Source: Candidatus Uhrbacteria bacterium (GTDB taxonomy: Bacteria > Patescibacteriota > Patescibacteriia > UBA9934 > GWF2-40-263). From it: a stretch of DNA of 54,255 nt. This document shows positions 1 through 54,255 of this stretch, piece after piece (position 1 is the stretch's first letter; the number at the start of each line of letters is the position of its first letter). The position numbers and the translations under genes are program-made. The DNA lies in the NCBI GenBank assembly GCA_903843045.1, contig CAIMOJ010000027.1:1-54255 (forward strand). The letters are read 5' to 3'. Below the pieces are notes generated by a model. It was not told the origin of the DNA. It saw nothing but the letters and a program-made list of their open reading frames with translations, and searched no databases.

Positions 1-1
1 C

Positions 2-571
2 TCCGACGGACTGTCCGACCTGGAAGAGACGCTCATCTACGGCACGAACCCGAAGCTTCCGGACACGGACTCCGACGGATTCCTGGACGGGAACGAGGTG
101 TATCACCGCTACAATCCGGCAGGGACGTCGCCGGGCACGCTTTATGCCGCAGGACTCGTGAAGGTATACCAGGGGCCGACCGTCGCGACGCGCGAACTTC
201 CGGGCAAGCTGTCCTACTCCCTGTTCTATCCCGCGGTCTGGTCGGTCAAGCCGGCCGTGTCGGAATCGAATGACAGCCCGGTCACGATCGTGTCGACCAC
301 CGGAGAGACCGTTACGATTGCGCTCGCGAAGGGCGGAGGAACCGTCGTCTCCGATCTTTCCGCATGGTACAAGGCCCAGGGGCTGACGGCGGCCGTCACG
401 AAGACGGTCACGAAGAACGGTTACCAGATATTCATCAGCGAGGACCAGCTGACCGGCTATGTCCTTGGGGCCGATTTCGTCATGACGATCAAGATGACCA
501 CGGCTGCCAAGGCGACCGTCGACTATCTGCAGACATTCAAGATGATGATCAATAGCGTGACCTGGCTGTGA
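2..571 (+). CDS. 5'-truncated secreted/surface protein with bacterial thrombospondin type-3-like (DxDxDGLxD) Ca-binding repeats
   Basis: Frame open from base 2: SDGLSDLEETLIYGTNPKLPDTDSDGFLDGNEVYHRYNP, continuing into the 98..571 ORF; start lies outside the window. Confidence 0.7.
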   Translation, partial: SDGLSDLEETLIYGTNPKLPDTDSDGFLDGNEVYHRYNPAGTSPGTLYAAGLVKVYQGPTVATRELPGKLSYSLFYPAVWSVKPAVSESNDSPVTIVSTTGETVTIALAKGGGTVVSDLSAWYKAQGLTAAVTKTVTKNGYQIFISEDQLTGYVLGADFVMTIKMTTAAKATVDYLQTFKMMINSVTWL

Positions 572-990
572 TTTCCTTCGAGATAAATCAGTCGAAGCTG
601 CGAGGGGGCCAGTGCCTGCCGCATGCTTTGGTTGCCAGGGCGCTGGCGGCCTGCGACGCGGAGCTGAAGCCGCGGAAGGACGTCGAACTTTCGATCGCAT
701 TCGTCGGCGAGCGCGAGATGCGGGCTTTGAACAAGAAGTGGCGCGGGCATGACTATGTGACCGACGTGCTTTCCTTTGAGACGTCGAACGAGATCCTGCT
801 CTGCTACCCGCAGGCCGTCCGGCAGGCGAAGGAGATGAAACACTCGACGCGCGACGAGCTGGTTTTTCTGATCGTCCATGGCGTCCTGCACACGTTCGGT
901 TTCGACCATATCGACCCGAAGGACGCGAAGAAGATGTTCCCGCGGCAGACCAGAATCCTAACCGCGCTTGGCGTGGATCCTCGCATATGA
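568..990 (+). CDS. ybeY: rRNA maturation endoribonuclease YbeY
   Basis: NKKWRGHDYVTDVLSF and HGVLHTFGFDH metal-binding motif; GTG start overlaps upstream stop. Confidence 0.93.
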   Translation: MISFEINQSKLRGGQCLPHALVARALAACDAELKPRKDVELSIAFVGEREMRALNKKWRGHDYVTDVLSFETSNEILLCYPQAVRQAKEMKHSTRDELVFLIVHGVLHTFGFDHIDPKDAKKMFPRQTRILTALGVDPRI

Positions 991-1355
991 TTCGCGTACA
1001 AGATTTGTGTTCAAGCGTCCGTCACGCGCTGCGAGGGGTGTCCGTCGTGTTCAAGGCCGAACAATCTTTTCGCATCCAGGCCTGCGGCGCGGTCGCGGCA
1101 ATCGTCCTCGCGGCGATCTATCGAATCTCCACCAACCAGTTTCTCATTATTCTCCTGCTGATCGGCGCCGTCCTTACGCTGGAGATCGTCAACACCATTT
1201 TCGAACGGCTCGTCGACAGCTTCCAGCCTCGCATTCATCCGATCGTCCGCGACATCAAGGACATCATGGCCGGGGCCGTCCTCATCGCCTCGATCGTGTC
1301 CCTCGTCGCGGGAATCGTCATCTTCTGGCCGTACTTGGCCGAGACTGTGCTATAA
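987..1355 (+). CDS. dgkA: Diacylglycerol/undecaprenol kinase family (DgkA)
   Basis: EQSFRIQ, LEIVNTIFERLVD, KDIMAGAVL motifs; three hydrophobic segments; ATGA overlap with ybeY. Confidence 0.88.
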   Translation: MIRVQDLCSSVRHALRGVSVVFKAEQSFRIQACGAVAAIVLAAIYRISTNQFLIILLLIGAVLTLEIVNTIFERLVDSFQPRIHPIVRDIKDIMAGAVLIASIVSLVAGIVIFWPYLAETVL

Positions 1356-1356
1356 T
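1348..1356 (+). promoter_or_regulatory. Extended -10 promoter of ftsA (TGcTATAAT), 9 nt before ATG
   Basis: Perfect TGnTATAAT; the dgkA stop TAA lies inside the hexamer; no SD. Confidence 0.65.
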
Positions 1357-1365
1357 CCCATCACT

Positions 1366-2628
1366 ATGGCCGAAGATATCTACGTTGGTCTCGACATCGG
1401 GTCGCACGCCATCCGCGTCGCGGTTGGAAAGGGCGTTCCGTCCGCGGCCGATGGAAAATCACAGGTGCATGTCATCGGAGCCGTCGAGGTGCCGAGTATG
1501 GGCGTGAACCGCGGGACGATCACCGGGATCGAGGACGCGGTGTCTTCGGTATCCAAGGCGCTCGAACAGGCGGAACGGCTGACCGGCCTCCCACTTGCGT
1601 CGGCCTGGGTCGCTATCTCGGGAAGCCATATCATCTCGCAGGAAAGCCGCGGCGTCGTGGGCGTGTCGCGTTCGGACGGCGAGATCCGGGAGGAGGACGT
1701 GGAGCGGGCCATCGAGGCGGCACGCACCGTCGCGACCCCGACCAACTACGAGATCCTGCACGTGATCCCGAAGACGTTCATCGTCGACGGCCAGCGCGGC
1801 ATCAAGGACGCGATCGGCATGAATGGGATCCGCTTGGAAGTGGACGCGCTGATCATCCAGGGACTCTCGTCGCAGATCAAGAATCTGACCAAGTGCGTAT
1901 ACCGGACCGGGCTCGACATCGAGGACCTCGTGTACTCGGTGCTGGCCACGGCCGAGGCGGTCGTGACGAATCGCCAGAAGGAACTCGGGGTCTGCGTCGT
2001 GAACATCGGCGCGTCGACCACCAGCGTCGCCGTGTACGAGGAGGGCGAGGTGCTGCACACGGCCGTCCTTCCCGTCGGCGGCGCGCACGTCACGAACGAT
2101 ATCGCGCTCGGGCTTCGGACGTCGCTCGAGGTTGCGGAACAGGTGAAGCTGCACTGCGCGACCTGCCGTCCCGACGAAGTCTCGAAGAAGGACGAGATTG
2201 ACCTGGCCGACTTCGGCGCGACGGAATCCGAGGCCGTCGGACGCCGATTCGTCGCCGACATTACCGAGGCGAGGATCGAGGAAATTTTTCAGATGGTCGA
2301 CCGCGAGCTGAAGAAGGTCGAGCGCTCCGGGATGCTTCCGGCAGGCATGGTGCTGACCGGCGGCTGCGCGAAGCTGTGCGGGATCCTCGAGATCGCGAAG
2401 GACGTGCTGCGTCTCCCCGTTTCGCTCGGGACGCCGATCGGGATTTCCTCCGTCATCGAGCGTGCCCACGACCCGGCCATGTCCACGGCGATCGGACTGG
2501 TGCTTTGGGGACAAAACGTGAAGACGGCGGGCGACGGCGGTCGGTTCGGGAACATCCTCGCCAAGTTCAAGGGTGTGGATAAGTGGACGAGCGGATTCAA
2601 GAAAATGCTGAAGTCGTTGAAACCGTAG
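1366..2628 (+). CDS. ftsA: Cell division protein FtsA
   Basis: VGLDIGS, NIGASTT, PVGGAHVTNDIA, VLTGGCAKL actin-like ATPase motifs; directly upstream of ftsZ. Confidence 0.96.
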   Translation: MAEDIYVGLDIGSHAIRVAVGKGVPSAADGKSQVHVIGAVEVPSMGVNRGTITGIEDAVSSVSKALEQAERLTGLPLASAWVAISGSHIISQESRGVVGVSRSDGEIREEDVERAIEAARTVATPTNYEILHVIPKTFIVDGQRGIKDAIGMNGIRLEVDALIIQGLSSQIKNLTKCVYRTGLDIEDLVYSVLATAEAVVTNRQKELGVCVVNIGASTTSVAVYEEGEVLHTAVLPVGGAHVTNDIALGLRTSLEVAEQVKLHCATCRPDEVSKKDEIDLADFGATESEAVGRRFVADITEARIEEIFQMVDRELKKVERSGMLPAGMVLTGGCAKLCGILEIAKDVLRLPVSLGTPIGISSVIERAHDPAMSTAIGLVLWGQNVKTAGDGGRFGNILAKFKGVDKWTSGFKKMLKSLKP

Positions 2629-2630
2629 GC

Positions 2631-2666
2631 AAAGAGCACCTGACATCCCGTCCGGTGCTCTTTTTT
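2631..2666 (+). terminator. Intrinsic terminator after ftsA
   Basis: AAAGAGCACC ... GGTGCTCTTT stem followed by T run. Confidence 0.75.
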
Positions 2667-2670
2667 CGCC

Positions 2671-2699
2671 TTGACATCGGCCCCCTAAAAACCTAAAGT
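2671..2699 (+). promoter_or_regulatory. Sigma70 promoter of ftsZ
   Basis: TTGACA-N17-TAAAGT. Confidence 0.75.
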
Positions 2700-2778
2700 A
2701 TCCTCATAATCCGAGTGTTCAACTCACAACCTGACGAACAAAATTCTTGCTCACCTTGAACACGCTGATCCCACCCTT

Positions 2779-4125
2779 ATGGCCGAAGTGAAACCCGACA
2801 TTGAGACGTTCGCCAAGATCAAGGTGGTTGGCATTGGTGGGGGCGGAGGCGCGGCGGTGAACCGCATGATCTCGGACAAGATCAAGGGCGTCGAGTTTAT
2901 CGTCGTGAACACGGACGTGCAGGCGCTCCATCAGAATCTCGCGCCGAACAAGATTCCGATCGGAAAGACGGTAACGCGCGGCCTTGGCGCCGGCATGAAC
3001 CCGGAAGTCGGCCGACACGCGGCAGAGGAAAGCGTGAACGAGATTCGCACGGTGCTCAACGGCGCGGACATGGTGTTCGTGACGTGCGGGCTCGGAGGCG
3101 GAACCGGAACGGGGGCAACGCCGGAGGTGGCGAAGGTCGCGAAGGAAATCGGCGCGCTTACCATCGCCGTGGTCACGAAGCCATTCTCGTTCGAGGGCGC
3201 CCAGCGCCGACGCATCGCCGAGGAAGGGTATCAGCAGCTTCTCCAGTACGTGGACACGATCATCACCATCCCGAACGACCGCGTGCTCCAGATCATCGAC
3301 AAGAAGACGTCGCTCCTCGACGCGTTCAAGGTGGTGGACGACGTGCTTCGCCAGGGCGTGCAGGGAATCTCCGAGCTCATCACCATCCCGGGCCTCATCA
3401 ACGTCGACTTCGCCGACGTGAAGGCCATCATGCAGAACTCCGGCTCGGCGCTCATGGGCATCGGCCGCGCCACCGGCGAGAACCGCGCCGTGGAGGCTGC
3501 CAAGCAGGCGATCGCTTCGCCGCTCCTCGAGGTTGCCATCGACGGCGCCAAGGGGATCCTGTTCACGATCACGGGAGGAACCGACCTCGGCATGCACGAG
3601 GTCGCGGAAGCCGCCAAGATCATCACGGGCTCGGCCGACGAGGACGCGCGCGTCATCTTCGGCGCCAACATCGACGAGAGCATGGGCGAGGAGGTGCGCA
3701 TTACCGTCGTCGCGACCGGCTTCGACAGCCGTGACCGACGGATGGCCGCCCCCGGAGTGGTTGAGATCCCGGCCCAGAACACCTGGACCCCGGCCCCGCT
3801 CCGCGTCCGCGAGGACGACCAGGCCCGCCGTCAGCAGAAGGCCCCGGTGAGCTATCCGCAGCCACAGCCGACCCCGATGCGCCCGATGATGCCGCCGCCG
3901 ATGCCGGTCCAGCAGCCACAGCCGGCATACGTCCAGCCGTCGTACGCGCTGCCGACCATGAGCAGCCCGATCCAGCAGGGCAGCGCCCCGAGCTTCCAGG
4001 CGCGCCCGGCCCCGACGAGCTCCCAGTACATGCCGCCTCCGCCGCAGCCGATGGCGCAGCAGAAGCAGCAGACCGAGGAAGAGGAGATCGAGATCCCGGC
4101 GTTTATCCGAAAGAAGATGATGTAG
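2779..4125 (+). CDS. ftsZ: Cell division GTPase FtsZ with long Pro/Gln-rich C-terminal linker
   Basis: GGGTGTG tubulin signature, NVDFADV T7 loop, C-terminal EIPAFIRKK peptide. Confidence 0.98.
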
Positions 4126-4133
4126 TGTATAAT

Positions 4134-4167
4134 AGGGCTTACAGGGGATGACCCTCTAAGCCCTTTT
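4134..4167 (+). terminator. Hairpin (probable ftsZ terminator) just upstream of nrdR
   Basis: AGGGCTTA / TAAGCCCT inverted repeat with inner AGGG/CCCT, then TTT; TATAAT at 4128-4133. Confidence 0.5.
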
Positions 4168-4172
4168 CTGAT

Positions 4173-4649
4173 ATGCGCTGTCCTGTCTGCAACAATTCCG
4201 ATACCAAGGTCGTCGACTCCCGGTTATCCACCGACGGGATGAACATTCGGCGTCGTCGCGAGTGCGAGAAGTGCGAGTTTCGGTTTTCGACGCTCGAGGA
4301 AATGGAATTGCTCGACCTGACCGTGGTGAAGCGCGACGGCCGGCGGGAGAGCTATTCGCGCGATAAGCTGATCAAGGGGTTGGAGAAGTCTCTGGAGAAG
4401 CGGCCGTACACGGAGGCCGATTTGCGGCAGATCGTGCACAAGATCGAGCGTGACATCCAGAAGAAGCGGCGCGGGGAACTGACGGCGAAGGACATCGGCG
4501 AGCTTCTGATGAAGCAGCTGAAGGCGTTCGACAAGGTGGCGTACATACGGTTCGCGTCGGTGTACCAGTCGTTTGACGACGTCAAGACGTTCGAGGAGCT
4601 GCTGCGCTCGCTCATCGCCGCCCCGAAGGCGGGAAAAAAGAAAAAATAG
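4173..4649 (+). CDS. nrdR: Transcriptional repressor NrdR
   Basis: MRCPVC...TKVVDSR...RRRRECEKC zinc ribbon, ATP-cone, DKVAYIRFASVY. Confidence 0.97.
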   Translation: MRCPVCNNSDTKVVDSRLSTDGMNIRRRRECEKCEFRFSTLEEMELLDLTVVKRDGRRESYSRDKLIKGLEKSLEKRPYTEADLRQIVHKIERDIQKKRRGELTAKDIGELLMKQLKAFDKVAYIRFASVYQSFDDVKTFEELLRSLIAAPKAGKKKK

Positions 4650-4651
4650 AT

Positions 4652-5911
4652 ATGGATGCAAAGCGACCATCGGGAATTCATCAGACGATCCTCGTCGTCG
4701 CCGTCGCGCTTGCCGCCGTGATCGGCTCGGTTTCCGGCGCGATCGGGGCCGTTCTTATGACGGGCGCCATCAACGGGTCGGACATCATGGCGCGAATGTC
4801 CGGAACCTCAAGGGCTTCCGTTGCGACCGACCGGCGCATCGTCCAGATGATCGAGGAGGAGAGCGCGAGTATCTCCGTGGTGGATACCGTGGCCCCGTCG
4901 GTGGTCAGCGTCATCATTAAGAAGCCGTGGGGCGCGGTACGGGCCGATGAGGCGAACCAGTCAAACTCCGGTTTTTTCGACCCGCTCAACGCGCCGCCCC
5001 TTCCGGACATCCCCCCAAACCAGGATCCGAACGAGCTCGTCGAGATCGGCGGCGGCTCCGGGTTCTTCATGTCCTCCGACGGCTACATCGTTACGAACCG
5101 GCACGTGGTGAGCGATGACGGCGCAACGTACACGGTCGTGACGAACGATGGCGTCGAGCTTCCCGCGACGGTCGTGGCGCGGGACGCGTTCCTTGATATC
5201 GCCGTGCTCGACGTGGCGGGAGACGGATATCCGGTTGCGACGCTTGGCGATTCCGACAAGATTCGCATCGGCTCGACGGTGATCGCCATCGGCAACACCC
5301 TTTCCGAGTATCGCAATACCGTCACGAAGGGCGTCATCTCCGGAATCAACCGCAGCGTGACCGCCGGCGACGACTACGGCTCCGACGAGGTGATCGACCG
5401 CGCGATCCAGACCGACGCGGCGATCAACCCGGGCAACTCGGGCGGGCCGCTCATCGACCTGCTCGGCGAGGTCATCGGCATCAACTCGGCCGTCAGCTAC
5501 GACGGCCAGTCCATCGGGTTCGCGATCCCGATCAACGACGTCAAGAAGATCGTGGACGACATCGGGAAGTTCGGACGCATCGTTCGCCCGTGGCTCGGCG
5601 TGCGCTATCTCGAGGTCGACAAGCAGCTGGCGTCGGACGAGAGCCTGTCCGTGGACTATGGCGTCTACGTCACGTATGGAAACGATCCGACCACCGAGCC
5701 GGCCGTCTCTCCGGGTTCTCCGGCGGAAAAGGCGGGTATCAGGGAGGGGGACGTGATCCTGTCCGTGAACGGTCAGAAGCTTACCGACCATCAGACGCTC
5801 GGCTCCGTCATCAGCCAGTACAATCCCGGAGACACGGTTTCGCTGAAGGTTGCGCGGGGCGAGGAGGCATTCGACCTGAGCGTGGCGCTTGAAGAATTAA
5901 AGGCACAATAG
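4652..5911 (+). CDS. htrA: HtrA/DegP-like S1C serine protease with PDZ domain
   Basis: Intact triad context [27 protein letters not shown]; N-terminal TM; C-terminal PDZ. Confidence 0.93.
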
Positions 5912-5912
5912 T

Positions 5913-7292
5913 ATGAAGCGCACAAAGATCGTCTGCACCATCGGCCCGGCGTCCGACGCCCCCGCGACATTGTCCGCGATGATCAAGTCCGGGATGAACG
6001 TCGCGCGGCTCAATTTTTCGCACGGGACGCACGCCGGGCACGCGAAGCTCGTGCGGACGATTCGCGCGACGGCGAAGAAAGCGGGCGAAACGGTCGCGAT
6101 CCTCGGCGACCTGCAGGGACCGAAGATTCGGATCGGGGTCGTGCCGGATGCCGGAGTCGTTCTGAGGAACGGCGAGACGGTTACGCTTCCGGTGACGTAC
6201 GCGGCGCTGCACAAGGACGTGAAGAGGGGCGACCGAGTTATGATCGACGACGGGATCATCGAGGTGTCGTACGTGAGCGGGAAGGCCGGGTTCATGACGG
6301 CCAAGGTCGTGAACGGCGGGACGGTCACGTCGCACAAGGGGATGAACTTTCCGGATTCGACCCTTCGCGTTTCCTCGCTGACCGCGAAGGACAAGGAGGA
6401 TATTATTTTTGGTGTTCAACAGGGGGTGGACTGGATGGCACTGTCGTTTGTCACTTCCGCGAAGGACGTGAAGACGTTGCGGAGGTTGATTCGGGAGGCG
6501 AGGAGGGTCGGAGGGTCGGAGGGTCGAAGGTTCGAAGAGCCTCGGATTATTGTCAAAATTGAAAAGCACGAGGCGCTCGACAACTTTGACGAGATTCTGG
6601 CCGCGACGGACGCGGTGATGGTGGCGCGCGGCGACCTTGGGGTGGAGACGCCGGCCGAGGACGTTCCGCTGCGACAGAAGGAGATCGTTGAGAAGTGCCG
6701 CCTCGCGGGAAAGCCCGTCGTCGTCGCGACGCAGATGCTCGACTCGATGATGCGCAACCCGCGCCCGACGCGCGCCGAGGTTTCCGACGTGGCGAACGCG
6801 GTGATTGATCACGCGGACGCGGTGATGCTCTCGGGGGAGTCCGCAAGCGGAAAGTATCCGAGGCAGGCGGTTGCCATGATGGCGAAGATCGTCGTGGAGA
6901 CCGAGGCGTCGAAGTTCGACGACGTGGCCGCCGAGGAGATCGCGGGGTCCGGAGTCGGCGCGCTCAGCGAGACGCTGAAGGCATTCGTGGCGGGAGATCT
7001 CATCTCGGGAATCGTCGCGTCGCATTCGTCCGCCCCCTGGGCGGAGAGGCTCATGATCGCGCGGCCCGAGGTTCCGCTGTTCCTTGCCTGCGCCACGGAA
7101 GCCGAGGCGCGCCAGGTCAGCATCCGCTGGGGCGTGCGTGCATTCGTGCTGAAGTCGAAGTCGTCCGTCGGGTTCGCCGAGAAGGCGATCGCCGAGCTGC
7201 GGGCCCGCAAGTGGGTCAAGAAGGGCGCGCACCTCGCGGTCGTCACGGGGGATGAGAAGGGCGCCGGGTTCGACGTGGCGGTGGCAAGATAA
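5913..7292 (+). CDS. pyk: Pyruvate kinase (carries an in-frame repeat insertion)
   Basis: [61 protein letters not shown]. Confidence 0.97.
6503..6545 (+). repeat. Octamer-unit repeat, solo arm in frame within pyk
   Basis: GAGGGTCG x3, AAGGTTCG, AAGAGCCT, CGG; 6517-6541 is identical to 8381-8405. Confidence 0.85.
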
Positions 7293-7317
7293 AAAAAGGC
7301 CGTGCAAGCAGCACGGC
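7291..7317 (-). terminator. Intrinsic terminator between convergent pyk and the 7345-7716 gene
   Basis: A7 run then GCCGTGC-aagca-GCACGGC. Confidence 0.7.
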
Positions 7318-7344
7318 GGGGAGAGACGTTCGTCCGGGGATCCG

Positions 7345-7716
7345 CTAGTGGGCGGGTCCCTTTGCGTTCGCGGCGGCGGCAGTGCGCGCCTCGAGCTCGG
7401 GCAGGACGAAGTTGAGGAGGTGGTGGATGGGGACGCTCGGCCAGGACAGCGCCTCTTCGTTCAGGCCGAGCGCGTCGGCGAGGACGAAGGCGCGGTGGAC
7501 CATGGCGTTGGCTTCGGAGCCCAGGTCTCCGATCCAGGCGCCGAGTTCGCGGAGCATGTCCGTCCGGGTCTTCGGGTTGAGACCATCGACTCCGTCGAGG
7601 ATCCGCTTGAACTGAAGGACGATCGGGAGCCGGCTTTCGCGGCGAATGTCCTCGAAGGACTTGGCTGGGCCGGCGTGGTGGACGGGGGTGGTGGGTAGGA
7701 CGGCGGGCTGAGGCAT
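7345..7716 (-). CDS. Hypothetical protein (123 aa)
   Basis: Fills the intergenic gap; own TTGACA-N17-TATTCT promoter and downstream terminator; no recognised domain. Confidence 0.6.
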   Translation of the reverse strand: MPQPAVLPTTPVHHAGPAKSFEDIRRESRLPIVLQFKRILDGVDGLNPKTRTDMLRELGAWIGDLGSEANAMVHRAFVLADALGLNEEALSWPSVPIHHLLNFVLPELEARTAAAANAKGPAH

Positions 7717-7783
7717 TGAGTCTCACTGATTGAGCGGGGGTTGTCTGCGCTGATGTCCAAGGCACGATGCTCTGAACACCGAC

Positions 7784-7812
7784 AGAATAGGCCGAGCCGG
7801 GCAGAATGTCAA
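7784..7812 (-). promoter_or_regulatory. Sigma70 promoter of the 7345-7716 gene
   Basis: TTGACA-N17-TATTCT; the -35 contains the TGA stop of the upstream gene. Confidence 0.7.
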
Positions 7813-9073
7813 TGGACAATTGATTTTCCTACCAGATGCCCGGCCGCCCATGACGCCTGGAGGTTGAAGCCGCCGGTGAACCCGTCCACGTCCAAAATCT
7901 CTCCGGCGAAGTACAGTCCGGGACAAATGCGCGATTCCATGGTCGTCGGGTCCACTTCGGAAAGGTCGACCCCGCCCGCGGTCACGAACTCGTCGCCGGC
8001 GCCGCGCTGGATGACGTGGAGCGGGATCGCCTTGAGCCACGCGGCCGTCCGGGCCATGTCCTTTTTGGCGACCTGGTTCGCGCTCTTTGTTTTGGAAATG
8101 CCAAGGTGGTCGACGACGATGTCGGCCAGGGACTTGGGGACGAGGAGGCCGAGGACGTTGTCGAACCGCTTGTTCGGGTTTGCCGTCGCGACCGTCTCGA
8201 CGCGGGCGCGGAGGGCGTCGAGCGTCTCGTCGGGGAACAGGTCGATAGCGATTTCAAGCGGATTGGCCGCGTCGTACGGCTCGAACGCGACGATGGAAGA
8301 GAGCGCGAACACCGCCGGGCCGCTGACGCCCTTGTGGGTGAAGAGGAACGGGCCGGTGAAGGAGGGGAGGGTCGAAGGGGCGGAGGGTCGAAGGTTCGAA
8401 GAGCCGCGGTTAGAAGAGATTGTGGCGCGCTCGAACGAGAGACCCGAGATTTCCTTTGGCCAGGTCTCGGACGTGAAGAATGCATTGAGGCTCGGAGCAA
8501 GCGCGGTGATCGTGTGTCCAAGCGCCGTGGCAAACGCATACCCGTCGCCGGTCGAACCCGTGTGTCGGTACGCCTGGCCGCCCGTCGTGAGGACGAGTTT
8601 GTCGGCGACGATCGGCTCGGGTGACTCCTTCGTAAAGATAAAAAATTCATCGCCGCGCTTTTCGACGCGGGTCGCGGAAGTTTTCAAAAGGATGCGGACG
8701 TTTGACAGCGCGAACAGTTCCTCGAACGCGCGGACGATGTCGTGGCCGTCGTCGGAGACGGGGAACACGCGGAGGTCGGCCTGCGTCTTGAGCGGGACGC
8801 CGTGCGACTCGAACCAGGCCTCGACCGCCTCGGGCGGGAAGGCGTACATGGCGGAGGTGAGAAACTTTCCCCCGCGCGGATATCTCGCGAGGACGGTCTT
8901 CACGTCGCGGATCCCGGTCGTGACGTTGCAGCGGCCGCCGCCGGAGATGATGACCTTCTTTCCGAGCCCGTCGTTGCGTTCGATCAAAAAGATTTCGATG
9001 GACGGATCGTCCTCGTGCAACGTCGCGGCGGCCATCAGCCCGGCCGCGCCCCCTCCGATGATCGCGACTCGCA

Positions 9074-9077
<4 letters not shown>
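7809..9077 (-). CDS. NAD(P)/FAD-dependent oxidoreductase, HI0933/YhiN/BaiN family (carries an in-frame repeat insertion)
   Basis: IIGGGAAG, GKKVIISGGGRCNVT, LFTHKGVSGP, VTAGGV, GEILDVDGFTGGFNLQ; ATGA overlap with ABC-F stop. Confidence 0.92.
8367..8409 (+). repeat. Octamer-unit repeat, solo arm in frame (antisense reading) within the HI0933 gene
   Basis: GAGGGTCG-AAGGGGCG-GAGGGTCG-AAGGTTCG-AAGAGCCG-CGG. Confidence 0.85.
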
Positions 9078-10825
<1,748 letters not shown>

Positions 10826-10834
10826 ATCGCGGGC

Positions 10835-10901
10835 ATGTTACAGGGAATCCGTGCGTTTTTCAATGATTTGGCTTGTCTGCCGATGAAAAAGTCGGTATAA
10901 T
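10835..10901. promoter_or_regulatory. Back-to-back sigma70 promoters, each 9 nt from its ATG
   Basis: Minus: TTGAAA(10863-58)-N17-TAACAT(10840-35)-N9-ATG. Plus: TTGTCT(10873-78)-N17-TATAAT(10896-901)-N9-ATG. Confidence 0.7.
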
Positions 10902-10910
10902 TGCGCCGAT

Positions 10911-12701
10911 ATGATCAAACGCTCCCGCATCGTTCTTCTCGTCGTTCTTCTTTTGGTCGCCGGCGCGATCGGGTACTTCGTCACGCGTTCCGCGCCGATT
11001 CCCGTGGCGGTGACGGCGCGCGTCGAGAAGGGGTCGCTCGCGCAGACCGTGGAGGTGACCGGGACCGCGGAGACGATCAACGACGTGAGCCTGGCGTTCA
11101 ACGCGTCCGGAACCGTCGACTCTGTCGCCGTCGCGATCGGCGACACGGTGGTCGCGGGGGAGACGCTTGCCTCGCTGAACGCGGACGACCTGTCGGCGGC
11201 GGTGGCGCAGGCGCGGGATTCGGTGACCAGGGCGCAGGCGGAGCTCGACGCGAAGCTTGCCGGGGTTTCGTCCGAGCAGGTCGCGGTGGCCCAGGCCGAC
11301 GTGGCGGTGGCCCAGGCCGCGCTTTCCGCGGCCCAGGCGGACGAGCTTCAGACGACGGCCGTCCAGGACGCGGCCGTGACGAGCGCGGAACAGTCGTTGG
11401 CTCAGGCGAAGACGGACACGGCGCGGACGCTTTCGTCGTCTCGGGAGGATCTCGTCGAGTCCGCACGGTCGACCGTCGCGGAGGTTCGCCACGCGCTGGC
11501 GGACGCGGATACCGTCCTTGGGATTGAGAACACGCTCTATAATCAGACGTTCGAGGACATGCTTGGAAACGAGGGGTCGCAGACCGTGCTCGACGCGACG
11601 AACGCGTTCGCCGTCGCCGCGCGGAGCCGTGACGCGGCGGAGACGGCCTTCCTCGCGATGGACGCGTCGAGCGACACTTCCGTCTCGTCCGTCGTCGCTC
11701 TCGTCGAGCAGTCGTACCGCGACGCGTCCGAGACCCTGCTGCAGACGGCGCGCGTGCTCGACGCGACCGTCTCGGACTCGGCCGACCTTTCCCTCGACGA
11801 CACCAAGGCATACAAGACGACGATCGCCGCGTCGCTCTCCGCGCTGATTTCCGACGGGACCGCGCTGACGAACGCGAAGCAATCCTTCGCCGACGCGCAA
11901 GCCGCTCTTACCGACGACGTCGCCGCCTCGACGAACGCGCTCGCCACGGCCAGGGCCACGCGCGACCGCGCCGAGGCAACCGCCGCCTCCGTCGCCGCGT
12001 CCCGCTCCGCCGACCTCGTCCGCGCCAACGCCTCGCTTGCCAGCCTCATCGTCGCCCCCCGCAACGTGGACGTCGCCTCGCTTCGCGCCTCCATCGCCGC
12101 GGCGCAGGCCGACCTTGCCGGCGCGGTCGCCCGCCTTCAGAAGACGCAGATCGTCGCGCCCATCGACGGGATCGTCACCGCGATCGCGGTCGACCCGGGG
12201 GAATCCGCGTCCGCGGGCCAGACGGCGATGACCGTCCTATCGAGCGGCACCGCGTACGAGGTGTCCATGGACGTTCCGGAATCCGACGTGTCCAAGATTT
12301 CCATCGGCGATCCGGCATCGGCCACGTTCGACGCGCTCGGCGACGCGCGCACGTTCGAGGGGGCGGTCGCGAAGATCGATCCGGCGCAGAAACGGATCGA
12401 GGGCGTCGTGTATTACGCGGCCAAGATCACGCTTTCGAGCGGTCAGGACCTTTCGCTCGTTCGCCCGGGGATGTCGTCGAACGTGACGGTTCGCACCGCG
12501 GAATACGCGGACGCCCTGTCCGTTCCGTCGCGCTCGGTTCTTGTCAGGGACGGTTCCAAGTACGTCCGGCTTCAGGCTGCGGACGGATCGATCGAGGAGC
12601 GCGCGGTACAGGCGGGACTGCACGCCGATGGCGGCAGGACCCAGATCCTGAGCGGATTGGAGGAGGGCGAGACGGTGGTTGTCTCGTTGTCGAAGCCCTA
12701 G
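10911..12701 (+). CDS. Efflux membrane-fusion/adaptor subunit (HlyD/MacA-like) with very long coiled coil
   Basis: N-terminal TM, IVAPIDGIVT lipoyl half, VPESDVSKI and LRPGMS-type barrel motifs, Ala-rich helical insert. Confidence 0.85.
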   Translation: MIKRSRIVLLVVLLLVAGAIGYFVTRSAPIPVAVTARVEKGSLAQTVEVTGTAETINDVSLAFNASGTVDSVAVAIGDTVVAGETLASLNADDLSAAVAQARDSVTRAQAELDAKLAGVSSEQVAVAQADVAVAQAALSAAQADELQTTAVQDAAVTSAEQSLAQAKTDTARTLSSSREDLVESARSTVAEVRHALADADTVLGIENTLYNQTFEDMLGNEGSQTVLDATNAFAVAARSRDAAETAFLAMDASSDTSVSSVVALVEQSYRDASETLLQTARVLDATVSDSADLSLDDTKAYKTTIAASLSALISDGTALTNAKQSFADAQAALTDDVAASTNALATARATRDRAEATAASVAASRSADLVRANASLASLIVAPRNVDVASLRASIAAAQADLAGAVARLQKTQIVAPIDGIVTAIAVDPGESASAGQTAMTVLSSGTAYEVSMDVPESDVSKISIGDPASATFDALGDARTFEGAVAKIDPAQKRIEGVVYYAAKITLSSGQDLSLVRPGMSSNVTVRTAEYADALSVPSRSVLVRDGSKYVRLQAADGSIEERAVQAGLHADGGRTQILSGLEEGETVVVSLSKP

Positions 12702-12702
12702 T

Positions 12703-13377
12703 ATGCCTCTTCCAAAAGTCGAACTCCGCGGCATCACGAAGACGTACGTGAACGGCGACGTGGAAACGCCCGTTCTTCATGGCGTCGACCTGGTGGTGAA
12801 CGCGGGCGAGTTCGTGTCGCTTATGGGTCCGAGCGGATCGGGAAAGTCGACCCTCATGCACATCGTCAGCCTGCTCGACCGGCCGACCTCCGGGACATAC
12901 CTGTTCGACGGGATCGACGTGACGAAGCGCACCGACGTGGAGTGCGCGAAGCTGCGGCTCGAGAAGATCGGCTTCGTATTCCAGGCGTTCCACCTGCTTC
13001 CGCGCCTGACCGCCGTCGAGAACGTCATGCTTCCGCTTTTATATACGACGGACAAGCCGTCGAGCCGTCTTTCCCGGGCCAAGGCCGTCCTTGCCGACGT
13101 CGGACTTTCCGACCGCGAGGATTTCCTTCCGTCCCAGTTGTCGGGAGGCCAAAAGCAGCGCGTGGCCATCGCGAGGGCGCTCGTGAACAATCCGACGGTG
13201 TTGTTCGCGGACGAGCCGACCGGAAACCTCGACTCGAAGTCGAGCGAGCAGGTGCTGAACATCCTCCGCGACCTGTGCAAGAAGGACGGACGTACCGTGA
13301 TGATGGTCACCCACGAGGAAGAGGCCGCCGCATTCAGCGACCGGGTGATTCGAATCCGGGACGGAAAAATTTTATAG
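12703..13377 (+). CDS. ABC transporter ATP-binding protein (LolD/MacB-type)
   Basis: GPSGSGKST, LSGGQKQRVAIARAL, FADEPTGNLDS; ATG one base after upstream TAG. Confidence 0.93.
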   Translation: MPLPKVELRGITKTYVNGDVETPVLHGVDLVVNAGEFVSLMGPSGSGKSTLMHIVSLLDRPTSGTYLFDGIDVTKRTDVECAKLRLEKIGFVFQAFHLLPRLTAVENVMLPLLYTTDKPSSRLSRAKAVLADVGLSDREDFLPSQLSGGQKQRVAIARALVNNPTVLFADEPTGNLDSKSSEQVLNILRDLCKKDGRTVMMVTHEEEAAAFSDRVIRIRDGKIL

Positions 13378-13378
13378 T

Positions 13379-14611
13379 ATGCGCCTGATCGACCTCACGA
13401 CAACCGCGTACGAGTCATTGCGCCGGAACGTGTCCCGCTCGCTTCTGACCGTCCTTGGCATCGTCATCGGGATCGCGGCCGTCATTTTGATGCTGTCGCT
13501 CGGGCAGGGGGCGCAGGCATACGTGCTCAACCAGGTGTCGGCGCTGGGTTCGGACGTCATGTTCGTGGAGGCGGGCAGCGGCAGCAGCGAGGGAGGGCCG
13601 CCGTCGCCGTTTACCGACCAGTCGCTCCGGCTCGAGGACGCGGAGGCGCTCGTGGCGCAGGGTCCGTTCGAGTATGCCTCGTCGGTGGTTATTACGAGCA
13701 CGGCGGTTTCCGCGGGCGAGAACAGCGCGTTCACCGAGATCGCCGGCGTCGACCAGCTTCAGCTCGACGTATTCCCGGCAACGATCGCCTCGGGACGGTT
13801 CGTGGAGGCCGAGGACGTGGCAGGGCATGCGCGCGTGGCCGTCCTCGGGAGCGAGATCGCCGCCGACCTGTTCGGAGACCAGGATCCGATCGGCCAGCGC
13901 GTGCTCGTGAAGCGGCTTGCCATGCGCGTGGTGGGAGTGCTCGATCCGCAGGGGAGCAAGTTCTTCCAGAACCTCGACAAGCGAATATACATCCCCGTCA
14001 CGACGGGCCAGCGCGAGCTGCTCGGGGTCGACTACGTCCATTACATCGCGGCCAAGGCGACGGGCGACATCGAACAGGCCAAGGATGACGCGCGCGCGAT
14101 TCTCCGCGACGCGCACAACATCGACAACCCGGAGCAGGACCTGTCGAAGGACGACTTCCATGTCTCAAGCCAGGCCGACGCCGTGGCCATCATCGGCGCG
14201 GTCGGATTCGCGCTCACCGCGCTCCTGTCGTCCATCGCGGCCATCTCGCTCCTGGTCGGAGGGATCGGCATTATGAACATGATGCTCGTGTCGGTCACGG
14301 AACGGACGCGCGAGATCGGCTTGCGGAAGGCGATCGGCGCCACCGAGTCCGAGGTGCTCCAACAGTTCCTTCTTGAGGCGGTGATGCTCACCCTTCTCGG
14401 CGGCGTCCTCGGCATCGCGCTCGGCATCGGCGGGTCGTTCGCGGCGTCGATCGTCATCCGACACTTCGTCCCGGTCTGGGCGTTCATCGTCCCGCCCTCT
14501 GGAGTCGCGGTCAGCGCGACGGTCGCGACGATTACCGGAATTGCCTTCGGGTACTATCCCGCAAGGCGCGCCGCCCGCCTCGACGCCATCGAGGCGCTGC
14601 GATACGAGTAA
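13379..14611 (+). CDS. ABC permease, MacB/FtsX family
   Basis: RSLLTVLGIVIGIAAV, GGIGIMNMMLVSVTERTREIGLRKAIGA, PARRAARLDAIEALRYE. Confidence 0.93.
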   Translation: MRLIDLTTTAYESLRRNVSRSLLTVLGIVIGIAAVILMLSLGQGAQAYVLNQVSALGSDVMFVEAGSGSSEGGPPSPFTDQSLRLEDAEALVAQGPFEYASSVVITSTAVSAGENSAFTEIAGVDQLQLDVFPATIASGRFVEAEDVAGHARVAVLGSEIAADLFGDQDPIGQRVLVKRLAMRVVGVLDPQGSKFFQNLDKRIYIPVTTGQRELLGVDYVHYIAAKATGDIEQAKDDARAILRDAHNIDNPEQDLSKDDFHVSSQADAVAIIGAVGFALTALLSSIAAISLLVGGIGIMNMMLVSVTERTREIGLRKAIGATESEVLQQFLLEAVMLTLLGGVLGIALGIGGSFAASIVIRHFVPVWAFIVPPSGVAVSATVATITGIAFGYYPARRAARLDAIEALRYE

Positions 14612-14615
14612 ACTT

Positions 14616-14649
14616 AAACGTCCCGATCTCGCAAGCGACCGGGACGTTT
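14616..14649. terminator. Hairpin terminator after the ABC operon
   Basis: AAACGTCCCG / CGGGACGTTT inverted repeat. Confidence 0.55.
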
Positions 14650-14690
14650 ATCGATAGCAGACCCCAATCGCGGAACCATCGCGGAAATCG

Positions 14691-14726
14691 AAACGGCCCC
14701 GCCTCTCGCGAGACGGGGCCGTTTTT
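14691..14726. terminator. Bidirectional terminator downstream of tRNA-Asp
   Basis: AAACGGCCCCG / CGGGGCCGTTT with A and T runs on both sides. Confidence 0.65.
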
Positions 14727-14739
14727 CGTAAGCAGATCC

Positions 14740-14817
14740 TGGCGGACCGGAAGGGATTCGAACCCTCGATCTTCTCCGTGACAGGGAGACATGTTAACCG
14801 GACTACACCACCGGTCC
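14740..14817 (-). tRNA. tRNA-Asp (GTC), encoded CCA
   Basis: GGACCGG acceptor pairs CCGGTCC; anticodon arm TCTCC-CTGTCAC-GGAGA; T-loop TTCGAAT; ends GCCA (78 nt). Confidence 0.96.
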
Positions 14818-14843
14818 ATCAGGATCTGCTCCCGAACGACGAA

Positions 14844-14872
14844 ATAGTATCACGGGGAGAAAAGGGTGGCAA
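14844..14872 (-). promoter_or_regulatory. Promoter of tRNA-Asp
   Basis: TTGCCA-N17-TACTAT. Confidence 0.65.
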
Positions 14873-14952
14873 GGGGGCTGGGGATAGCGGGAATGTCGCT
14901 GATTGTGGACATTTCCCAGGATCTGTGATAGAAATCCGTCCGGAGAGAAACG

Positions 14953-15183
14953 ATGTATACCCTCGCCCAGTTCCTTGTACTCGACATCAGGTCCCTCAAG
15001 CTCCCGAAGCCCGACTGCGTCATCTGCAAGAAGCCGATCCGCGGCGTTCACTCGGATGACCTCCGGATGATCCCGGCCGGTCCCGTGCATGACGACTGCT
15101 ACTTTCACGAGCTCGGCAATCTCGTCGAGGCGCATCCGCCCCGCGGCCCGAGGCATGGGCATGGTTCGGCGGGGCTCTCGTGA
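14953..15183 (+). CDS. Small putative zinc-binding protein (CxxC...HxxC)
   Basis: CVICKKPI and HDDCY motifs; upstream TGGACA-N17-TAGAAA and GGAG. Confidence 0.55.
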   Translation: MYTLAQFLVLDIRSLKLPKPDCVICKKPIRGVHSDDLRMIPAGPVHDDCYFHELGNLVEAHPPRGPRHGHGSAGLS

Positions 15184-15728
15184 GACGAATCGAAGGGATC
15201 ACCCCGCTCGTCGCGCCCATGTACCGCGACGACAACGGTCGCCTTCGTCCCGATCCTCCCGGGGTCGCGGTGCTTGGGCGGGACTATCCCAGTCCGCCCT
15301 CGGAAGAATCCCTTGAGCGAATCTCCTCGCTCGGGGGCGATTATCCGAATCTTGTGCTCCACCTGATGGAGTTCTACGAGCGCGCCGACCACGGACCCGA
15401 CTTCGACCGATGGACGCCGCGCCTCGTCATGGCACTCGCCCCGACGCTTTCGGATGAGACGCGCGGCATGATCGGAACGTTCGGTATCGACCGTGTCTGT
15501 CGCGTCACCCTGGTCGCGTCGCGGCAGCAGGCGTGGGACGTTCTCCGCGCCGCCTGCGACCTCGGCCCGTTCGCCGCCGAGCGCGCGGCCGCGTCGCTCC
15601 CGTACTTCGAGCGGAGCGTCCTTCCGGAAACGTCCGACGACCCCGCCGTCGACCTCGACCCCGCGCTTTCCACCTGGCTCGTTGGCTGGTACGCGCTGTA
15701 CGCGTTTCAGACCGGAAAGATCGGCTGA
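15180..15728 (+). CDS. Hypothetical protein (182 aa)
   Basis: GTGA overlap with the previous ORF; normal composition; no recognised domain. Confidence 0.55.
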   Translation: MRRIEGITPLVAPMYRDDNGRLRPDPPGVAVLGRDYPSPPSEESLERISSLGGDYPNLVLHLMEFYERADHGPDFDRWTPRLVMALAPTLSDETRGMIGTFGIDRVCRVTLVASRQQAWDVLRAACDLGPFAAERAAASLPYFERSVLPETSDDPAVDLDPALSTWLVGWYALYAFQTGKIG

Positions 15729-15809
15729 CCCCCTGCGTCTCGACGTTCGTCTCGGCGCTTTTTCTTTTGGGGAGAGTGTGAGAAAATGAGCAAAAGTCAT
15801 GAAAATTTT

Positions 15810-17051
15810 ATGTTGAAGAGAATCGGCCTTATCGTCGGAATTACCATGGCTCTGGCGGGATCCGGCTGCGTGACGAATCGCGTCGCGGAGCCTGTTCGTC
15901 CGGCCGTCGTCGCGCCCGCGCCAATCGTCGATGCGACGGAGACGGGATGGAAGACATACGCCAGCGATGGGTGCGGGATGACGTTTCGGTATCCGAGCGA
16001 CTGGACCGTCTCGAAGGACGCGGAGACGCGGATCGTGCTGACGAAGCCGAACGTGGACGGCGGACAGATTGCGCCTCCGGGATACGACGTCGCGCTGTTC
16101 TGCTGGGCCGACCTGAAGGAAGCGATCGCGCAGGATGCCGCGGGTCCGCTCGGGACGTCGTCGACGACGATCGCGGAGTACGTTACCGCGAATGCCGACG
16201 CGACGACCGTTGCCAGCGGTCCGAAGACCGTCGCCGGGCAGACGGTCGTCGAGCAGATCGTCGGCGGCATGGGGGTGGTCGACCAGCTTTGGATAGAACG
16301 TGACGGCGTATACATGCTTTCGTTTCCCGGAGCGAACGAATCGACCGCGCTTACGGCCGACGACCAGGCGATCCTCTCAAGCCTCGCGTTCACGGGAACG
16401 CCCGTCTCGATGTACGACGCGGACGGCTACTGGCAGCAGCCGACGCGGCTTGCCGTCGACGGCGCTTGTATTGATCGCGACGCGAACGGCGCGGTCGTCG
16501 GGGTGACGAAGGGATGCGGTGATTTCGGGGAGACACAGCTTCCTGGCGGGATGCGCGCGCGGTTTTTGCCGGACCCGACGGACAAGACCAAGGTCCAGCT
16601 GGCATTGTTTGACGGTCCGAACGAGTGGACCGCCTCGCGCCTGACGCTTTCCGGCGACGAGATGACGAATCTCGACGATCTTGCCGTAAATATCGTGGGA
16701 GTCGTCGGCGCGTGGGTCTTCGTCGAGGACCTGACAGGACACGAGTCCGGCGCCCGGGCGTTCGTTTACGGCCCGACCGGCTGGAATTCTCTCAATGTCT
16801 GGGAAACCCTGAAGGCGACCTTCCCGGATGCGATGGAGCCGCCGTTCTCGATCCGCCTCGCGACGGAAGGGAAGGGCGAGCTGCTCGTCACGGAACAGAA
16901 CGGCATCGGCGGCCCGGCATACAGCGAGTCGCCCGAGTCGCTTCGATTGGCCCGGATTGAGAACCGCATGCGGTATGTCCTCCGGATGACGGGCGATATC
17001 GGCGGCGTTCCGACGTTCGAGGTCGTTCGTTCGGAGAAGATCCCTCGATAG
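15810..17051 (+). CDS. Lipoprotein with PsbP-like N-terminal domain
   Basis: Lipobox LAGSGC; GWKTY...MTFRYPSDW motif; alternative start at 15786. Confidence 0.65.
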   Translation: MLKRIGLIVGITMALAGSGCVTNRVAEPVRPAVVAPAPIVDATETGWKTYASDGCGMTFRYPSDWTVSKDAETRIVLTKPNVDGGQIAPPGYDVALFCWADLKEAIAQDAAGPLGTSSTTIAEYVTANADATTVASGPKTVAGQTVVEQIVGGMGVVDQLWIERDGVYMLSFPGANESTALTADDQAILSSLAFTGTPVSMYDADGYWQQPTRLAVDGACIDRDANGAVVGVTKGCGDFGETQLPGGMRARFLPDPTDKTKVQLALFDGPNEWTASRLTLSGDEMTNLDDLAVNIVGVVGAWVFVEDLTGHESGARAFVYGPTGWNSLNVWETLKATFPDAMEPPFSIRLATEGKGELLVTEQNGIGGPAYSESPESLRLARIENRMRYVLRMTGDIGGVPTFEVVRSEKIPR

Positions 17052-17052
17052 T

Positions 17053-17865
17053 ATGCACGATATTCTTTCAATCTCGTCCGTGGCAACGCTTAACTCCGGC
17101 ACGGCCATGCCGCTCCTCGGCCTCGGCGTCTACCAGATCCCAAGCGGACAACCGACCATTCAAGCCGTCCTTTGGGCGCTCGAAGCCGGATACCGTCACA
17201 TCGACACCGCGTCCTTCTACGGAAACGAGGCGGACGTGGGCGTTGCGATCCGGCAGTCGGGAATCTCGCGATCGGAGATCTTCGTGACCACCAAGCTTTG
17301 GCCCACGGACTATTTTCGGGCCGAGGCGGCGTGTCGCGACAGCCTATCGAAACTCGGGCTCGACTATCTCGATCTTTACCTTCTCCATTGGCCGGCCCCG
17401 ATTGGCAAGAAGCAGGCGTGGTCGGCGCTTGAGAAATTGCATCGCGACGGAATATGCCGCGCGATCGGGGTGAGCAACTTTACGTCCGCGCAGATTGCTG
17501 CGCTTGGAAAATCGTCGACGATCGTCCCGGCCGTGAACCAGGTGGAGTTCAGCCCGTTCCGTTTTCAGAAAACGCTTCTCGCCGACAGCCAATCGAAGGG
17601 AATCCAGCTTGAAGCCTACAGCCCGCTCACCCGCGGCAAGCGTCTCCTCGACCCGCGCATCACGGCAATCGCCGAGTCGCACGGCAAGAGTAACGCCCAG
17701 GTTCTCATCCGCTGGTCGCTCCAGCACGGCCTCGTCGTGATCCCGAAGTCATCGTCGCTGAAGCGCATCGTCGAGAACGCGAACGTCTTCGACTTCGTCC
17801 TCTCCGCCGAGGACATGGCCAAGCTCGACGCGCTCGATGAGAATTATCGCGCGCTGTTCAAGTGA
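17053..17865 (+). CDS. Aldo/keto reductase (2,5-DKG-reductase-like)
   Basis: GYRHIDTASFYGNE, FVTTKLW, YLDLYLLHWP, IGVSNF, IPKSSS. Confidence 0.93.
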   Translation: MHDILSISSVATLNSGTAMPLLGLGVYQIPSGQPTIQAVLWALEAGYRHIDTASFYGNEADVGVAIRQSGISRSEIFVTTKLWPTDYFRAEAACRDSLSKLGLDYLDLYLLHWPAPIGKKQAWSALEKLHRDGICRAIGVSNFTSAQIAALGKSSTIVPAVNQVEFSPFRFQKTLLADSQSKGIQLEAYSPLTRGKRLLDPRITAIAESHGKSNAQVLIRWSLQHGLVVIPKSSSLKRIVENANVFDFVLSAEDMAKLDALDENYRALFK

Positions 17866-17889
17866 CCGTGTCTAAAGATATCAAAAGCA

Positions 17890-17921
17890 AAAGAGCCGCG
17901 ACCCAAGCGTCGCGGCTCTTT
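17890..17921. terminator. Bidirectional terminator
   Basis: AAAGAGCCGCGAC / GTCGCGGCTCTTT perfect 13-bp stem between convergent genes. Confidence 0.8.
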
Positions 17922-17932
17922 GCGTAGAAAGC

Positions 17933-20900
17933 TTACTCGTGAATCACGAGGTTGGCACGTTTCTTCATTGTCGATAGGCTGACCATCGACGAGTCGGAAG
18001 CCGTCATGTCATCGCCGCGGACGTACCAGTGGAATGCCGTCGGCGGGAGGTCGAGGACGTAGTCGCTCCAGGACGCTCCGAAGAGGGCCGAGGCCGTGTC
18101 CTCGCTCGGGACCCAGTGCGTCGTGTGCTGGGCGAAGACGGACGGCGCCGTGCTGAGGAACGTCTCCGGGGTGGAGGCGACCTTCACGAGCGTGACGCCG
18201 GCCTTCGGGAGCATCAGGGCGTCGACCGGCAGGAAGGGAAGCGTGGCGTCGGTCACGACGCGGACGCTGGCGAACGAGTCCTGGTACGTGGCGAAGGTGG
18301 CCTCGTTCAGGAACGGCCGGCGGTGGAAGTCCTCGGTGACGAAGTACACCGTCGAATAGGACGCGCCGCGAATGTAGTCGCCCGGGGCCACCGTGTCCAC
18401 GGGTTCCGTCTCGCCGTCGTATGGGGAGGGGGCGGTGGCGGAGGCAGGAGTGCCCGGCGGAAGGGTCTCGCCCGTTTCCGTCACGAGGGCCGCGTCGTCG
18501 GTCGTGTCGCCGGACACGGTCGAACCGTCCGTCGTTTCGGGATCCGGTTCGGTCACCGCCGTCGATCCGCCGCCGGAGGACGATGAGCCGCACGAATCCG
18601 TCCGGAACGTCATGTCGTCTCCGTAGGACGTGTCGACCTCGTTCACGGCGTATCCGCGGTAGTGATAGGTGGTGTGACAGGAGAGTGATTCTATTCCGAG
18701 CGAGAACTGGACGGCGGTGTACTCGGACTCGTTGGATACCGATCCCGTGTAGTCCTCGGTCAGTCCGTATTGGAATCCGACCTCCGAAACGTTGGCTGAG
18801 CCGACGTCCATGATCTCGGCGTTCAGCATCGCGTCGCGTTTGTTGACGGAGGTCGCGGCGTAGGTCTCGACGGATGGGACGCGATCCGAAAGCGCAAAGA
18901 TCGCCGTCGGAGAAAGGGCGACGTCATAGGCGCGCACCTCGTCGATCTGGCCCGAAAAGTTGTTTCCCTCCGGGTCCCATACGGACGCGCCTATGTTGAA
19001 GGCGTCGTCCGGCGAATCGCCGTAGTCGCCACTGGCGTGGTCGAAGACGGTCCTGACCGCCTCGCCGTCTACGTACAGGCGAACGGACTCCCCGTTTCCG
19101 ACGCAGGCCACGTGGTGCCATTCGCTCAGCGGGAAAAGGTCCTCGTCAAAGTGCCAGGACGCGCTTCCTCCGTTCTGCGTGACGCAGGTCATGAAGTTCC
19201 CGCCCTCGTTTTGCTCGAATCCGAACTCGATCGTATCGTTCTGCCCGAAGAACGCGATTCGGTCGCCATCGGCCGTCGGACGAATCCATCCGGCAAGGGT
19301 AAACGCCGTCATGTCGCCGAACGAGAGGTCTGTGCTCACCTGGTCGTCCGTACCGTCAAAGTCCATCGAGAACGGGTTGGATACGCTCAGGTCGCGCACG
19401 TTTTCGCTCCAGACGGCCGTTTCGTTGGCTCCGTCCGGTCCGCTCCAGGTTCCGTGATGCTCGCTCACGGAATCGCAGGCATCCGCCTCGCCGTCGCAGG
19501 TTCCCGGCTCGCCCTCGTTGAATTTCCAGTAACCGAGCATATCGGAACCCTCGGCGTCCGATGTGGCATTCCGCTGCCAGAAAAAGTACGGATATCCGCC
19601 GTTGGTCTCGGGGTCGATCGTCCAATAGTCGTCGGTGGACGCGTCGTCATTCTGCACCCCACTAAAATCCCATGGGGCGTCCAATCCGACAGTCTCCAGA
19701 CTCGTGAAGGTGGAAGCGTCCGTCATTTCCAGTGTGGTCTTCATCGTTCCCACGCCGTTGTCTCCCTCGTCCGTCGTCTCTCCGTCATAAAAGGAGTTCG
19801 TCACGTCTCCGCCGTTGGATCCAACGAGTCCGCCGATGCCGTCGCCCCCATCCGCGAAGGTCACGTGTCCGACGGCGTATGACCTGTCGACGGACCCGGA
19901 GTTGTTTCCGACGAGTCCGCCGACAGAAAACGTGCCGTTCACGTCGCCCGTCGCGTAGTCGTTCACGATGTTTCCGCCGCCATAGTTGTTTCCGACGAGC
20001 CCACCGACGTTGCTGAATCCGGAAATCGTCGCGGAGGAGTAGGAGCGCTGGATGGTATCCGATCCGTTGTGGCCTCCCACCAGCCCGCCGACGTCACAGT
20101 ATCCCGAGACGGATCCGGTCGAATAGACGTTCGTGATCGTTCCGTCGTTGCGGCCGGCGATCGCGCCGACGTCGCACTCGTCGTTGTCGTTTATGTCGAC
20201 GTCCTCCATTCCAAAATTCTGGACGTTCGCGCCTTCGTCCACGTAGGAAAACAGGCCGAGCGTGTACGCGTTGCGGTCCATGTACAGGCCGGTGATCACG
20301 AAGCCCTGGCCGTCGAATGTTCCCGTGAAGCGTTCCTCGTAATTTCCGATCGGGTCGAAGCCCGCGCCGTCGTTGTACAGCGCCGCGTCAAAATTCGGAT
20401 CCTCCCCGTCGGAGATCCCCGTAGCGGAGCAGTCGATGTTTGATTTCAAGCGAAATGTCGCGTCAAGGTACTCGTCGACGCGCTGAAGATCTTCGCAGGT
20501 CGCGACGACGTACGGGCTGTCCGTCGTTCCGTCTCCGGCCAGCGGGTAGGGCGGGGTGGCACCATAGGAAAAATAGATCAGCGCGCCCCCTCCATTTTCA
20601 TAATACTCGACTTTGATGTCGTGGTCTCCCGCGGAAACGGCGACGTCCGTCGTAAACGTCTCGCCGCCGCCCTGGTCGAACCACTCGTCCAGGATCAGTT
20701 CGTCATCAAGATAGACTCGCGCCCCGTCGTCCGAACGCACGCTGAACGTGTACGTTCCCTCGTCAAAGGCGGCCGTCTTCGTCCAGCGGGCGGCGAAGTG
20801 GTCGGAATTGATCGATCCGCTCGGGGAACCGTCATCCCAGTTGAAGTTCACGTCCGCGCCCAGGCTTGTCACGTCCGGCTCGCCGACCGGGAATGCCGGT

Positions 20901-21055
20901 TCCGCGCCGCTGTCCCCGGGCAGGTTCCAGAATTCGCCGGCGTACTCGCCGTCGGCGAGCGCCGCATGGCCGAGGAAGCTGCTGCCGAGAAGGAGGACTG
21001 CCATCAGCAGTCCTCCAAACGCAAGATCGCGGCCCGAACGCTGTCGTGTCTTCAT
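17933..21055 (-). CDS. Large secreted mosaic surface protein: PA14, GLUG repeats, LamG, Fn3-like and Parcubacteria-type C-terminal domain
   Basis: Signal peptide; FSVRSDDGARVYLD (PA14); repeated VGGLVG (GLUG); GYWKFNE/WHHVA/GQIDEVR (LamG); IRGASYSTVYFV...RRPFLNEATF tail. Confidence 0.8.
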   Translation of the reverse strand: MKTRQRSGRDLAFGGLLMAVLLLGSSFLGHAALADGEYAGEFWNLPGDSGAEPAFPVGEPDVTSLGADVNFNWDDGSPSGSINSDHFAARWTKTAAFDEGTYTFSVRSDDGARVYLDDELILDEWFDQGGGETFTTDVAVSAGDHDIKVEYYENGGGALIYFSYGATPPYPLAGDGTTDSPYVVATCEDLQRVDEYLDATFRLKSNIDCSATGISDGEDPNFDAALYNDGAGFDPIGNYEERFTGTFDGQGFVITGLYMDRNAYTLGLFSYVDEGANVQNFGMEDVDINDNDECDVGAIAGRNDGTITNVYSTGSVSGYCDVGGLVGGHNGSDTIQRSYSSATISGFSNVGGLVGNNYGGGNIVNDYATGDVNGTFSVGGLVGNNSGSVDRSYAVGHVTFADGGDGIGGLVGSNGGDVTNSFYDGETTDEGDNGVGTMKTTLEMTDASTFTSLETVGLDAPWDFSGVQNDDASTDDYWTIDPETNGGYPYFFWQRNATSDAEGSDMLGYWKFNEGEPGTCDGEADACDSVSEHHGTWSGPDGANETAVWSENVRDLSVSNPFSMDFDGTDDQVSTDLSFGDMTAFTLAGWIRPTADGDRIAFFGQNDTIEFGFEQNEGGNFMTCVTQNGGSASWHFDEDLFPLSEWHHVACVGNGESVRLYVDGEAVRTVFDHASGDYGDSPDDAFNIGASVWDPEGNNFSGQIDEVRAYDVALSPTAIFALSDRVPSVETYAATSVNKRDAMLNAEIMDVGSANVSEVGFQYGLTEDYTGSVSNESEYTAVQFSLGIESLSCHTTYHYRGYAVNEVDTSYGDDMTFRTDSCGSSSSGGGSTAVTEPDPETTDGSTVSGDTTDDAALVTETGETLPPGTPASATAPSPYDGETEPVDTVAPGDYIRGASYSTVYFVTEDFHRRPFLNEATFATYQDSFASVRVVTDATLPFLPVDALMLPKAGVTLVKVASTPETFLSTAPSVFAQHTTHWVPSEDTASALFGASWSDYVLDLPPTAFHWYVRGDDMTASDSSMVSLSTMKKRANLVIHE

Positions 21056-21121
21056 AGGTTGTAATCATGAATGATAATGCGTTCATTGTATCATAAAAAT
21101 CCACCGATCACTCGGTGGATT

Positions 21122-21814
21122 TTAGTCTCGCTTCAACGCCTTTATCTCGTCGTCCGTCAGCTCGCGCGTCTTTCCGAGCTGGAGCAATCCGAGGCGGACC
21201 GTTCCGACGCGGACGCGGGTGAGCTTCTGGACGGTGTAGCCGAACGCGTCGCACATGCGGCGGATGCGCTTGTTGTCGCCCTCGTTCTGGATGAGGGTGA
21301 ATCCGCGCTGGCTTTGGCGTCGGATGATCGCGGGCGGGGTTTTCTCGCCGTTGACGTCAACTCCCTCGGCCAGGCGCTGCAGGTGCGCGTCGGAAACGGC
21401 CTTGTCGAGCACAACCTCGTACTCGTGGTCGTTGGCATAGCGGGGATGCGTGAGCTTGAGGGCGAGGTCACCGTCGTTCGTAAACAGGAGGAGTCCGGCC
21501 GTATTGACGTCGAGACGTCCGATCGGAAACAGGCGGTCCTTCTTCGGTACGAGTTCCATCACGGACTTTTCCTTCAGCCTCCAGTCGGTGGTTACCTTTG
21601 CGCCGATAGGCTTGTTCATCATCAGATAGATCTTCTTCGGCGCGACGCGCTTGGCCTGGCCCACGATGCGCACGCGGTCGGTCTCCTCGGCCTTGTCGCC
21701 AAGTTCCGCGCGCTTTCCGTTAATAAAAACGGAGCCGGCGATAATGAGGGCATCCGCCTCGCGTCGGGAGCAATAGCCGTGGTCGGCAAGGTATTTGTTG
21801 ATGCGCGTTGCCAT
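21122..21814 (-). CDS. S4-domain rRNA pseudouridine synthase (RsuA/RluB/RluF family)
   Basis: RINKYLA...CSRREAD S4 domain, MNKPIG, PIGRLDVNTAGLLLFTNDG with catalytic Asp. Confidence 0.92.
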   Translation of the reverse strand: MATRINKYLADHGYCSRREADALIIAGSVFINGKRAELGDKAEETDRVRIVGQAKRVAPKKIYLMMNKPIGAKVTTDWRLKEKSVMELVPKKDRLFPIGRLDVNTAGLLLFTNDGDLALKLTHPRYANDHEYEVVLDKAVSDAHLQRLAEGVDVNGEKTPPAIIRRQSQRGFTLIQNEGDNKRIRRMCDAFGYTVQKLTRVRVGTVRLGLLQLGKTRELTDDEIKALKRD

Positions 21815-21840
21815 GAGGGGGAGGATAGCAGAGATCCGAC

Positions 21841-21875
21841 AAAAAAGCCACCCCTCGACGTTCGAGCTGGGTGGC
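21841..21875 (-). terminator. Intrinsic terminator of the Pro-rich gene
   Basis: A6 then GCCACCC...GGGTGGC with inner CTCGA/TCGAG. Confidence 0.7.
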
Positions 21876-21881
21876 AGGGGG

Positions 21882-23183
21882 TCAGTTGGCAGAGACGCCA
21901 GTGACCGTATAGCAGTACTTCTGCGGGCCGTCCGCGATCTTGGCCAGGGTGGTCACCGCGTAGGTGACGTCGCCGCAGGTGACCGCGTGGGTGCCGTTCG
22001 CGACCATCGGGAGACCGGTCGTCGGACTCACGTTGCCCCAGGCGCACTCGGCCTTGCAGGCGGGCTTCGGGCCCATCGACGAGACGACGAGCGAGTCGGG
22101 AAGCTTTGCCTTCTGGGGCGCGGGAGGCGCAGCGGCTGCGACGACCTTTGCCGCGACGACGGGCTTGGCGACCGCGGCCGGGGGCGCGGCGGACTTGGGA
22201 GCCGGGACGGTCGCGGCGACGGGGATCGGCTTGGCGACGGGGGCTGCGACGGTCGCGGCGGGCTTGGCAACCGTCGCGATCGGCGGCTCGTCGGCCTCGT
22301 AGCCGGTCGTCGGGTTCGGGTTGACCCGATCGACCGCGGAAGCCTTGGTCGGTTCCGGTGCGACGGGCAGGATCGGTCCGGTGACCGATTCCTGATCGAG
22401 CGCGTCCGCATCGTCTCCGGGTTCGTCCGGCGCGGTCGGCTTGGACAGCGCGACGATCTCGGCCGGAACGGGCGGCGGCTCGGCCGCGCGAACCTCGGCG
22501 GTAGTGACCTGCTGGATGTCATGGTCGGCCGTCGGCCTGTGCAGGCCAACAACGAGTAGGACGACCGCGACGCCGGCGATGCCCGCCAGGGCGAGGAGGG
22601 CGGGAACGAGCCGGGAGTTGTCCTCCGGCTTCGGGGGTACGGGGGAACTCGGGTTCGGGCTGGTCATGTTGATCTCCTTGGGTGCTGGGCCGCTTGGGCC
22701 GGCCAGGTCATTGTAGAGGGTCGTGTGTTTGCCTTGCGGCTGGGTTGGGGGAGGAATGATCGGCGTCTCCTCGGTCTCTTCGACCGGCTCGACCGCTGTC
22801 GGAACCTGGTCGTCATCCAGGGTCGGTCCGGGAAGAAGCCCTCGGATCTCATCGATCCCGTCGTCCTCGCCATCGTCCTGATCGACGGGCACGGGGACGA
22901 GGTAGTCGTATCCCGTGAACGTGAGATGGGTGGACGTCTCGACCGTCCCGGCGGACGGAAGGGCCGACGATCCGATCTGGTCCGCCGTGAACGTCGCCTT
23001 CCCAGGATCGGTCGGCGGATCGTCGTCGCTCTCCTCTGGCGGCGGGTCAGGGACGGCGACGAATTCCGGTTCCATCGGCGGAGGGTCCGGGAGCGTGATC
23101 GACCGTTCCGGGACAACGGGTTCTGTCACCGGCGGAGCGGGAGCGGCGTCCACTCGACGTTTCCCACGTGGTTTCTTGGCCAT
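21882..23183 (-). CDS. Pro/acidic-rich single-pass membrane protein with small Cys-containing C-terminal domain
   Basis: AAGGAGG SD 3 nt before ATG; central TM (ALLALAGIAGVAVVLLVVGL); TTGACG-N17-TATTGT promoter at 23266-23238. Confidence 0.7.
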   Translation of the reverse strand: MAKKPRGKRRVDAAPAPPVTEPVVPERSITLPDPPPMEPEFVAVPDPPPEESDDDPPTDPGKATFTADQIGSSALPSAGTVETSTHLTFTGYDYLVPVPVDQDDGEDDGIDEIRGLLPGPTLDDDQVPTAVEPVEETEETPIIPPPTQPQGKHTTLYNDLAGPSGPAPKEINMTSPNPSSPVPPKPEDNSRLVPALLALAGIAGVAVVLLVVGLHRPTADHDIQQVTTAEVRAAEPPPVPAEIVALSKPTAPDEPGDDADALDQESVTGPILPVAPEPTKASAVDRVNPNPTTGYEADEPPIATVAKPAATVAAPVAKPIPVAATVPAPKSAAPPAAVAKPVVAAKVVAAAAPPAPQKAKLPDSLVVSSMGPKPACKAECAWGNVSPTTGLPMVANGTHAVTCGDVTYAVTTLAKIADGPQKYCYTVTGVSAN

Positions 23184-23247
23184 TGGCCTCCTTTTGGTAA
23201 ATTTCCACCGGATGCGACAGGCATCCAGCGGATGTGGACAATACAAC

Positions 23248-23286
23248 AAAAAAGCCAGTTCGTCAAGCGACGGACCGGCTTTTTTG
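23248..23286. terminator. rplT terminator overlapping the -35/spacer of the next promoter
   Basis: AAAAAAGCC...CGTC-aagc-GACG...GGCTTTTTT. Confidence 0.65.
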
Positions 23287-23287
23287 T

Positions 23288-23635
23288 TTATTTCTTGACC
23301 TGGGCGACGATGGCCTCAAAGACGGCGGGGTGATCCTTGGCAATCGTCGAGAGGATCTTGCGATCGACTTCGACTCCGGCCTTGTGGACCGCGTCCATGA
23401 AACGGCTGTAGCTGAGGCCGAGCGGGCGTACCGCGGCGTTCAGCCGGACCTGCCAGAGCGAGCGCATCACGCGCTTCTTGGCGCGACGGTCGCGGAAGGC
23501 ATAGGCGCCGGCCTTGAGCTCGGCGGTACGGGCAAGCTTGATCTTGGATTTGCGACCCCACATCATGCCCTTCGTCTTCTTCAGAAGACTCTTGCGGCGC
23601 TTGTTGTGTTGTACGCCTCGTTTGACACGTGGCAT
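23288..23635 (-). CDS. rplT: 50S ribosomal protein L20
   Basis: MPRVKRG, AYAFRDRRAKKR, RSLWQVRLNAA, SYSRFM, DRKILS. Confidence 0.98.
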   Translation of the reverse strand: MPRVKRGVQHNKRRKSLLKKTKGMMWGRKSKIKLARTAELKAGAYAFRDRRAKKRVMRSLWQVRLNAAVRPLGLSYSRFMDAVHKAGVEVDRKILSTIAKDHPAVFEAIVAQVKK

Positions 23636-23642
23636 AGAATTC

Positions 23643-23843
23643 TTATTTAGTGCCCGGAATCAGGGTCTTAATGGCGCGGGTGTGGGCCGGGGAAAGCGAC
23701 TGGTCACGGCGCTTCTTGCGCGTGATCTTTCCCGAGACGCGGCTGTTGTAGTGGTTCTGGCCGCTGCGGCGCTTCAAAACCTTTCCCGTGGGACTGATCT
23801 TGACGCGCTTGGTGAGGGCCTTGTGAGGCTTGAGTTTGGGCAT
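23643..23843 (-). CDS. rpmI: 50S ribosomal protein L35
   Basis: MPKLKPHKALTKRVKISPTGK; between infC and rplT. Confidence 0.95.
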   Translation of the reverse strand: MPKLKPHKALTKRVKISPTGKVLKRRSGQNHYNSRVSGKITRKKRRDQSLSPAHTRAIKTLIPGTK

Positions 23844-23866
23844 ATTCGAAAATTTCTATCCGCCGG

Positions 23867-23895
23867 AGTGTACATTTTTCGTTAAATCCTGTCAA
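23867..23895 (-). promoter_or_regulatory. Internal promoter for rpmI-rplT
   Basis: TTGACA-N17-TACACT; the -35 contains the infC TGA stop. Confidence 0.65.
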
Positions 23896-24443
23896 CCTCG
23901 GGCCAGAACCATGGTAATCGTGCCTCCCATGACCTGGAGCGGAGCCTCGATTCGAATCGGGAAGTCGGCCTTCATCATCTCCACGAACTTGTTGACCACG
24001 GCCTTTGCCAGGTCCACATGGGCCTTTTCGCGGCCACGGAGGCGAAGCTCGATCTTGATCTTGTCGCCTCGCTCGAAGAATTTCTTGGCCTGCTGGCGTC
24101 GAATCTCCAAGTCACCGACCCCGATGCGCAGGGAAAGCCGAATTCCCTTGATTTCAACCTCGTGCGACTGAGCCTTCTGTTTGCGAACCTCCTTCTCCTT
24201 CTGGTACTTGAAGTGCCCGAAGTCCAGAATCTTGCACACAGGCGGCTCCGCCTTCGGTGAAACCTCCACCAAGTCGAGCTCGCGCGAGCGCGCCAGTTCC
24301 ATGGCCTGCGACGTAGGAATGACCCCAAGCTGCACGTCCTTGTCGTCGATCACCCGAATTTCCGGGTTGTCGATCTGCTCGTTGATCCGGAAGGTCGGAA
24401 TGTTGAGCTTCGGCTTCTGATGGCGGTGGCGATGAATGCGCAT
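23892..24443 (-). CDS. infC: Translation initiation factor IF-3
   Basis: RINEQI, LDLVEVSPKAEPPVCKILDFGHFKY, GDKIKI; ATG start with TTGCCT-N17-TACTAT just upstream. Confidence 0.96.
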   Translation of the reverse strand: MRIHRHRHQKPKLNIPTFRINEQIDNPEIRVIDDKDVQLGVIPTSQAMELARSRELDLVEVSPKAEPPVCKILDFGHFKYQKEKEVRKQKAQSHEVEIKGIRLSLRIGVGDLEIRRQQAKKFFERGDKIKIELRLRGREKAHVDLAKAVVNKFVEMMKADFPIRIEAPLQVMGGTITMVLARG

Positions 24444-24494
24444 AGTCAAGCAGGATAGTAGCGGACTTGGGCGGAAAAGGCAAGGGAAGGGGAC

Positions 24495-24528
24495 AAAAAT
24501 TCCCGCCGTTCCTAAGGGAAGGCGGGAA
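24495..24528 (-). terminator. Terminator of the 24532-25638 gene
   Basis: A5 then TTCCCGCC / GGCGGGAA stem. Confidence 0.6.
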
Positions 24529-24531
24529 GGG

Positions 24532-25638
24532 TCAGGGAAGCTCGGTTTCCCAGAGGCGGACCGGAGTGGCGACCATGTGGTCGTCGGACATTCCGTAGGA
24601 GGGGTCCTTCGGATCGACCGCCATCCAATTGACGAATTCTCCGCGGTTGCAGGTGCAAAGAATCGGCACTGCCGTATGCCAGGTGTCCGAGCGTCGGTGA
24701 CGTACCCATTGGGGACAGTCGACGTTCCGCCTGTCCTCGTCATCCGGTCGCGATCCGTAGATGAGCGAACGGAATCCACGGATCAGCTGGAGGGGAATGT
24801 GCGTTGTGCTGCCTCGGAGTCGCTCCCGGCCCGATTCGTCCTTGGGAGCCGATCCCATTTCGGCGACGCACAGAGTGGACTTCGGATATTGCGCCAAGGC
24901 GCACAGGACGCCGGCGTGGGCGAACATCGGGTCGGCTGGGACCAGGTTCGGCTCATAGCGGCCGGTGAATCGTCCCGTGGGCGCGATGTAGCGCGCGTCC
25001 GCGTACGCCCCGAAGTCGATCACCTCGATGCGCAGCTCTCCGTAGCGCGGGACGACCCCGCCCGAGTATCCGAATTGGAACACGGGGTTTTCGCTGTCGA
25101 GGATCTTCTCGGATTGGTCGCGCTCGAACCGATCGAACGCGCTCGCGTGCAGCGACGCTCTTCCGAGCTTCCGCGCATGCACGGGCGCGAGGTGCGGCTC
25201 GGTCACGGACGCGAGGCGCTTCGCGTGTTCGCTCTCGATGCGCGCGGCGGCGTAACGGGCGGTGTCGAGCGCCGTGTGGGCGTACGGGACGACCACGAGG
25301 CGCATGTTCCGGTTGTCCTCGCGCTCGTGCTCGAATCGCGCGACGCGGTCGCGAGCGTTGAGGAGCGCGAGGTCGAACGCCTTCGCGCCATCGACGATCT
25401 CGAGGATGTCGGGCCACGCGCGGACCATCTCCATGAGATCGACCAGCGGGTGTGTCCGCTCGACCGCGGCTTCCTGCGCCCAGGCGGATCGGCGCTGGTG
25501 TCGGACCGCGGCCTGGGAAATCTCGCGCAGAAACGCGGGGTCACTGAGTGACGCGCGCGCGATGGCGCCGTCGGCGTCGAGCTCGCGGGTCATATTCCAG
25601 AAATCGCTTCGTTCCTGCTCGGTTGCTTGCTTGGGCAT
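24532..25638 (-). CDS. Hypothetical protein (368 aa)
   Basis: GGAG SD, TTGACA(25712-07)-N17-TAGGAT(25689-84) promoter and own terminator; no domain recognised. Confidence 0.6.
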   Translation of the reverse strand: MPKQATEQERSDFWNMTRELDADGAIARASLSDPAFLREISQAAVRHQRRSAWAQEAAVERTHPLVDLMEMVRAWPDILEIVDGAKAFDLALLNARDRVARFEHEREDNRNMRLVVVPYAHTALDTARYAAARIESEHAKRLASVTEPHLAPVHARKLGRASLHASAFDRFERDQSEKILDSENPVFQFGYSGGVVPRYGELRIEVIDFGAYADARYIAPTGRFTGRYEPNLVPADPMFAHAGVLCALAQYPKSTLCVAEMGSAPKDESGRERLRGSTTHIPLQLIRGFRSLIYGSRPDDEDRRNVDCPQWVRHRRSDTWHTAVPILCTCNRGEFVNWMAVDPKDPSYGMSDDHMVATPVRLWETELP

Positions 25639-25780
25639 CTGCGTTCTCCAAAAAGGTCATTCGGCATGATTGCCGAAGTTCCGATCCTACGCCAAAATAG
25701 CCGAAATGTCAACCGTTGTGCGCGATGGTTTGTTTTCAAGCCAAACTCCCGAATTTCTTTGGATATGTTTGCCAGATCGC

Positions 25781-25809
25781 TTGACAAAAACCGAATTTCC
25801 TGATAGAAA
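25781..25809 (+). promoter_or_regulatory. Promoter of the dehydrogenase gene
   Basis: TTGACA-N17-TAGAAA with upstream TG. Confidence 0.55.
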
Positions 25810-25851
25810 CCCGGCATCGCGGACATTCTTTTCCCGCGATGGGAGATCTGC

Positions 25852-26883
25852 ATGCACCGTATCGTTTGTTTGCCCGGCGACGGGATCGGGCCGGAAGTGA
25901 TCGATCAGATGAAGCGCGTCGTCGCGGCGCTGGGCGTCACGGTCGAGTGGATCGACATGCCGGCGGGCGAGTCGGCGGTTGCGACGCACGGCCGTCCGCT
26001 CCCGCAGGAGACGCTCGACGCGATCCGCGAGTACAAGGTCGCGATCAAGGGGCCTACCACCACGCCGGGCGGCGGCGGGTTCAAGAGCGTGAACGTCACG
26101 CTGCGGCAGGCGCTCGACCTGTACTGCGGATTCCGCCCGGTGCGGTCGCTCCCGATCCCCGGGACGACGCAGGGCGTGGACCTGGTGATCTTTCGTCAGA
26201 ACACGGAGGGACTGTATCTCTGCGAAGAGACCATCAGCGGCGAGATCGGCTCGCGGAAGGTCGTGCTCACGGCGCACTTCAGCGAGGAGGCAATGCTGCA
26301 GCTTGCGGGACGCGCGTTCCGCTTCGCCAACGCGACCGGGCGCAACCACGTCACCGTCGTGAACAAGGAGAACATCCACAAGCTGTGGGGAAAAATGTAC
26401 CATGACGCGTTCAACGCGATCGCGGCCGACTACCCGGGCATTCTCGCCGACCACATGCTGGGCGACGCGATGGGGATGCGGCTGGTGATGACCCCGTCGT
26501 CGTACCAGGTGATGGCCATCGAGAACATGTTCGGCGATTTCATGTCCGACGTCTGCGCGGGGCTCATCGGCGGGCTCGGGGTCGCGGCCGGGGCGAACTA
26601 CGGTGATCACTTCGCGCTGTTCGAGGCCGTGCACGGCTCCGCTCCCGACATCGCGGGCAAGGGGATCGCGAACCCGACGGCGATCCTGCTCTCGAGTGCG
26701 CTCATGCTCGAGCACATCGGAAAGAACGCCGAGGCGAAGCGCCTGCGCGACGCGATCGACGCGATCTACTCCAAGGGCGAGTTCATCACCGGCGATCTCG
26801 CCAGGCGCTACCCGGGCATCACCCCGGTCGGCACGGAGGCGTTCACGGACGCCCTGATCCGCGAGATCCACTTCGCATCCTGA
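25852..26883 (+). CDS. Isocitrate/isopropylmalate dehydrogenase family, isocitrate-like
   Basis: PGDGIGPEV, IKGPTTTP, SVNVTLRQ, FRP, NTEGLY, NMFGDFMSD, FEAVHGSAPDIAGKGIANP. Confidence 0.9.
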   Translation: MHRIVCLPGDGIGPEVIDQMKRVVAALGVTVEWIDMPAGESAVATHGRPLPQETLDAIREYKVAIKGPTTTPGGGGFKSVNVTLRQALDLYCGFRPVRSLPIPGTTQGVDLVIFRQNTEGLYLCEETISGEIGSRKVVLTAHFSEEAMLQLAGRAFRFANATGRNHVTVVNKENIHKLWGKMYHDAFNAIAADYPGILADHMLGDAMGMRLVMTPSSYQVMAIENMFGDFMSDVCAGLIGGLGVAAGANYGDHFALFEAVHGSAPDIAGKGIANPTAILLSSALMLEHIGKNAEAKRLRDAIDAIYSKGEFITGDLARRYPGITPVGTEAFTDALIREIHFAS

Positions 26884-26908
26884 ACCCATCGCGGGTTCTC
26901 TTTTTTTT
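26882..26908 (+). terminator. Terminator of the dehydrogenase gene
   Basis: GAACCC / GGGTTC stem then T run. Confidence 0.7.
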
Positions 26909-26922
26909 GTCGAATGAGCAAT

Positions 26923-27006
26923 GGGTCACCGAGTGACCCCCTTGAAGACGCCCAGACGTTCTAAATATATTCGCCACGTTGTCATGTCCGGGTCTCTCGG
27001 TGACCC
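26923..27006. ncRNA. Candidate structured RNA between two terminators
   Basis: GGGTCACCGAG-t-GACCC pairs with GGGTC-t-CTCGGTGACCC; internal bubble and AT-rich loop; no family recognised. Confidence 0.35.
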
Positions 27007-27019
27007 TTTTGGGGCGGAC

Positions 27020-27047
27020 AAAAAAAGAACGCCGAGGCAAGGCGTTC
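27020..27047 (-). terminator. Terminator of the 27046-27498 gene
   Basis: A7 then GAACGCC / GGCGTTC. Confidence 0.7.
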
Positions 27048-27498
27048 AGGTCGGAAGGCGTCCGATGACGTGGAGGACAAGGCGTTCGCGGTCGCAGCCC
27101 ATGGAGACAATGTTTGGCGGGACGTCGCGCATCCAGGCGCCGAGGTCGTCGACGTCCGCGTCGAGAATCTCGAACAGGATCTTGCCGATCTCGAGTGCGC
27201 GGCCCGGAGGGGTGCGAAATCCGAGGAGCGCTGAGGCGAGCGACGCGAGGGACCCTTTGAGTTCTCCGTGCCCGCCGATCACATCGATCTGTCCCGTAAG
27301 AATTTTCATGCGAACGTTGGCGCGCTTGATCCCGGACCACGCACCGATTTCACGTCGCGCGGCCGCGACGAACAGGGTCGGGTCCGCGTGTCCGAACCCG
27401 GAGGCGATTGCCCCGAGCAGCGCGTCCTGTCCCTCGACGGACGCGACGAATGAGCGAATGCGGTCGGTATCGAATTCCGCTGGGGTCGTAAATGGCAT
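27046..27498 (-). CDS. Hypothetical protein (150 aa)
   Basis: Start chosen downstream of TTGACA(27548-43)-N17-TATCTT(27525-20); own terminator. Confidence 0.6.
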   Translation of the reverse strand: MPFTTPAEFDTDRIRSFVASVEGQDALLGAIASGFGHADPTLFVAAARREIGAWSGIKRANVRMKILTGQIDVIGGHGELKGSLASLASALLGFRTPPGRALEIGKILFEILDADVDDLGAWMRDVPPNIVSMGCDRERLVLHVIGRLPT

Positions 27499-27568
27499 TG
27501 AAAGAATCTCCGTGCGCGAAAGATAGTCGCGATCTGGCCGTTTGTCAACGCGGCTCACGCGACGATCG

Positions 27569-28636
27569 CTACGGCATCAGCTTGAGGACCAGCGGCGAGT
27601 TGAGCGCGGTCATCTGCTCGGGATGCGCCGCGACGTACGCGACCGCGTCCTCGTAGCGTTGCCACTGCTCGGCTTGCTCCACGTCGTTCTTCGGCTTCGT
27701 GGCGGAGCGGTCGTTCGCCAGCGAAAGATTGAACGGGGGAGACATGGGCTTGGTCCGGTCCGTGCCGTCGTAGTACACGGCGTCCCACGGTGTGCCGGTC
27801 GTATAGAAGTTGTCCTCGTGCCACTTGAGGTTCATAAACCTGAGGCCGGTGGTCGGGAGCTGCGCGATCGCGTCGTTGATCAGGTCCGCGCCGGCGTAGT
27901 GGCCCTTCTTCTCGTATGCCTTCACCTCAAGCGTCTCGGGACGCAGCCACAGGCCGCCTTCCTTCTCCCCGAGCTTGGTCTCGCGTCCGTGCAGCAGCGT
28001 CATCTGCGCGCCCATCCCCATGTAAATTTTTTCGACCGTCGCGGCCACGCCCGCGTTGCCGCCGATCGCTCCGGCCACCGTATACGGGGCGTATCCGATC
28101 CTGTCCTTGAGGAATTGGTATCCTCCCGGCGCGGAGGTCGGGGCGCCGGTCGTCAGGTCGATCGCGTGCGTCTCGTAGCTGGTCAGCAGCGCCGCGAGGT
28201 CGGTCGGCGACATCGCGTCCAATCCGCGCCAGTCGAACCCGAAGTAGTAGGGATAGGGCGGGCGGAGGTGGTAGGATACCGCGACGTCCTTCGAGGACGC
28301 GAGACGCTTGATCAGCTCGGGGGCCTTGGTCGCGTAAACCTGGACGACGGGGTCGTCGAGATAGACGTCGACGGGAACGTGGTACTTCTCATGGATGTCG
28401 ATCACTCGGCCGACGGTCGCGATGCTCTTGTCCGGGCTTGTCCAGTCGTGCACGTTCAGGATGAACGAGACGTACAGCGCGTCCTTGGGAACCGAGGGAG
28501 TCGGGGTTGTCGAGGGGGTCGAAGGGGTCGTCGGGGCGGATGCCTGGGGTTGCGGAGCGTGGCGCGCCGGCGTCGACGAGGCGCATCCGAAGCCGAGAAG
28601 GGCAATGGCGGCGAGAGACAGAATGAGTTTGCGCAT
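27569..28636 (-). CDS. Lipoprotein with polysaccharide-deacetylase-like (NodB-type) barrel
   Basis: Lipobox LLGFGC, P/T/S linker, LNVHDW...DIHEKYHVP...SYH pattern; family call is from motif resemblance only. Confidence 0.55.
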   Translation of the reverse strand: MRKLILSLAAIALLGFGCASSTPARHAPQPQASAPTTPSTPSTTPTPSVPKDALYVSFILNVHDWTSPDKSIATVGRVIDIHEKYHVPVDVYLDDPVVQVYATKAPELIKRLASSKDVAVSYHLRPPYPYYFGFDWRGLDAMSPTDLAALLTSYETHAIDLTTGAPTSAPGGYQFLKDRIGYAPYTVAGAIGGNAGVAATVEKIYMGMGAQMTLLHGRETKLGEKEGGLWLRPETLEVKAYEKKGHYAGADLINDAIAQLPTTGLRFMNLKWHEDNFYTTGTPWDAVYYDGTDRTKPMSPPFNLSLANDRSATKPKNDVEQAEQWQRYEDAVAYVAAHPEQMTALNSPLVLKLMP

Positions 28637-28691
28637 ACGATAATTTGATTCACCCATCGTATCAGCCCCCGACGTTTCGCCGAAGCCCCGT

Positions 28692-28720
28692 TTGTCAATG
28701 CGTCTCCGCGGATATATGAT
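28692..28720 (+). promoter_or_regulatory. smpB promoter, 9 nt before ATG
   Basis: TTGTCA-N17-TATGAT-N9-ATG. Confidence 0.7.
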
Positions 28721-28729
28721 GCGTCCGTT

Positions 28730-29173
28730 ATGCCAACCCTCGCCACCAACAAGCGCGCCGCGTTCGACTACGAGTTTTTGGAAAAGCTCGAGGGCGGTTT
28801 GAAATTGACCGGGCCGGAGGTAAAGAGCGTGAAGGCGGGGCACATCCAGCTGCAGGGATCGTTCCTCCACATCTATCGCAACGAGCTGTGGCTGAAGGGC
28901 GCGACGATCTCCAAGTACGGCCCGGCCGGCGAGCAGCCGGGATACGATCCGATCCGCGAGCGCAAGATCCTCATCCACAAGCGCGAGCTCCAGCGCCTCA
29001 TCGGCAAGACCCACGAGAACGGCCTCACCCTCGTCCCCATCACCGTGTTCACCAAGCAGGCCCTCATCAAGCTCGAGTTCGCGCTGGCGAAAGGGAAGAA
29101 GCAGTACGAGAAGCGCGAGGTTCTGAAGAAGCGCGACGTGGAGCGCGACATCCGGGCACGGATGAAGGAGTAA
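28730..29173 (+). CDS. smpB: SsrA-binding protein SmpB
   Basis: NKRAAFDY, GLKLTGPEVKSVK, RKILIHKREL, GLTLVP, AKGKKQYEKRE. Confidence 0.97.
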   Translation: MPTLATNKRAAFDYEFLEKLEGGLKLTGPEVKSVKAGHIQLQGSFLHIYRNELWLKGATISKYGPAGEQPGYDPIRERKILIHKRELQRLIGKTHENGLTLVPITVFTKQALIKLEFALAKGKKQYEKREVLKKRDVERDIRARMKE

Positions 29174-29174
29174 C

Positions 29175-29205
29175 AAAAAACATCCAGCGTCGCTGGATGT
29201 TTTTT
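29175..29205. terminator. Bidirectional terminator shared by smpB and ssrA
   Basis: AAAAAACATCCAGC-gtc-GCTGGATGTTTTTT. Confidence 0.85.
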
Positions 29206-29602
29206 GGTGGAGCTGGGGAGAATCGAACTCCCGTGTAAGGACGCTCAGCCGGATGTTTCTTCAAGCTCAGTCCCGCCTGGATACGTTCGCATGATGTGAG
29301 CGGGACAAAACCCATGCGAACGGTCCCGCCTGCCTCCTCGGTGATGCTGGACGGAAACGGCATCACCCAGCCCGATGCTTATAACACCCGGATCCCGCTA
29401 TCGGACGTCAGGGGACGGATGGGCTGTTGCTATTAGGCGACAACCAGAGAGAAGGTCGGAACGGAGAACGCCGAAGCGATCATGTTCTTGGCCTTCGCGA
29501 AGACGTTGGCAATTGTCTTTTTGCAGGAAGGATTTACGAGGATCCCTACAACCTCGGCTTGCTCATCTGGCCTCCTGTCCCTAGCGAACCCCGGACAGCC
29601 CC
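29205..29602 (-). ncRNA. ssrA: tmRNA, one-piece, tag reading frame ANVFAKAKNMIASAFSVPTFSLVVA
   Basis: 5' GGGGCUG pairs 3' CAGCUCC-ACCA with G3-U70; T-arm GGGAGTTCGATTCTCCC; tag ORF 29510-29433 ends in tandem TAA TAG; adjacent to smpB. Confidence 0.93.
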
Positions 29603-29604
29603 CC

Positions 29605-29733
29605 TTCAGAAACCCTTGAAACTGGCGATCTGTCCTCGATCGGCTCCGGTCCTCCTACGGCGTATGTCTCTACACGCCTCCGTCCGGTCCTCGCCGATCG
29701 ACGACATCTCATCCATTTTCAAGGGTTCCTGAA
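29605..29733. ncRNA. Long imperfect hairpin directly 5' of tmRNA (candidate ncRNA or leader)
   Basis: 17-bp closing stem with 1 mismatch (29605-21/29717-33), 9-bp stem (29636-44/29693-701), symmetric internal loop, apical stem. Confidence 0.45.
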
Positions 29734-29804
29734 ATGCGTCTCGGAAACAAAGTATCTCAGAAAAATCGTCGCGCGTCAATCGATTGTGCTATAATCTTCT
29801 CGTT

Positions 29805-30824
29805 ATGCCCTCGCCCATCATTCCTCAGGACCACACCATCAACGTCTCCACGCTCACCTTCGTCAAGGTCGTGCTCATTGGCATTTCCGCGTGGTTCCTC
29901 TGGTTCATACGGGACATCGTGGCGATGCTGTTCGTAGCGCTGCTCCTGGCCGCGCTCATCGACCCGCTGGCGGACTGGTTCGCGCGGAACAAGGTTCCTC
30001 GCGCGGTGGCGGTGGTCATCGTGTACCTGGCGCTCGGGCTGGTCGCGTCCATCGTGACGGTGCTCATCGTGCCGGTCATCATCGACCAGGTAACGCAGCT
30101 GTTCGGATCCGGGCCGTTCGCGACGGTACTGCAGGAGGGGGTTTTGAAGGTGCGGACGCTGTTTGACGTGCAGAACTTTCTCGCGTCGCTTCTCTCCGGG
30201 CAGTCGACGTCCGTGACGTCGGTGTTCTCGCAGGTCGCGGGGTTTCTCTCGGGGTTTGTCGCGCTGTTCGTGGTGCTGGTGCTCGCGTTCTACATGATCG
30301 TGGAGGAGGACGCCGCCCGGAAGCTGTTCCGAAGCTTCGCGCCGGTCGAGTACCAGCCGTTCATCGCGCAGATGATCGCGAAGATGCAGACGAAGATTGG
30401 CGCGTGGCTGCGGGGGCAGCTGCTGCTTGGGCTGATCGTGGGCGTCTGCCTGTTCGTGGGGCTCGTGATCCTCAACGTGAAGTACGCGCTGCTGCTCGCG
30501 GTGCTTGCCGGGCTGTTCGAGATCATCCCATACGTGGGACCGACCCTGTCGCTCATCCCGGCCGTGATCATCGGGTTCGTGCAGTCGCCGGTCAAGGGTC
30601 TCGCCGTGCTGATCCTCTACCTGGTCGTTCAGCAGCTTGAGAACCACATCCTCGTCCCGAAGATCATGCAGAAGGTGACGGGGCTGAACCCGATCGTGTC
30701 CATCGTCGCTCTCATGGTTGGCGTGAAGCTGGCCGGGCTCGTTGGGGCGATCCTGTCGATTCCCGTCGCGACCATGGTCGCCGTCGTTCTCGAGGACCTG
30801 TTTCGAACCGGAGATAAAACATAA
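29805..30824 (+). CDS. AI-2E (PerM/TqsA) family transporter
   Basis: KIGAWLRGQLLLGLIVG, LFEIIPYVGP, QQLENHILVPKIM, LAGLVGAILSIP; TGcTATAAT-N9-ATG. Confidence 0.92.
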   Translation: MPSPIIPQDHTINVSTLTFVKVVLIGISAWFLWFIRDIVAMLFVALLLAALIDPLADWFARNKVPRAVAVVIVYLALGLVASIVTVLIVPVIIDQVTQLFGSGPFATVLQEGVLKVRTLFDVQNFLASLLSGQSTSVTSVFSQVAGFLSGFVALFVVLVLAFYMIVEEDAARKLFRSFAPVEYQPFIAQMIAKMQTKIGAWLRGQLLLGLIVGVCLFVGLVILNVKYALLLAVLAGLFEIIPYVGPTLSLIPAVIIGFVQSPVKGLAVLILYLVVQQLENHILVPKIMQKVTGLNPIVSIVALMVGVKLAGLVGAILSIPVATMVAVVLEDLFRTGDKT

Positions 30825-30827
30825 CCT

Positions 30828-31271
30828 ATGCTATTTCACAAGCGCCGCTCGTTCTATCCGCTCGCCATCGCTCTTTTGACGCTCGCCCTCGGGTCCTTGA
30901 TGTTTTACACCCTCGACACTCGCCTCCCTCTCCTTCAAAAGGAGAGGGCCGGGGTGAGGTCTACGGACGCGTCGACGACTCCCGCCGTGACCGATGCCGA
31001 CTATCGAACGAACTCACACGCCGTGATTGCCCCTTTTCTGGCGTCGTACGGCGCCGCGACCAACGACGCGATCAAGCTCGCCGCCGTCGAAGACGCGCTC
31101 GCCGCGCTCATACCGGTTACCGTCCCCGCCTCCTACAAGGACGTCCATCTTGGCCTCGCGGTCTCGTTATCCCTGATGCGCGACGGATTGCGCGGGGAAG
31201 ACGGATCGCTCGATGCCGGATACGCCAAGCTGACGAAGATCGTCGCGACCGAACCGTGGCTCGCGCCGTAA
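30828..31271 (+). CDS. Hypothetical membrane-anchored protein
   Basis: N-terminal TM then helical domain; in operon context. Confidence 0.65.
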   Translation: MLFHKRRSFYPLAIALLTLALGSLMFYTLDTRLPLLQKERAGVRSTDASTTPAVTDADYRTNSHAVIAPFLASYGAATNDAIKLAAVEDALAALIPVTVPASYKDVHLGLAVSLSLMRDGLRGEDGSLDAGYAKLTKIVATEPWLAP

Positions 31272-31277
31272 TCCCGC

Positions 31278-31904
31278 ATGGCCCGCGTTGAGAAAAACCA
31301 ACCGATGGCGGAGGAGATGTCGCAGATGAAGGGCGATATCTTGAAGGCCGTGCACAAGGGCAAATCGAAGCGCCCGTGGTTTCGGTCGTGCGCCATTCTG
31401 CTTTTCGTCGCGATCCTTTGCGCGGGCGGGTTCGTCGCCTGGACCCTTGCCGCGACGGGACTCGCAAGCGTTCCCGTCCTCTCGTCCTGGGCGTACAAGG
31501 CGCCATCCCCGCAAAGGAAGGTCGCCCCCGGCCTTTCGCTGGAGGCATACCTGAAGAGCGGGTCGTTCAAGGGAAACGTCGCGGATATCCCGGAAACGAC
31601 CATGACCGCGCTTGTCCAGGACGTGCTTTCCACCGACGGGCAGACCTGGTTTGACGAGCATGCGTCGCAGGCAACAAAAAACGACGACGGGGAGGGGGTT
31701 GAACTGTACCTCCCTTTGCGCGACAATGCGCAGAAGAGCGCCATCAGGGCGCGTCTCGACGTCTCGTTCGACAAGGGAAAGGTCGCCGTATCCGTCTCGG
31801 ACGTGACGCTTGGCTCCTGGAAGCTTTCCCCTTGGCTCGTTTCGTCCGTGATCGCTCCGGCCATCGCGCCTACCGTCAGTTCGATAAACGCGTCTCTCCC
31901 ATGA
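31278..31904 (+). CDS. Hypothetical membrane-anchored protein
   Basis: Single TM near N-terminus; operon spacing of 6 nt. Confidence 0.65.
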   Translation: MARVEKNQPMAEEMSQMKGDILKAVHKGKSKRPWFRSCAILLFVAILCAGGFVAWTLAATGLASVPVLSSWAYKAPSPQRKVAPGLSLEAYLKSGSFKGNVADIPETTMTALVQDVLSTDGQTWFDEHASQATKNDDGEGVELYLPLRDNAQKSAIRARLDVSFDKGKVAVSVSDVTLGSWKLSPWLVSSVIAPAIAPTVSSINASLP

Positions 31905-32671
31905 TCCTGATCCACCGCGTCACCCCGTTTCTCATCGGTCTCGCGACGGCCCTCGGGTTTGCCGCGCTCTTGAACTTCCAACGGAACCCGCTTGGCGCGA
32001 TGGCGGTCACCTTGCTCGTCGTCGCGGCGCTCTACGTTCGCCTGGTTGGATTTTCCCCGCGATCGTTCCAATTCTGGATGTTGGTCGGTACGCCGCTCCT
32101 GTTTCTCGGATCCAGCTTCGGCCTCATGCTTTTTCTTGAGAATCCAAACGCCGAGTTCGCGCTTGCGGTCGTCGTGTCGCTGTTCGTCTTCTTCTTCGCG
32201 GAACACGTCTTCTCCTACGTCCATCTTCCGGCGAACTACGAGACCTACGCCATCGAGCACCTGTCGCTCGTGCTCAACGTGGCGAGCGTGTTCTTCGTAA
32301 GCGTCGTCGCCTTCGGCATGCGGATCTTCCTGACCATCTACGCCCCGATCTGGCTGCTTTCCGCGCTGTTCTTCGTCGTCTCGCTGTTCGTCATCTTCGG
32401 CACGCTGTGGGCAAGCAAGGTGGACGTGAGCCATGCAAGGCTGTACGCGATCTGCGGAGCCCTGCTCGTGACCGAAATCTTCCTCACCGTGACCTATCTT
32501 CCAACCGGCTTCTATACGAACGCCGCGCTCATCGCGCTCACGGCCTACCTCTTCCTGGGCTTGACGCGAGCCAGATTCGTTGAGAGCCTGTCGAAATCGA
32601 CCGTTCGAAGGTACTTGGTGACCGGCGTCGTTCTGCTGGTGATGATCCTCGGATCGGCGCGGTGGACATAA
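31901..32671 (+). CDS. Polytopic membrane protein (DUF5656-like, tentative)
   Basis: About 8 hydrophobic helices; ATGA overlap; TYLPTGFYTNA motif; family recalled from CPR context only. Confidence 0.6.
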   Translation: MILIHRVTPFLIGLATALGFAALLNFQRNPLGAMAVTLLVVAALYVRLVGFSPRSFQFWMLVGTPLLFLGSSFGLMLFLENPNAEFALAVVVSLFVFFFAEHVFSYVHLPANYETYAIEHLSLVLNVASVFFVSVVAFGMRIFLTIYAPIWLLSALFFVVSLFVIFGTLWASKVDVSHARLYAICGALLVTEIFLTVTYLPTGFYTNAALIALTAYLFLGLTRARFVESLSKSTVRRYLVTGVVLLVMILGSARWT

Positions 32672-32712
32672 ATTAGCTTCGTACTTCGTAACCACAGAGC
32701 CCTCACGGCCTT

Positions 32713-33777
32713 ATGAAATATTCCAATACGCACGCGATCAAAACCACCTTCCTCGCCCTCCTCCTCGGTCTTGGCGGGGGAACGATCTCGGCGGCGCTGA
32801 CCACGAACTACCTGAACGACTACGCGGTATCGCTCGGGCAGGCCTCGACGCCACCGCGATTGTCGGAGGAGCGGCCGCGAACGACTCCTATGACGTACGC
32901 CGATGCCGTGCATGCGGTGACAGAGGGCGTCCTTCCGGGGGTCGCGCAGATTTACGCGGTCGGATCGTTCGCGAAGCCGATCGCGTCCGGGGCGGTACTT
33001 ACGTCGGACGGATGGATGGTCACGCTTGTCGATCGATTGCCGGGCATGTCCGGCCTGTCCGTCGTCGTTGGCGGACACGTGCATTCGATCGTGAAGGAAG
33101 TTGCGGACCCGTCGACCGGCGCGACGTTTTTGAAGCTCGACGCGACGAACCTTCCGGTGTTCGCGTTCGGGAGCGGGTTCGACCTGCTGCCAGGCGACCA
33201 GCTGTTCGCGGCAGCTTCTCCGTCGGCGCTGTTTTCGGAATCGCTCGTCGAATCCCATATTCCGGCAGGACCGCTTTCGGCGGACGCCCTGGCACGACGA
33301 CTGTCCGTGGCAGACCCGCTCATCGGATCGTTTCCGGGCACGCCGGTCGTGAACGCGCGCGGGGAGCTCGTCGGGCTTGTGGAGGGCGGGGCGTTTGGCT
33401 TCTCGACGATTTTGCCGACGGACGGTCTGCTCGTGGCGTTCAACGGCCTGTTGCGCGAGGGGGTCATTGCGAACCCGTCCCTTGGCGTTTTGGCGACGGA
33501 CCTGTCGCACACGATCGGGCTGAGCGAGAAGGACACGGGCGGATTGTCGCAGGGCGCGCTGTTGCTCGGGCCATCGTCGATCAAGAAGGGGGGCGCGGCG
33601 GCAGTGGCGGGATTGCTCGCGGGAGACGTGATTCTTTCCGCGGACGGAACCGCCATCGACGCGCATCGGTCGCTCGACGAGCTCGTTGCGACCCACGCGG
33701 TCGGCGACACGCTGACGCTGCGCGTCTCGCGGGACGGCAAGGAGATCGAGATCAAGGTCACGCTCGGCGCGATGTGA
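32713..33777 (+). CDS. HtrA-like S1C/PDZ protein with degenerate catalytic triad
   Basis: GAVLTSDGWMVT and GTPVVNARGELVG fold motifs plus PDZ, but TLVDR replaces TNxH and GSFPG replaces GNSGG. Confidence 0.8.
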   Translation: MKYSNTHAIKTTFLALLLGLGGGTISAALTTNYLNDYAVSLGQASTPPRLSEERPRTTPMTYADAVHAVTEGVLPGVAQIYAVGSFAKPIASGAVLTSDGWMVTLVDRLPGMSGLSVVVGGHVHSIVKEVADPSTGATFLKLDATNLPVFAFGSGFDLLPGDQLFAAASPSALFSESLVESHIPAGPLSADALARRLSVADPLIGSFPGTPVVNARGELVGLVEGGAFGFSTILPTDGLLVAFNGLLREGVIANPSLGVLATDLSHTIGLSEKDTGGLSQGALLLGPSSIKKGGAAAVAGLLAGDVILSADGTAIDAHRSLDELVATHAVGDTLTLRVSRDGKEIEIKVTLGAM

Positions 33778-33791
33778 TATACTGAGGGCAT

Positions 33792-34442
33792 ATGGCAACC
33801 ATCAACTATACCTCCATTCTTTTCGACCGGGCCAGGACCATCGGCGCGTTCTGCGTCGTCGGGCTCGTCGTCGCGCTGCTCGTCTGCTTCGTGCAGCCGC
33901 TCAAGTATTCGTCCACCGTCCGGCTCCTCGTGATGCAGGACCTCGGCTCGGCCACCGACGCGTACACGGCCAGCCGTTCCGAGGAGCGCATCGCCGAGAA
34001 CCTGTCGACGATCGTGTATACGACGACCTTCTTCGACGAGGTGATGAAGGCCGGCTTTTCCATTCAGGAGCGATACTTCCCAACCAAGGATTACAAGAAG
34101 CGCCAGGAGTGGGCGAAGACCGTCGACGCCACGATCGCGCGCGGGTCGGGACTCATGACCATCACGGCCTACCACCAGGACGTCTCGCAGGCCGAGCAGA
34201 TTGCCCGCGCCGTGGCGTCCGTGCTCACCGCGAAGGCGAGCGAGTACACGTCGGGCGGGGGAGTGCAGGTAAAGCTCATCGACGCGCCGTTGAACTCGCG
34301 GTATCCCGTGAAGCCGAATATTCTGGCAAACGCGGTATCCGGGGTTGTCCTGGGCGGACTGGTCGGAATCGGATTCGTGCTCATGCAATATGAGAAAATC
34401 CGCCGGCGCCACCAATTCGTACATGAGGATAACATTGCTTGA
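33792..34442 (+). CDS. Wzz/YveK-like polysaccharide chain-length determinant
   Basis: Two terminal TM helices, PLKYSSTVRLLV, PVKPNILANAVSGVVLGGLVGI; TGaTATACT-N8-ATG. Confidence 0.75.
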   Translation: MATINYTSILFDRARTIGAFCVVGLVVALLVCFVQPLKYSSTVRLLVMQDLGSATDAYTASRSEERIAENLSTIVYTTTFFDEVMKAGFSIQERYFPTKDYKKRQEWAKTVDATIARGSGLMTITAYHQDVSQAEQIARAVASVLTAKASEYTSGGGVQVKLIDAPLNSRYPVKPNILANAVSGVVLGGLVGIGFVLMQYEKIRRRHQFVHEDNIA

Positions 34443-34467
34443 CGAAAACAGGCGTAAATGTTAGCAT
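34439..34467 (+). promoter_or_regulatory. Promoter firing into the 34476-34564 hairpin
   Basis: TTGACG-N17-TAGCAT with TG extension; the -35 contains the Wzz TGA stop. Confidence 0.6.
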
Positions 34468-34475
34468 AATGGCAC

Positions 34476-34564
34476 AAAAAGCCCATTCAGAGGGTCGGGA
34501 CCAGCGTTCGTGATGACTCCTCCTTATCGCGCTCGCAAGGCCCGGCTCTCTGAGTGGGCTTTTT
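34476..34564 (+). ncRNA. Candidate ~90-nt sRNA with anti-SD-like loop
   Basis: Promoter upstream; 17-bp plus 7-bp stem; loop contains CTCCTCCTTA; ends in T5. Confidence 0.5.
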
Positions 34565-34585
34565 GCGTTATTTCACCCAAACCCC

Positions 34586-34614
34586 TTGACACTTTCCTCC
34601 AAATGTGATATTCT
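34586..34614 (+). promoter_or_regulatory. Promoter of MopE-motif gene 1
   Basis: TTGACA-N17-TATTCT with TG extension; about 220-nt structured leader follows. Confidence 0.75.
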
Positions 34615-34838
34615 CCGACCTTGCTAATCGTTCTTTCCCGTTGCCTCGATTGGCCCGACGTCTCCCTGGCACACCTCCTCCTTGTGCCAGGATCGGACGC
34701 CGGACCAATCGACGCCGCGGGGAATCCTCTTCCGCACGTCAACAAACCCCGGTAACACGGGGTGCAGCGACGCGCGGGGATGGTCCTCGCACGTCAAACA
34801 CCCCGGTGCAAGCCGGAACCCCAGCCAGGAGATCAACC

Positions 34839-36233
34839 ATGACCCAGACCCTCAAGACCAACGGAGGCTCCATGAGCCAGATTTCTTTCCTCGCCCTCGT
34901 GGGCGTTCTCGTCAGCACCCCGGCGTTCGCCGTCACCCCCTGCGCCCCGGTCGCGCCCTGCAAGTCGGCCCCGGTCGTCGAGCCCCTCAAGGACTGCGGG
35001 GCCGCGAACGACGAGCTCTGCACCGAGGCGACGGACGTCGACAAGGACGCCTACTACAGCGACAGCAAGTCGCGCCTCGACTGCGACGACACCAAGGCGA
35101 CCGTCCACCCGACCGCGACCAGCGTGATCGGCGACGGCCTCGACAACGACTGCAGCGGCGACACCGACGACGAGGAGCTCGCCGCGGCGCTCATCGCGGC
35201 CGGCGGCGAAACCAGCCCCGCGGGCATCGCGCTCGCGAAGGACATCGACTCGTGCTGGAACAGCACGGTCGTCGGCGCGGAGGACGCGTACTGGTCCAAG
35301 GGGTCCAAGAAGCCCTGGACCTGCAACGGCCTGGCCGACGGCCTCTCGTTCGAGCGTGGAAAGGGTGTCCTGACCGAGACCCAGACCCACGACCTCGAGT
35401 CCGCCCGGCGCATCGCCGGCGACCGCGCGGTGGCCGCCAAGGCGAAGGCCGAGGCCGAAGCCGTGATCGCGGACGCGAAGGCGACGATGAAGGCCGACGT
35501 GGACGCCGACAAGGCGTACTTCGCGGAGCTGATCTCGCAGAGCGAGGCGACCGTTGTCGAGCTCAGCGCGAAGATCGACGCGTACGATGCCCGGCTCGCC
35601 CAGTTCGAGCTCGACGCGAAGCACGCGGCCTCCCTCCAGAAGGGGATCGACGCGCGGCAGAACGATGCCATCGGCGCGAACACCGCCGACATCGGCGACC
35701 TGCAGCGGCGTGGCGTCATCTTCGAGATCGGCGCCGGCGCCGGTTTCCTCGCCCAGCGCTCGCTGGTCGATGCGGACGGCACGGTCTACCGCAGCGGGAT
35801 GGTCGGCTTCGGCAACGTCGTCGCCAGCATCGGGTACGGGATCCCGAACGCCAGCCTCACCCTCGACCTGAGCTTCGGCGAAGGGTCGACGGGGAGCCTC
35901 GGCGGGACGGTCCCCGACACGGTCGCCTCGGCGGCGGTGGTCGGCCAGTACCGGCACGGCGACATGGCCATCGGTCCGATGCTCACGCTCAGCAGCAGCG
36001 CCACCGGCAACCCGCTGGACTCGGGCGTGAGCGGCTGGGGCCCGGGCATCGGTGCCGCGGCCTCCTGGTTCGCCCCGAACGAGAAGGGGCTGCGGATCGA
36101 GGTCAAGACCCACCTCACGGTCGGTCTCGAGAACTTCGGCACGGACACCAGCCTGACCACCAAGTACTGGGACTCCGGTCTCATGGGCGAGGGCGGCGTC
36201 ACCGTTCTCGTCGGTGGCGGTCCCCGCAAGTAG
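34839..36233 (+). CDS. Secreted protein: one MopE-type metal-binding motif, coiled coil, C-terminal beta-barrel-like domain
   Basis: DCDDTKATVHPTATSVIGDGLDNDCSG; signal peptide ending TPAFA; two in-frame SD-ATG starts (34839, 34872). Confidence 0.75.
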   Translation: MTQTLKTNGGSMSQISFLALVGVLVSTPAFAVTPCAPVAPCKSAPVVEPLKDCGAANDELCTEATDVDKDAYYSDSKSRLDCDDTKATVHPTATSVIGDGLDNDCSGDTDDEELAAALIAAGGETSPAGIALAKDIDSCWNSTVVGAEDAYWSKGSKKPWTCNGLADGLSFERGKGVLTETQTHDLESARRIAGDRAVAAKAKAEAEAVIADAKATMKADVDADKAYFAELISQSEATVVELSAKIDAYDARLAQFELDAKHAASLQKGIDARQNDAIGANTADIGDLQRRGVIFEIGAGAGFLAQRSLVDADGTVYRSGMVGFGNVVASIGYGIPNASLTLDLSFGEGSTGSLGGTVPDTVASAAVVGQYRHGDMAIGPMLTLSSSATGNPLDSGVSGWGPGIGAAASWFAPNEKGLRIEVKTHLTVGLENFGTDTSLTTKYWDSGLMGEGGVTVLVGGGPRK

Positions 36234-36262
36234 GCTCTCCGTGGGTACCCACTCCCACACCT

Positions 36263-36296
36263 CCCCGGCAGTTCATACTGTCGGGGATTTTTCTTT
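36263..36296 (+). terminator. Terminator of MopE-motif gene 1
   Basis: CCCCGGCAG-ttcata-CTGTCGGGG then T-rich run. Confidence 0.7.
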
Positions 36297-36312
36297 CGGG
36301 CTACGGCCCGAA

Positions 36313-36441
36313 GGCTGCGAATAACGTATGAGCTACATATCACACAAATTGTTACGTATTCCTACAAACCAGTGTAATATCAGCATCCGCTGCGATTCGT
36401 AGCAATACGTAGGATGTGCAGCTCATACGTTATTCGCAGCC
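36313..36441. repeat. AT-rich 129-bp element with perfect 22-bp terminal inverted repeats
   Basis: GGCTGCGAATAACGTATGAGCT (36313-34) is the exact reverse complement of 36420-41. Confidence 0.9.
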
Positions 36442-36450
36442 CGTTTTCCC

Positions 36451-36479
36451 TTGACAAATCTCACTATTCCTGCTACAGT
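36451..36479 (+). promoter_or_regulatory. Promoter of MopE-motif gene 2
   Basis: TTGACA-N17-TACAGT with TG extension. Confidence 0.75.
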
Positions 36480-36648
36480 ACGACCTTGCCAGAAATGACG
36501 CGCGAGACACTTGTCGAAAGGACATCAAACCTTTCGCCAGATGCCTCCCGCTTCTCGACGCAATCCCGCGTCTGAAAGTGGGTCCAGTCCGGCTTCCCAC
36601 AAGGGCCGGTTCCCAGCCCTGTGGGGCAACATCACCAAGGAGTCTCGA

Positions 36649-37389
36649 ATGCGCACACTGATCCTTTCCCCCCTGGTCCTCGCGGCCGTCGGCTGCAACC
36701 CTTCCGTCGTCGGCATCAAGCTCGATGACACCGGCTGCACCGGCTGCTCCGGCGACACCGACGCGGATACCGACACCGACACGGACACTGACGCCGACAG
36801 CGACGCGGACACCGACACGGGCACGGCGGACCCGAACGACGTCGACAACGACGGCGACGGTTACACCGAGAACGGCGGCGACTGCAACGACGCGGACGCC
36901 TCCGTCTGTCCCGGCGCGACCGACACCGCGGGTGACGGCATCGACCAGGACTGCAGCGGGGCCGACGCGTCCAGCTCGGATCCGTACGCGGACTACACCT
37001 GGGTCGACGGCGACAGCCTCTGCTTCTCCACGGACGGGTTCAACTTCCCGTACGACGAGGCCGCGGCCTACGCGGTCGGCTACGGCACCGGCATGGACTG
37101 GACCCTCAAGGCCAGCCACGCGGTCTCCCCGGTCGACAGCAGCGACTGCGTCGACACGAGCGCGTGGGAGTACGACACGTACACCATCACCCTGATCTCC
37201 TCGCTGCAGAGCGACGGGTCCCTCACGACCAGCTACGCCGACACCGGCGACTGGTGGGACAACTTCGACTTCTGCACGTCGGGCTTCCCGACGGCGCTGA
37301 GCTTCTGCACCGAGATGGAGGATGGCAACTACCTCGTCTCCGTCTCGAAGACGACGGAGGGCCTCGTCCCCGCGGGCGACGGCTCCTAG
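36649..37389 (+). CDS. Lipoprotein with DT/DA repeats and one MopE-type motif
   Basis: AAGGAG SD; lipobox LAAVGC; DTDADTDTDTDTDAD tract; DCNDADASVCPGATDTAGDGIDQDCSG. Confidence 0.8.
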   Translation: MRTLILSPLVLAAVGCNPSVVGIKLDDTGCTGCSGDTDADTDTDTDTDADSDADTDTGTADPNDVDNDGDGYTENGGDCNDADASVCPGATDTAGDGIDQDCSGADASSSDPYADYTWVDGDSLCFSTDGFNFPYDEAAAYAVGYGTGMDWTLKASHAVSPVDSSDCVDTSAWEYDTYTITLISSLQSDGSLTTSYADTGDWWDNFDFCTSGFPTALSFCTEMEDGNYLVSVSKTTEGLVPAGDGS

Positions 37390-37505
37390 TCGTCGCGGTT
37401 CACGGCGTTGAGCGCTAGGTAACAGGGACAACCGAACAACCGGCCCATCGGCATTCCGCCGATCCTCTCCAGCTCCCGGTGTGGGACGAAGGACTGCTTC
37501 CTAGC

Positions 37506-37540
37506 GCTCCTCGCCCACCGCGGGAGCTCTTTTTTATTTT
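37506..37540 (+). terminator. Terminator of MopE-motif gene 2
   Basis: GCTCC...GGAGC stem then T-rich run. Confidence 0.6.
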
Positions 37541-37553
37541 GCTACGGCAAAAT

Positions 37554-37721
37554 TTGCGAATAACGAATTAGTTACTTATTACACATATGCAACGTATTGG
37601 AACGAATGGGTACAAATTCGTCCGTTCGTTTTTTCGTTCTCGCGTCTTTCCCGTTCGAATACGTAGCATCTGTAGCAATACGTTGCATATGTGTAATAAG
37701 TAACTAATTCGTTATTCGCAA
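37554..37721. repeat. AT-rich 168-bp element with perfect 46-bp terminal inverted repeats
   Basis: 37554-37599 is the exact reverse complement of 37676-37721; 76-bp spacer. Confidence 0.93.
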
Positions 37722-37778
37722 CCCCGCCCCCTCCAACCCCTATCTTTTCTCCCCCCAACATGCTATCCTCCCCCAGTT

Positions 37779-40403
37779 ATGCCTCTCTTCCCCCCACAAC
37801 TCCTCCGAGAAATCGCAACCCCTGAGTCTTTTCGACGTGGGAAGACGTACGTGGAGGATGGCGCGGTTGAGAACGTGGAACTGTCGCGGACGGCTTCGGG
37901 GAAGATCAAGATCACGGGGACCGTCTACGGCAGCGTCTCGTATCACACGAGCATGATCGTGGACGGCGACGCGTTCGAGGTGGAGTCGTACGACTGCGAC
38001 TGCCCGTATTCGCAGGGCGGGGCGTGCAAGCACGTGGTCGCGCTCGGGCTCGTGGCTGCCCGTCGGTCCGTCGTGCCCGAGAAGGCGCCGCCGACGCGAA
38101 CGTCGAAACTGTCCGCGGCTGATGCCGATCTCCTTGAGACGCTCCGTGCCCACGCGGCAAAGCGAGGGGTCGTGCTCGACGACGTGAGCGCGGCGAAGGC
38201 GGCGAAGCACCTTGAGAAATTGCTGGTGACCCATGGGTCCGGAAACGTCTCGGCTTCGCGGAAGCCACCGCAGGAATACGTGCTCGGACGCATCGAGCTC
38301 TCGTTTTCGTATAACCGCGTGAAGGACCTGATCCTCGCAAAGGCCACGGCGGCATACGGTCCGCTTGTCTATCCGGTGGAGACCGGATGGCCGGTGGAGG
38401 GAGAAGAGGACGGAAGGCACGTGGCGCTGCGCGACTGGCACGAGGAACGGTCGGCACGCGTGGCGCTTGAGAACGAGGGATTTTTCTCGATGGGGAAGGG
38501 GACGTTCGAGCTGCCGGCCGAGGAGGCATTTGAGTTTTTGCGCGACGGGATGTCGCGGCTTTCGGAGACGTACGCGATTCTGGTCGACGAGGCATTCCAG
38601 TCATTGTCGACGATCCGCACGGCCGAGGTTACTTCGGACTGGGACTTTGGCGAGTCGTCGGGGACGGACTGGCTTTCGTTCTCCGTCGATTGGAAGTGCG
38701 GCGACCGTCCGCTGACCCCCGTCGAAATTTCCGGACTCGCTTCGGGCTACGGGAAATTCATCCGCGCGGCCGACGGGTCGTTCGTGGAAATTTCGAACCA
38801 GGATCTCATCCGCCGCATGGCCGAGGTGGCGGACGTCACTGGCCGCCAGACGATCACGCGCGCGCGGGCGATCGAGCTCGCGCTGCTTGCGGGCGAGACG
38901 TCCGGGATTCGAATGCGCGAGACGACCGAATCGATCGCGTCGTTCCTTCGCGATGCGAAGGAAGGGAAGCTGATCGGGGATCCGGAGATTCCAAAGGCGA
39001 TCGGCACGGTTCTTCGGCCGTACCAGCGCGATTCCGTCGCATGGGCATTGTTTTTGAGGAAGTATCGCTTCGGAGGGGTTCTGGCCGATGACATGGGCCT
39101 TGGAAAGACGCTTCAGGCACTTGCGATCATCTCGACGGAACGCGTGGCCGGGACGCCGCCGTCGCTTGTCATTTGTCCGAAGACGCTGATCTCGACATGG
39201 GTCGCGGAGTCCAAGCGGTTTACGCCGGACCTCAGGGTCGTCGCGGTCGAAGGAAATGCAAGGGAGCGCAAGGCCGTTCTCGAGCGCGCGGCGTCGACCG
39301 ACCTGTTTGTCACGTCGTACTCGCTTTTCCAGCGCGACGCGAAGCTGTATCAGAAGATCCCGATGCACTACGCGATTCTCGACGAGGCGCAGTATGTGAA
39401 GAACTCGAAGACCGCGACCGCGCTTGCCGTCAAGACACTGAAGGCAAGCCACCGGCTGGCGCTGACCGGAACCCCTCTGGAGAATGGCGTTCACGAGCTG
39501 TGGTCGCTCTTCGATTTCCTGATGCCGGGACTGCTTGGTGATCAGAAAATGTTCAAGACGACGTTCGAGCGGCCGATCAAGGAGTTCGGCGACAATGAGA
39601 GGCTTCAGACGTTGAAGCGTCGCGTGAAGCCGTTCCTCCTGCGTCGCACGAAGGAATCCGTGGCGCCCGAGCTGCCGCCGCGCATCGAGCAGAACGACTG
39701 GTGCGAGCTGACGGAGGTTCAGGCGTCGCTGTACGCGGAGGTGCTGGCTTCGACGCGACGCGACGTGTTCGAGGCGGTCGAGAAGAAGGGGTTCAACCGG
39801 TCGCGCATCGAAATTCTGGCCGCGCTGACGAGGCTTCGACAGGTGTGCAACCATCCGGCTCTGGTCGACAAGCGTTTGTCGAAGGGGGAGGACGTTTCGG
39901 GAAAATTGGCGTACGCGCTCGAGCTGCTTCGCGAGGCGGCCGACGGAGGCCACAAGGTCCTGTTGTTCAGCCAGTTCACGAGCATGCTCGACCTGATTCG
40001 TCCGGAACTCGACAAGATGGGAATCGGCCACGTGACGATCGAGGGAAAGACCAAGGATCGCGCCGGAGTCGTCGATCAATTTCGTAACGACCCGACCAAG
40101 CACGTTTTTCTTCTGTCTCTCCGCGCCGCCGGAACGGGCCTGACCCTCACCGAGGCCGATACCGTCGTCCTCTACGATCCTTGGTGGAACCCGATGGTCG
40201 AACGCCAGGCCATGGATCGCGCGCACCGCATCGGCCAGACCAAGTCCGTGAACGTCCACAAGCTGGTGACGAAGGGAACGATCGAGGAAAAGGTCCTTGC
40301 GCTCCAGGAAAAGAAGAAGGCGATCTTCGATGCGGTCGTTTCGGATTCCGCCGAGGGGTTGAAGGGTTTGACCTGGGAGGACGTGCAAGTACTTTTCGCT
40401 TAA
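37779..40403 (+). CDS. SWIM zinc finger plus SNF2-family helicase/ATPase
   Basis: CDCPYSQGGACKH (SWIM), LADDMGLGKT, ILDEAQYVKN, ALTGTPLEN, LFSQFT, AAGTGLTLT, QAMDRAHRIGQ; TGcTATCCT-N9-ATG. Confidence 0.93.
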   Translation: MPLFPPQLLREIATPESFRRGKTYVEDGAVENVELSRTASGKIKITGTVYGSVSYHTSMIVDGDAFEVESYDCDCPYSQGGACKHVVALGLVAARRSVVPEKAPPTRTSKLSAADADLLETLRAHAAKRGVVLDDVSAAKAAKHLEKLLVTHGSGNVSASRKPPQEYVLGRIELSFSYNRVKDLILAKATAAYGPLVYPVETGWPVEGEEDGRHVALRDWHEERSARVALENEGFFSMGKGTFELPAEEAFEFLRDGMSRLSETYAILVDEAFQSLSTIRTAEVTSDWDFGESSGTDWLSFSVDWKCGDRPLTPVEISGLASGYGKFIRAADGSFVEISNQDLIRRMAEVADVTGRQTITRARAIELALLAGETSGIRMRETTESIASFLRDAKEGKLIGDPEIPKAIGTVLRPYQRDSVAWALFLRKYRFGGVLADDMGLGKTLQALAIISTERVAGTPPSLVICPKTLISTWVAESKRFTPDLRVVAVEGNARERKAVLERAASTDLFVTSYSLFQRDAKLYQKIPMHYAILDEAQYVKNSKTATALAVKTLKASHRLALTGTPLENGVHELWSLFDFLMPGLLGDQKMFKTTFERPIKEFGDNERLQTLKRRVKPFLLRRTKESVAPELPPRIEQNDWCELTEVQASLYAEVLASTRRDVFEAVEKKGFNRSRIEILAALTRLRQVCNHPALVDKRLSKGEDVSGKLAYALELLREAADGGHKVLLFSQFTSMLDLIRPELDKMGIGHVTIEGKTKDRAGVVDQFRNDPTKHVFLLSLRAAGTGLTLTEADTVVLYDPWWNPMVERQAMDRAHRIGQTKSVNVHKLVTKGTIEEKVLALQEKKKAIFDAVVSDSAEGLKGLTWEDVQVLFA

Positions 40404-40429
40404 GTTAGCCATTTAATAAGGCGCGGGGA

Positions 40430-40458
40430 TTGACAAACCCGCGTTTTTATGATATCTT
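40430..40458 (+). promoter_or_regulatory. Promoter of MopE-motif gene 3
   Basis: TTGACA-N17-TATCTT with TG extension. Confidence 0.75.
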
Positions 40459-40596
40459 TGTCCACTAACCTGTTGCCGGGCTTGGGATCCAAACCATGGA
40501 TCTTATGCCTGGCCACATGGTGTGGTCAGCTGTGATTTTGTCAGAAACAAACGGTCTTTCGACCACCACGCCTGGAAACAGGCAAAGGAGCTAACC

Positions 40597-41982
40597 ATGC
40601 TCATCCTCCTCGCCCTTCTGGGCTGCGCCCCCTCCGTCATGCCCTCCAACAACGTCGTCGACACCGGGTCCGTCCCGAGTGACACCGGCACGGACACGGG
40701 CGCGACGAACGACAGTGACAACGACACCGGTTCCGACACGGCGACCGACAGCGGTACCGACTCCGCCGACAGCGGCGCCGGCACGGACACCGGCGCGGCG
40801 GACACCGACACGACCGACAGCGGCGGAACGGACAGCGGGTCCGACACCGGCGCGGCGGACACGGACACCGGCGTCGCCGACACGGACACCGGCACGGCGG
40901 ACACGGACAGCGGCGGAACGGACAGCGGGTCCGACACCGGCACGGTCGACACCGGCGTGGACTGCGGGACGTACGTCTCGAGCTGCGACGGGACCGTCGT
41001 GAGCTGGTGCGAGGGATCCGCGGTCCTCACGTACGACTGCGCGGACGCCGGCAGCTACGAGTGCAGCGATGCCTCGGGCACTGCCGAGTGCGTCTACGTC
41101 GAGACCGACGCGGACCTCGACGGCGTCACCGTCGAGGAAGGCGACTGCGACGACGCGGACGCCACGGTCTACCCCGGCGCCCCAGAGATCGCCGACGACG
41201 GCGTCGACCAGGACTGCTCGGGCGCCGACGAGGTCACGCTCGAGGACGACGTCGACGGCGACGGGTACGGCGTGTCCGAGGACTGCGACGACACGAACCC
41301 CTCGGTCAATCCGGGCGCCGTCGAGACCTGCAACGGGATCGACGACGACTGCGACGCGAGCATCGACGAGGGCCTCACCGGCACCTGGTATGCGGACGCC
41401 GACGGCGACGCGTTCGGAGATGCGGACACGTTCGTGACCGGGGCCTGCTCGGCGGCGAGCGGCTACGTCGCGGACAGCTCCGATTGCGACGACTCCGAGA
41501 TCGACGTCCACCCGGGCGCGGCCGAGATCCCGGACGACGGGATCGACCAGGACTGCGACGGCAGCGACGCCACCATGGCCGAGCTGCAGGACGTTGCGGT
41601 CTGCTCGTCCGGCCAGGAAGCCTGCTTCCGGGACGTCGATGGGAACGGGTCGTACGAGACCCTGCTGATGGACGAGGCCCAGATCTACGGGATGCCGGCG
41701 ACCGCCGAAGTCTACGAGAACGGGTCGGGCACCGGGTGCGGGCTCAGCGGCGACAGCGTCGGCAGCAATGCCGCCGGCTACTACGTCGTCTCGTTCGAAG
41801 GGCTCTCGAGCTGCACCTCCCAGGTGTCGGTCGTGAGCACCAGCGGGTCCTCGACCTACTGGTGGCAGAACTACACGTTCTGTACCGACGGTAGCGACTC
41901 CCAGGGGATCTGCGTGGCCACGGGCACGTTCGACTTCCTGATCGAGATCGACTACCGGAGCTCGACGGGCCTGCGGTTCTAG
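40597..41982 (+). CDS. Lipoprotein with DTG/DSG tract and three MopE-type motifs
   Basis: AAGGAG SD; MLILLALLGC lipobox; three DCDD-x-PGA-E-x-DG-D-DC units. Confidence 0.82.
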   Translation: MLILLALLGCAPSVMPSNNVVDTGSVPSDTGTDTGATNDSDNDTGSDTATDSGTDSADSGAGTDTGAADTDTTDSGGTDSGSDTGAADTDTGVADTDTGTADTDSGGTDSGSDTGTVDTGVDCGTYVSSCDGTVVSWCEGSAVLTYDCADAGSYECSDASGTAECVYVETDADLDGVTVEEGDCDDADATVYPGAPEIADDGVDQDCSGADEVTLEDDVDGDGYGVSEDCDDTNPSVNPGAVETCNGIDDDCDASIDEGLTGTWYADADGDAFGDADTFVTGACSAASGYVADSSDCDDSEIDVHPGAAEIPDDGIDQDCDGSDATMAELQDVAVCSSGQEACFRDVDGNGSYETLLMDEAQIYGMPATAEVYENGSGTGCGLSGDSVGSNAAGYYVVSFEGLSSCTSQVSVVSTSGSSTYWWQNYTFCTDGSDSQGICVATGTFDFLIEIDYRSSTGLRF

Positions 41983-42049
41983 CCCGCACGAAAGGCGTCC
42001 GCATGATGGGACGCAGCGAAGGCAGGCTAAGGAGAGGACAACCACTCTG

Positions 42050-42111
42050 CGCTCCCGACAGGGAAGAGCCGCTCGCTGCGCTCCCGTCCTGTCGGGAGCG
42101 TCTTTCTTTTT
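42050..42111 (+). terminator. Terminator of MopE-motif gene 3
   Basis: CGCTCCCGACAGG / CCTGTCGGGAGCG 13-bp stem then T-rich run. Confidence 0.7.
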
Positions 42112-42124
42112 CCTGGCGTTTCTA

Positions 42125-42153
42125 TTGACAAAGTTCCAGGATCATGATATTAA
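42125..42153 (+). promoter_or_regulatory. Promoter of MopE-motif gene 4
   Basis: TTGACA-N17-TATTAA with TG extension. Confidence 0.65.
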
Positions 42154-42271
42154 TACCACTCGTTTTGGCTGGGAAACCGTGCCAAACGCGAGAAATCAGG
42201 CCCGTTCTTCGGACAATATCACCGGCTGCGGGCCTGACCGTAGCTTCTTCACCCCCCTCACGGAGGATCCA

Positions 42272-43960
42272 ATGCGGATCTATTTCTTGGCTCAGCGTTG
42301 TTTCGCCCTGCTCGTACTCCTGTTGTTTTCCGGCTGCTACTTCATCGGAAATCCCGACGGCGACACGCTGTCCGGGCTGGCCGACTGCAACCCGAACTCG
42401 GACGTTGCGTGCGACAAGGTCGACACCGACGCGGACACCGACGCCGACGCGGACACCGACGCCGATTCCGACGCGGACACCGACACCGACACCAACGTCG
42501 AGACCGGCGACACCGGGGAGACCGGCGACACGGACACGGGCGTTCCGTGCGAGACGTCGACCTGGCATCCGGACTCGGACGGCGACGGCTACGGCGACCC
42601 CGCGACCAGCGCGGAGGCCTGCGACCAACCCGACGGCTACGTGGCCGACGGCACGGACTGCGACGACGCCAGCGCCGACACCTACCCCGGCGCGGCCGAG
42701 CGGTGCGACCTGCAGGACAACGACTGCGACGGCCTGGCCGACGAGAACCTCTCGGAGTCCTGGTACTCCGACTCGGACAACGACGGGTTCGGCGACGAGT
42801 TCGCGAACGTCGACGTGGCCTGCGACGGAACGACCGGCGACCTCGTGGCCGCGCGTGACAGCGACGGCGACGGCGCGGCCGACTTCGACTGCGACGACAG
42901 CAACGCCACGGTCAACCCGCTCGCCGAAGAGGTGTGCGACGAGGCCGACAACGACTGCGACGGCTCGATCGACGAGTCCGGCGCGTTCGGCGAGACGACC
43001 TGGTACGCGGACGCCGACGGCGACGGCTACGGAGCCGGGGCCATGGTGGCCGAGGCCTGCGACGGCGCCTACACGCGCCCCGCCAACGTGTCGAGCCTCG
43101 ACACGGACTGCGACGACGCGCTGAGCGCGACCAACCCGGGCGCGGCTGAGATCTGCGATGGCGCCGACAACGACTGCGACGGCGCGGTGCCGAGCGACGA
43201 GGCGGACCTCGATGGCGACGGCTACAACGTCTGCGCCGGCCTGGACTGCGACGATACATCCGCGGACGCCTACCCGGGCGCCCACGAGAGCTGCGACGGC
43301 GCCGACAACGACTGCGACGGCACCGTCGACGAGAGCGACGCGAGCGACGTGGCCACCTGGTACGTCGACGTCGACGGCGACGGCTACGGCGACGCGGGCA
43401 CGAGCTTCGTCTCGTGCGACGCGCCGATCGGCTACGTGGCCGACGCCAGCGACTGCGATGACTCGGACGCCGCGGTCAACCCCGGTGCGCACGAGGTCTG
43501 CAACGAGATCGACGACGACTGCGACGGCGACGTCGACGTCGCGGCCGAGGATGCCACGGTGTGGTCCACGGACCTCGACGGCGACGGCTACGGTGACGAC
43601 ACCTACGCCAGCTGGCTTGCCTCGTGCGAACAGCCCGACGGCTACGTGGCCGACTTCTCGGACTGCGACGACTCGGACGCGGCGGTCAGCCCGAACGCGG
43701 CCGAGGTGTACGCCAACCTCGTGGACGACGACTGCAACGGGATCGTCGACGACAGCGGGCTCACCTGCTTCCCGGATGCCGACAACGACACGTACGGCGC
43801 CCCGACCGGCGGGATCTACGAGCCCACCGGCGTGTGCGGTACCGCGGGCTACGTCCCTCGGGACAGCGACTGCGACGACACCAACGCCACCACGAACCCC
43901 TCCCGCGCGGAGGTCTACGGCGACGGCGTCGACAACAACTGCGACGGCAGCACGACCTAA
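42272..43960 (+). CDS. Lipoprotein with seven MopE-type motifs and WYxDxDGDGYG units
   Basis: GGAGG SD; lipobox LFSGC; DTDADTDAD tract; seven DCDD...DC(D/N)G units. Confidence 0.85.
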   Translation: MRIYFLAQRCFALLVLLLFSGCYFIGNPDGDTLSGLADCNPNSDVACDKVDTDADTDADADTDADSDADTDTDTNVETGDTGETGDTDTGVPCETSTWHPDSDGDGYGDPATSAEACDQPDGYVADGTDCDDASADTYPGAAERCDLQDNDCDGLADENLSESWYSDSDNDGFGDEFANVDVACDGTTGDLVAARDSDGDGAADFDCDDSNATVNPLAEEVCDEADNDCDGSIDESGAFGETTWYADADGDGYGAGAMVAEACDGAYTRPANVSSLDTDCDDALSATNPGAAEICDGADNDCDGAVPSDEADLDGDGYNVCAGLDCDDTSADAYPGAHESCDGADNDCDGTVDESDASDVATWYVDVDGDGYGDAGTSFVSCDAPIGYVADASDCDDSDAAVNPGAHEVCNEIDDDCDGDVDVAAEDATVWSTDLDGDGYGDDTYASWLASCEQPDGYVADFSDCDDSDAAVSPNAAEVYANLVDDDCNGIVDDSGLTCFPDADNDTYGAPTGGIYEPTGVCGTAGYVPRDSDCDDTNATTNPSRAEVYGDGVDNNCDGSTT

Positions 43961-43973
43961 GCGGTCACTCCCT

Positions 43974-44005
43974 CCGATCGGCACCCTGCCGGTCGGTTTT
44001 TCTTT
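43974..44005 (+). terminator. Terminator of MopE-motif gene 4
   Basis: CCGATCGGCA / TGCCGGTCGG then T run. Confidence 0.7.
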
Positions 44006-44020
44006 GGCCCGGTCGATCGC

Positions 44021-44049
44021 TTGACACGAATTCAATCCTGTGGCATCAT
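44021..44049 (+). promoter_or_regulatory. Promoter of MopE-motif gene 5
   Basis: TTGACA-N17-CATCAT. Confidence 0.55.
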
Positions 44050-44126
44050 TCCCGCTCCTTCACGTGACTGCCCGGATAAGCCGGCTTTTGCGCGTCGGAG
44101 ACCACCAGACAAAAGGCAAAGACAAA

Positions 44127-45683
44127 ATGCTCAAGACGCTCCTCCTTCCGCTGACCATCGCGCTCGCGCTCACCGGTTGCAACGCCTCGGTCGCCCCCGC
44201 CTCCAGCGACGACAACATCGTGCCCGTCTCCGGCGACATGGGCCCCGACGTCGACGGCGACGGCTACGGCTCGGTCGTCGACTGCAACGACGACGACGTC
44301 AACGTCAACCCCGGCGAGCGGGAGACCATCGGCAACGGGATCGACGACGACTGCGACGGCGACGTCGACTGCGACGACAGCGAGGTGCCGATGACCGACT
44401 ACGGTCTCGACGCCGACCGCGACGGGTACTTCGACGACTTCGACGGCGACGGCGCCGTGGACGTGGTCAAGATGTGCGACGACACGGACGAGAACGCGGC
44501 GAAGATCTCCGCGATGACCGGCGGTTCCGGCGACGTCGAGAGCTTCGACCCGATCGTCTACAGCGGCGACCCCTTCACGGGCTACGTGCTCCCCGACGCC
44601 GACTGCGACGACGCGGACGCCGCCGTCAACCCGATGGCCTCCGAGGTCTGCAACGGGATCGACGACGACTGCGACGGCTCGATCGACGACGGCGCGGACC
44701 TGTCCACCTACTACTGGGACGGGGACATGGACGGCTTCGGCAACGCGAGCATCAGCGCGGACGCCTGCGAGCCGGGCGAAGGCTGGGTGCTCGACAGCAC
44801 CGACTGCGACGACGCGGACGCGACGGTCTACCCCGAGGCCCCCGAGCTCTGCGACGAGCAGGCCAACGACTGCCTGACGGCCGACACCTGGATGCCCGCC
44901 GACGAGACGGATCTCATGGGCACCTGGTACGCCGACGGCGACACCGACGGCTACGGCGACGCGAGCATGCCGACCTCGGCCTGCGCGCAGCCCGAGGGCA
45001 CCGTGGCCGGCGACACCGACTGCGACGACGCCGAATGGGCCATCAACCCCGGCGCCGACGAGCTCTGCGACACGATCGACAACAACTGCGACGGATCGAT
45101 CGACGGCACGGACTCGGTTGACCAGGTCACCCGGTACCGCGACCACGACGGTGACCTGTACGGCGATGAGACCTTCACCGCCACGAGCTGCAACGCGCCG
45201 CTCGGCTACATCGACACGAACGGCGACTGCGACGACAACGCGGCCACCACCTACCCGGGCGCTCCCGAGCTCATGAACGGCATCGACGACAACTGCAACA
45301 CGACCATCGACGATGGCGCGACCTGCAGCATCGAGATCGAGCTGTTCACCGGCGACGCGGGCACCGCGACCATCGACGGCACGGTCAGCAACAACACGGC
45401 CCTCGACGGCAACTGGCAGCCGATGGGCGTCGACGGGGTCAGCGTGTCGAGCACCTCGCTCGGCGGCGACGACTGGTACTACGACGTCATGCTCTCCGAC
45501 TGCCTCGGCTCCGGCGACGACATCCGCGTCGACGCCGCGTTCTCCGACGGCACCTGGGGCTGCGACAGCGTCGGCACCCCGTCCGGCAGCCTCCGCGGCT
45601 GGCAGGACGGCTCGCCCCTCAGCGTCGCCTACTCGGCCGACGACGCCGACGGACACTGCGTCCTCGTCGTGACGAACCCCTAG
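44127..45683 (+). CDS. Lipoprotein with five MopE-type motifs and a C-terminal beta-sandwich-like domain
   Basis: Lipobox ALTGC; five DC(D/N)D...DC units; followed by CCGGCC/GGCCGG-T6 terminator at 45699-45736. Confidence 0.82.
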   Translation: MLKTLLLPLTIALALTGCNASVAPASSDDNIVPVSGDMGPDVDGDGYGSVVDCNDDDVNVNPGERETIGNGIDDDCDGDVDCDDSEVPMTDYGLDADRDGYFDDFDGDGAVDVVKMCDDTDENAAKISAMTGGSGDVESFDPIVYSGDPFTGYVLPDADCDDADAAVNPMASEVCNGIDDDCDGSIDDGADLSTYYWDGDMDGFGNASISADACEPGEGWVLDSTDCDDADATVYPEAPELCDEQANDCLTADTWMPADETDLMGTWYADGDTDGYGDASMPTSACAQPEGTVAGDTDCDDAEWAINPGADELCDTIDNNCDGSIDGTDSVDQVTRYRDHDGDLYGDETFTATSCNAPLGYIDTNGDCDDNAATTYPGAPELMNGIDDNCNTTIDDGATCSIEIELFTGDAGTATIDGTVSNNTALDGNWQPMGVDGVSVSSTSLGGDDWYYDVMLSDCLGSGDDIRVDAAFSDGTWGCDSVGTPSGSLRGWQDGSPLSVAYSADDADGHCVLVVTNP

Positions 45684-45752
45684 TCCCTCGGGACTCCTCC
45701 GGCCCCTGCGCCCACCAGCGCATCGGCCGGTTTTTTGTTATACTGTCTCCGT

Positions 45753-47231
45753 ATGCTCGTGCTTTTTCTCATCGCCGCCCTCGGCTTCCTCATCCTCACC
45801 TTTTTTCGCCCCCTCACCACCCTCGCGATCCTCGCCCTCTACCTCCCGTTCGAATCCGTCCTCCTCAAGCTCGCGCCCGACGAGATCTACGTCTACGCGC
45901 GCTTTTTCTCCGAGGGTCTCATCTACGTCCTCGCCGCGGTCGTCATCTGGCGCGCCCTGACGGGCACCATTCGCCTCCGCTCGACGCAGGCCGACCTTCC
46001 GTTCATCCTGTTTCTCGTCATCCTCCTCGCCTCCGTCGCCATCAACGCCGTCTCGCCGACGATCGCGATTCTTGGCACGCGCCAGATCATCCGGTTCATC
46101 CTCGTGTTTTTTATCGCCGTCCAGCTGAAGCCGACCCGCGACTACGTCCGCAATCTCACGCTTGCCCTGTTCGCGGTCGTCGGCCTCGAGTCTGTCCTCG
46201 GCATCGTCCAGTCGCTCTCCGGCGGATCGCTCGACCCGCTGCTCCTTCCGTCCGACGCGCATTCGCTCGGCGAGGTGACGCTGACCGGCGGCGTCGACGA
46301 GTTCTGGGAGCCGGGGTCGCGAGTGTTCGCGACGCTTGGGCGATATGATCGGCTTGGGAATTTCCTCTATTTCTTTTTGGCATTGGCGGTCGGATTTGCG
46401 TACGAGTTCTTTTTTATGCGTCGAGGGTCCGCGCCAATCTTGGAGAGAGGATCTTCCTGGCGCGCGGAGATCATCGCGCTGTTCGCCGTCGCCATCCCGA
46501 CGCTCATCCTCACCTACTCCCGCGCCTCGTGGTTCGCGTTCCTCCTTGCGTTCCTTTTCGTCGCCATCTGGATCAAGCGCGACCGCCGCGTGATGCTCGC
46601 CGTCGTGACCGTCATCGTCGGGGTTGTCGCCTACGTCGGAATCACAGGCCTGAACGTCCGCTACATCACCGAGGCGCCCGGACAGACGCTCGTGGAGCGA
46701 TTCTATGAGACGTTCAGCTACGCCCGCTGGCGCGGCGAATACTACGGCCTTGGACGCGTCTACTGGATGGTCCAGACCCCGCTCACCGTCGTGGCCGCGT
46801 CGCCGCTCTTCGGCTTCGGTCCCGGCCAGTTCGGCGGGGGAGCGGTCGTGGCGCTTGGCAACACGAAGGTGTACGAGCAGCTCGGCCTTCCGTTCGGCGT
46901 CTTCGGCACCGACGGGATCATCGACAACAACTGGTTCTCGCTCTGGGGCGAGACAGGCTGCCTCGGGATCTTCTTCTTCCTATGGATGTACCTCGGCCTG
47001 ATCGTCCACTGCGTCCGCGTATACCGACAAAGCAACGATCCGTTCGTCCGCGCCCTCTCGATCGGCGTCGCCGCCGCAATGCTCGGCGTCGCCATGAACG
47101 CGTTTTTGTCCACGGTGTTTGAGATCAGAACGCTCGCGTTCTACGTATGGATGTACGCGGGGTTCGTGGTGGTGCTGGGGGAAGGGGAGAATAGGGTTCC
47201 GAGGGGCGAAGGTTCGAAGAGCCTCGGGTAA
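45753..47231 (+). CDS. O-antigen ligase/Wzy_C family membrane protein
   Basis: RVFATLG, LTYSRASW, PLFGFGPGQF, IDNNWFSLWGETGCLG; many TMs; TGtTATACT-N8-ATG; last ~10 codons derive from the repeat arm. Confidence 0.82.
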   Translation: MLVLFLIAALGFLILTFFRPLTTLAILALYLPFESVLLKLAPDEIYVYARFFSEGLIYVLAAVVIWRALTGTIRLRSTQADLPFILFLVILLASVAINAVSPTIAILGTRQIIRFILVFFIAVQLKPTRDYVRNLTLALFAVVGLESVLGIVQSLSGGSLDPLLLPSDAHSLGEVTLTGGVDEFWEPGSRVFATLGRYDRLGNFLYFFLALAVGFAYEFFFMRRGSAPILERGSSWRAEIIALFAVAIPTLILTYSRASWFAFLLAFLFVAIWIKRDRRVMLAVVTVIVGVVAYVGITGLNVRYITEAPGQTLVERFYETFSYARWRGEYYGLGRVYWMVQTPLTVVAASPLFGFGPGQFGGGAVVALGNTKVYEQLGLPFGVFGTDGIIDNNWFSLWGETGCLGIFFFLWMYLGLIVHCVRVYRQSNDPFVRALSIGVAAAMLGVAMNAFLSTVFEIRTLAFYVWMYAGFVVVLGEGENRVPRGEGSKSLG

Positions 47232-47644
47232 CGATATGCTGTTTACCTATAAGGATCTGACTGTTTGGAACAAGGCCGTGGAGTTGGCTGATATTGTCTA
47301 TAAACTGACGAGGTCTTTTCCAACGGAGGAGAAGTGCGGGCTTGTTTCTCAAATGCGAAGATCCGCCGTCTCAATTCCGTCGAATATTGCCGAGGGGCGT
47401 CTGCGAGGCTCCGACAAGTCTTGTCGAAATTTTCTTCTCATTAGCTTCGGTTCCGCAGGAGAACTCGATACGCAGATCCAAATCGCAAAACGGATTCAGG
47501 AAACAGCGAGCCTTGACTTTCGTGTCGCCGAATCTCTCTTGGATGAAATTCTTCGAATGCTCAACCGCATGATCGAACAGTTGTCTGCGGCAGAGCACAC
47601 AAACCAATAAGCCCTCTTCTTGGCTCTTCGAACCTTCGCCCCTC
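47201..47644. mobile_element. IVS-like element: four-helix-bundle gene enclosed by perfect 23-bp inverted repeats
   Basis: GAGGGGCGAAGGTTCGAAGAGCC (47201-23) and its exact reverse complement (47622-44); mobility is inferred, no recombinase present. Confidence 0.65.
47236..47610 (+). CDS. Four helix bundle protein (23S rRNA IVS protein / TIGR02436-like, Avd-related)
   Basis: YKDLTVWNKA, FPTEEK, LVSQMRRSAVSIPSNIAEG, SAGELDTQI; visibly more AT-rich than its neighbours. Confidence 0.92.
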   Translation: MLFTYKDLTVWNKAVELADIVYKLTRSFPTEEKCGLVSQMRRSAVSIPSNIAEGRLRGSDKSCRNFLLISFGSAGELDTQIQIAKRIQETASLDFRVAESLLDEILRMLNRMIEQLSAAEHTNQ

Positions 47645-47670
47645 ATCACCCCTCCGAACCCTTTGCTCGT

Positions 47671-48918
47671 ATGCGCATCATCCAAGCCAACAAATTCTAC
47701 TTTATGAAGGGCGGGGCCGAGCGGTATATGCTCGACCTTTCCGCGTGGCTCGCATCGCAGGGCCATGAGATTCTTCCGTTCGCGATGCAACACCCGCAGA
47801 ATCTTCCCGCGACAACCTCGCCGTTCTTTCCCTCGTTCGTCGCGACCGAGAATGTCCGTCTCAACCTTGCGGGCGCGAAGACGTTCCTTCGCATGTTCTT
47901 CTCGTCGGAGGCATGGCAGAAGATGGCGCAGCTCGTCGACGCGAAACGGCCCGACGTCGCGCACGTCCATAACATCTATACCCAGCTGTCCCCGTCGATC
48001 CTCGACGCGCTCAAGTCCCGCCGCGTCCCCGTCGTGATGACCGTGCACGATCACCACCTGATTTCCCCTCAGTACAACGTCTGGGCCGCCGGCTGCGGCC
48101 CCGACGCGTCCGTTCCGAGCGTTGGCATGTCGACGGGAATCATCGCGGGCACGCTCTCCCGCTTCCACAAGAATTCCTACGCCGCATCGTTCGCGCAGGT
48201 TGCCGCCTTTAAGTTCCACTACAACCGCGGATCCTATCGCAATGCCGTCGACGTCTTCCTGTGCCCGTCCGACTACATCCGCCGGAAGATGATCGCGGCC
48301 GGGTTTCCCGAGGCGAAGCTCCGGACGAACCACTATGGGGCGGACCCGTCGTCCGTGGCGCCGTCCTACGGGCACAAGGGCTACATGCTGTACGTCGGCC
48401 GCCTCTCGGAGGAGAAGGGGGTCGAGACGGTCATCCACATTGCGCGCCAGCTGCCCGACGTCCCGTTCAAGATCGTCGGCACCGGGCCCGAGGAAGACCG
48501 GCTTCACGCGCTTGCGCACGGGTCGCCGAACATCGAGTTCGTCGGGTTCCGCTCGGGCGAGCTGCTTGCCGAGCTATACGCCGGCGCGATGGCCGTGCTC
48601 GCCCCGAGCCGCGTCCACGAGATCTTCCCGCTCATCACGCTCGAGGCGATGGTCCACGGCAAGCCGGTCATCGGCAGCAGCGTTGGCGGAATGCCCGAGG
48701 TCGTGGAGGATCGCGTCACGGGCCTCCTCGTGGCCCCGAACGACCTGCACGGCTGGGTCGAGGCGGTCATGCGACTGGCCTTCGACGAGGATTTCCGCCT
48801 CGGACTGGCGAGAAACGCCCGATTGGCGGCCGAAACGACGTTTCATGTCAAGAACCACCATGCGCGGGTTCTGAAGGCGTACGAGGACGCGCTTGCCATG
48901 CGCTCGGCGTCCGTCTAG
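47671..48918 (+). CDS. Glycosyltransferase family 4 (GT-B)
   Basis: NKFYFMKGGAERY, VMTVHD, YVGRLSEEKG, EIFPLITLEAM, GGMPEVV. Confidence 0.92.
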   Translation: MRIIQANKFYFMKGGAERYMLDLSAWLASQGHEILPFAMQHPQNLPATTSPFFPSFVATENVRLNLAGAKTFLRMFFSSEAWQKMAQLVDAKRPDVAHVHNIYTQLSPSILDALKSRRVPVVMTVHDHHLISPQYNVWAAGCGPDASVPSVGMSTGIIAGTLSRFHKNSYAASFAQVAAFKFHYNRGSYRNAVDVFLCPSDYIRRKMIAAGFPEAKLRTNHYGADPSSVAPSYGHKGYMLYVGRLSEEKGVETVIHIARQLPDVPFKIVGTGPEEDRLHALAHGSPNIEFVGFRSGELLAELYAGAMAVLAPSRVHEIFPLITLEAMVHGKPVIGSSVGGMPEVVEDRVTGLLVAPNDLHGWVEAVMRLAFDEDFRLGLARNARLAAETTFHVKNHHARVLKAYEDALAMRSASV

Positions 48919-48929
48919 GATGGATGCGT

Positions 48930-49082
48930 ATGGAACTCGACGAACCAACGGAACGTCCAAAGGAAGGTCCGGACGAGAAAGGCGAGAACAAGGAAAAGCC
49001 GTCGAAGGAATCCCGCCCAAAGCGAGACCGAGAGCCTCCGTCGGTCATGGAGAATTTTTTGGCGGGGTTTCGAAACCGATAA
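48930..49082 (+). CDS. Putative small charged protein (50 aa)
   Basis: TAGGAT-N8-ATG leaderless-type start; ends just before a strong terminator. Confidence 0.4.
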   Translation: MELDEPTERPKEGPDEKGENKEKPSKESRPKRDREPPSVMENFLAGFRNR

Positions 49083-49085
49083 GTC

Positions 49086-49117
49086 AAAGTCCCCGCCACT
49101 TCGTGGCGGGGACTTTT
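49086..49117. terminator. Bidirectional terminator
   Basis: AAAGTCCCCGCCAC-ttc-GTGGCGGGGACTTT perfect 14-bp stem. Confidence 0.85.
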
Positions 49118-49119
49118 GC

Positions 49120-50925
49120 CTATTCGACGATTGCCATTCCTCCGGCCATCGCGTCGTCCGGCAGGCTCGTCGTTATCGCGGTTCCGGACGCCGAGACGAA
49201 CGCGCCCGTCACCGCGTCGGTCGCGGTGACGCGGATATTCCTCAGCAGCGTCGGCGCGGTTCCGGCCTGGTCGGCAGTCGGCATGAGCGACACCTCGAAC
49301 GCGACGCCGACGATCCTGCTGTCCGGCGAGAGGGTCGGGGAGAGGGAATTGGCGGACCAGACGATCTGGTTGCCGGTCTCGGCGACCCCGCCGTTTATCG
49401 AGTCCGTCTGGCGTCCCGTGAACGCGACGTTTTCCCCGAGCTGGCCCTCGATGCGGACGTTCCGGAGCGCGTTCGTCGTTCCGCGGATGTTCCAGAAGAT
49501 CCAGTAGCTGGTCTCCTCGTCGACGGTCGGCGGCAGCGGGCCGCGTCCGATCTGGTCGCCACTCGGCGTCGCGTAGCGGCCGAACGAGCTGAGCACGAGC
49601 GGGGAGGTCATCACGGTCGTGATCGGACTGTCCGAGACGGTCGCCTGGCTGAGCTCGGCCATGTCGAACGTCGCCGAGGCGGTCGTCGCGAACGGGAGGT
49701 TCTCGTAGACCCTCGTCGCGCTCTGCTCGACGGACGTTCTCAGCGGAATCGAAAGCGTGATCGTCCCGGTCTGTCCCGGCTCGACCTTCGCGAGCTCGGG
49801 GTGCGATTGCTTGAAGTTGGCCTCGACGGTCTTCGTCGTCGCGAACGGGCTGTCGCTCGAGACGAAGATTCGCAGGTCCTGCACGGCAACGTCGCCGATA
49901 TTCTCGTACGTCACCGTGACGTTCGCGGAACCTCCGGGACGCACCGTGTCGGTTTCGACGCTGTGGGTAATTCGAATCGGCAGTGGCACGACCTCGGCAG
50001 CCTGCGTCAGCGTCTCCAGCTCGTAGGAATCGGTCCCGAAGGCGAACGACGGGCGGAATCGGAAGGCGAGCGGCTCGGTTGCGTTCCCGATGTTGCCGAC
50101 GAAGCGCGTCGTTCCCTCCGCCCCGGCCGTGAGCGCGGGGATGACGAACAGCCCGTCGCGCATCGGCTCGTCGGCGGAGACGAACGCGAATCCCGCCGGC
50201 CACTCCGGCGCGACGGTAACCTCCGGGTAGTCGATCGCTCCCGTGTTTTTGTACGTGAGCATCCCGTTCATCGGCTGGAACGCGAGGATTTTTTCCGGGA
50301 GGGAAAGCGACAGCTGGAGCGTCGATTTCGACGGCGAGAACGTCTGCGCGTCGGCCTTCTGTCCCGCGACGCTCTTCGCGCCGTGGACGAACGTCATGAC
50401 GCTCCGAAACGTCTGTTCGCCGCCAATCGGCCCGAACATGACCCCGCGGATCTTCACCGACCCGGTCCCGCCGACTGGGATCGTCCCGACCTCGACGACG
50501 CTCCCTTTCGCGACGACCACCCCTGACCCATCCTCCCTTTGAGGAGGGGAAACGATATCGACAGACTGCAGCAGAAAATGCGCGGGAAACTCAAAGACCA
50601 GATTCGCGTCGCGCAGTTCCTCGCCCGTCCTGTTCTCATACCGGATCACGAGCGTCGACGATGCCCCCGAGACGATCTCGCGCGGGGCGACCTCGGCGGC
50701 GAAGACGATCTTGTCCGCGAACGGGACCGGCTTGTACAGAAACAGGACGAGCGCCACGATCCCAAGGGCCGCGGCGAGCCCGATGAGCACGAGGTCGAAC
50801 GAGAACGCGAGGCGCGCGAACCGGTACCTTCCCTCGTACCGATTCTCATACCACCGAACGAGCGGCCACAGGAGAATCTTTCCCGGGTGGGAGGCGAGGG
50901 AGAGGGCTGATCGTCTGATTTGCAT
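49120..50925 (-). CDS. Membrane-anchored protein with tandem Ig-like (DUF11-like) domains
   Basis: One N-terminal TM; repeated L(T/V)YxNxG strand motifs. Confidence 0.65.
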   Translation of the reverse strand: MQIRRSALSLASHPGKILLWPLVRWYENRYEGRYRFARLAFSFDLVLIGLAAALGIVALVLFLYKPVPFADKIVFAAEVAPREIVSGASSTLVIRYENRTGEELRDANLVFEFPAHFLLQSVDIVSPPQREDGSGVVVAKGSVVEVGTIPVGGTGSVKIRGVMFGPIGGEQTFRSVMTFVHGAKSVAGQKADAQTFSPSKSTLQLSLSLPEKILAFQPMNGMLTYKNTGAIDYPEVTVAPEWPAGFAFVSADEPMRDGLFVIPALTAGAEGTTRFVGNIGNATEPLAFRFRPSFAFGTDSYELETLTQAAEVVPLPIRITHSVETDTVRPGGSANVTVTYENIGDVAVQDLRIFVSSDSPFATTKTVEANFKQSHPELAKVEPGQTGTITLSIPLRTSVEQSATRVYENLPFATTASATFDMAELSQATVSDSPITTVMTSPLVLSSFGRYATPSGDQIGRGPLPPTVDEETSYWIFWNIRGTTNALRNVRIEGQLGENVAFTGRQTDSINGGVAETGNQIVWSANSLSPTLSPDSRIVGVAFEVSLMPTADQAGTAPTLLRNIRVTATDAVTGAFVSASGTAITTSLPDDAMAGGMAIVE

Positions 50926-50926
50926 A

Positions 50927-52837
50927 TCAGTTCAATGACATCGTAAACACGTCGCTCGACAGCCCGATGATTTCCGCCCTGCCGTCCTTGTCGATGTCCG
51001 CGGCGGTAACTTCGACGCCGTTGCGCTCGCTTGCGTCCGCGGCGAAGAAGTCCGACTTCTTCTTTCCGTCGCGGTCGAACGTCCGAATTTCCGGGCTCCC
51101 TCCCTTTCCGGCCCCCGCGACGATGTCGCCGATTCCGTCTCCGTCCACGTCGCCGACCGCCACGTTCACGCCGCCCCGGAAGGCGGGATCGTAGGCGAAG
51201 AATCCCGGGTTGATGAGCCTGCCCGCCTTGTTGAAAACCCGTATCTGCGGTCCGCCTCCGACGCCGGCGCCGGCGATGATCTCGTCCACGCGGTCGCCGT
51301 TCAAATCGCCGATGGCCACGTTTACGCCGCCGCGGAACGCCGTGTCATACGCGAAGAAGCCGGGGTTGATGAGATTGCCATCCTTGTTGAAGATGCGAAT
51401 CTGCGGGCCGCCGCCGTTCTCCGTCCCCGTGACGATCTCGACGGACCCGTCGTGCTCGAGGTCGCCGATCGCGAGGTTGATGCCGAGCCTGAACGATTCC
51501 GTGTACGGCGCGAATTTGGCATGGACCGTGCCGTCGGCGTTATAGATCGTGACGTACGTGTTGTCCGCCACGACGGTCTCGTTCTTCCCGTCGCCGTCGA
51601 GGTCGTAGGAATTCACCTGCGTCCCGCCCTTCGCCCTGCGCTCGTAGGCGAAGAACCCGTTGCGCTTCGTCGCGCCGGTCGCGGAGAAGACGTGGGCGAA
51701 TGATCCGTTGAGATAGGTCGCGTCGACGATCGTCTCGAGCGGCCGGAGGAGAAGGATTCCGTCCTGCGGCGCGAGCGTGAGCTTGGAAACGATCGATCCG
51801 TTGTTCGTCGCGGGATCCTGGGTTCCGCGAAGCTTCTCGTATTCGCCGTCGAGCCTCACGGTCTGGGGGACGTTCGTCGGGTTGACGACGGTCTCGCCCT
51901 GCTCGTATTCGCGCTTCCAGACGTTCGACGTCTGTTCCGCGGATCCCTTCGGCGCGCCGAGCGACGCGGAGTACTCGTCGTACGTCCAGAGCTGCGCGTG
52001 GTTCTGCGTGCCGAAGTCGTAGCCGAAGTACCCGTCTCCAAGCAGCGTCGTGGCGAGCCCGAAGCGCATCTTCCGGTAGTTGGTCTGCGCGCCCGTGTTG
52101 TCCGTGTTCACGTTCACGGCGATGACCGCGTCGTGGCCGACCTTCGACGGGAGGGAGAGGTAGTCCTTCGTCTGCGACGTCCACGAGGAGGTCGGATCGC
52201 CGGCGGAAGGGAAGGTCTCGAACATGCGGCCGTTGACGTACGGCGTGAACGACGCCGAGGACGATCCGTTCGTGACGATCACCGCGGAGCTGCCAAGCTT
52301 CGATCGCGTCACGGCCAGGAGGTGCGCGTACCCGCTCTTCCAGTCGTCGCGGTCCTGCACCTCGTCGTAAAAGATTCCATCCCAGAGTCCCGTGCCCATC
52401 ACGTTGGTCTTCGCGAACTCGGCGAGATAATCCGACCATCCGGAGTTCAGGTCGAGCGCGGTCGTGTTCGGCCAGATGGAAACGCGCCCGCCGTTCGCGT
52501 CCTTCAGCCACCAGTCGGGACGGATCCCGCGCTTCATCTGCGCGTGGAGCGGATCGGACCAGAAGGCGTTGTTCCACGAGACGGTCGGGACGTACGCGAG
52601 GATGATGATGTCGGGGTTCAGTTTTCGCACGGCGGAAAAAAACGGCTTGTTGTATACTTGGGCCTCGGACGGGATGACGATCAGGTCGAAGGAGGACAGC
52701 GTCGCGATGGTCGCCTGGTTCTCCAGCGCGGATCCGGACATCAGGTAGTAGTTCGACGTCCGCACAAAGTCGCCGTTCGCCGCGAGCGCGGCAACGGGGA
52801 AGAGGAGGGAAGTCAGGATGATCGCGAGGTACTTCAT
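50927..52837 (-). CDS. Secreted putative glycoside hydrolase (TIM barrel, GHL15/GH114-like) fused to FG-GAP/VCBS repeats
   Basis: Signal peptide; WDGIFYDE, NGRMFETF, MRFGLATTLL; four GD(L/V)xGDG-type repeats with GGPQIRxF. Confidence 0.7.
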   Translation of the reverse strand: MKYLAIILTSLLFPVAALAANGDFVRTSNYYLMSGSALENQATIATLSSFDLIVIPSEAQVYNKPFFSAVRKLNPDIIILAYVPTVSWNNAFWSDPLHAQMKRGIRPDWWLKDANGGRVSIWPNTTALDLNSGWSDYLAEFAKTNVMGTGLWDGIFYDEVQDRDDWKSGYAHLLAVTRSKLGSSAVIVTNGSSSASFTPYVNGRMFETFPSAGDPTSSWTSQTKDYLSLPSKVGHDAVIAVNVNTDNTGAQTNYRKMRFGLATTLLGDGYFGYDFGTQNHAQLWTYDEYSASLGAPKGSAEQTSNVWKREYEQGETVVNPTNVPQTVRLDGEYEKLRGTQDPATNNGSIVSKLTLAPQDGILLLRPLETIVDATYLNGSFAHVFSATGATKRNGFFAYERRAKGGTQVNSYDLDGDGKNETVVADNTYVTIYNADGTVHAKFAPYTESFRLGINLAIGDLEHDGSVEIVTGTENGGGPQIRIFNKDGNLINPGFFAYDTAFRGGVNVAIGDLNGDRVDEIIAGAGVGGGPQIRVFNKAGRLINPGFFAYDPAFRGGVNVAVGDVDGDGIGDIVAGAGKGGSPEIRTFDRDGKKKSDFFAADASERNGVEVTAADIDKDGRAEIIGLSSDVFTMSLN

Positions 52838-53145
52838 GGGTTCCCAGGGACGTTCGTCCCGATTGTCTCGTCCTCGATCGACTTCGGATTCGGGGAGAAC
52901 AGTTTGTTCTTTATGCGCCACTGGTTCACGTACTGGCCGATCCCCGTTTTGTCGCGCTTGTTGCGGACGGTCGTGGTATCCTGTGACCACTTGAGCAGGC
53001 TCTCAAAGTTCAGCTTATACCTTCCTTGGACCACGACATAGGTAATTTGTCCATCGGCCACGGCCCGACGGATCGTCCTCTGGGACACGCCGAACATCCG
53101 GGCGGCCTCGGAAACGGAGAGACGGATGATGGAGGTGATGGGCAT
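52834..53145 (-). CDS. Small helix-turn-helix (excisionase/MerR-like) DNA-binding protein
   Basis: LSVSEAARMFGVSQRTIRRAV; ATGA overlap with the downstream gene. Confidence 0.8.
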   Translation of the reverse strand: MPITSIIRLSVSEAARMFGVSQRTIRRAVADGQITYVVVQGRYKLNFESLLKWSQDTTTVRNKRDKTGIGQYVNQWRIKNKLFSPNPKSIEDETIGTNVPGNP

Positions 53146-53150
53146 AGCGT

Positions 53151-53232
53151 GAGGAGGGTTCGTAGGGTTGAGGAGGGTCGAAGGTTCGAAGGGTCGAGGT
53201 TCTTCGAACCTGGAACCCTGGTCACCCTAACC
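53151..53232. repeat. Gene-less palindromic copy of the octamer-unit repeat
   Basis: AGGTTCGAAG (53182-91) / CTTCGAACCT (53202-11) perfect IR, flanked by AGGGTT / AACCCT units. Confidence 0.8.
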
Positions 53233-53305
53233 CAAGTTTGTCCACACCAGTGTAGCCAAAATCATCTAAAAAGTCCACTAAAACCGTGCAAACCACTCCA
53301 AACCC

Positions 53306-53334
53306 TTGATTTTTTGGCTAAAGTAAGCTATACT
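53306..53334 (+). promoter_or_regulatory. Sigma70 promoter of the ECF sigma operon
   Basis: TTGATT-N17-TATACT. Confidence 0.6.
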
Positions 53335-53374
53335 GACCTCCTTTTGTAACAAATTTCCAAACCCATCTATTCCT

Positions 53375-53920
53375 GTGCATAGCGAACGCGAAAAATTCCT
53401 TCTCTTCCGGATTCGGACGCACCAGGACCAGCGGGCATTTGCCGAACTGTTCCTGGAGTATAAGAAATCCCTGTACACGTTCTTGTGCAGCCGGCTCTCC
53501 TCGACCGAGGACGCCGACGACATGTTGAACACGGTTTTCCTGCGGGCATGGAACTTTGTTCTCACCTCGCACTCCACCGACAAGGATCACTTCTCCGGCC
53601 TGGTCTTCCACATCGCCCGCTATGCGATCAAGGACTACTGGAAGGGAAAAAAGAACGACGCGTCGCTCTCCGAGATGCAGGAATCCGGACACGACTTCGA
53701 GGACACGCAGCGGTCGTCCGGCGCCATCGAGGCGAACGCGGAACTCCGCATGATCAAGGACGCGCTTCACAAGCTGCCGGAAGATTTTCAGGAAGTGATC
53801 GCGCTCCGCGTCTTCGAACAGCTCGACTTCAACGAGATCGCCAAGCGAATGGAAAAGACGGCCGGCGCCGTGCGAGTGACCCTTCACCGGGCGCTCAAGG
53901 AACTCCGAACACACCTATGA
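53375..53920 (+). CDS. ECF-type sigma-70 family RNA polymerase sigma factor
   Basis: Region 2 (AFAELF...DADDMLNTVFLRAW...FHIAR) and region 4 (LHKLPEDFQEVIALR...EIAKRM...VRVTLHRAL); GTG start. Confidence 0.9.
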   Translation: MHSEREKFLLFRIRTHQDQRAFAELFLEYKKSLYTFLCSRLSSTEDADDMLNTVFLRAWNFVLTSHSTDKDHFSGLVFHIARYAIKDYWKGKKNDASLSEMQESGHDFEDTQRSSGAIEANAELRMIKDALHKLPEDFQEVIALRVFEQLDFNEIAKRMEKTAGAVRVTLHRALKELRTHL

Positions 53921-54255
53921 CGAATAACGAACTCATCGCGCTGCTGAAGAAGCACAAGGACGCCCCCGAACTGGGAGGCGCCGTTGGCGTTTCCCACGAC
54001 GACGCGGCGTGGGCTCGTCTGTCGTCTGAGATCGGATCGGACGCCAAGCTCGAGCGCGCGACCTACTCGATGGTCGACTATCTCCAGTACGTCAACTATC
54101 AATTCTCCCACGTCCTCCTCAAGCCGATGTCGGTCGGCTTCTCCGCGGTTATGCTCATCTTCGGAAGCTGGGTCGCCACGGTGAACGCCTCGTTCGACTC
54201 CGTGCCGGGCGACGTCCTCTATCCGGTGAAGCTCGCCACCGAGCACGCGCAGATC
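53917..54255 (+). CDS. DUF5667-domain membrane protein (probable anti-sigma partner), 3'-truncated
   Basis: ATGA overlap with the sigma gene; TM then SVPGDVLYPVKLATE; runs off the window end. Confidence 0.75.
   Translation, partial: MTNNELIALLKKHKDAPELGGAVGVSHDDAAWARLSSEIGSDAKLERATYSMVDYLQYVNYQFSHVLLKPMSVGFSAVMLIFGSWVATVNASFDSVPGDVLYPVKLATEHAQI

Follow-up and report, generated by a model that had tools for sequence, protein, structure and literature searches.

The AT-rich palindrome at positions 36313–36441 of the window, which is the whole 54,255-nucleotide stretch of Candidatus Uhrbacteria DNA analysed here, is almost certainly a copy of a dispersed repeat family and not a dedicated promoter element. 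The best explanation, to which we attach a probability of about 60%, is that it represents a gene-less hairpin copy, of subfamily B, within a nuclease-linked family that resembles the REPIN-RAYT system with another enzyme. The copy is most likely neutral or selfish DNA, and no regulator of the adjacent MopE-type gene. The window is contig C27 of a CPR genome (G000; 1.28 Mb, 61% GC, 96% complete); contig names given below without a genome are those of G000.

Structure and setting of the hairpin

The features of the region, with their window coordinates and strands, are as follows.

34605..36233, plus strand: upstream gene with a MopE-type metal-binding motif (Pfam PF11617, E = 1.3e-8)
36262..36297, plus strand: intrinsic terminator that closes the upstream gene, with a stem of 11 pairs and then TTTTTCTTTC (terminator scan; kept in genomes G003 and G001)
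36295..36312, plus strand: small hairpin TTCGGGC-TACG-GCCCGAA, which includes CTACGGC and precedes the left arm (fold)
36313..36359, plus strand: left arm of the B-type hairpin, with phased 10-nt units; the perfect part, 36313–36334, is GGCTGCGAATAACGTATGAGCT
36360..36394: hairpin loop of 35 nt, with no counterpart in other copies
36395..36441, minus strand: right arm of the same hairpin, perfect over 36420–36441
36451..36479, plus strand: sigma-70-type promoter TTGACA-17-TACAGT with TG before the -10, belonging to the downstream gene and lying outside the element
36649..37389, plus strand: downstream gene with a MopE-type motif (Pfam PF11617, E = 2.5e-7)
37536..37553, plus strand: small hairpin ATTTTGC-TACG-GCAAAAT before the sibling element, identical in G003
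37547..37728: sibling element, A type, with arms at 37554–37608 and 37667–37721 (55 nt, 93%)
37779..40403, plus strand: SNF2-family helicase gene (Pfam PF00176, E = 2.3e-72), used as a synteny anchor; the G003 protein is 99% identical

The first-pass annotation had described perfect 22-bp inverted arms, and the complement between 36313–36334 and 36420–36441 was confirmed; with mismatches admitted, the arms extended to 47 nt at 83%. The 129-base palindrome folded as RNA with an energy of -77.4 kcal/mol (z = -10.1) and as DNA with -38.8 kcal/mol (z = -9.3), both z-scores being relative to shuffled sequence. The GC content of 36300–36499 was 0.46, and that of the flanking genes 0.66–0.75. A scan of the region against Rfam returned two sub-threshold chance matches, both located outside the hairpin.

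The same annotation had connected this palindrome with a second one at 37554 by means of common sequences, and these observations were borne out. Each of the four arms carried the terminal TGCGAATAACG at its end, and these were its only occurrences in the window; 0.8 were expected, and a count of four was reached in 0 of 100 shuffles. The internal GTAGCAATACGT was present at 36399 and 37672. These were its only two copies genome-wide, and it corresponded to one phased inner unit read on the other strand; it is a variant of that unit and no hallmark of the family. CTACGGC was located upstream of both elements (36301–36307 and 37542–37548), each time a little 3' of a terminator T-run. The right arm stopped 9 bp short of the TTGACA that opens the promoter-like site at 36451–36479, again as described. 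The two elements are therefore related members of one family, and they fall into two subfamilies whose arms differ symmetrically. The loop of the sibling element contained, at 37599–37632, a terminator-like hairpin of its own followed by a T-run (GGAACGAATGGGTACAAATTCGTCCGTTCGTTTT TTCGTT).

A dispersed family of paired and solo arms

The first-pass annotation had made its family claim depend on further members, and such members were found throughout the genome. There were 37 exact occurrences of TGCGAATAACG in G000, and BLAST searches with the two window copies identified 32 loci; overall, the family occupied ~31 loci. A signature scan recovered ~49 true arms, comprising 25 of A type, 13 of B type and additional variants. 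These were arranged as ~18 inverted pairs (108–195 bp), ~13 solo arms (~60 nt) and two longer units. Within each arm, the unit nnnnACGnAT was repeated five times at a helical phase of 10 nt, which put AC at positions 8, 18/19, 28, 38 and 48, and a conserved end, GGGG(C/T)TGCGAATAACG, preceded the array of units.

The 25 subfamily A arms (GCGGGGT-TGCGAATAACGAATTAGTTACTTATTACACATATGCAACG...), which include those of the 37554 element, were 95% identical to each other, and the 13 subfamily B arms with their variants (GGGGC-TGCGAATAACGTATGAGCTACATATCTTACAAATTGCTACG...), which include those of 36313–36441, were 85% identical. The B consensus agreed with that of the A master in its inner units and in its GGGG-TGCGAATAACG end, and differed from it symmetrically at about a third of 45 positions. 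An additional arm type, D (TGGATACGAATCTACGAATTGGCTACGAAAC...), was detected as eight matching stretches at six loci of G000.

Type D loci, by match to TGGATACGAATCTACGAATTGGCTACGAAAC:
G000:C6:5542
G000:C50:24840-24930
G000:C40:3041
G000:C26:18541-18670
G000:C25:27274
G000:C18:2120

It had been proposed that each copy keeps its own symmetry through covariation. This held between subfamilies A and B, and failed copy by copy within a subfamily. The identity of B arms to their own partner was 0.848, compared with 0.846 to other copies (303 of 2000 shuffles were as high), and the corresponding values for A arms were 0.954 and 0.954. An arm thus resembled other copies as much as it did its own partner, which gives no sign of copy-level compensatory change, and covariation as a mark of selected structure is confined to the subfamily level. 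The symmetry of the hairpins is handed down from source copies.

The small TACG hairpin ahead of the left arm was considered together with the T-runs. Six of the seven sites in G000 with a T-run and a C(YRCG)G hairpin were directly before an arm of the family, the loops of these small hairpins being TACG, or TGCG, CACG and TTCT. The module CGGGC-TACG-GCCC-TCYGT recurred at unrelated sites of G000 and G003 and was absent from the matching empty sites, which indicates that it arrives with the insert. The small hairpin might also arise by inverted copying of host flanking sequence. This fitted 37536–37553, where the hairpin mirrors the host T-run, and failed elsewhere; as a general rule it was dropped, since CGGGC-TACG-GCCC turns up at unrelated sites and is missing from empty ones. 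Arms abutting start codons proved uninformative, as the background is 35% in the GC-rich G000, and only the association with T-runs stands.

That association, in which 11 of 47 arms lay just after a T-run compared with 2.6% of random positions, could be explained by a host-useful RNA structure of the kind suggested for certain REP sequences, which might block 3' exonucleases, give rise to a small RNA or serve as a back-up terminator. The very stable hairpin (-77 kcal/mol), followed by CGUUUUCCCUU, agrees with such a role. However, as predicted from the terminator and promoter signals, the 36313–36441 copy sits in an untranscribed gap; with a complete terminator upstream of it and the next promoter downstream, it is expected to be rarely transcribed. 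The absence of an Rfam match and of copy-level compensatory change also argues against an RNA function, as does the finding that solo arms, which cannot form the hairpin, were as conserved as pairs (for example C50:9658). We regard the RNA structure as quite improbable.

The family was restricted to the genus. Among 41 relatives, BLAST detected it in four congeneric genomes only, with many copies in G001 and G003 and traces in G002, G006 and G008. When 185,579 species-representative genomes were scanned for the exact pattern, multi-copy matches came from three Uhrbacteria MAGs only, and the same kind of scan of a metagenome collection gave one locus, the orthologue of the C50 solo arm.

The 36313 site in sister species

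The cross-species comparison covered metagenome-assembled genomes of three to four species, and G003 was compared in nearly complete form (38 contigs, 1.18 Mb). Genome-wide identity was 92–93% between G000 and G003, its closest sequenced relative, 86% between G000 and G001, and 85% between G001 and G003. At the 36313 site, where the flanks of G000 and G003 were about 84–89% identical, both G003 and G001 kept the terminator, the promoter (TTGACA-N17-TACAGT/TACATT) and the downstream gene. Neither genome had the B hairpin or the small upstream hairpin, and a 45-nt solo D arm lay between terminator and promoter in both. With G001 as the outgroup, the D solo arm represents the ancestral state, which gave way to the B hairpin in the G000 lineage. 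The B hairpin at this site is therefore younger than the split of G000 and G003, and some copying of B went on until recently. Searches for deeper orthologues of the site in G002 and G004–G008 returned only matches to the MopE repeat.

These observations bear directly on the claim that the element has a special tie to the promoter of the MopE-type gene, which could not be upheld. A cis-regulatory element of that gene, whether an operator, a UP-like element or an insulator, would be in keeping with the 9-bp distance between the right arm and TTGACA, with two further copies that stop 3–5 bp from TTGAC(A/G) (C24:21431 and C51:979), and with the resemblance of the phased 10-nt units to protein-binding arrays. 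Nevertheless, the promoter is kept in G003 and G001 without the hairpin, which counts against the regulatory reading: the element was not conserved together with the promoter, and the present copy is a recent replacement in one lineage. Moreover, a consistent regulatory context was not recovered, since other copies were located beside unrelated genes in many contexts, including sites downstream of terminators, gaps from the stop codon of one operon gene to the start codon of the next, and one site beside a tRNA gene. A role in cis-regulation is highly improbable.

At the sibling site (37547–37728), G003 had an element at the identical place, with the left junction TTTTGCTACGGCAAAATT|TGCGAA kept. 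This element possessed its own type C arms and a loop shorter than that of G000. The element was absent from the sibling site in G001. The copy beside a tRNA gene is an A-type hairpin at G000:C26:20771-20934, which abuts the 5' end of the gene on the opposite strand (GGACGCTTAGCTCAGCTGGTTAGAGC...); a C-type hairpin is found there in G003.

A nuclease gene bracketed by the arms

One A-armed unit (G000:C40:6385-6911) carried arms identical at 60 of 60 positions around a 134-aa ORF on the minus strand (G000:C40:6449-6850); the A arms of the dispersed copies are the same as the arms around this gene. The ORF matched PF13366 (PDDEXK_3) at 2.7e-28 and TIGR04256 (GxxExxY) at 3.8e-28, and contained the motifs GxxExxY (GQREKYY) and D...ELK. 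The family to which it belongs, GxxExxY/PDDEXK_3, is very large and listed as being of unknown function (PMC3424549); no sequence relative was found among the solved structures of the PDB. The gene was single-copy in G000, and its locus was the same in G000, G001 and G003. The dN/dS of the nuclease was 0.06, which demonstrates that purifying selection acts on it. The longest frame of the nuclease begins at an ATG inside the arm (G000:C40:6850-6880; CATATGCAACGG...), and an alternative ATG (ATGGGGATCGG) lies just inside the arm boundary.

GxxExxY genes were present in 15 of the 41 relatives. The loci examined in these relatives were GxxExxY loci alone, and inverted arms were found on both sides in 20 of 20. 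The arms were 15–63 nt long and 445–727 bp apart; their sequences varied by genome, and most were built from TACGAAT / TACGGAA / TACAGAT-like units. A B-armed nuclease was not found among these 20 loci or by BLAST of the B consensus against 13 genomes, and the exact-pattern scans, which covered the species-representative genomes as well as the metagenome collection, gave none either. A D-armed nuclease gene was likewise not found in G000. The GxxExxY gene of G006 is flanked by D-like arms.

Other candidate enzymes were also considered. The Y1 transposase (PF01797) was absent from G000, and control genomes gave matches. G000 contained three GIY-YIG genes, and the two small ones (C33 and C24) were examined; neither was flanked by these arms. 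At G000:C33:15000-15900, one tRNA gene is present twice, once in part and once complete, with the small GIY-YIG gene in between; two more repeated tRNA 3' halves follow, each with its own terminator. This arrangement looks like a nuclease-associated tRNA gene duplication.

Replacement of arm types at shared sites

The 31 element sites of G000 were mapped by their 500-bp flanks, and two-sided orthology was obtained for 25. All eight A pairs with two-sided orthology (8/8), together with the nuclease cassette, were occupied in G003, always by type C arms (TGCGAATAACGAATTTGTTACTAAATTGCATATGACACGAAT). Orthologous arms at A sites were 75% identical between G000 and G003 (67–78%), whereas paralogous arms were 95% identical within G000 and 90% within G003, and flanks were 92% identical between the species. 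The loops at shared A sites were also replaced in G003. These results demonstrate concerted evolution of the A sites. The outgroup G001 was A-like at shared sites, and type C is therefore derived.

The nuclease gene itself differed in a corresponding manner. Its core (121 codons) was 74% identical at the nucleotide level between G000 and G003, with a dS of 2.3, and 84% identical between G000 and G001. Sliding identity between G000 and G003 was 92–99% in the flanks of the cassette and went down to 68–77% across the cassette, which shows that G003 has a divergent nuclease-plus-arms allele at the old locus. The nuclease allele was swapped in G003, and the dispersed copies in G003 match the arm type of the nuclease cassette of that genome.

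At C26:21681 and C27:37547, a truncated left end was common to both species and the interior was different. The retention of truncated ends around a changed interior favours templated conversion over excision and re-insertion. Repeated independent insertion into identical hotspots may be an alternative. Arm type or occupancy differed at further sites, as follows.

C36:1993: A solo in G000, D solo in G003
C51:979: A solo in G000, B-like solo in G003
C3:13910: B solo in G000, C solo in G003
C50:28183: B solo in G000, D pair in G003
C74:52, C50:9658 and C59:2428: B in G000, A-like in G001
C30:13172 and C26:19586: B pair in G000, D pair in G006, nothing in G003; C30 also empty in G001
C3:4747: B pair in G000, absent from G003, G006, G002 and G008
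C40:546: empty in G000, occupied in G001 and G003
C4 unit: A left arm and B right arm in G000, two B arms in G001, same interior without arms in G003

The presence of subfamily B in all three species shows that B is old, and it was more diverged than A. As the C4 interior is armless in G003, it represents resident DNA, and one of the C4 arms has switched type. This interior (G000:C4:13591-13975; G001:C37:1946-2393) contains a basic 49-aa ORF (MSTIALRHHAFTFAFLPVRRVRRFESAMKSLRLRASRRQIKKVIRAMFT), which is kept in three species together with the ~300 bp that surround it. The C4/C37 unit had no Rfam match and the 49-aa ORF had no Pfam match. A nuclease remnant in the interior was considered and rejected: tblastn detected none, and the interior was found armless in G003. 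Several side observations concern neighbouring sequence. In G003 a C-type hairpin (G003:C20:8993-9112) separates a GGAGG ribosome-binding site from its start codon; at G000:C40:540-550 GGAGG and the start codon are 7 nt apart, and the stem in G003 would bring them together again. Another palindromic repeat (AATACTACCAACGCTCGGTGTTGGTAGTACCAACACCGAGCGTTGGTAGTA) is located in G003:C17:4188-4260 and G001:C17 and not in G000 (orthologous C76:29300), and the equivalent spot in G002 and G008 contains different palindromes.

The presence and absence of copies between species is also what a classical MITE would give. Such an element is an IS deletion derivative that depends on a transposase, of the DDE class or another, acting in trans on its terminal inverted repeats, and the long repeats of this kind, the small size, the AT-rich interior and the intergenic location would suit it. 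Against this, no convincing target-site duplication was detected at five pairs of empty and filled sites. No clear direct duplication was seen at C30:13172, C11:4189, G003:C20:8993 or G003:C5:35387, and a weak, diverged resemblance (TCATAGGC / TCATTAGTAG) at C3:4747 was the only duplication-like trace. Furthermore, the sole gene between such arms was the GxxExxY nuclease, no arm pair enclosed a transposase-sized unit, and G000 was without a Y1 transposase. The ~13 stable solo arms and the site-for-site replacement of type are also unlike MITEs. We consider this origin rather improbable.

A different possibility is that the GxxExxY nuclease serves the host and recognises the arms for that purpose, for example to cut incoming or single-stranded DNA site-specifically as Ssn/NTS does in Neisseria; the hairpins would then have been spread and homogenised by ordinary recombination only. 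The placement of a gene between repeats, with many dispersed repeats, matches the Ssn/SRM picture (PMC11893778); the nuclease is single-copy, at a fixed locus and under purifying selection; and no transposition scars were found at empty sites. However, the nine testable shared A sites were rewritten in G003, loops included. Such site-wide rewriting points to active directional copying, beyond what passive recombination should give. The enzyme folds also differ, being PD-(D/E)XK here and GIY-YIG in Ssn. A host function with passive spread is accordingly judged unlikely.

Proposed mode of copying

Our preferred reading, a nuclease-linked family of hairpins, would operate as follows. The nuclease cassette stays at its fixed locus, and the gene-less hairpins and solo arms reside at intergenic sites of long standing. 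In a putative series of three steps, the phased-unit arms would be recognised by the GxxExxY nuclease, the nuclease would break the DNA at the arms, and repair from another copy would spread the resident arm type onto older arms. Repeated overwriting would then amount to gene-conversion or homing-like copying in which the arm type matches the resident nuclease allele. From the sequence patterns alone, we infer that the nuclease binds or cuts the arms, and that cutting with templated repair is the copier. A small PD-(D/E)XK nuclease would be insufficient by itself for templated copying, and host recombination would be needed. We give even odds to the proposition that the nuclease drives the copying of the arms. 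The best explanation covers the arms, and the small TACG hairpin module before T-run-adjacent arms falls outside the model.

A broader version, which we advance tentatively and rate at somewhat below even odds, is that the GxxExxY nuclease may be the engine of a REPIN-like overwrite replicator, and that the nuclease allele would determine the sequence of all hairpin repeats genome-wide. Under this overwriting scheme, the exchange of the cassette in the sister species would have been followed by nuclease-triggered templated repair that rewrote all shared hairpin sites, as in homing, and B and D would be the fossil populations of lost nuclease alleles. In our reading, the nuclease allele that went with subfamily B has been lost and its arms are fading, or else the A-type enzyme still copies them in trans.

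Significance

The genus, small and well sampled, provides a natural experiment, in that three species have common repeat sites and one of them has exchanged its nuclease allele. The exchange was accompanied by a change of repeat at nine of nine testable shared A-type sites, and evidence of the same kind once established REPIN and RAYT as a co-evolving pair. The site-by-site comparison of sister species also supplies direct evidence of turnover in the family, and the copy at 36313–36441 belongs to a subfamily (B) without a nuclease of its own. If the model is true, it would add a third independent enzyme solution to one lifestyle, beside the Y1 RAYTs and the GIY-YIG Ssn, and a function would be gained for the very large GxxExxY family listed as unknown. 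In our literature search no paper tied the GxxExxY family to repeats, and we could not find a published link between a PD-(D/E)XK enzyme and repeats of the REPIN-RAYT or Ssn-NTS kind. For the annotation of reduced CPR genomes, AT-rich palindromes beside promoters or terminators should not be taken as regulatory unless sister genomes have been checked.

Comparison with known systems

Bacterial MITEs, such as the Correia elements of Neisseria, are intergenic elements of 100–180 bp with terminal inverted repeats. Correia-type MITEs sometimes adjoin promoters, and their presence varies by strain; MITEs produce target-site duplications and come from transposase-bearing IS. The Uhrbacteria family is like them in size, terminal inverted repeats and intergenic place, whereas neither a target-site duplication nor a parent IS was seen for it.

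The Ssn nucleases with their NTS/SRM repeats (PMC11893778) are closer in organisation. In both cases, inverted hairpin-forming repeats enclose the gene of a small nuclease with one domain and are also scattered genome-wide, and the two partners, enzyme and repeat, appear to have co-evolved. The fold of Ssn is GIY-YIG and that of the Uhrbacteria nuclease is PD-(D/E)XK, and SRMs measure 20–50 nt compared with 45–60 nt for the Uhrbacteria arms. Of the three GIY-YIG genes of G000, the two small ones that were examined lack these arms, which sets the family apart from Ssn/SRM in this respect. Site-specific cutting of ssDNA and an effect on transformation have been demonstrated for Ssn (PMC11893778), whereas the corresponding activity of GxxExxY is a putative one.

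The REPIN-RAYT system (PMC3116915, PMC3337134) differs from the Uhrbacteria family in its enzyme, which is a HUH/Y1 transposase in place of a ~134-aa PD-(D/E)XK (GxxExxY) nuclease. REP palindromes are ~20–35 nt long, whereas the Uhrbacteria arms are 45–60 nt with five phased 10-nt units, and REPINs occur in hundreds of copies as against tens. The two systems are alike in having dispersed extragenic hairpin doublets and singlets, a single-copy enzyme gene at a fixed locus flanked by matching repeats, and a homogeneous repeat population per genome that follows the enzyme type. The rewriting of the A sites in G003 follows a pattern reported for REPINs, which at conserved extragenic positions are 'overwritten' upon exchange of the RAYT (REPORTH preprint, bioRxiv 10.1101/2024.10.14.618302).

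Follow-up and report, generated by a model that had tools for sequence, protein, structure and literature searches.

Gene-less hairpin repeats share the arms of a GxxExxY cassette in a Candidatus Uhrbacteria genome

A hairpin element between a terminator and an SNF2 helicase gene

The window analyzed here is a contig of 54,255 nucleotides (C27) from a Candidatus Uhrbacteria MAG (G000), which measures 1.28 Mb, comprises 76 contigs, and is 96% complete. Within it, an inverted-repeat element sits between the terminator of a gene encoding MopE motifs and a gene for an SNF2 helicase, which starts at position 37779. A second hairpin element lies further upstream. The features of this region are the following, with coordinates given as positions of the window:

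37470..37535, + strand: intrinsic terminator of the upstream MopE-motif gene, with a GC-rich stem at about 37470-37529, then TTTTTTATTTT; the T-run starts at 37530
37536..37553, + strand: mini-hairpin ATTTTGC-TACG-GCAAAAT, between the terminator T-run and the left arm
37554..37599, + strand: left arm, perfect over 46 nt, with an imperfect extension to 37608
37600..37675, + strand: spacer of 76 bp, the variable interior of the family, with extra ACGAAT/ACGTAT-type units
37676..37721, - strand: right arm, the exact reverse complement of the left arm
37722..37778, + strand: right flank, which opens with CCCCGCC (GC clamp), followed by GCTATCCTCCCCCAGTT just before the SNF2 ATG
37779..40403, + strand: SNF2-family helicase gene of 874 aa (PF00176, PF00271, PF08455), a neighbor outside the element
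36315..36439, + strand: second hairpin element, of family 2, 125 bp, with arms GCTGCGAATAACGTATGAGCTAC...

The two arms (37554-37599 and 37676-37721) are exact reverse complements at 46 of 46 positions and enclose a spacer of 76 bp, as had been read from the letters alone; when mismatches are allowed, the inverted repeat reaches 55 nt at 93% identity. The element as a whole measures 168 bp and has a GC content of 37.5%, compared to 61% for the genome, so that its earlier description as an AT-rich island between a terminator and the SNF2 gene holds as well, with the upstream stem and T-run on one side and the SNF2 start at 37779 on the other. As single-stranded DNA, the element has a folding energy of -62 kcal/mol, corresponding to z = -13.8 relative to shuffled sequences. 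The extra T of TTTGCGAATAA, with which the repeat had initially been taken to begin, has no mirror partner, and the true start is TTGCGAA at 37554. A third AATACGT copy, also pointed out previously, is indeed present in the spacer, but it is merely another RCNNAT unit like those of the arms. Each arm is in fact an array of 7 such RCNNAT units with a spacing of 7-11 bp, which are found at arm positions 3, 10, 21, 28, and 39, and at positions 49 and 59 of the imperfect part. A hairpin followed by a T-run in the spacer (37599-37640) is peculiar to the window copy. A scan of window positions 36000-39000 against Rfam returned nothing relevant, the one hit being a chance miRNA match.

Some contigs end at hairpins: one, L096, starts at window position 37545, and another, L094, ends at a hairpin. 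This would fit an assembly artefact, in which the repeat is a fold-back chimera, an explanation to which we give practically no credence. The whole element, with both arms and the spacer between them, is contained at 100% identity and with the spacer the same way round in two independent assemblies from other samples and different assemblers, namely in the scaffold L095 and the k141 contig L096; the window repeat is therefore not an assembly fold-back. Orthologous elements are furthermore present in the congener G003. The surrounding region contains a cluster of genes for proteins with repeated Cu-binding_MopE (PF11617) motifs, at window positions 34600-37400 and 40500-45300. At 43192-43509, L095 differs from the window only by an N-gap, which is caused by the internal MopE repeats.

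The SNF2 locus was compared among congeners. In G000 and G003, the locus is filled, with the element at an identical junction, while in G008 and G001 the site is empty and consists of the terminator, 30-60 nt, and a conserved CTGCTATC(C/A)TCCCCCAGTT-ATG. As the SNF2 site is empty in these relatives, the window element is an insertion. The terminator at 37470-37535 belongs to the host DNA and is also conserved in G008, where the site is empty. The mini-hairpin that follows it (37536-37553) occurs in G000 and G003, whereas G008 and G001, with their empty sites, lack it; the tail of the host T-run forms its left stem, and the right stem repeats that tail in inverted form. These comparisons indicate that the mini-hairpin arrived with the insertion. 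All 6 mini-hairpins of this layout in G000, consisting of a T-run and stem-C(TACG/CACG)G-stem, directly abut an arm on its 5' side, with stems that vary by site (window 37536-37553 and 36295-36312, C11:4176, C51:968, C59:2415, and C74:40).

On the SNF2 side, a -10-like TATCCT is found at 37764-37769, 9 nt before the SNF2 ATG, and GCTATCCTCCCCCAGTT-ATG is conserved in 4 genomes. The SNF2 gene has no Shine-Dalgarno sequence. Together, the conserved GCTATCCTCCCCCAGTT-ATG (window 37760-37781) and the TATCCT suggest that the SNF2 leader is very short or absent. The family-2 element, 1.1 kb upstream of the main one, occupies a similar position, between a terminator (36262-36297) and a TTGACA-17-TACAGT promoter (36451-36479), and a mini-hairpin of its own, TTCGGGC-TACG-GCCCGAA (36295-36312), comes just before it. 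At the site corresponding to 36315-36439, G003 contains only a degenerate remnant of a unit.

A repeat family and its GxxExxY cassette

A genome-wide search for copies, which had been proposed when the repeat was first described, retrieved 61 matching places within G000, and the element is thus multi-copy. The genome contains about 20 gene-less hairpin repeats. Family 1, to which the main window element belongs, comprises 10 gene-less paired copies (156-197 bp), one copy of 514 bp, and about 9 solo arms. A related second family, with arms TGCGAATAACGTATGAGCTAC..., has the window element at 36315-36439 as one of its members. When up to 2 mismatches were allowed, the arm pattern TGCGAATAACGWATKAGYTAC was found 46 times in G000, 20 times in G001, and 27 times in G003, and 0-2 times in 6 other congeners; a reversed-pattern control gave 0 matches everywhere. 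Among 43 other genera sampled, the pattern had a single match, which lies beside a GxxExxY gene.

Comparison of the 10 gene-less copies gave 99.2% identity for the outer 36 nt of the arms and 71% for the interiors. Most copies have a GC clamp outside the arms (GCGGGG...CCCCGC), in which the CCCCGCC seen before the SNF2 gene mirrors GCGGGG across the element. The layout is of the REPIN type, in that inverted doublets of the unit fold as hairpins, and solo units occur as well. A separate dispersed repeat of about 46 nt, GCGCGACGACCACCCCTGACCCCTCCTCCCTATGAGGAGGGGAAAC, was also observed, at window positions 50509-50555 and in at least 28 other places in G000. In its hairpin, CCCCTCCTC pairs with GAGGAGGGG, with compensatory variants CCTGCC/CAGGAGG. 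An ATG often follows within a few nucleotides, and the repeat has no match in Rfam; from its sequence, it looks like a leader motif that sequesters the Shine-Dalgarno sequence.

The copy number of the arms bears on a further explanation, namely that the element is a substrate for a recombinase, either as an invertible switch of the SNF2 promoter or as a Xer/dif-like resolution site. Both forms had been entertained on sequence grounds: the inverted repeat is long and perfect, its spacer is short, it lies just upstream of a gene, and its terminal 11-mer resembles the XerC arm of dif. The 11-mer, however, is the end of a repeat whose terminus occurs about 46 times in 1.28 Mb, and no XerD-like arm follows it, whereas a dif site would be single-copy, with adjacent XerC and XerD arms around a center of 6-8 bp. 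For a switch, the spacer would be expected in both orientations, but it has a single orientation in three assemblies, and orientation is likewise kept in two hairpins with an ortholog in G001. The scanned ORFs adjoining the element gave no match to a recombinase family, and the -10-like TATCCT of the SNF2 gene is external to the element and also conserved in the empty-site relatives. A recombinase substrate is consequently a very improbable explanation.

The 514-bp copy is a cassette of the parent type (G000:C40:6391-6904), in which arms of 55-60 bp, perfect over 60 bp, flank a GxxExxY gene. Its ORF matches PF13366 (PDDEXK_3; E = 2.7e-28) and TIGR04256 (GxxExxY; E = 3.8e-28). This is the sole PF13366 gene of G000, and it lies exactly between two arms, on a contig other than that of the window. 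The outer 36 or more nucleotides are common to the window arm and the arms of this cassette. As its arms match those of the sole GxxExxY cassette, the window repeat looks more like part of a nuclease-plus-repeat system than like a switch or dif site. No genes other than the GxxExxY gene were found between arms. Longer arm-flanked segments (C4:13592-13971, G001:C37, C33) contained no GxxExxY remnants, as all matches were translations of the arms; the segment at C4:13592-13971 is host DNA between two solo arms. A cassette with family-2 arms was not found in G000, a 96%-complete MAG, despite the recent family-2 insertions there. Similarly, a profile search of G000 for a Y1 transposase (PF01797), to which the controls responded, returned no match.

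The protein encoded by the cassette is about 134 aa long. The dN/dS of its gene is about 0.06, indicating purifying selection, and the residues G32-x-x-E35-x-x-Y38, as well as D74, E84, and K86, are invariant among 16 homologs. An AlphaFold model of the protein (pLDDT 91.4) has a PD-(D/E)XK fold. The nearest solved folds, at a TM of about 0.5, are generic PD-(D/E)XK proteins: Cas4 SSO0001, the nuclease domain of AdnAB, and lambda-exonuclease-like proteins. A search of PDB sequences with the GxxExxY profile gave no match. Taken together, the dN/dS, the invariant residues, and the confident model indicate that the GxxExxY gene is functional. In a full-text literature search, the name GxxExxY turned up in only three papers, none of which deals with its function.

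Hairpins, cassette alleles, and insertion sites in related genomes

Across 61 related genomes, 15 of the 26 PF13366 loci are bracketed by inverted repeats of 25-61 bp, placed at equal distances from the gene. These repeats are made up of units of the TACGAAT/TACAGAT/TACGGAC type, and each cassette has its own type; besides the cassette of G000, 14 others contain analogous arrays, with unit types including TACGGAA, TACAGAT, TACGGAC, and TACGAAA. A joined query of 11 cassette arms showed that gene-less copies are mostly found in the genome that owns the cassette, with 42 matches in G004, 31 in G002, 18 in G006, and 16 in G008. G005, in which no PF13366 gene was found, had 0 matches to the same query. 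Some congeners contain orphan arm types without a matching cassette, such as arms of the G002 type in G008.

The GxxExxY cassette itself is found at the orthologous locus in G000, G001, and G003, where it stays without signs of movement. The identities between these genomes along the locus are as follows:

Flanks (left, right): G000-G003, 95% and 90%; G000-G001, 62% and 67%
Arms: G000-G003, 57-75%; G000-G001, 95-98%
Gene interior: G000-G003, 71%; G000-G001, 82%

In addition, the dS between the cassette genes of G000 and G003 exceeds 2. Given these opposite patterns of flank and arm identity, together with the high dS, the history of the cassette differs from that of its flanks. A dS above 2 inside flanks that are 90-95% identical indicates that the cassette was swapped.

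The hairpins of each genome match the arms of the resident cassette. When queried with joined flanks, all 10 paired family-1 loci of G000 proved to be occupied at identical junctions in G003, as were several in G001. The arms at these loci are genome-specific, ending in ...AATTAGTTACTTATTACACATATG in G000 and in ...AATTTGTTACTAAATTGCATATGA in G003. In ungapped comparisons between G000 and G003, the likeness of orthologous arm pairs (0.547) does not exceed that of non-orthologous pairs (0.547), while within a genome it amounts to 0.90-0.95. The interiors of the 120-bp hairpins of G003 gave no alignment with their G000 orthologs, whichever way round they were placed, while two orthologous hairpins of G000 and G001 align well in the same orientation. 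Likewise, the solo arm at the DnaJ locus is of the family-1 type in G000 and family-2-like in G001 and G003. Active homogenization, which had earlier been named, as an alternative to a recent origin, to account for the perfect symmetry of the window repeat, fits these data, with arms 99% and interiors 71% alike within G000 and arms that are genome-specific at orthologous sites. That the hairpin population tracks the cassette is, among the sequence data, the chief ground for regarding gene and repeats as one system. While these comparisons establish the link between repeat and gene, we infer from them that the nuclease copies or homogenizes the repeats. RecA-dependent ectopic gene conversion among repeats of 120-165 bp could also homogenize them without a dedicated nuclease.

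Further sites at which filled and empty states could be paired are the following:

C30:13176-13300: filled in G000, empty in G003 and G001; a 1-3-nt stop/start spacer between two operon genes
C76:29371-29496: filled/empty pair
G003:C20:8993-9112: filled, versus the empty G000:C40:543-548; a 4-nt stop/start spacer

Filled and empty sites such as these, along with long terminal inverted repeats, a short non-coding body, multiple copies, and a patchy distribution among congeners, are features of a classical MITE. In such a scenario, a transposase of the DDE or another type, either missing from the 96%-complete MAG or lost, would move the element in trans, and GxxExxY would be passenger cargo. A MITE had indeed been among the first suggestions for this repeat, and in a loose sense the term applies, as the element is a multi-copy, non-autonomous, inserted hairpin. 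The proposed search in relatives, however, yielded empty sites but no target-site duplication in any of the 4 filled/empty comparisons (SNF2 and the three sites above), and no transposase with these ends was found. GxxExxY is the only gene between arms, and the genome-wide transposase search, which covered the Y1 family (PF01797), gave no match. Strong purifying selection acts on the supposed cargo gene, whose locus is fixed, the layout of a gene between arms recurs with unrelated arm sequences (15 of 26 loci), and copies at orthologous sites appear rewritten instead of newly inserted. We therefore regard a classical MITE as quite unlikely.

The positions of the copies bring up another alternative, a repeat that serves the host in a structural or regulatory capacity. 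It could be an RNase III site, an mRNA hairpin, a transcription insulator separating terminator from promoter, or an array bound by a nucleoid protein or regulator, possibly with GxxExxY as the binder, and would be maintained by selection and passive conversion without being mobile. For about 16 arms, the distance from the outer end to a start codon is 3-24 nt; for one, a tRNA is 4 nt away, and for some others a stop codon is 1-17 nt away. Copies are thus placed precisely at gene boundaries, even within operons, such as the hairpin between groES and groEL (C26:13714-13877) and those in stop/start spacers of 1-4 nt. A host function would also be in line with the 99% conservation of the outer arms while interiors drift, with the long-lived occupancy of the same sites across species, and with genes retaining their own promoters outside the element. 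Against this, presence is patchy among congeners that share gene order, and empty sites are found in close relatives and strains, with no replacement feature seen. A 50-nt site conserved at 99% in about 40 places would also far exceed the needs of a regulator, and the catalytic PD-(D/E)XK residues are invariant. A host-serving repeat hence seems unlikely to us, if less so than a MITE. A portable promoter was also considered, as the arm contains TTGCGA-17-TATTAC and ends near start codons and a tRNA. It was dropped as unnecessary, since genes keep promoters outside the elements, such as the conserved TTGACA-17-TACnnT promoters at the DnaJ and 36451 loci, and several copies are merely wedged into operons.

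Differences between strains were studied with contigs from other samples that are about 99-99.98% identical to G000. One hairpin of 162 bp, hairpin C, occupies the 4-nt spacer that is empty at G000:C40:543-548, so that contigs with about 99-99.6% identity in the flanking sequence differ in whether they have it. The site is empty in G000, in the independent assembly L103, and, judging by gene spacing, in another, and filled in 5 samples. Hairpin A, in turn, is replaced in G000 (C40:~1885-1925) by 10 nt of arm and 28 nt of AT-rich filler. Between hairpins A and C, the identity over 1.36 kb is 98.2%, compared to 99.98% outside this segment. Similarly, when C26 was compared to contig L097 over 21.6 kb, all 13 differences were found at 13769-13947, which covers the groES-groEL hairpin and the next 70 nt, the 3' end of groES. 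These divergent tracts at hairpins (the A-C segment and C26) may reflect repair or recombination there, and could in part be due to assemblers switching strains at repeats. On a 13-kb contig from another sample (1hDX6RGj, sample ERZ1426507), the upstream neighbor of a TraC-like gene is an AstE_AspA-type gene instead of PrgI, and this changed neighbor keeps the 204-nt spacing that holds hairpin B. Either the DNA is rearranged there, or sequences were joined at a hairpin repeat during assembly.

A proposed nuclease-plus-repeat system and its known counterparts

By its sequence, the window repeat belongs to the hairpin repeats of the GxxExxY cassette: its arms match those of the PF13366/TIGR04256 cassette in the same genome, and its units are reiterated at a roughly helical spacing. 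The reading that we favor, with moderate confidence, is that it is a gene-less hairpin copy of this family, and that the cassette nuclease drives the spread and homogenization of the copies in a manner resembling either REPINs and RAYTs or Ssn nucleases and their repeats. The RCNNAT units would then be putative binding sites of the cassette protein. The nuclease would cut at or near the arms, probably when these are extruded as a hairpin or cruciform or are single-stranded, and repair from another copy would spread hairpins to gene boundaries and overwrite resident copies. In this way, the whole repeat population would be kept matched to the resident cassette allele, as with REPINs and RAYT, and with SRM/NTS repeats and Ssn, and the perfect 46-bp symmetry would reflect ongoing homogenization, not a recombinase switch. 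The co-variation of cassette and hairpins and the invariant catalytic residues lend indirect support to binding or cutting of the arms. Points that weigh against this reading are the recent family-2 insertions in G000, for which no matching cassette was found, the orphan arm types of some congeners, the immobility of the cassette at its one locus, and the possibility that ordinary gene conversion, or in part strain-switching by assemblers, accounts for the patterns seen.

A more far-reaching proposal, which we put forward tentatively and hold to be somewhat less than probable, is that GxxExxY proteins are sequence-reading PD-(D/E)XK nucleases. After a cassette swap, the new allele would rewrite all hairpins of the genome, paired or solo, in a homing-like process. 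New hairpins would be wedged in without target duplication at boundaries of 1-4 nt, and cutting would leave tracts of recombination or mutation in neighboring genes.

If such rewriting takes place, GxxExxY (TIGR04256/PF13366), a large family with no assigned function, would gain a role. The genus offers a natural experiment in this respect, as sister genomes share hairpin sites and differ in their cassette allele, and the hairpins follow the cassette. The hypothesis that arrays of 6-7-nt units are recognized by the nuclease, which keeps the repeats matched to itself, is thereby made directly testable. Even CPR genomes of about 1 Mb, which are thought of as streamlined, would maintain self-renewing repeats, and do so within operons such as groES-groEL. 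Hairpins in operons have consequences for mRNA structure and recombination, and for metagenome assembly as well, since contigs break at hairpins.

Several known elements share features with these repeats. In 23S rRNA intervening sequences, a long inverted-repeat stem encloses a small ORF of obscure function, and their occurrence is sporadic. RNase III excises these sequences from within rRNA helices, whereas the elements described here lie between protein-coding genes and are mostly gene-less. The Correia elements of Neisseria and other MITEs are likewise non-coding elements of 100-170 bp with terminal inverted repeats, which are intergenic and co-transcribed as hairpins. However, those elements duplicate their target sites and descend from insertion sequences with a transposase, while no duplication was found here, and the sole coding relative is a small nuclease.

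The resemblance to REPIN-RAYT systems, in which REP doublets are associated with a single-copy Y1/HUH transposase (PMC3116915, PMC3337134, bioRxiv 10.1101/2021.07.10.451892), is more extensive. Both comprise tens of short elements with inverted units around a spacer, which form a long hairpin, as well as solo units, and both are placed extragenically, often after terminators. In both, a single-copy cognate gene is flanked by the repeat, stays at a fixed locus with vertical inheritance, and is accompanied by repeats specific to the resident gene. Membership in this class was nevertheless rejected, as PF01797 is absent from G000 and the flanked gene encodes a PD-(D/E)XK GxxExxY protein of about 134 aa instead of a Y1 HUH transposase. 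Moreover, the arms in G000 are arrays of 6-7-nt units over 46-60 bp, compared to about 25 nt with a GTAG head for REP sequences, and the host is a CPR bacterium with a 1.3-Mb genome.

Ssn proteins, finally, are GIY-YIG site-specific ssDNA nucleases with NTS/SRM hairpin repeats (PMC11893778, Nat Commun 2025). As in G000, whose system is known from sequence and a structural model, the gene for a small nuclease is flanked on both sides by a hairpin repeat that is scattered genome-wide, and the type of repeat co-varies with the nuclease homolog, as it does in the genomes compared here. Assignment to Ssn/SRM was rejected all the same: the flanked gene matches PF13366 only, and its fold neighbors are PD-(D/E)XK proteins, in contrast to the GIY-YIG nucleases of Ssn systems. 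The repeats differ too, as an SRM is a single hairpin of about 30 bp, while those described here have unit-array arms and form foldbacks of 120-165 bp. The hairpin repeats of the GxxExxY cassette appear to be undescribed in print and look like a little-described nuclease-plus-repeat system; if the proposed role of the nuclease is correct, they would represent a third class of such systems, beside RAYT/REPIN and Ssn/SRM.

Follow-up and report, generated by a model that had tools for sequence, protein, structure and literature searches.

Some 23S rRNA genes carry intervening sequences (IVSs) that bear an ORF; these were reportedly described by Ralph and McClelland in 1993, with examples said to lie in helix 45 of Coxiella burnetii and in Leptospira. 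To our knowledge, the function and origin of the rRNA intervening sequences and of their S23p proteins have gone without explanation since the early 1990s. The large orphan family PF05635 is related to Avd, a protein of diversity-generating retroelements (DGRs). The 23S IVS of Coxiella has a 28-bp stem and tandem GACAGAT heptamers before the S23p ATG, and it is excised by RNase III (PMC4990558). The conserved motif of the PF05635/S23p family is GxxRxxxSxxxNxxE (PMC3936711), and Avd has a related four-helix-bundle (4HB) fold and belongs to a related family, with homologs that form pentameric barrels (PMC10053308). G-rich heptamer repeat arrays of Xanthomonas and Nostoc have been read as quadruplex-forming, in a study whose abstract mentions neither a gene family nor a cassette or master copy (Rehm et al., 2015, PMC4692102). 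Our literature search did not turn up any account of cassettes outside rRNA in which periodic arms surround PF05635/S23p, DUF559 or GxxExxY genes.

Here we describe such a unit in a window of 54,255 nt, the whole stretch of DNA that was analysed, from a Candidatus Uhrbacteria bacterium (the source genome). We think it probable that the unit is an IVS-type hairpin cassette that was placed as DNA, and that it is the gene-bearing master of a repeat family whose satellites were placed into or written over earlier repeats. The features of the locus are collected in Table 1.

Table 1. Coordinates of the cassette, its host genes and related repeats in the window.
Feature	Position	Strand	Basis or remark
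Upstream host gene, Wzy_C / O-antigen-ligase-like membrane protein	45735..47231	+	Pfam PF04932
Whole cassette	47185..47669	+	Block non-homologous to sister genome L001/G089 (blastn of window)
Left arm, G/A-rich array of 8-nt units	47194..47223	+	Perfect core 47201-47223
4HB gene, 124 aa, PF05635 / TIGR02436, motif RxxxSxxxNxxE	47236..47610	+	Profile matches
Right arm, C/T-rich inverted array	47622..47662	+	Perfect core 47622-47644, imperfect to 47651-47662
Downstream host gene, GT4 glycosyltransferase	47671..48918	+	Pfam PF00534/PF13439
Empty hairpin, same family, upstream of small HTH gene	53151..53233	.	Fold
Solo array in pyruvate kinase	6500..6545	+	Translated, sense
Solo array in HI0933-like flavoprotein gene	8360..8409	+	Gene on minus strand, C-rich strand translated

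The cassette and its four-helix-bundle gene

The limits of the cassette were set by comparison with relatives. Blastn homology to the sister genome runs at 90% up to 47184 and resumes at 95% from 47670; the break points in L002 are 47185/47670, other relatives agree, and the block is 485 bp long. A sequence-only reading of the window had described perfect 23-bp arms that enclose only a TIGR02436-type 4HB gene and can be extended with bulges. On re-reading, the two perfect cores are indeed exact reverse complements, the left one being GAGGGGCGAAGGTTCGAAGAGCC. When mismatches are tolerated, the arms grow to 30 nt (47194-47223 and 47622-47651), 90% complementary and spaced 398 nt apart, and the right array continues imperfectly to 47662. 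That reading had also treated the arm as a single 23-mer dispersed through the window. The dispersal stands: at up to 3 mismatches the 23-mer occurs 5 times in the window (6519, 8383, 47201, 47622 and 53173) compared with 0 in 100 shuffles, and the core AGGTTCGAAG is present 6 times where 0.13 occurrences would be expected. The notion of one unstructured 23-mer does not, as each arm is an array built from the 8-nt unit RGGKTCGA, and tandem units stand just 5' of the 4HB ATG. Direct reading of both strands of the 23-mer found no TAA, TAG or TGA, as had been claimed, and the filled, empty and solo states proposed for the repeat are all present in the window, at 47185-47669, at about 53151-53233 and in the two genic arrays, respectively.

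The 4HB ORF is the sole gene inside the arms. Its product matched PF05635 at 1.6e-33 (115.5 bits, cut-off 33.8, model positions 1-105 of 106) and TIGR02436 at 4.9e-32 (110.4 bits, cut-off 24), and Pfam and NCBIfam scans of the protein returned no family of any other kind. The full family motif is present in the translation (residues ...QMRRSAVSIPSNIAEG...), and the nearest solved structure by sequence match was 2GSC (Xcc0516, E = 6e-23). GC content of the gene is 49%, compared with 63-64% in the adjoining genes, and its GC3 is 53%, compared with 86% in the neighbours; relative to the ortholog in L004/G025, dN was 0.22 and dS was saturated. The cassette, with its single 124-aa ORF, encodes no transposase, recombinase or nuclease, and target-site duplications were absent both at its ends and at three clean presence/absence sites. 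A promoter scan of 46900-47900 found no sigma-70-like site, and the terminator-like matches were weak and within coding sequence; an Rfam scan of 46500-48300 at E <= 1 gave no match. Given that the cassette is co-oriented with both host genes and has no promoter-like site, its transcription is most likely by read-through.

Periodic inverted arrays proved to be a general companion of PF05635 genes. All four such genes of the source genome lie between them, each with its own unit. We had considered that the AGGTTCGAAG arm might be common to all 4HB genes and rejected this because the other three carry unrelated units; the claim that this particular repeat is tied to four-helix genes genome-wide fails for the same reason. 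In relatives, 28 of 28 PF05635 genes lie between inverted arrays (alignment scores of 28-83; control median 16, maximum 29). Farther afield, in Calditrichota, Chloroflexota and Acidobacteriota, 12 of 17 PF05635 genes scored above every control for inverted arrays. The arrays around PF05635 genes are built of repeats of 6-10 nt, and for 35 of 40 cassettes the end of a same-strand ORF lies no more than about 60 nt from where the left arm begins.

Gain, loss and replacement at the ligase/GT4 junction

The cassette has altered the end of its upstream host gene. The ligase-like ORF runs through the left arm and stops 6 nt beyond it, and since homology to relatives ends at 47184, about 15 last codons and the stop derive from the insert. 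The left arm of the cassette thus codes for a new C-terminal tail of the ligase-like protein, which bears out an earlier claim that this arm supplies the last codons; the claimed gap of 26 nt between the end of the right perfect arm and the GT4 ATG was also found. In the junction sequences of relatives with an empty slot, the GT4 start overlaps or abuts the ligase stop, indicating that a coupling was interrupted by the insert.

The empty allele that the sequence-only reading had asked for at this junction is the commonest state among 27 relatives: 13 junctions are empty, 6 hold only a hairpin, 5 hold a 4HB gene (with 4 arm types), 2 hold DUF559 and 1 holds NYN. Further occupants are a sixth 4HB gene in G003, assigned by coordinates, and GIY-YIG in L006. 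In the sister genome (about 93% identity), the same slot contains 452 nt with a different 4HB gene, 52% identical to that of the source genome, and unrelated arms. The cassette is therefore gained, lost and replaced at the DNA level. We also considered that it might have filled a pre-existing hairpin of its own family at the junction, and rejected this because the empty relatives have no such hairpin.

Satellites, shared slots and competing explanations

The arm 16-mer of the cassette occurs in 45 copies in the source genome and in at most 5 copies in each of 72 family genomes, figures that could in part reflect assembly or mixed populations, as the source and sister genomes are metagenome-assembled. 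The presence of about 45 arm copies in a tiny genome and hardly any in its closest relative points to an undescribed mobile element without a recognisable transposase. Of the satellites, about 14 are empty hairpins, most of them at junctions between co-directional genes, and about 24 are solo arrays that are translated within ORFs, the arrays inside genes lying in both orientations (about 12 vs 11). The empty hairpin of the window folds with z = -2.4 on the plus strand and -5.3 on the minus strand, and its slot in the sister genome holds a hairpin of the sister's own family; at the pyruvate kinase site the sister has an array from a different family (block lengths of 114 and 111 nt). Both cassette arms read GGGGCGAAGG and 24 exact satellites read GGGTCGAAGG, a one-base difference which implies that the present cassette copy is not the literal template of most satellites. 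The source genome also contains several hairpin families, some of which have no cassette in residence; for instance, the core word of the BoxC/PIT-type family is present in 7 copies, and no DUF559 gene was found in this genome.

Cognate arms are amplified genome by genome, and the slots are common to sister genomes. When exact arm 12-mers were compared across the cassette slots of two sister genomes, own-genome-specific words were found in 8 of the 14 slots listed, and such amplification recurs for 4HB, DUF559 and GxxExxY cassettes. Reciprocal arm-word counts for other cassettes were 11 vs 0 in G089, 22 vs 0-1 in G030 and 30 vs 0-4 in G090; the arms of two 4HB cassettes of the source genome (C23 and C69) were not amplified. 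At 35 family-A sites for which both flanks were found in the sister, 6 were conserved and 14 held a different dispersed sister repeat, defined as 15-mers present at least 3 times and covering at least 20 nt, which was true of 3.2% of random segments. An earlier definition (13-mers present at least 4 times) was dropped because 53% of random segments passed, and contig C6:1-9500, with five family copies, was left out of the sister comparison because its first 1 kb alone is collinear. Orthologous spacers were occupied in the sister with a probability of 0.49 if occupied in the source genome and 0.07 if not, with random intragenic positions at 2% as a control. All five cassette slots of the source genome are also cassette slots in the sister, and at the satellite slots common to both, some of them within ORFs, the sister's occupants belong to its own families. 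That these shared slots hold the sister's own cassette-matched families indicates that copies were laid into or over earlier repeats and that their placement is non-random.

It is conceivable, though in our judgement unlikely, that a REP-like hairpin family was spread by host functions and that the 4HB gene happened to land in the loop of one resident hairpin, in which case its arms would be uninformative. The hairpin families that lack a cassette, such as the BoxC/PIT-type family, fit this explanation, as do the unamplified arms of two 4HB cassettes and the single base that separates the cassette arms from the satellite consensus. A chance landing is harder to reconcile with the empty junctions, which lack a hairpin of the cassette's family, with G025/L004, in which gene and arms were inherited together, with arms on every PF05635 gene examined in the family, and with the recurrence of own-genome amplification for three kinds of cassette in two sister genomes.

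The history of the junction residents bears on a second alternative. The 4HB tree requires at least two origins for them: the G003 gene forms a separate clade (support 100/98), the gene of the source genome groups with that of G025, and that of G089 groups with that of G090. GT4 identity to the source genome is 97% for G089, 73% for G090 and 70% for G025. This grouping is discordant with GT4 similarity, so homologous recombination within the conserved flanks could account for the junction pattern. Extended to the whole system, this would mean that the cassette is not self-mobile and that old alleles are swapped between strains through conserved flanking genes, an account that also draws on break points placed at the ends of conserved coding sequence and on the five cassette slots shared with the sister. 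We consider it quite improbable, as it does not account for the confinement of amplified arm words to the genome with the matching cassette, nor for intragenic slots in which the family is that of the resident genome; the separate clade of the G003 gene and the same architecture in distant phyla and inside rRNA also speak against it.

At the RNA level, the MFE structure and the centroid fold alike contain the long-range arm stem (z = -3.87), and the source genome encodes two RNase III homologs. Across 45 cassettes, arm mismatches showed no G·U-compatible excess on the sense strand (33 vs 47 in the antisense class; 111 transversions). The sole reverse transcriptase of the source genome is DGR-type and lies on another contig (C9:22033-23076) beside a bAvd-like neighbour of its own; self-blast found no TR/VR pair near it. 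The sequence-only reading had proposed an mRNA-level IVS or RNA-mobile element whose stem loops the gene out and draws the flanking stop and start codons together. The IVS anatomy survives, with an S23p/PF05635 gene in sense, tandem repeats before the ATG and a stem, and the RNA-mobile part lacks support, given turnover as DNA and the lack of G·U bias. The juxtaposition idea is weakened because the ligase stop sits on the loop side of the stem, which a ribosome must melt to reach it. An element acting mainly on RNA, in which the stem loops the gene out, RNase III excises it or the stem juxtaposes stop and start, and which possibly spreads through RNA, could appeal to this anatomy, to the RNase III genes, to the interrupted coupling and to a DGR-type reverse transcriptase with a bAvd-like partner, and it is the least probable account, as it runs against the unbiased mismatches, the position of the stop, satellites and cassettes that vary between genomes as DNA, a reverse transcriptase with no link to the cassette and genic arrays in both orientations, which point to DNA-level events.

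A proposed master cassette and its relation to known systems

Under the preferred reading of a DNA-placed, gene-bearing master, the block at 47185-47669, with its PF05635 gene in the loop of a stem formed by two inverted arrays of 8-nt units, would have entered a formerly coupled O-antigen-ligase-like/GT4 junction as DNA. Its satellites would have been amplified recently and in the source genome only. We infer that the 4HB protein may be a toroidal, Avd-like nucleic-acid-binding protein with specificity for its own repeat units, whose copying it would promote, and that RNase III may cut the stem on the transcript, as in 23S rRNA intervening sequences.

A wider proposal is offered more tentatively, as a possibility to which we give less credence. 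PF05635, DUF559 and GxxExxY cassettes might together form a transposase-free mobile class that spreads by copy-and-overwrite, in which a master rewrites the repeats of resident slots to its own arms; the 23S IVS would then be the rRNA special case and the Avd-like 4HB protein the sequence reader. Operon junctions, rRNA helices and tolerant protein loops would serve as slots, the repeat content of each genome would track its cassettes, and the reader could be partnered by host repair or by a DGR-type reverse transcriptase.

The locus shows an IVS gene-plus-stem unit living in an ordinary operon, and few single slots show gain, loss and replacement across a bacterial family as clearly as the ligase/GT4 slot does. 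Moreover, the unit is linked to a burst of short hairpins and in-frame arrays that is specific to its genome. If the link between master and satellites is true, it would account in part for an excess of periodic 7-9-nt repeats in bacterial genomes that has lacked an explanation, it would represent DNA spread without a recognisable transposase, and it would reveal how CPR genomes, tiny as they are, cope with repeats in essential genes. It would also give the 4HB protein a directly testable predicted function, namely binding of its own arm repeats.

Compared with described mobile elements, the cassette differs from insertion sequences and MITEs in having neither a target-site duplication nor a transposase, and from DGR Avd genes in that no reverse transcriptase, template repeat or variable repeat adjoins its 4HB gene. 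The small-nuclease genes of the DUF559 and GxxExxY types are closer in architecture: they are also 0.4-0.6 kb long, caged by inverted repeats and accompanied by own-genome amplification of arm words, and in relatives they occupy the same junction slot. Their products are Vsr-like and PD-(D/E)XK nucleases unrelated to the 4HB protein, and the DUF559 arms (BoxC/PIT-type) are triplex-type palindromes rather than simple tandem arrays. Like the REP/REPIN and RAYT system (REPtron), the cassette pairs one gene with a short palindromic repeat whose inverted copies stand on either side of it and which is also scattered through the genome; each genome has gene and repeat pairs of its own, and most of the repeats are intergenic. 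Unlike that system, its protein is a four-helix bundle without a known catalytic motif rather than an IS200/IS605-type tyrosine transposase, its arms are arrays of tandem 7-9-nt units, and many of its satellites are solo arrays in coding sequence. In contrast to the 23S IVS, it sits between two protein-coding genes of the cell envelope (Wzy_C-type and GT4) rather than in rRNA, its arms belong to a genomic family of about 45 copies, some translated inside ORFs, and its slot holds other cassettes in relatives; the cassette is known from DNA, whereas RNase III excision is known from Coxiella. Even so, both it and the 23S IVS carry an S23p/PF05635 gene that reads in the direction of the host transcript, have complementary ends that pair into a stem of about 28-30 bp, are lower in GC than the host and occur sporadically among relatives, and, as in Coxiella, tandem repeats stand directly upstream of the ATG (GACAGAT heptamers there, 8-nt units here).

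Build of the window cassette and its counterparts

The window is one of the 76 contigs (C27) that make up a genome of 1.28 Mb with 61% GC, and the sequence-only reading of its cassette, which lies between an O-antigen-ligase-like (Wzy_C) gene and a GT4 gene, was borne out in all its factual statements. The two 23-nt arm cores are exact reverse complements that can be extended when mismatches are tolerated, and further copies of the 23-mer occur at 6519, 8383 and 53173 (≤3 mismatches; none in 100 shuffles). The core AGGTTCGAAG was found six times in the window, against 0.13 expected. The single gene inside the arms belongs to the four-helix-bundle (4HB) family PF05635/TIGR02436 (1.6e-33 and 4.9e-32), and the nearest solved structure to its protein is Xcc0516 (PDB 2GSC). 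The upstream Wzy_C-type gene terminates at 47231, within the insert, and the GT4 gene starts at 47671. What did not stand was the description of the arms as one unstructured word: they are arrays of an 8-nt unit, RGGKTCGA. The 4HB protein is under purifying selection (dN 0.22, dS saturated), and the GC content of its gene is persistently below that of the host. The cassette is co-oriented with the host operon, a promoter scan of the region gave no promoter-like site, and the stem is present in the predicted RNA fold (z = -3.9); the genome has two RNase III homologs. Directly before the ligase-like gene lies an ORF whose 547-aa product has a high content of Asp, Cys and Gly and many DCDD...NP-type repeats; blastn gives numerous partial matches for it, both internal and cross-genome.

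Positions of features in this genome
Feature	Contig	Position	Remark
Insert	Window (C27)	47185-47669	
Left arm	Window (C27)	47194-47223	perfect core 47201-47223
4HB gene	Window (C27)	47236-47610	PF05635/TIGR02436 profile matches
Right arm	Window (C27)	47622-47651	perfect core 47622-47644
Asp-, Cys-, Gly-rich ORF	Window (C27)	44040-45683	
Swapped spacer	Window (C27)	52784-52870	
Empty hairpin	Window (C27)	53151-53233	
4HB cassette	C51	11700-12240	
GxxExxY cassette	C40	6385-6910	
Caged blocks	C17	7729-9295; 25937-27360	
DGR-type reverse transcriptase with bAvd-like gene	C9	22033-23398	
PaaX_M / Cas2-like gene with arms	C46	170578-171175	
Family-A hairpin	C8	3161-3202	
Family-A-bearing region	C6	1025-9500	

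The suggested co-occurrence of the repeat with 4HB genes held in part: inverted arrays of 8-9-nt units flank all four PF05635 genes of this genome, each fitted tightly between a co-oriented gene that stops upstream and the start of the gene that follows, but the unit differs from gene to gene. The C51 4HB gene contains an in-frame TGA and is therefore probably decaying; its two-tiered arms (GAAGCTCGAAGTTCGAAAAAAG), with one array outside and another inside, are nevertheless at the head of a repeat family. PF05635 is present in 44 of the 61 genomes of the family. Thirty loci of relatives were fetched, and flanking inverted arrays were present at all 28 that were testable. Alignment scores at these loci were 28-83 (median 44.5), compared with a median of 16 in 112 displaced controls, none of which exceeded 29. 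Among these relatives the unit again varies by cassette (TAGCGTA, TAGGTGT, AGTCGTGG and others). In Calditrichaceae, Caldilinea and Pyrinomonadaceae genomes, 12 of 17 PF05635 loci outscored every control; two cyanobacterial PF05635 genes did not in the same arm test. The left arm is rich in G and A when read in the sense direction (9% C), and in 35 of 40 cassettes an ORF on that strand stops no more than about 60 nt from the start of the arm, usually within 10 nt.

Genes of other kinds are also enclosed by arms in this genome. A GxxExxY gene (TIGR04256, PD-(D/E)XK) on C40 lies between 60-nt perfect inverted arms, and the same slot in the sister genome, G089 (also L001), holds a 75%-identical gene with partly different arms. 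Two blocks of 1.4-1.6 kb on C17 have perfect inverted arms of 61 nt and 23 nt at their ends and encode paralogous proteins of about 400 aa. A scan of the 417-aa protein against Pfam and NCBIfam gave no match. These blocks may represent the same kind of caging with a larger cargo. On C46, a 25-nt perfect palindromic pair surrounds a gene whose 175-aa product carries a PaaX_M / Cas2-like domain (E = 9e-8). Elsewhere, C9 encodes a 347-aa reverse transcriptase of DGR type with the motif LGNLTSQ; its gene overlaps the start of infB, and a divergent bAvd-like gene lies at the contig end. G089 keeps this pair (85% and 86% identity) and has a second one, and self-blast near the C9 reverse transcriptase gave no template/variable repeat pair.

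Cassette slots in the sister genome and other relatives

G089 is about 93-94% identical to this genome in aligned 1-kb chunks, and it matches the flanks of the insert at 90% identity as far as 47184 and at 95% beginning with 47670. Between them it carries 452 nt with a different 4HB gene (protein 52% identical) and unrelated arms, GGGCTTAAGGCTGAAAGGCGTAAGGCTTAAGG. The proposed search for an empty allele in relatives was successful: among 27 genomes of the family, the ligase/GT4 junction is empty in 13 (gap -5 to 50 nt, with stop/start overlap in several), contains only a hairpin in six (75-151 nt; in L090, an empty array of 8-nt TAG units), a 4HB cassette in five, with four different arm types, a DUF559 cassette in two and an NYN-domain gene in one. 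The junction of L093 (G048) has a 603-nt gap with a 164-aa NYN-domain (PF01936) gene, and no obvious arms were seen by eye in 90 nt at each end. In addition, L006 has a GIY-YIG gene at the junction, and G003, judged from coordinates, has an additional 4HB cassette immediately 5' of the GT4 gene. A tree built from 35 4HB proteins calls for at least two origins of the six that reside at the junction; no bootstrap tree gave a single origin, and the G003 resident fell in a separate clade (support 100/98). The window 4HB is sister to that of G025/L004, where the arms are related and GT4 is 70% identical, and the G089 resident groups with that of G090, although between this genome and G089 the GT4 genes are 97% identical.

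We located the orthologous place of each site of family A, the dispersed repeat family of the window-cassette arms, in G089 via its flanks, both of which were found for 35 sites. The same repeat was conserved at six; 14 held a different dispersed G089 repeat (only 3.2% of random G089 segments qualify as such), two a unique hairpin, ten other sequence and three nothing. In the reverse direction, of 13 sites of family B, a repeat family of G089, none was conserved, and eight have one of this genome's own dispersed repeats in their place. Across 332 orthologous spacers, the probability of repeat occupation in G089 was 0.49 if the spacer was occupied here and 0.07 if not; of random intragenic positions, 2% were occupied. 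All five gene-bearing cassettes of this genome correspond to gene-bearing slots in G089 (flanks 89-96% identical), and at three of the four 4HB slots the proteins are just 52-62% identical and the arms differ. No target duplication was visible at clean presence/absence sites. Opposite the empty hairpin of the window, G089 has a family-B hairpin between 95%-identical flanks, and opposite the array inside pyruvate kinase it has a CACTCAATCACTCC-type array of near-equal length; G089 has amplified the word AGTGACGGAGTG, which occurs in the arms of its C3 4HB cassette. Together, these data show DNA-level gain, loss and replacement of the gene-plus-arms unit in slots that are themselves conserved. 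The sequence-only reading is partly supported: the build of the element is IVS-like, and as DNA it is mobile or replaceable; any action at the level of mRNA is putative.

Beside the empty hairpin is a second swapped slot: the spacer after the start of the minus-strand gene 50927-52990 is wholly unlike G089, which has a hairpin of CAAGAAA/CAAGAGA heptamers there. A full family-A hairpin on C8 lies about 75 nt upstream of RNase III homology (C8:3277-3672), and its G089 slot holds another repeat. The C6 region, with five family-A copies and no collinear counterpart in G089, may be a strain-specific, repeat-rich island.

Arm words amplified in their own genomes

The 16-mer GGTCGAAGGTTCGAAG (≤1 mismatch) has 45 copies in this genome and at most five in each of 72 other family genomes. 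Family A comprises about 14 full hairpins (...GGGTCGAAGGTTCGAAGARCC-NNGG-YTCTTCGAACCTTCGACCC...), sited mostly between co-directional genes, and about 24 solo arrays within ORFs in both orientations. The reciprocal test held for all three other junction cassettes tried: the G089 arm word occurs 11 times in its own genome, never in this one and 0-4 times in other genomes searched, that of G030 22 times against 0-1, and that of G090 30 times against 0-4. When exact arm 12-mers were counted for the 14 slots catalogued as cassettes in this genome and G089, amplification was specific to the own genome at eight.

Exact arm 12-mer counts at the eight slots
Genome	Cassette	Own genome	Sister genome
This genome	window cassette (family A)	33	2
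This genome	C51 4HB (GTTCGAAAAAAG)	19	0
G089	junction 4HB	17	3
G089	C19 4HB	11	0
G089	C3 4HB	14	0
G089	C38 4HB	8	0
G089	DUF559	19	2
G089	GxxExxY (variable word)	25	0

By this count the arms of the C23 and C69 4HB cassettes here showed no amplification and those of the G089 C4 and C14 cassettes no clear amplification; a partial copy on G089 C19 had no usable arm. The top 12-mer of the GxxExxY cassette of this genome, TGCGAATAACGA, is frequent in both (31 here, 24 in G089). Overall, arm families are shown to be amplified only in genomes where the matching cassette resides.

We propose that the window cassette may be the master of its satellites, the dispersed copies. Its 4HB protein, related to the Avd barrel that binds nucleic acids, would recognise its own repeat units, copies would enter or overwrite earlier repeats, and RNase III would act on the transcript by cutting the stem, as it does in rRNA. 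Against this proposal, the cassette encodes no enzyme, both window-cassette arms have GGGGCGAAGG where satellites have GGGTCGAAGG, cassettes without satellites exist, homologous recombination could exchange the alleles of the junction, a test of arm mismatches for G·U bias found none, and both this genome and G089 are MAGs.

Comparison with known systems

The window cassette has no adjacent DGR parts, and it differs from IS elements and MITEs in having neither target duplication nor transposase. REP/RAYT systems follow a similar logic, but the cassette lacks the transposase that defines them. PF05635 genes have been described within cas operons, in a passage that does not mention arms (PMC3936711), and G-rich heptamer arrays after stop codons in an abstract that does not mention a 4HB gene (PMC4692102). 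The 23S IVS of Coxiella burnetii has a 28-bp terminal stem and variable-number tandem GACAGAT heptamers just 5' of the S23p ATG, and RNase III cleaves it at the first of these repeats (PMC4990558). PF05635 cassettes share this plan, which makes the window cassette an object of the same kind as an ORF-bearing IVS; such IVSs are located in rRNA, whereas the cassette lies in an operon, and it has every IVS feature examined except that defining location. In our literature search, no paper described PF05635 cassettes that lie outside rRNA and carry periodic inverted arms, or linked such cassettes to dispersed repeats. To these systems the locus adds one junction showing all states across a whole family, family-wide counts by which amplification is private to the genome with the matching cassette, and a two-genome census of shared slots with swapped contents, ORF interiors included.

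Follow-up and report, generated by a model that had tools for sequence, protein, structure and literature searches.

A solo, gene-less hairpin in the leader of an HTH gene of Candidatus Uhrbacteria and its kinship with a PF05635 cassette

The palindrome at 53151–53232 of the window (the whole 54,255-nt stretch analyzed here, contig C27 of its genome) lies between divergent genes for an HTH protein and an ECF-type sigma factor, and raises the question of whether it is a repeat element, the remnant of a larger one, a site of gene capture or a regulator of the neighboring operon. The source genome is that of a groundwater Candidatus Uhrbacteria (G000; 1.28 Mb, 61% G+C, 76 contigs), with an assembly that is 96% complete and in which gene absences are not absolute. 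The first-pass annotation had seen in the palindrome a gene-less version of a four-helix cassette present at 47.2–47.6 kb, and had offered as explanations a non-autonomous derivative or excision scar, a target structure capturing four-helix genes, and a regulatory role for the HTH-glycoside hydrolase operon.

The palindrome is an imperfect hairpin in which G-rich 8-nt units stand opposite their own complements. A repeat search gave inner inverted arms at 53166–53191 and 53202–53227 (26 nt, 77% complementary, 10-nt gap) and outer arms at 53145–53161 and 53213–53229. On either strand the palindrome has a G-rich arm on its 5' side and a C-rich one on its 3' side, and the + strand carries four GGG tracts. 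Folded as RNA, each strand forms one long imperfect hairpin, at -46.2 kcal/mol (z -3.3) for the + strand and -41.1 kcal/mol (z -4.0) for the - strand, and none of 200 shuffles folded as well. The geometry given in the first-pass annotation holds in each respect: the unit sequences quoted for the arms are present, the arms face each other across 10 nt, and the edge of the palindrome is 5 nt from the start codon of the HTH ORF (53145, minus strand), between the divergent HTH and ECF sigma genes. Among Rfam models the sole match in the palindrome region was a chance hit to mir-584 (24.8 bits; gathering score, 80). No terminator-like site (GC-rich stem followed by a U tract) was found within 53100–53420, and no rRNA match within 52800–53500, where the palindrome sits between protein-coding genes.

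The HTH gene (52834–53145, - strand), which has the hairpin in its 5' leader, belongs to the HTH_17/excisionase family of DNA-binding proteins according to Pfam and NCBIfam, and is single-copy and conserved across the order (37 of 41 searched genomes, G000 included; 60–98% identity in relatives). Its stop codon overlaps the ATG of a gene for a GHL15/FG-GAP secreted protein (50927–52837, - strand; Pfam and ORF evidence) in an ATGA at 52834–52837, so that the two genes form an operon. The putative HTH promoter (TGGACT, 17-nt spacer, TACACT; 53249–53277, - strand) is part of a block, TTGAC(T/A)-N17-TAC(A/T)CT-GGTGTGGACAAA, kept upstream of the HTH gene in relatives; a consensus promoter scanner placed it below its cut-off. 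The predicted transcript start, near 53242, precedes the hairpin by about 10 nt, and since the promoter block lies upstream of the hairpin, the whole hairpin would fall within the HTH 5' leader. Together with the ATGA overlap, this putative promoter supports placement in the leader of the HTH-GHL15 operon. The divergent ECF-type sigma factor gene (53375–53920, + strand) has a promoter-like site (TTGATT, 17-nt spacer, TATACT; 53306–53334, + strand) that points away from the hairpin.

Three further observations concern this region. The GGTGTGGACAAA block (53233–53248 of the window), situated right after the HTH -10 element, is kept throughout the order; it may serve as an operator or as a signal of the initial transcribed region. 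No Shine-Dalgarno sequence occurs in the HTH leaders compared (L002–L012), most of which end in CCT or CTT before the ATG. Several assemblies with the Uhrbacteria-type promoter-HTH locus are labeled 'uncultured Gammaproteobacteria bacterium' (TPA; L091–L106), and these records are probably mislabeled.

The palindrome had been described as a gene-less version in the singular, which proved to be wrong, for G000 has 16 full copies in all. A 12-mer core, GAAGGTTCGAAG, common to the palindrome and the arms of the four-helix cassette, occurs 33 times in G000 against 0.15 expected. A nhmmer profile of the full copies detects 16 full-length hairpins of ~85 nt and about 13 half copies; a covariance model, R1, picks out these 16 loci as well. 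The match of the palindrome to both profile and model extends over both arms and is significant (nhmmer, E 2e-18; R1 at 53150–53235, 74 bits, E 2e-18), which makes it a solo, i.e., gene-less, copy of the AGGGTTCG-unit hairpin family, among the lower-scoring full copies (13 of the 15 others score 78–93 bits). The family consensus reads AGGGTTCG-nAGGGGTG-AGAGGGTC-GAAGGTTC-GAAG, loop AGCCGCGGTT, then the complement; each arm consists of approximately four degenerate 8-nt G-rich units, with variant units in fixed order across copies.

Most solos in G000 fill exactly the spacer between co-directional housekeeping genes, for example at the trxA-trxB and nusB-rnc junctions and upstream of tpiA, ndk, rplA, and a pseudouridine synthase gene. 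The stop codon is often within the first unit (TAGGGTTCG), and the start codon comes right after the last one (CCCTATG). Within the family, the placement of the palindrome in a divergent intergenic region and a 5' leader is unusual. Half copies, consisting of one arm only, are found in coding regions of the window at 6503–6547 (+ strand, G-rich arm; nhmmer E 4e-7), in frame as 14 residues, and at 8370–8411 (+ strand; E 7e-7), and in further long ORFs of G000 (C76:31548–31585, C76:33660–33705, C23:4062–4098, and C71:5324–5355). Half copies within long ORFs are free of stops, one of them translating as ...KGSEVERDEGSKG...; their strand in coding regions is unreliable, the codon-usage gene caller having missed small genes and sometimes called the wrong strand.

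Other hairpins of G000 were seen alongside this family. A second, larger family has outer arms AAGTTCGAAG...AAAAAAGAT of ~50 nt, which enclose inner hairpins of foreign unit families and give compound or nested palindromes of up to -69 kcal/mol (C6:15680–15850, C32:2575–2750, C22:8095–8250, C69:1030–1130, and C2:10075–10149). A mini-hairpin, CCCTCTCCTTxxxAAGGAGAGGG, is very abundant in G000 (e.g., C46:43262–43357, C46:146885–146968, and many further sites) and common to genomes G001, G003, and G006.

The family alignment has compensatory changes at none of 17 pairs, so the structure is kept by descent only, which says nothing for selection on structure and nothing against the structure itself. 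The RNA hairpin is weaker on the sense strand than on the antisense strand in 13 of 15 copies (mean +5.1 kcal/mol), a pattern that gives no hint of a strong mRNA stem having been selected for. Inherited loop asymmetry combined with orientation bias more likely accounts for this antisense advantage than independent events. The strand test was dropped as a sign of RNA-level selection, since it amounts to orientation bias (13 of 15 copies).

The cassette at 47.2–47.6 kb has a left G-rich arm at 47185–47227 (+ strand; nhmmer E 5e-6, profile positions 13–55), which doubles as coding sequence for the last residues of a Wzy_C protein, and a right C-rich arm at 47620–47665 (+ strand), which stops just short of the ATG of a GT4 gene. 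In the right arm, 47620–47662 corresponds to profile positions 52–93 (nhmmer E 3e-3), and on the other strand 47665–47621 corresponds to positions 9–52 (E 5e-4). Between the arms lies a four-helix-bundle gene (47236–47610, + strand) of PF05635/TIGR02436, the 23S rRNA IVS protein family (Pfam E 1.6e-33; NCBIfam), the product of which matches PDB 2GSC at E 6e-23, the nearest solved relative being XCC0516 of Xanthomonas, a protein reported to be a pentameric toroid (Warrier et al., 2016; PMC4990558). The cassette reads GAAGAGCC-TCGG[gene]GGCTCTTC and the solo GAAGAGCC-TCGG-TTCTTAG, the cassette arms being the left and right halves of the solo profile and sharing with it the 12-mer GAAGGTTCGAAG. 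The first-pass description of the palindrome as the 47.2–47.6 kb architecture without cargo is therefore confirmed and, to judge by its arms, the 47.2-kb cassette is a hairpin of this family that carries a 390-bp gene in the loop.

Hairpin caging of four-helix genes is general in the order. Flank inverted-repeat scores reach or exceed the 95th percentile of 300 control genes at 22 of the 26 scorable PF05635 loci in relatives (four-helix loci vs. controls, Mann-Whitney p 4e-15). The upstream arm is G-rich at 21 of the 22 caged loci, and the arms are tandem 7–9 nt units private to each locus. At the Wzy-GT4 junction, G000 and the more distant G002 have the same cassette type, with proteins 76% identical and GGTTCG/GGGTCG arms. 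In G003, the arms at this junction are made of AAGGC units and the cassette protein shares only 55% identity with that of G000, where the arms are of AGGGTTCG type. G004, a genome with six four-helix genes in addition to hairpins, has a cassette with GAGGCC/AAGCC arms and a B-like protein 64% identical to that of G003, and in G014 the protein is 66% identical to that of G000 and the arms are AGGTTCGCAGG, of the GGTTCG type. Arm units hence track four-helix protein similarity, which indicates that arms and gene travel as one unit. Flanking DNA is 91–99% identical between G000 and G003 at 11 of the 14 pieces matched in G003 and 71–85% identical at the other three; the cassette has been swapped in situ between these close relatives.

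Alleles of the HTH leader were collected from genus genomes and by pattern scans of species genomes and metagenome contigs, giving 35 besides that of G000. The leader is only 2–25 nt long in 21 of them (e.g., 11–15 nt from GGACAAA to ATG in G001, G002, G004, G005, and G007), and the other 14 have inserts of 58–272 nt belonging to at least nine unrelated unit families. Thus G003, the closest relative (98% HTH identity), carries a hairpin of TTAGGC/AAGGCTGAA units, G006 one of GAAATTG units, and two metagenome alleles, L126 and L134, share outer arms and differ in loop contents, that of L134 being a complete second unit-hairpin nested in the loop. A four-helix gene was present at the HTH locus in none of the 35 alleles. 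With a leader of originally 2–25 nt and inserts of unrelated families, the hairpin is a lineage-specific insert at a hot spot, not a conserved regulator.

The joined flanks of nine other solo sites of G000 were searched in eight other genus genomes. Matches were uninterrupted or had gaps of 35–170 nt; gaps of cassette size (450–550 nt) were found at none of these nine sites. Where junctions were fetched, spacers of 2–15 nt were seen in some genomes and hairpins of other unit families at the identical stop and start codons in others. The trxA-trxB junction, for example, holds four different families in four genomes and none in two. Such presence/absence polymorphism is found between close relatives: of ten G000 solo sites examined in G003, seven have an insert and an eighth an ambiguous gap of +132 nt, with the G000 family at none, and of ten G003 solo sites with well-matched flanks in G000, about six hold other inserts there and four are hairpin-free. 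At junctions where G000 has its AGGGTTCG hairpin, a CCCCTCCTCATAGGGAGGAGGGG element was also noted in G003. The first-pass annotation had named two findings that together would tell against it, the lack of a filled allele anywhere and the lack of relation to four-helix arms; no allele filled with a four-helix gene appeared among the 35 alleles or the nine other solo sites in eight genus genomes, and the palindrome is clearly related to those arms.

The dominant solo family of each genome matches its own cassette arms. Searches with model R1, built for the AGGGTTCG family, gave 16 loci for G000, about 6 for G014, 4 for G002, and 3 weak ones for G003. With model R2, built for the AAGGC family, G003 has about 14 loci, G006 about 5, and G004 about 10 that are weak; G000 has a single weak locus and G002 none. 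GTGAGTA-unit solos in G003 and TAGCGTG-unit solos in G002 also match cassette arms of their own genomes. At five pairs of filled and empty sites with flanks 94–99% identical, no target-site duplication was found; the entire spacer differs, and two of the pairs also differ in the final codons of the gene before it. Lack of target-site duplication together with whole-spacer differences is a poor fit to simple cut-and-paste. Beside solos, the last 2–4 upstream codons were seen to diverge (5 of 12 nt identical) in genes otherwise about 95% identical (G003 L080 and L083 vs. G000 C53:2573–2618 and C11:5112–5150), which looks like patch replacement rather than clean insertion. At the trxA-trxB junction of G002 (C92:2850–3130, L059) the hairpin is strongly asymmetric, with about 14 TAGCGTG/TAGGGTG units opposite about 5, which suggests that unit arrays expand by slippage after insertion.

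The palindrome is likely to be a solo member, without cargo, of a ~85-nt hairpin family that is specific to its lineage and of which the PF05635 cassette is the cargo form. It is an insert in the originally short leader of a conserved HTH gene, itself a hot spot of hairpin insertion, and would be transcribed within the 5' leader from the promoter upstream. The leader RNA is expected to fold into a long imperfect stem, the base of which would bring the 5' end beside the AUG, and the stem would probably be cut by RNase III, like the stems of ORF-bearing 23S rRNA IVS, or simply be tolerated. An RNase III gene (rnc) is encoded in G000. A family copy (C8:3142–3224) was also observed directly 5' of this gene, at the nusB-rnc junction, and if RNase III cuts family stems, rnc would stand behind its own substrate, a parallel to E. 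coli rnc, which is autoregulated. The palindrome would be a selfish or near-neutral passenger and not a dedicated regulator. The best-supported lead is that solos and cassette make up one system, with the solos as the non-autonomous form, as the cognate pairing of each genome's dominant solo family with its own cassette arms would suggest. Since G000 has 16 solos and one cognate cassette, with no filled allele at the sampled sites, solos most likely spread as solos.

An alternative is that solos are pre-existing targets with loops that capture four-helix genes and other elements, the locus at 53151–53232 being an unfilled acceptor. The cargo does lie exactly in the loop of a family hairpin, compound hairpins of G000 have foreign inner hairpins, and L126 and L134 share outer arms and differ in the loop, a complete second hairpin in the case of L134. 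This speaks for the first-pass idea of a target structure that captures genes. Against it, arm units co-vary with the four-helix protein and follow its phylogeny, so that gene and arms move together, and a filled allele was met neither among the 35 alleles nor at the nine other solo sites in eight genomes. Such a landing pad is unlikely.

Arrays of G-rich heptamers, GGGAATC in Xanthomonas and GGGGA(C/T)T in Nostoc, show a preference for four units and lie between aligned ORFs, at most 50 bp from a stop or start codon; each genome has 70–75 pairs of them in convergent (inverted) arrangement (Rehm et al., 2015, PMC4692102). They are mostly transcribed, are polymorphic between species, have the G-rich arm first, and were read as quadruplex-forming simple repeats, with no link to PF05635 made (PMC4692102). 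The family described here is similar in that convergent short G-rich units fill stop-to-start spacers with a G-rich 5' arm, and differs in the fixed order of its variant 8-nt units, those arrays consisting of near-perfect 7-nt units; the palindrome at 53151–53232 is moreover atypical in lying in a divergent region and not between co-directional genes. Its polarity and placement, and the four GGG tracts of its + strand, would nevertheless allow it to be a G-quadruplex tandem repeat pair of the Xanthomonas/Nostoc type (Rehm et al., 2015, PMC4692102) that works as DNA, which is compatible with its being a solo family member. Since both arms are there to pair, the duplex hairpin should be favored over a quadruplex with loops of 6–13 nt, and many sister families (e.g., those of GAAATTG and AGTTGTAAAG units) are without G tracts, so that a quadruplex role is quite unlikely.

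A local excision scar, left when a complete cassette at this site lost its gene and the arms were joined, would explain why the solo sequence is equivalent to left and right arm joined at the loop; long palindromes are known to be prone to deletion. The short loop AGCCGCGGTT is conserved in solos, which fits descent from a solo master and not 16 independent deletions, and each relative of the site that was sampled either lacks an insert or has a different solo. Solos number 16 and the cognate cassette is a single one, so that a scar is very unlikely. Of the two origins joined in the first-pass annotation, the non-autonomous form fits the cognate arms, and the local scar is disfavored.

Dedicated cis-regulation of the HTH-GHL15 operon, with the hairpin as an HTH operator, an attenuator or an RNA switch masking the start codon, has in its favor a stable stem in the leader 5 nt from the AUG. 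The hairpin is absent in 21 of the 35 other alleles, with unrelated sequences in the remainder, the same element stands at unrelated housekeeping junctions, and it has no Rfam family, terminator-like site or covariation. A cis-regulatory function is therefore most improbable, and a special role of this locus finds no support, given the short ancestral leader and the unrelated hairpins of 14 alleles.

Bacterial genomes contain several classes of small multicopy non-coding hairpins that are co-transcribed and lie in or near genes, including Correia/NEMIS, ERIC/IRU, RUP, BOX, and Rickettsia palindromic elements. Correia elements are RNase III substrates, and Rickettsia palindromic elements lie in frame in coding sequence, a position which the in-frame half copies found here resemble. 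The family is MITE-like in being small, non-coding, multicopy, flanked by terminal inverted repeats, and polymorphic for presence and absence. It is unlike MITE-like hairpins in having neither a target-site duplication nor a recognized transposase partner (Y1 was searched), in arms that are tandem unit arrays, and in the repeated occurrence of different families at the same junctions. REP elements are palindromes of ~25–35 nt with a conserved tag, the partner of which is a Y1 transposase (RAYT); as intergenic palindromes within operons that form genome-specific families, the hairpins show some likeness to REP/BIME/REPIN sequences. Movement by a RAYT is scarcely credible, for although 1–3 Y1_Tnp-like genes occur in eight of the nine genus genomes, no Y1_Tnp (PF01797) match was found in G000 (assembly 96% complete) despite its 16 copies, and the units are not themselves palindromic REPs and have no GTAG-type tag.

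A closer comparison for the solo and its cassette is offered by 23S rRNA IVS. PF05635 proteins are the orphan 'S23p' of 23S rRNA intervening sequences and relatives of DGR Avd. In Leptospira and in helix 45 of Coxiella burnetii, IVS have terminal inverted repeats, a long stem, and a PF05635 gene in the loop. The 47.2-kb cassette is built as an IVS, and the palindrome is an IVS-like stem minus the ORF: it shares the long stem formed by terminal inverted repeats, and IVS, too, lie in transcribed non-coding sequence. It differs from IVS in its probable location in an mRNA leader and not in a 23S rRNA helix (9, 25 or 45), in its 10-nt loop without a PF05635 ORF (the ORF being only in the cassette, 47236–47610), and in arms that are arrays of 8-nt units present in many solo copies. 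In Coxiella, RNase III cleaves the stems of IVS with a gene of this PF05635 family at mid-stem (Warrier et al., 2016, PMC4990558). The IVS ORF was proposed as a mobility component by Ralph and McClelland (1993), as cited in PMC4990558. Among publications searched on PF05635, TIGR02436, S23p, and CPR palindromic repeats, none described PF05635 cassettes with cognate solos, the nearest being PMC4990558 and PMC4692102.

The cassette that shares the solo ends encodes only a PF05635 protein, and Y1 transposase (PF01797) was not found in G000. It is possible, if doubtful, that PF05635 proteins are trans-acting partners of arrays of their own units, and that a cassette seeds, maintains or overwrites solos at fragile stop/start junctions and in short leaders. 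The cognate matching of solos and cassettes would fit action of the protein on solos but falls short of proof, and G006 has solos and no PF05635 gene; common descent can explain the pairing with the protein not acting on solos at all. A reverse transcriptase (RT) route of DGR type was rejected as a requirement, as G004, G005, and G007 are without RT, yet G004 has hairpins. The only RT gene of G000 (C9:22231–22839; a 365-aa frame of DGR-like size) lies on a contig with three full solos, and its ortholog in G003 (C2:150228–150836) on a contig that also holds the trxA-trxB and ndk solos; no link between the RT genes of G000 and G003 and the hairpins was found.

Taken alone, the palindrome is an ordinary passenger repeat; the repeat system to which it belongs is only partly described. 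Its value lies in comparison, since in a single genus a given short junction may be free of inserts, hold a solo, or hold a hairpin that belongs to a different family. G000 and G003, with flanks mostly 91–99% identical, each have about 15 solos that match their own, different cassette arms. The searchable literature treats inverted G-rich arrays (PMC4692102) and IVS ORFs (PMC4990558) separately. For annotation, the consequence is that hairpins of this kind beside start codons are not to be taken for riboswitches or attenuators. If PF05635 proteins do act on arrays of their own units, the cassette swap between G000 and G003 would have been followed by a genome-wide turnover of solo families at the same sites, and the system would be a class of mobile or self-renewing elements without a classical transposase, with patch replacement of spacers sans target duplication as its footprint. 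This genus provides filled, empty, and swapped sites at which action of the IVS ORF product on its arms may be tested.
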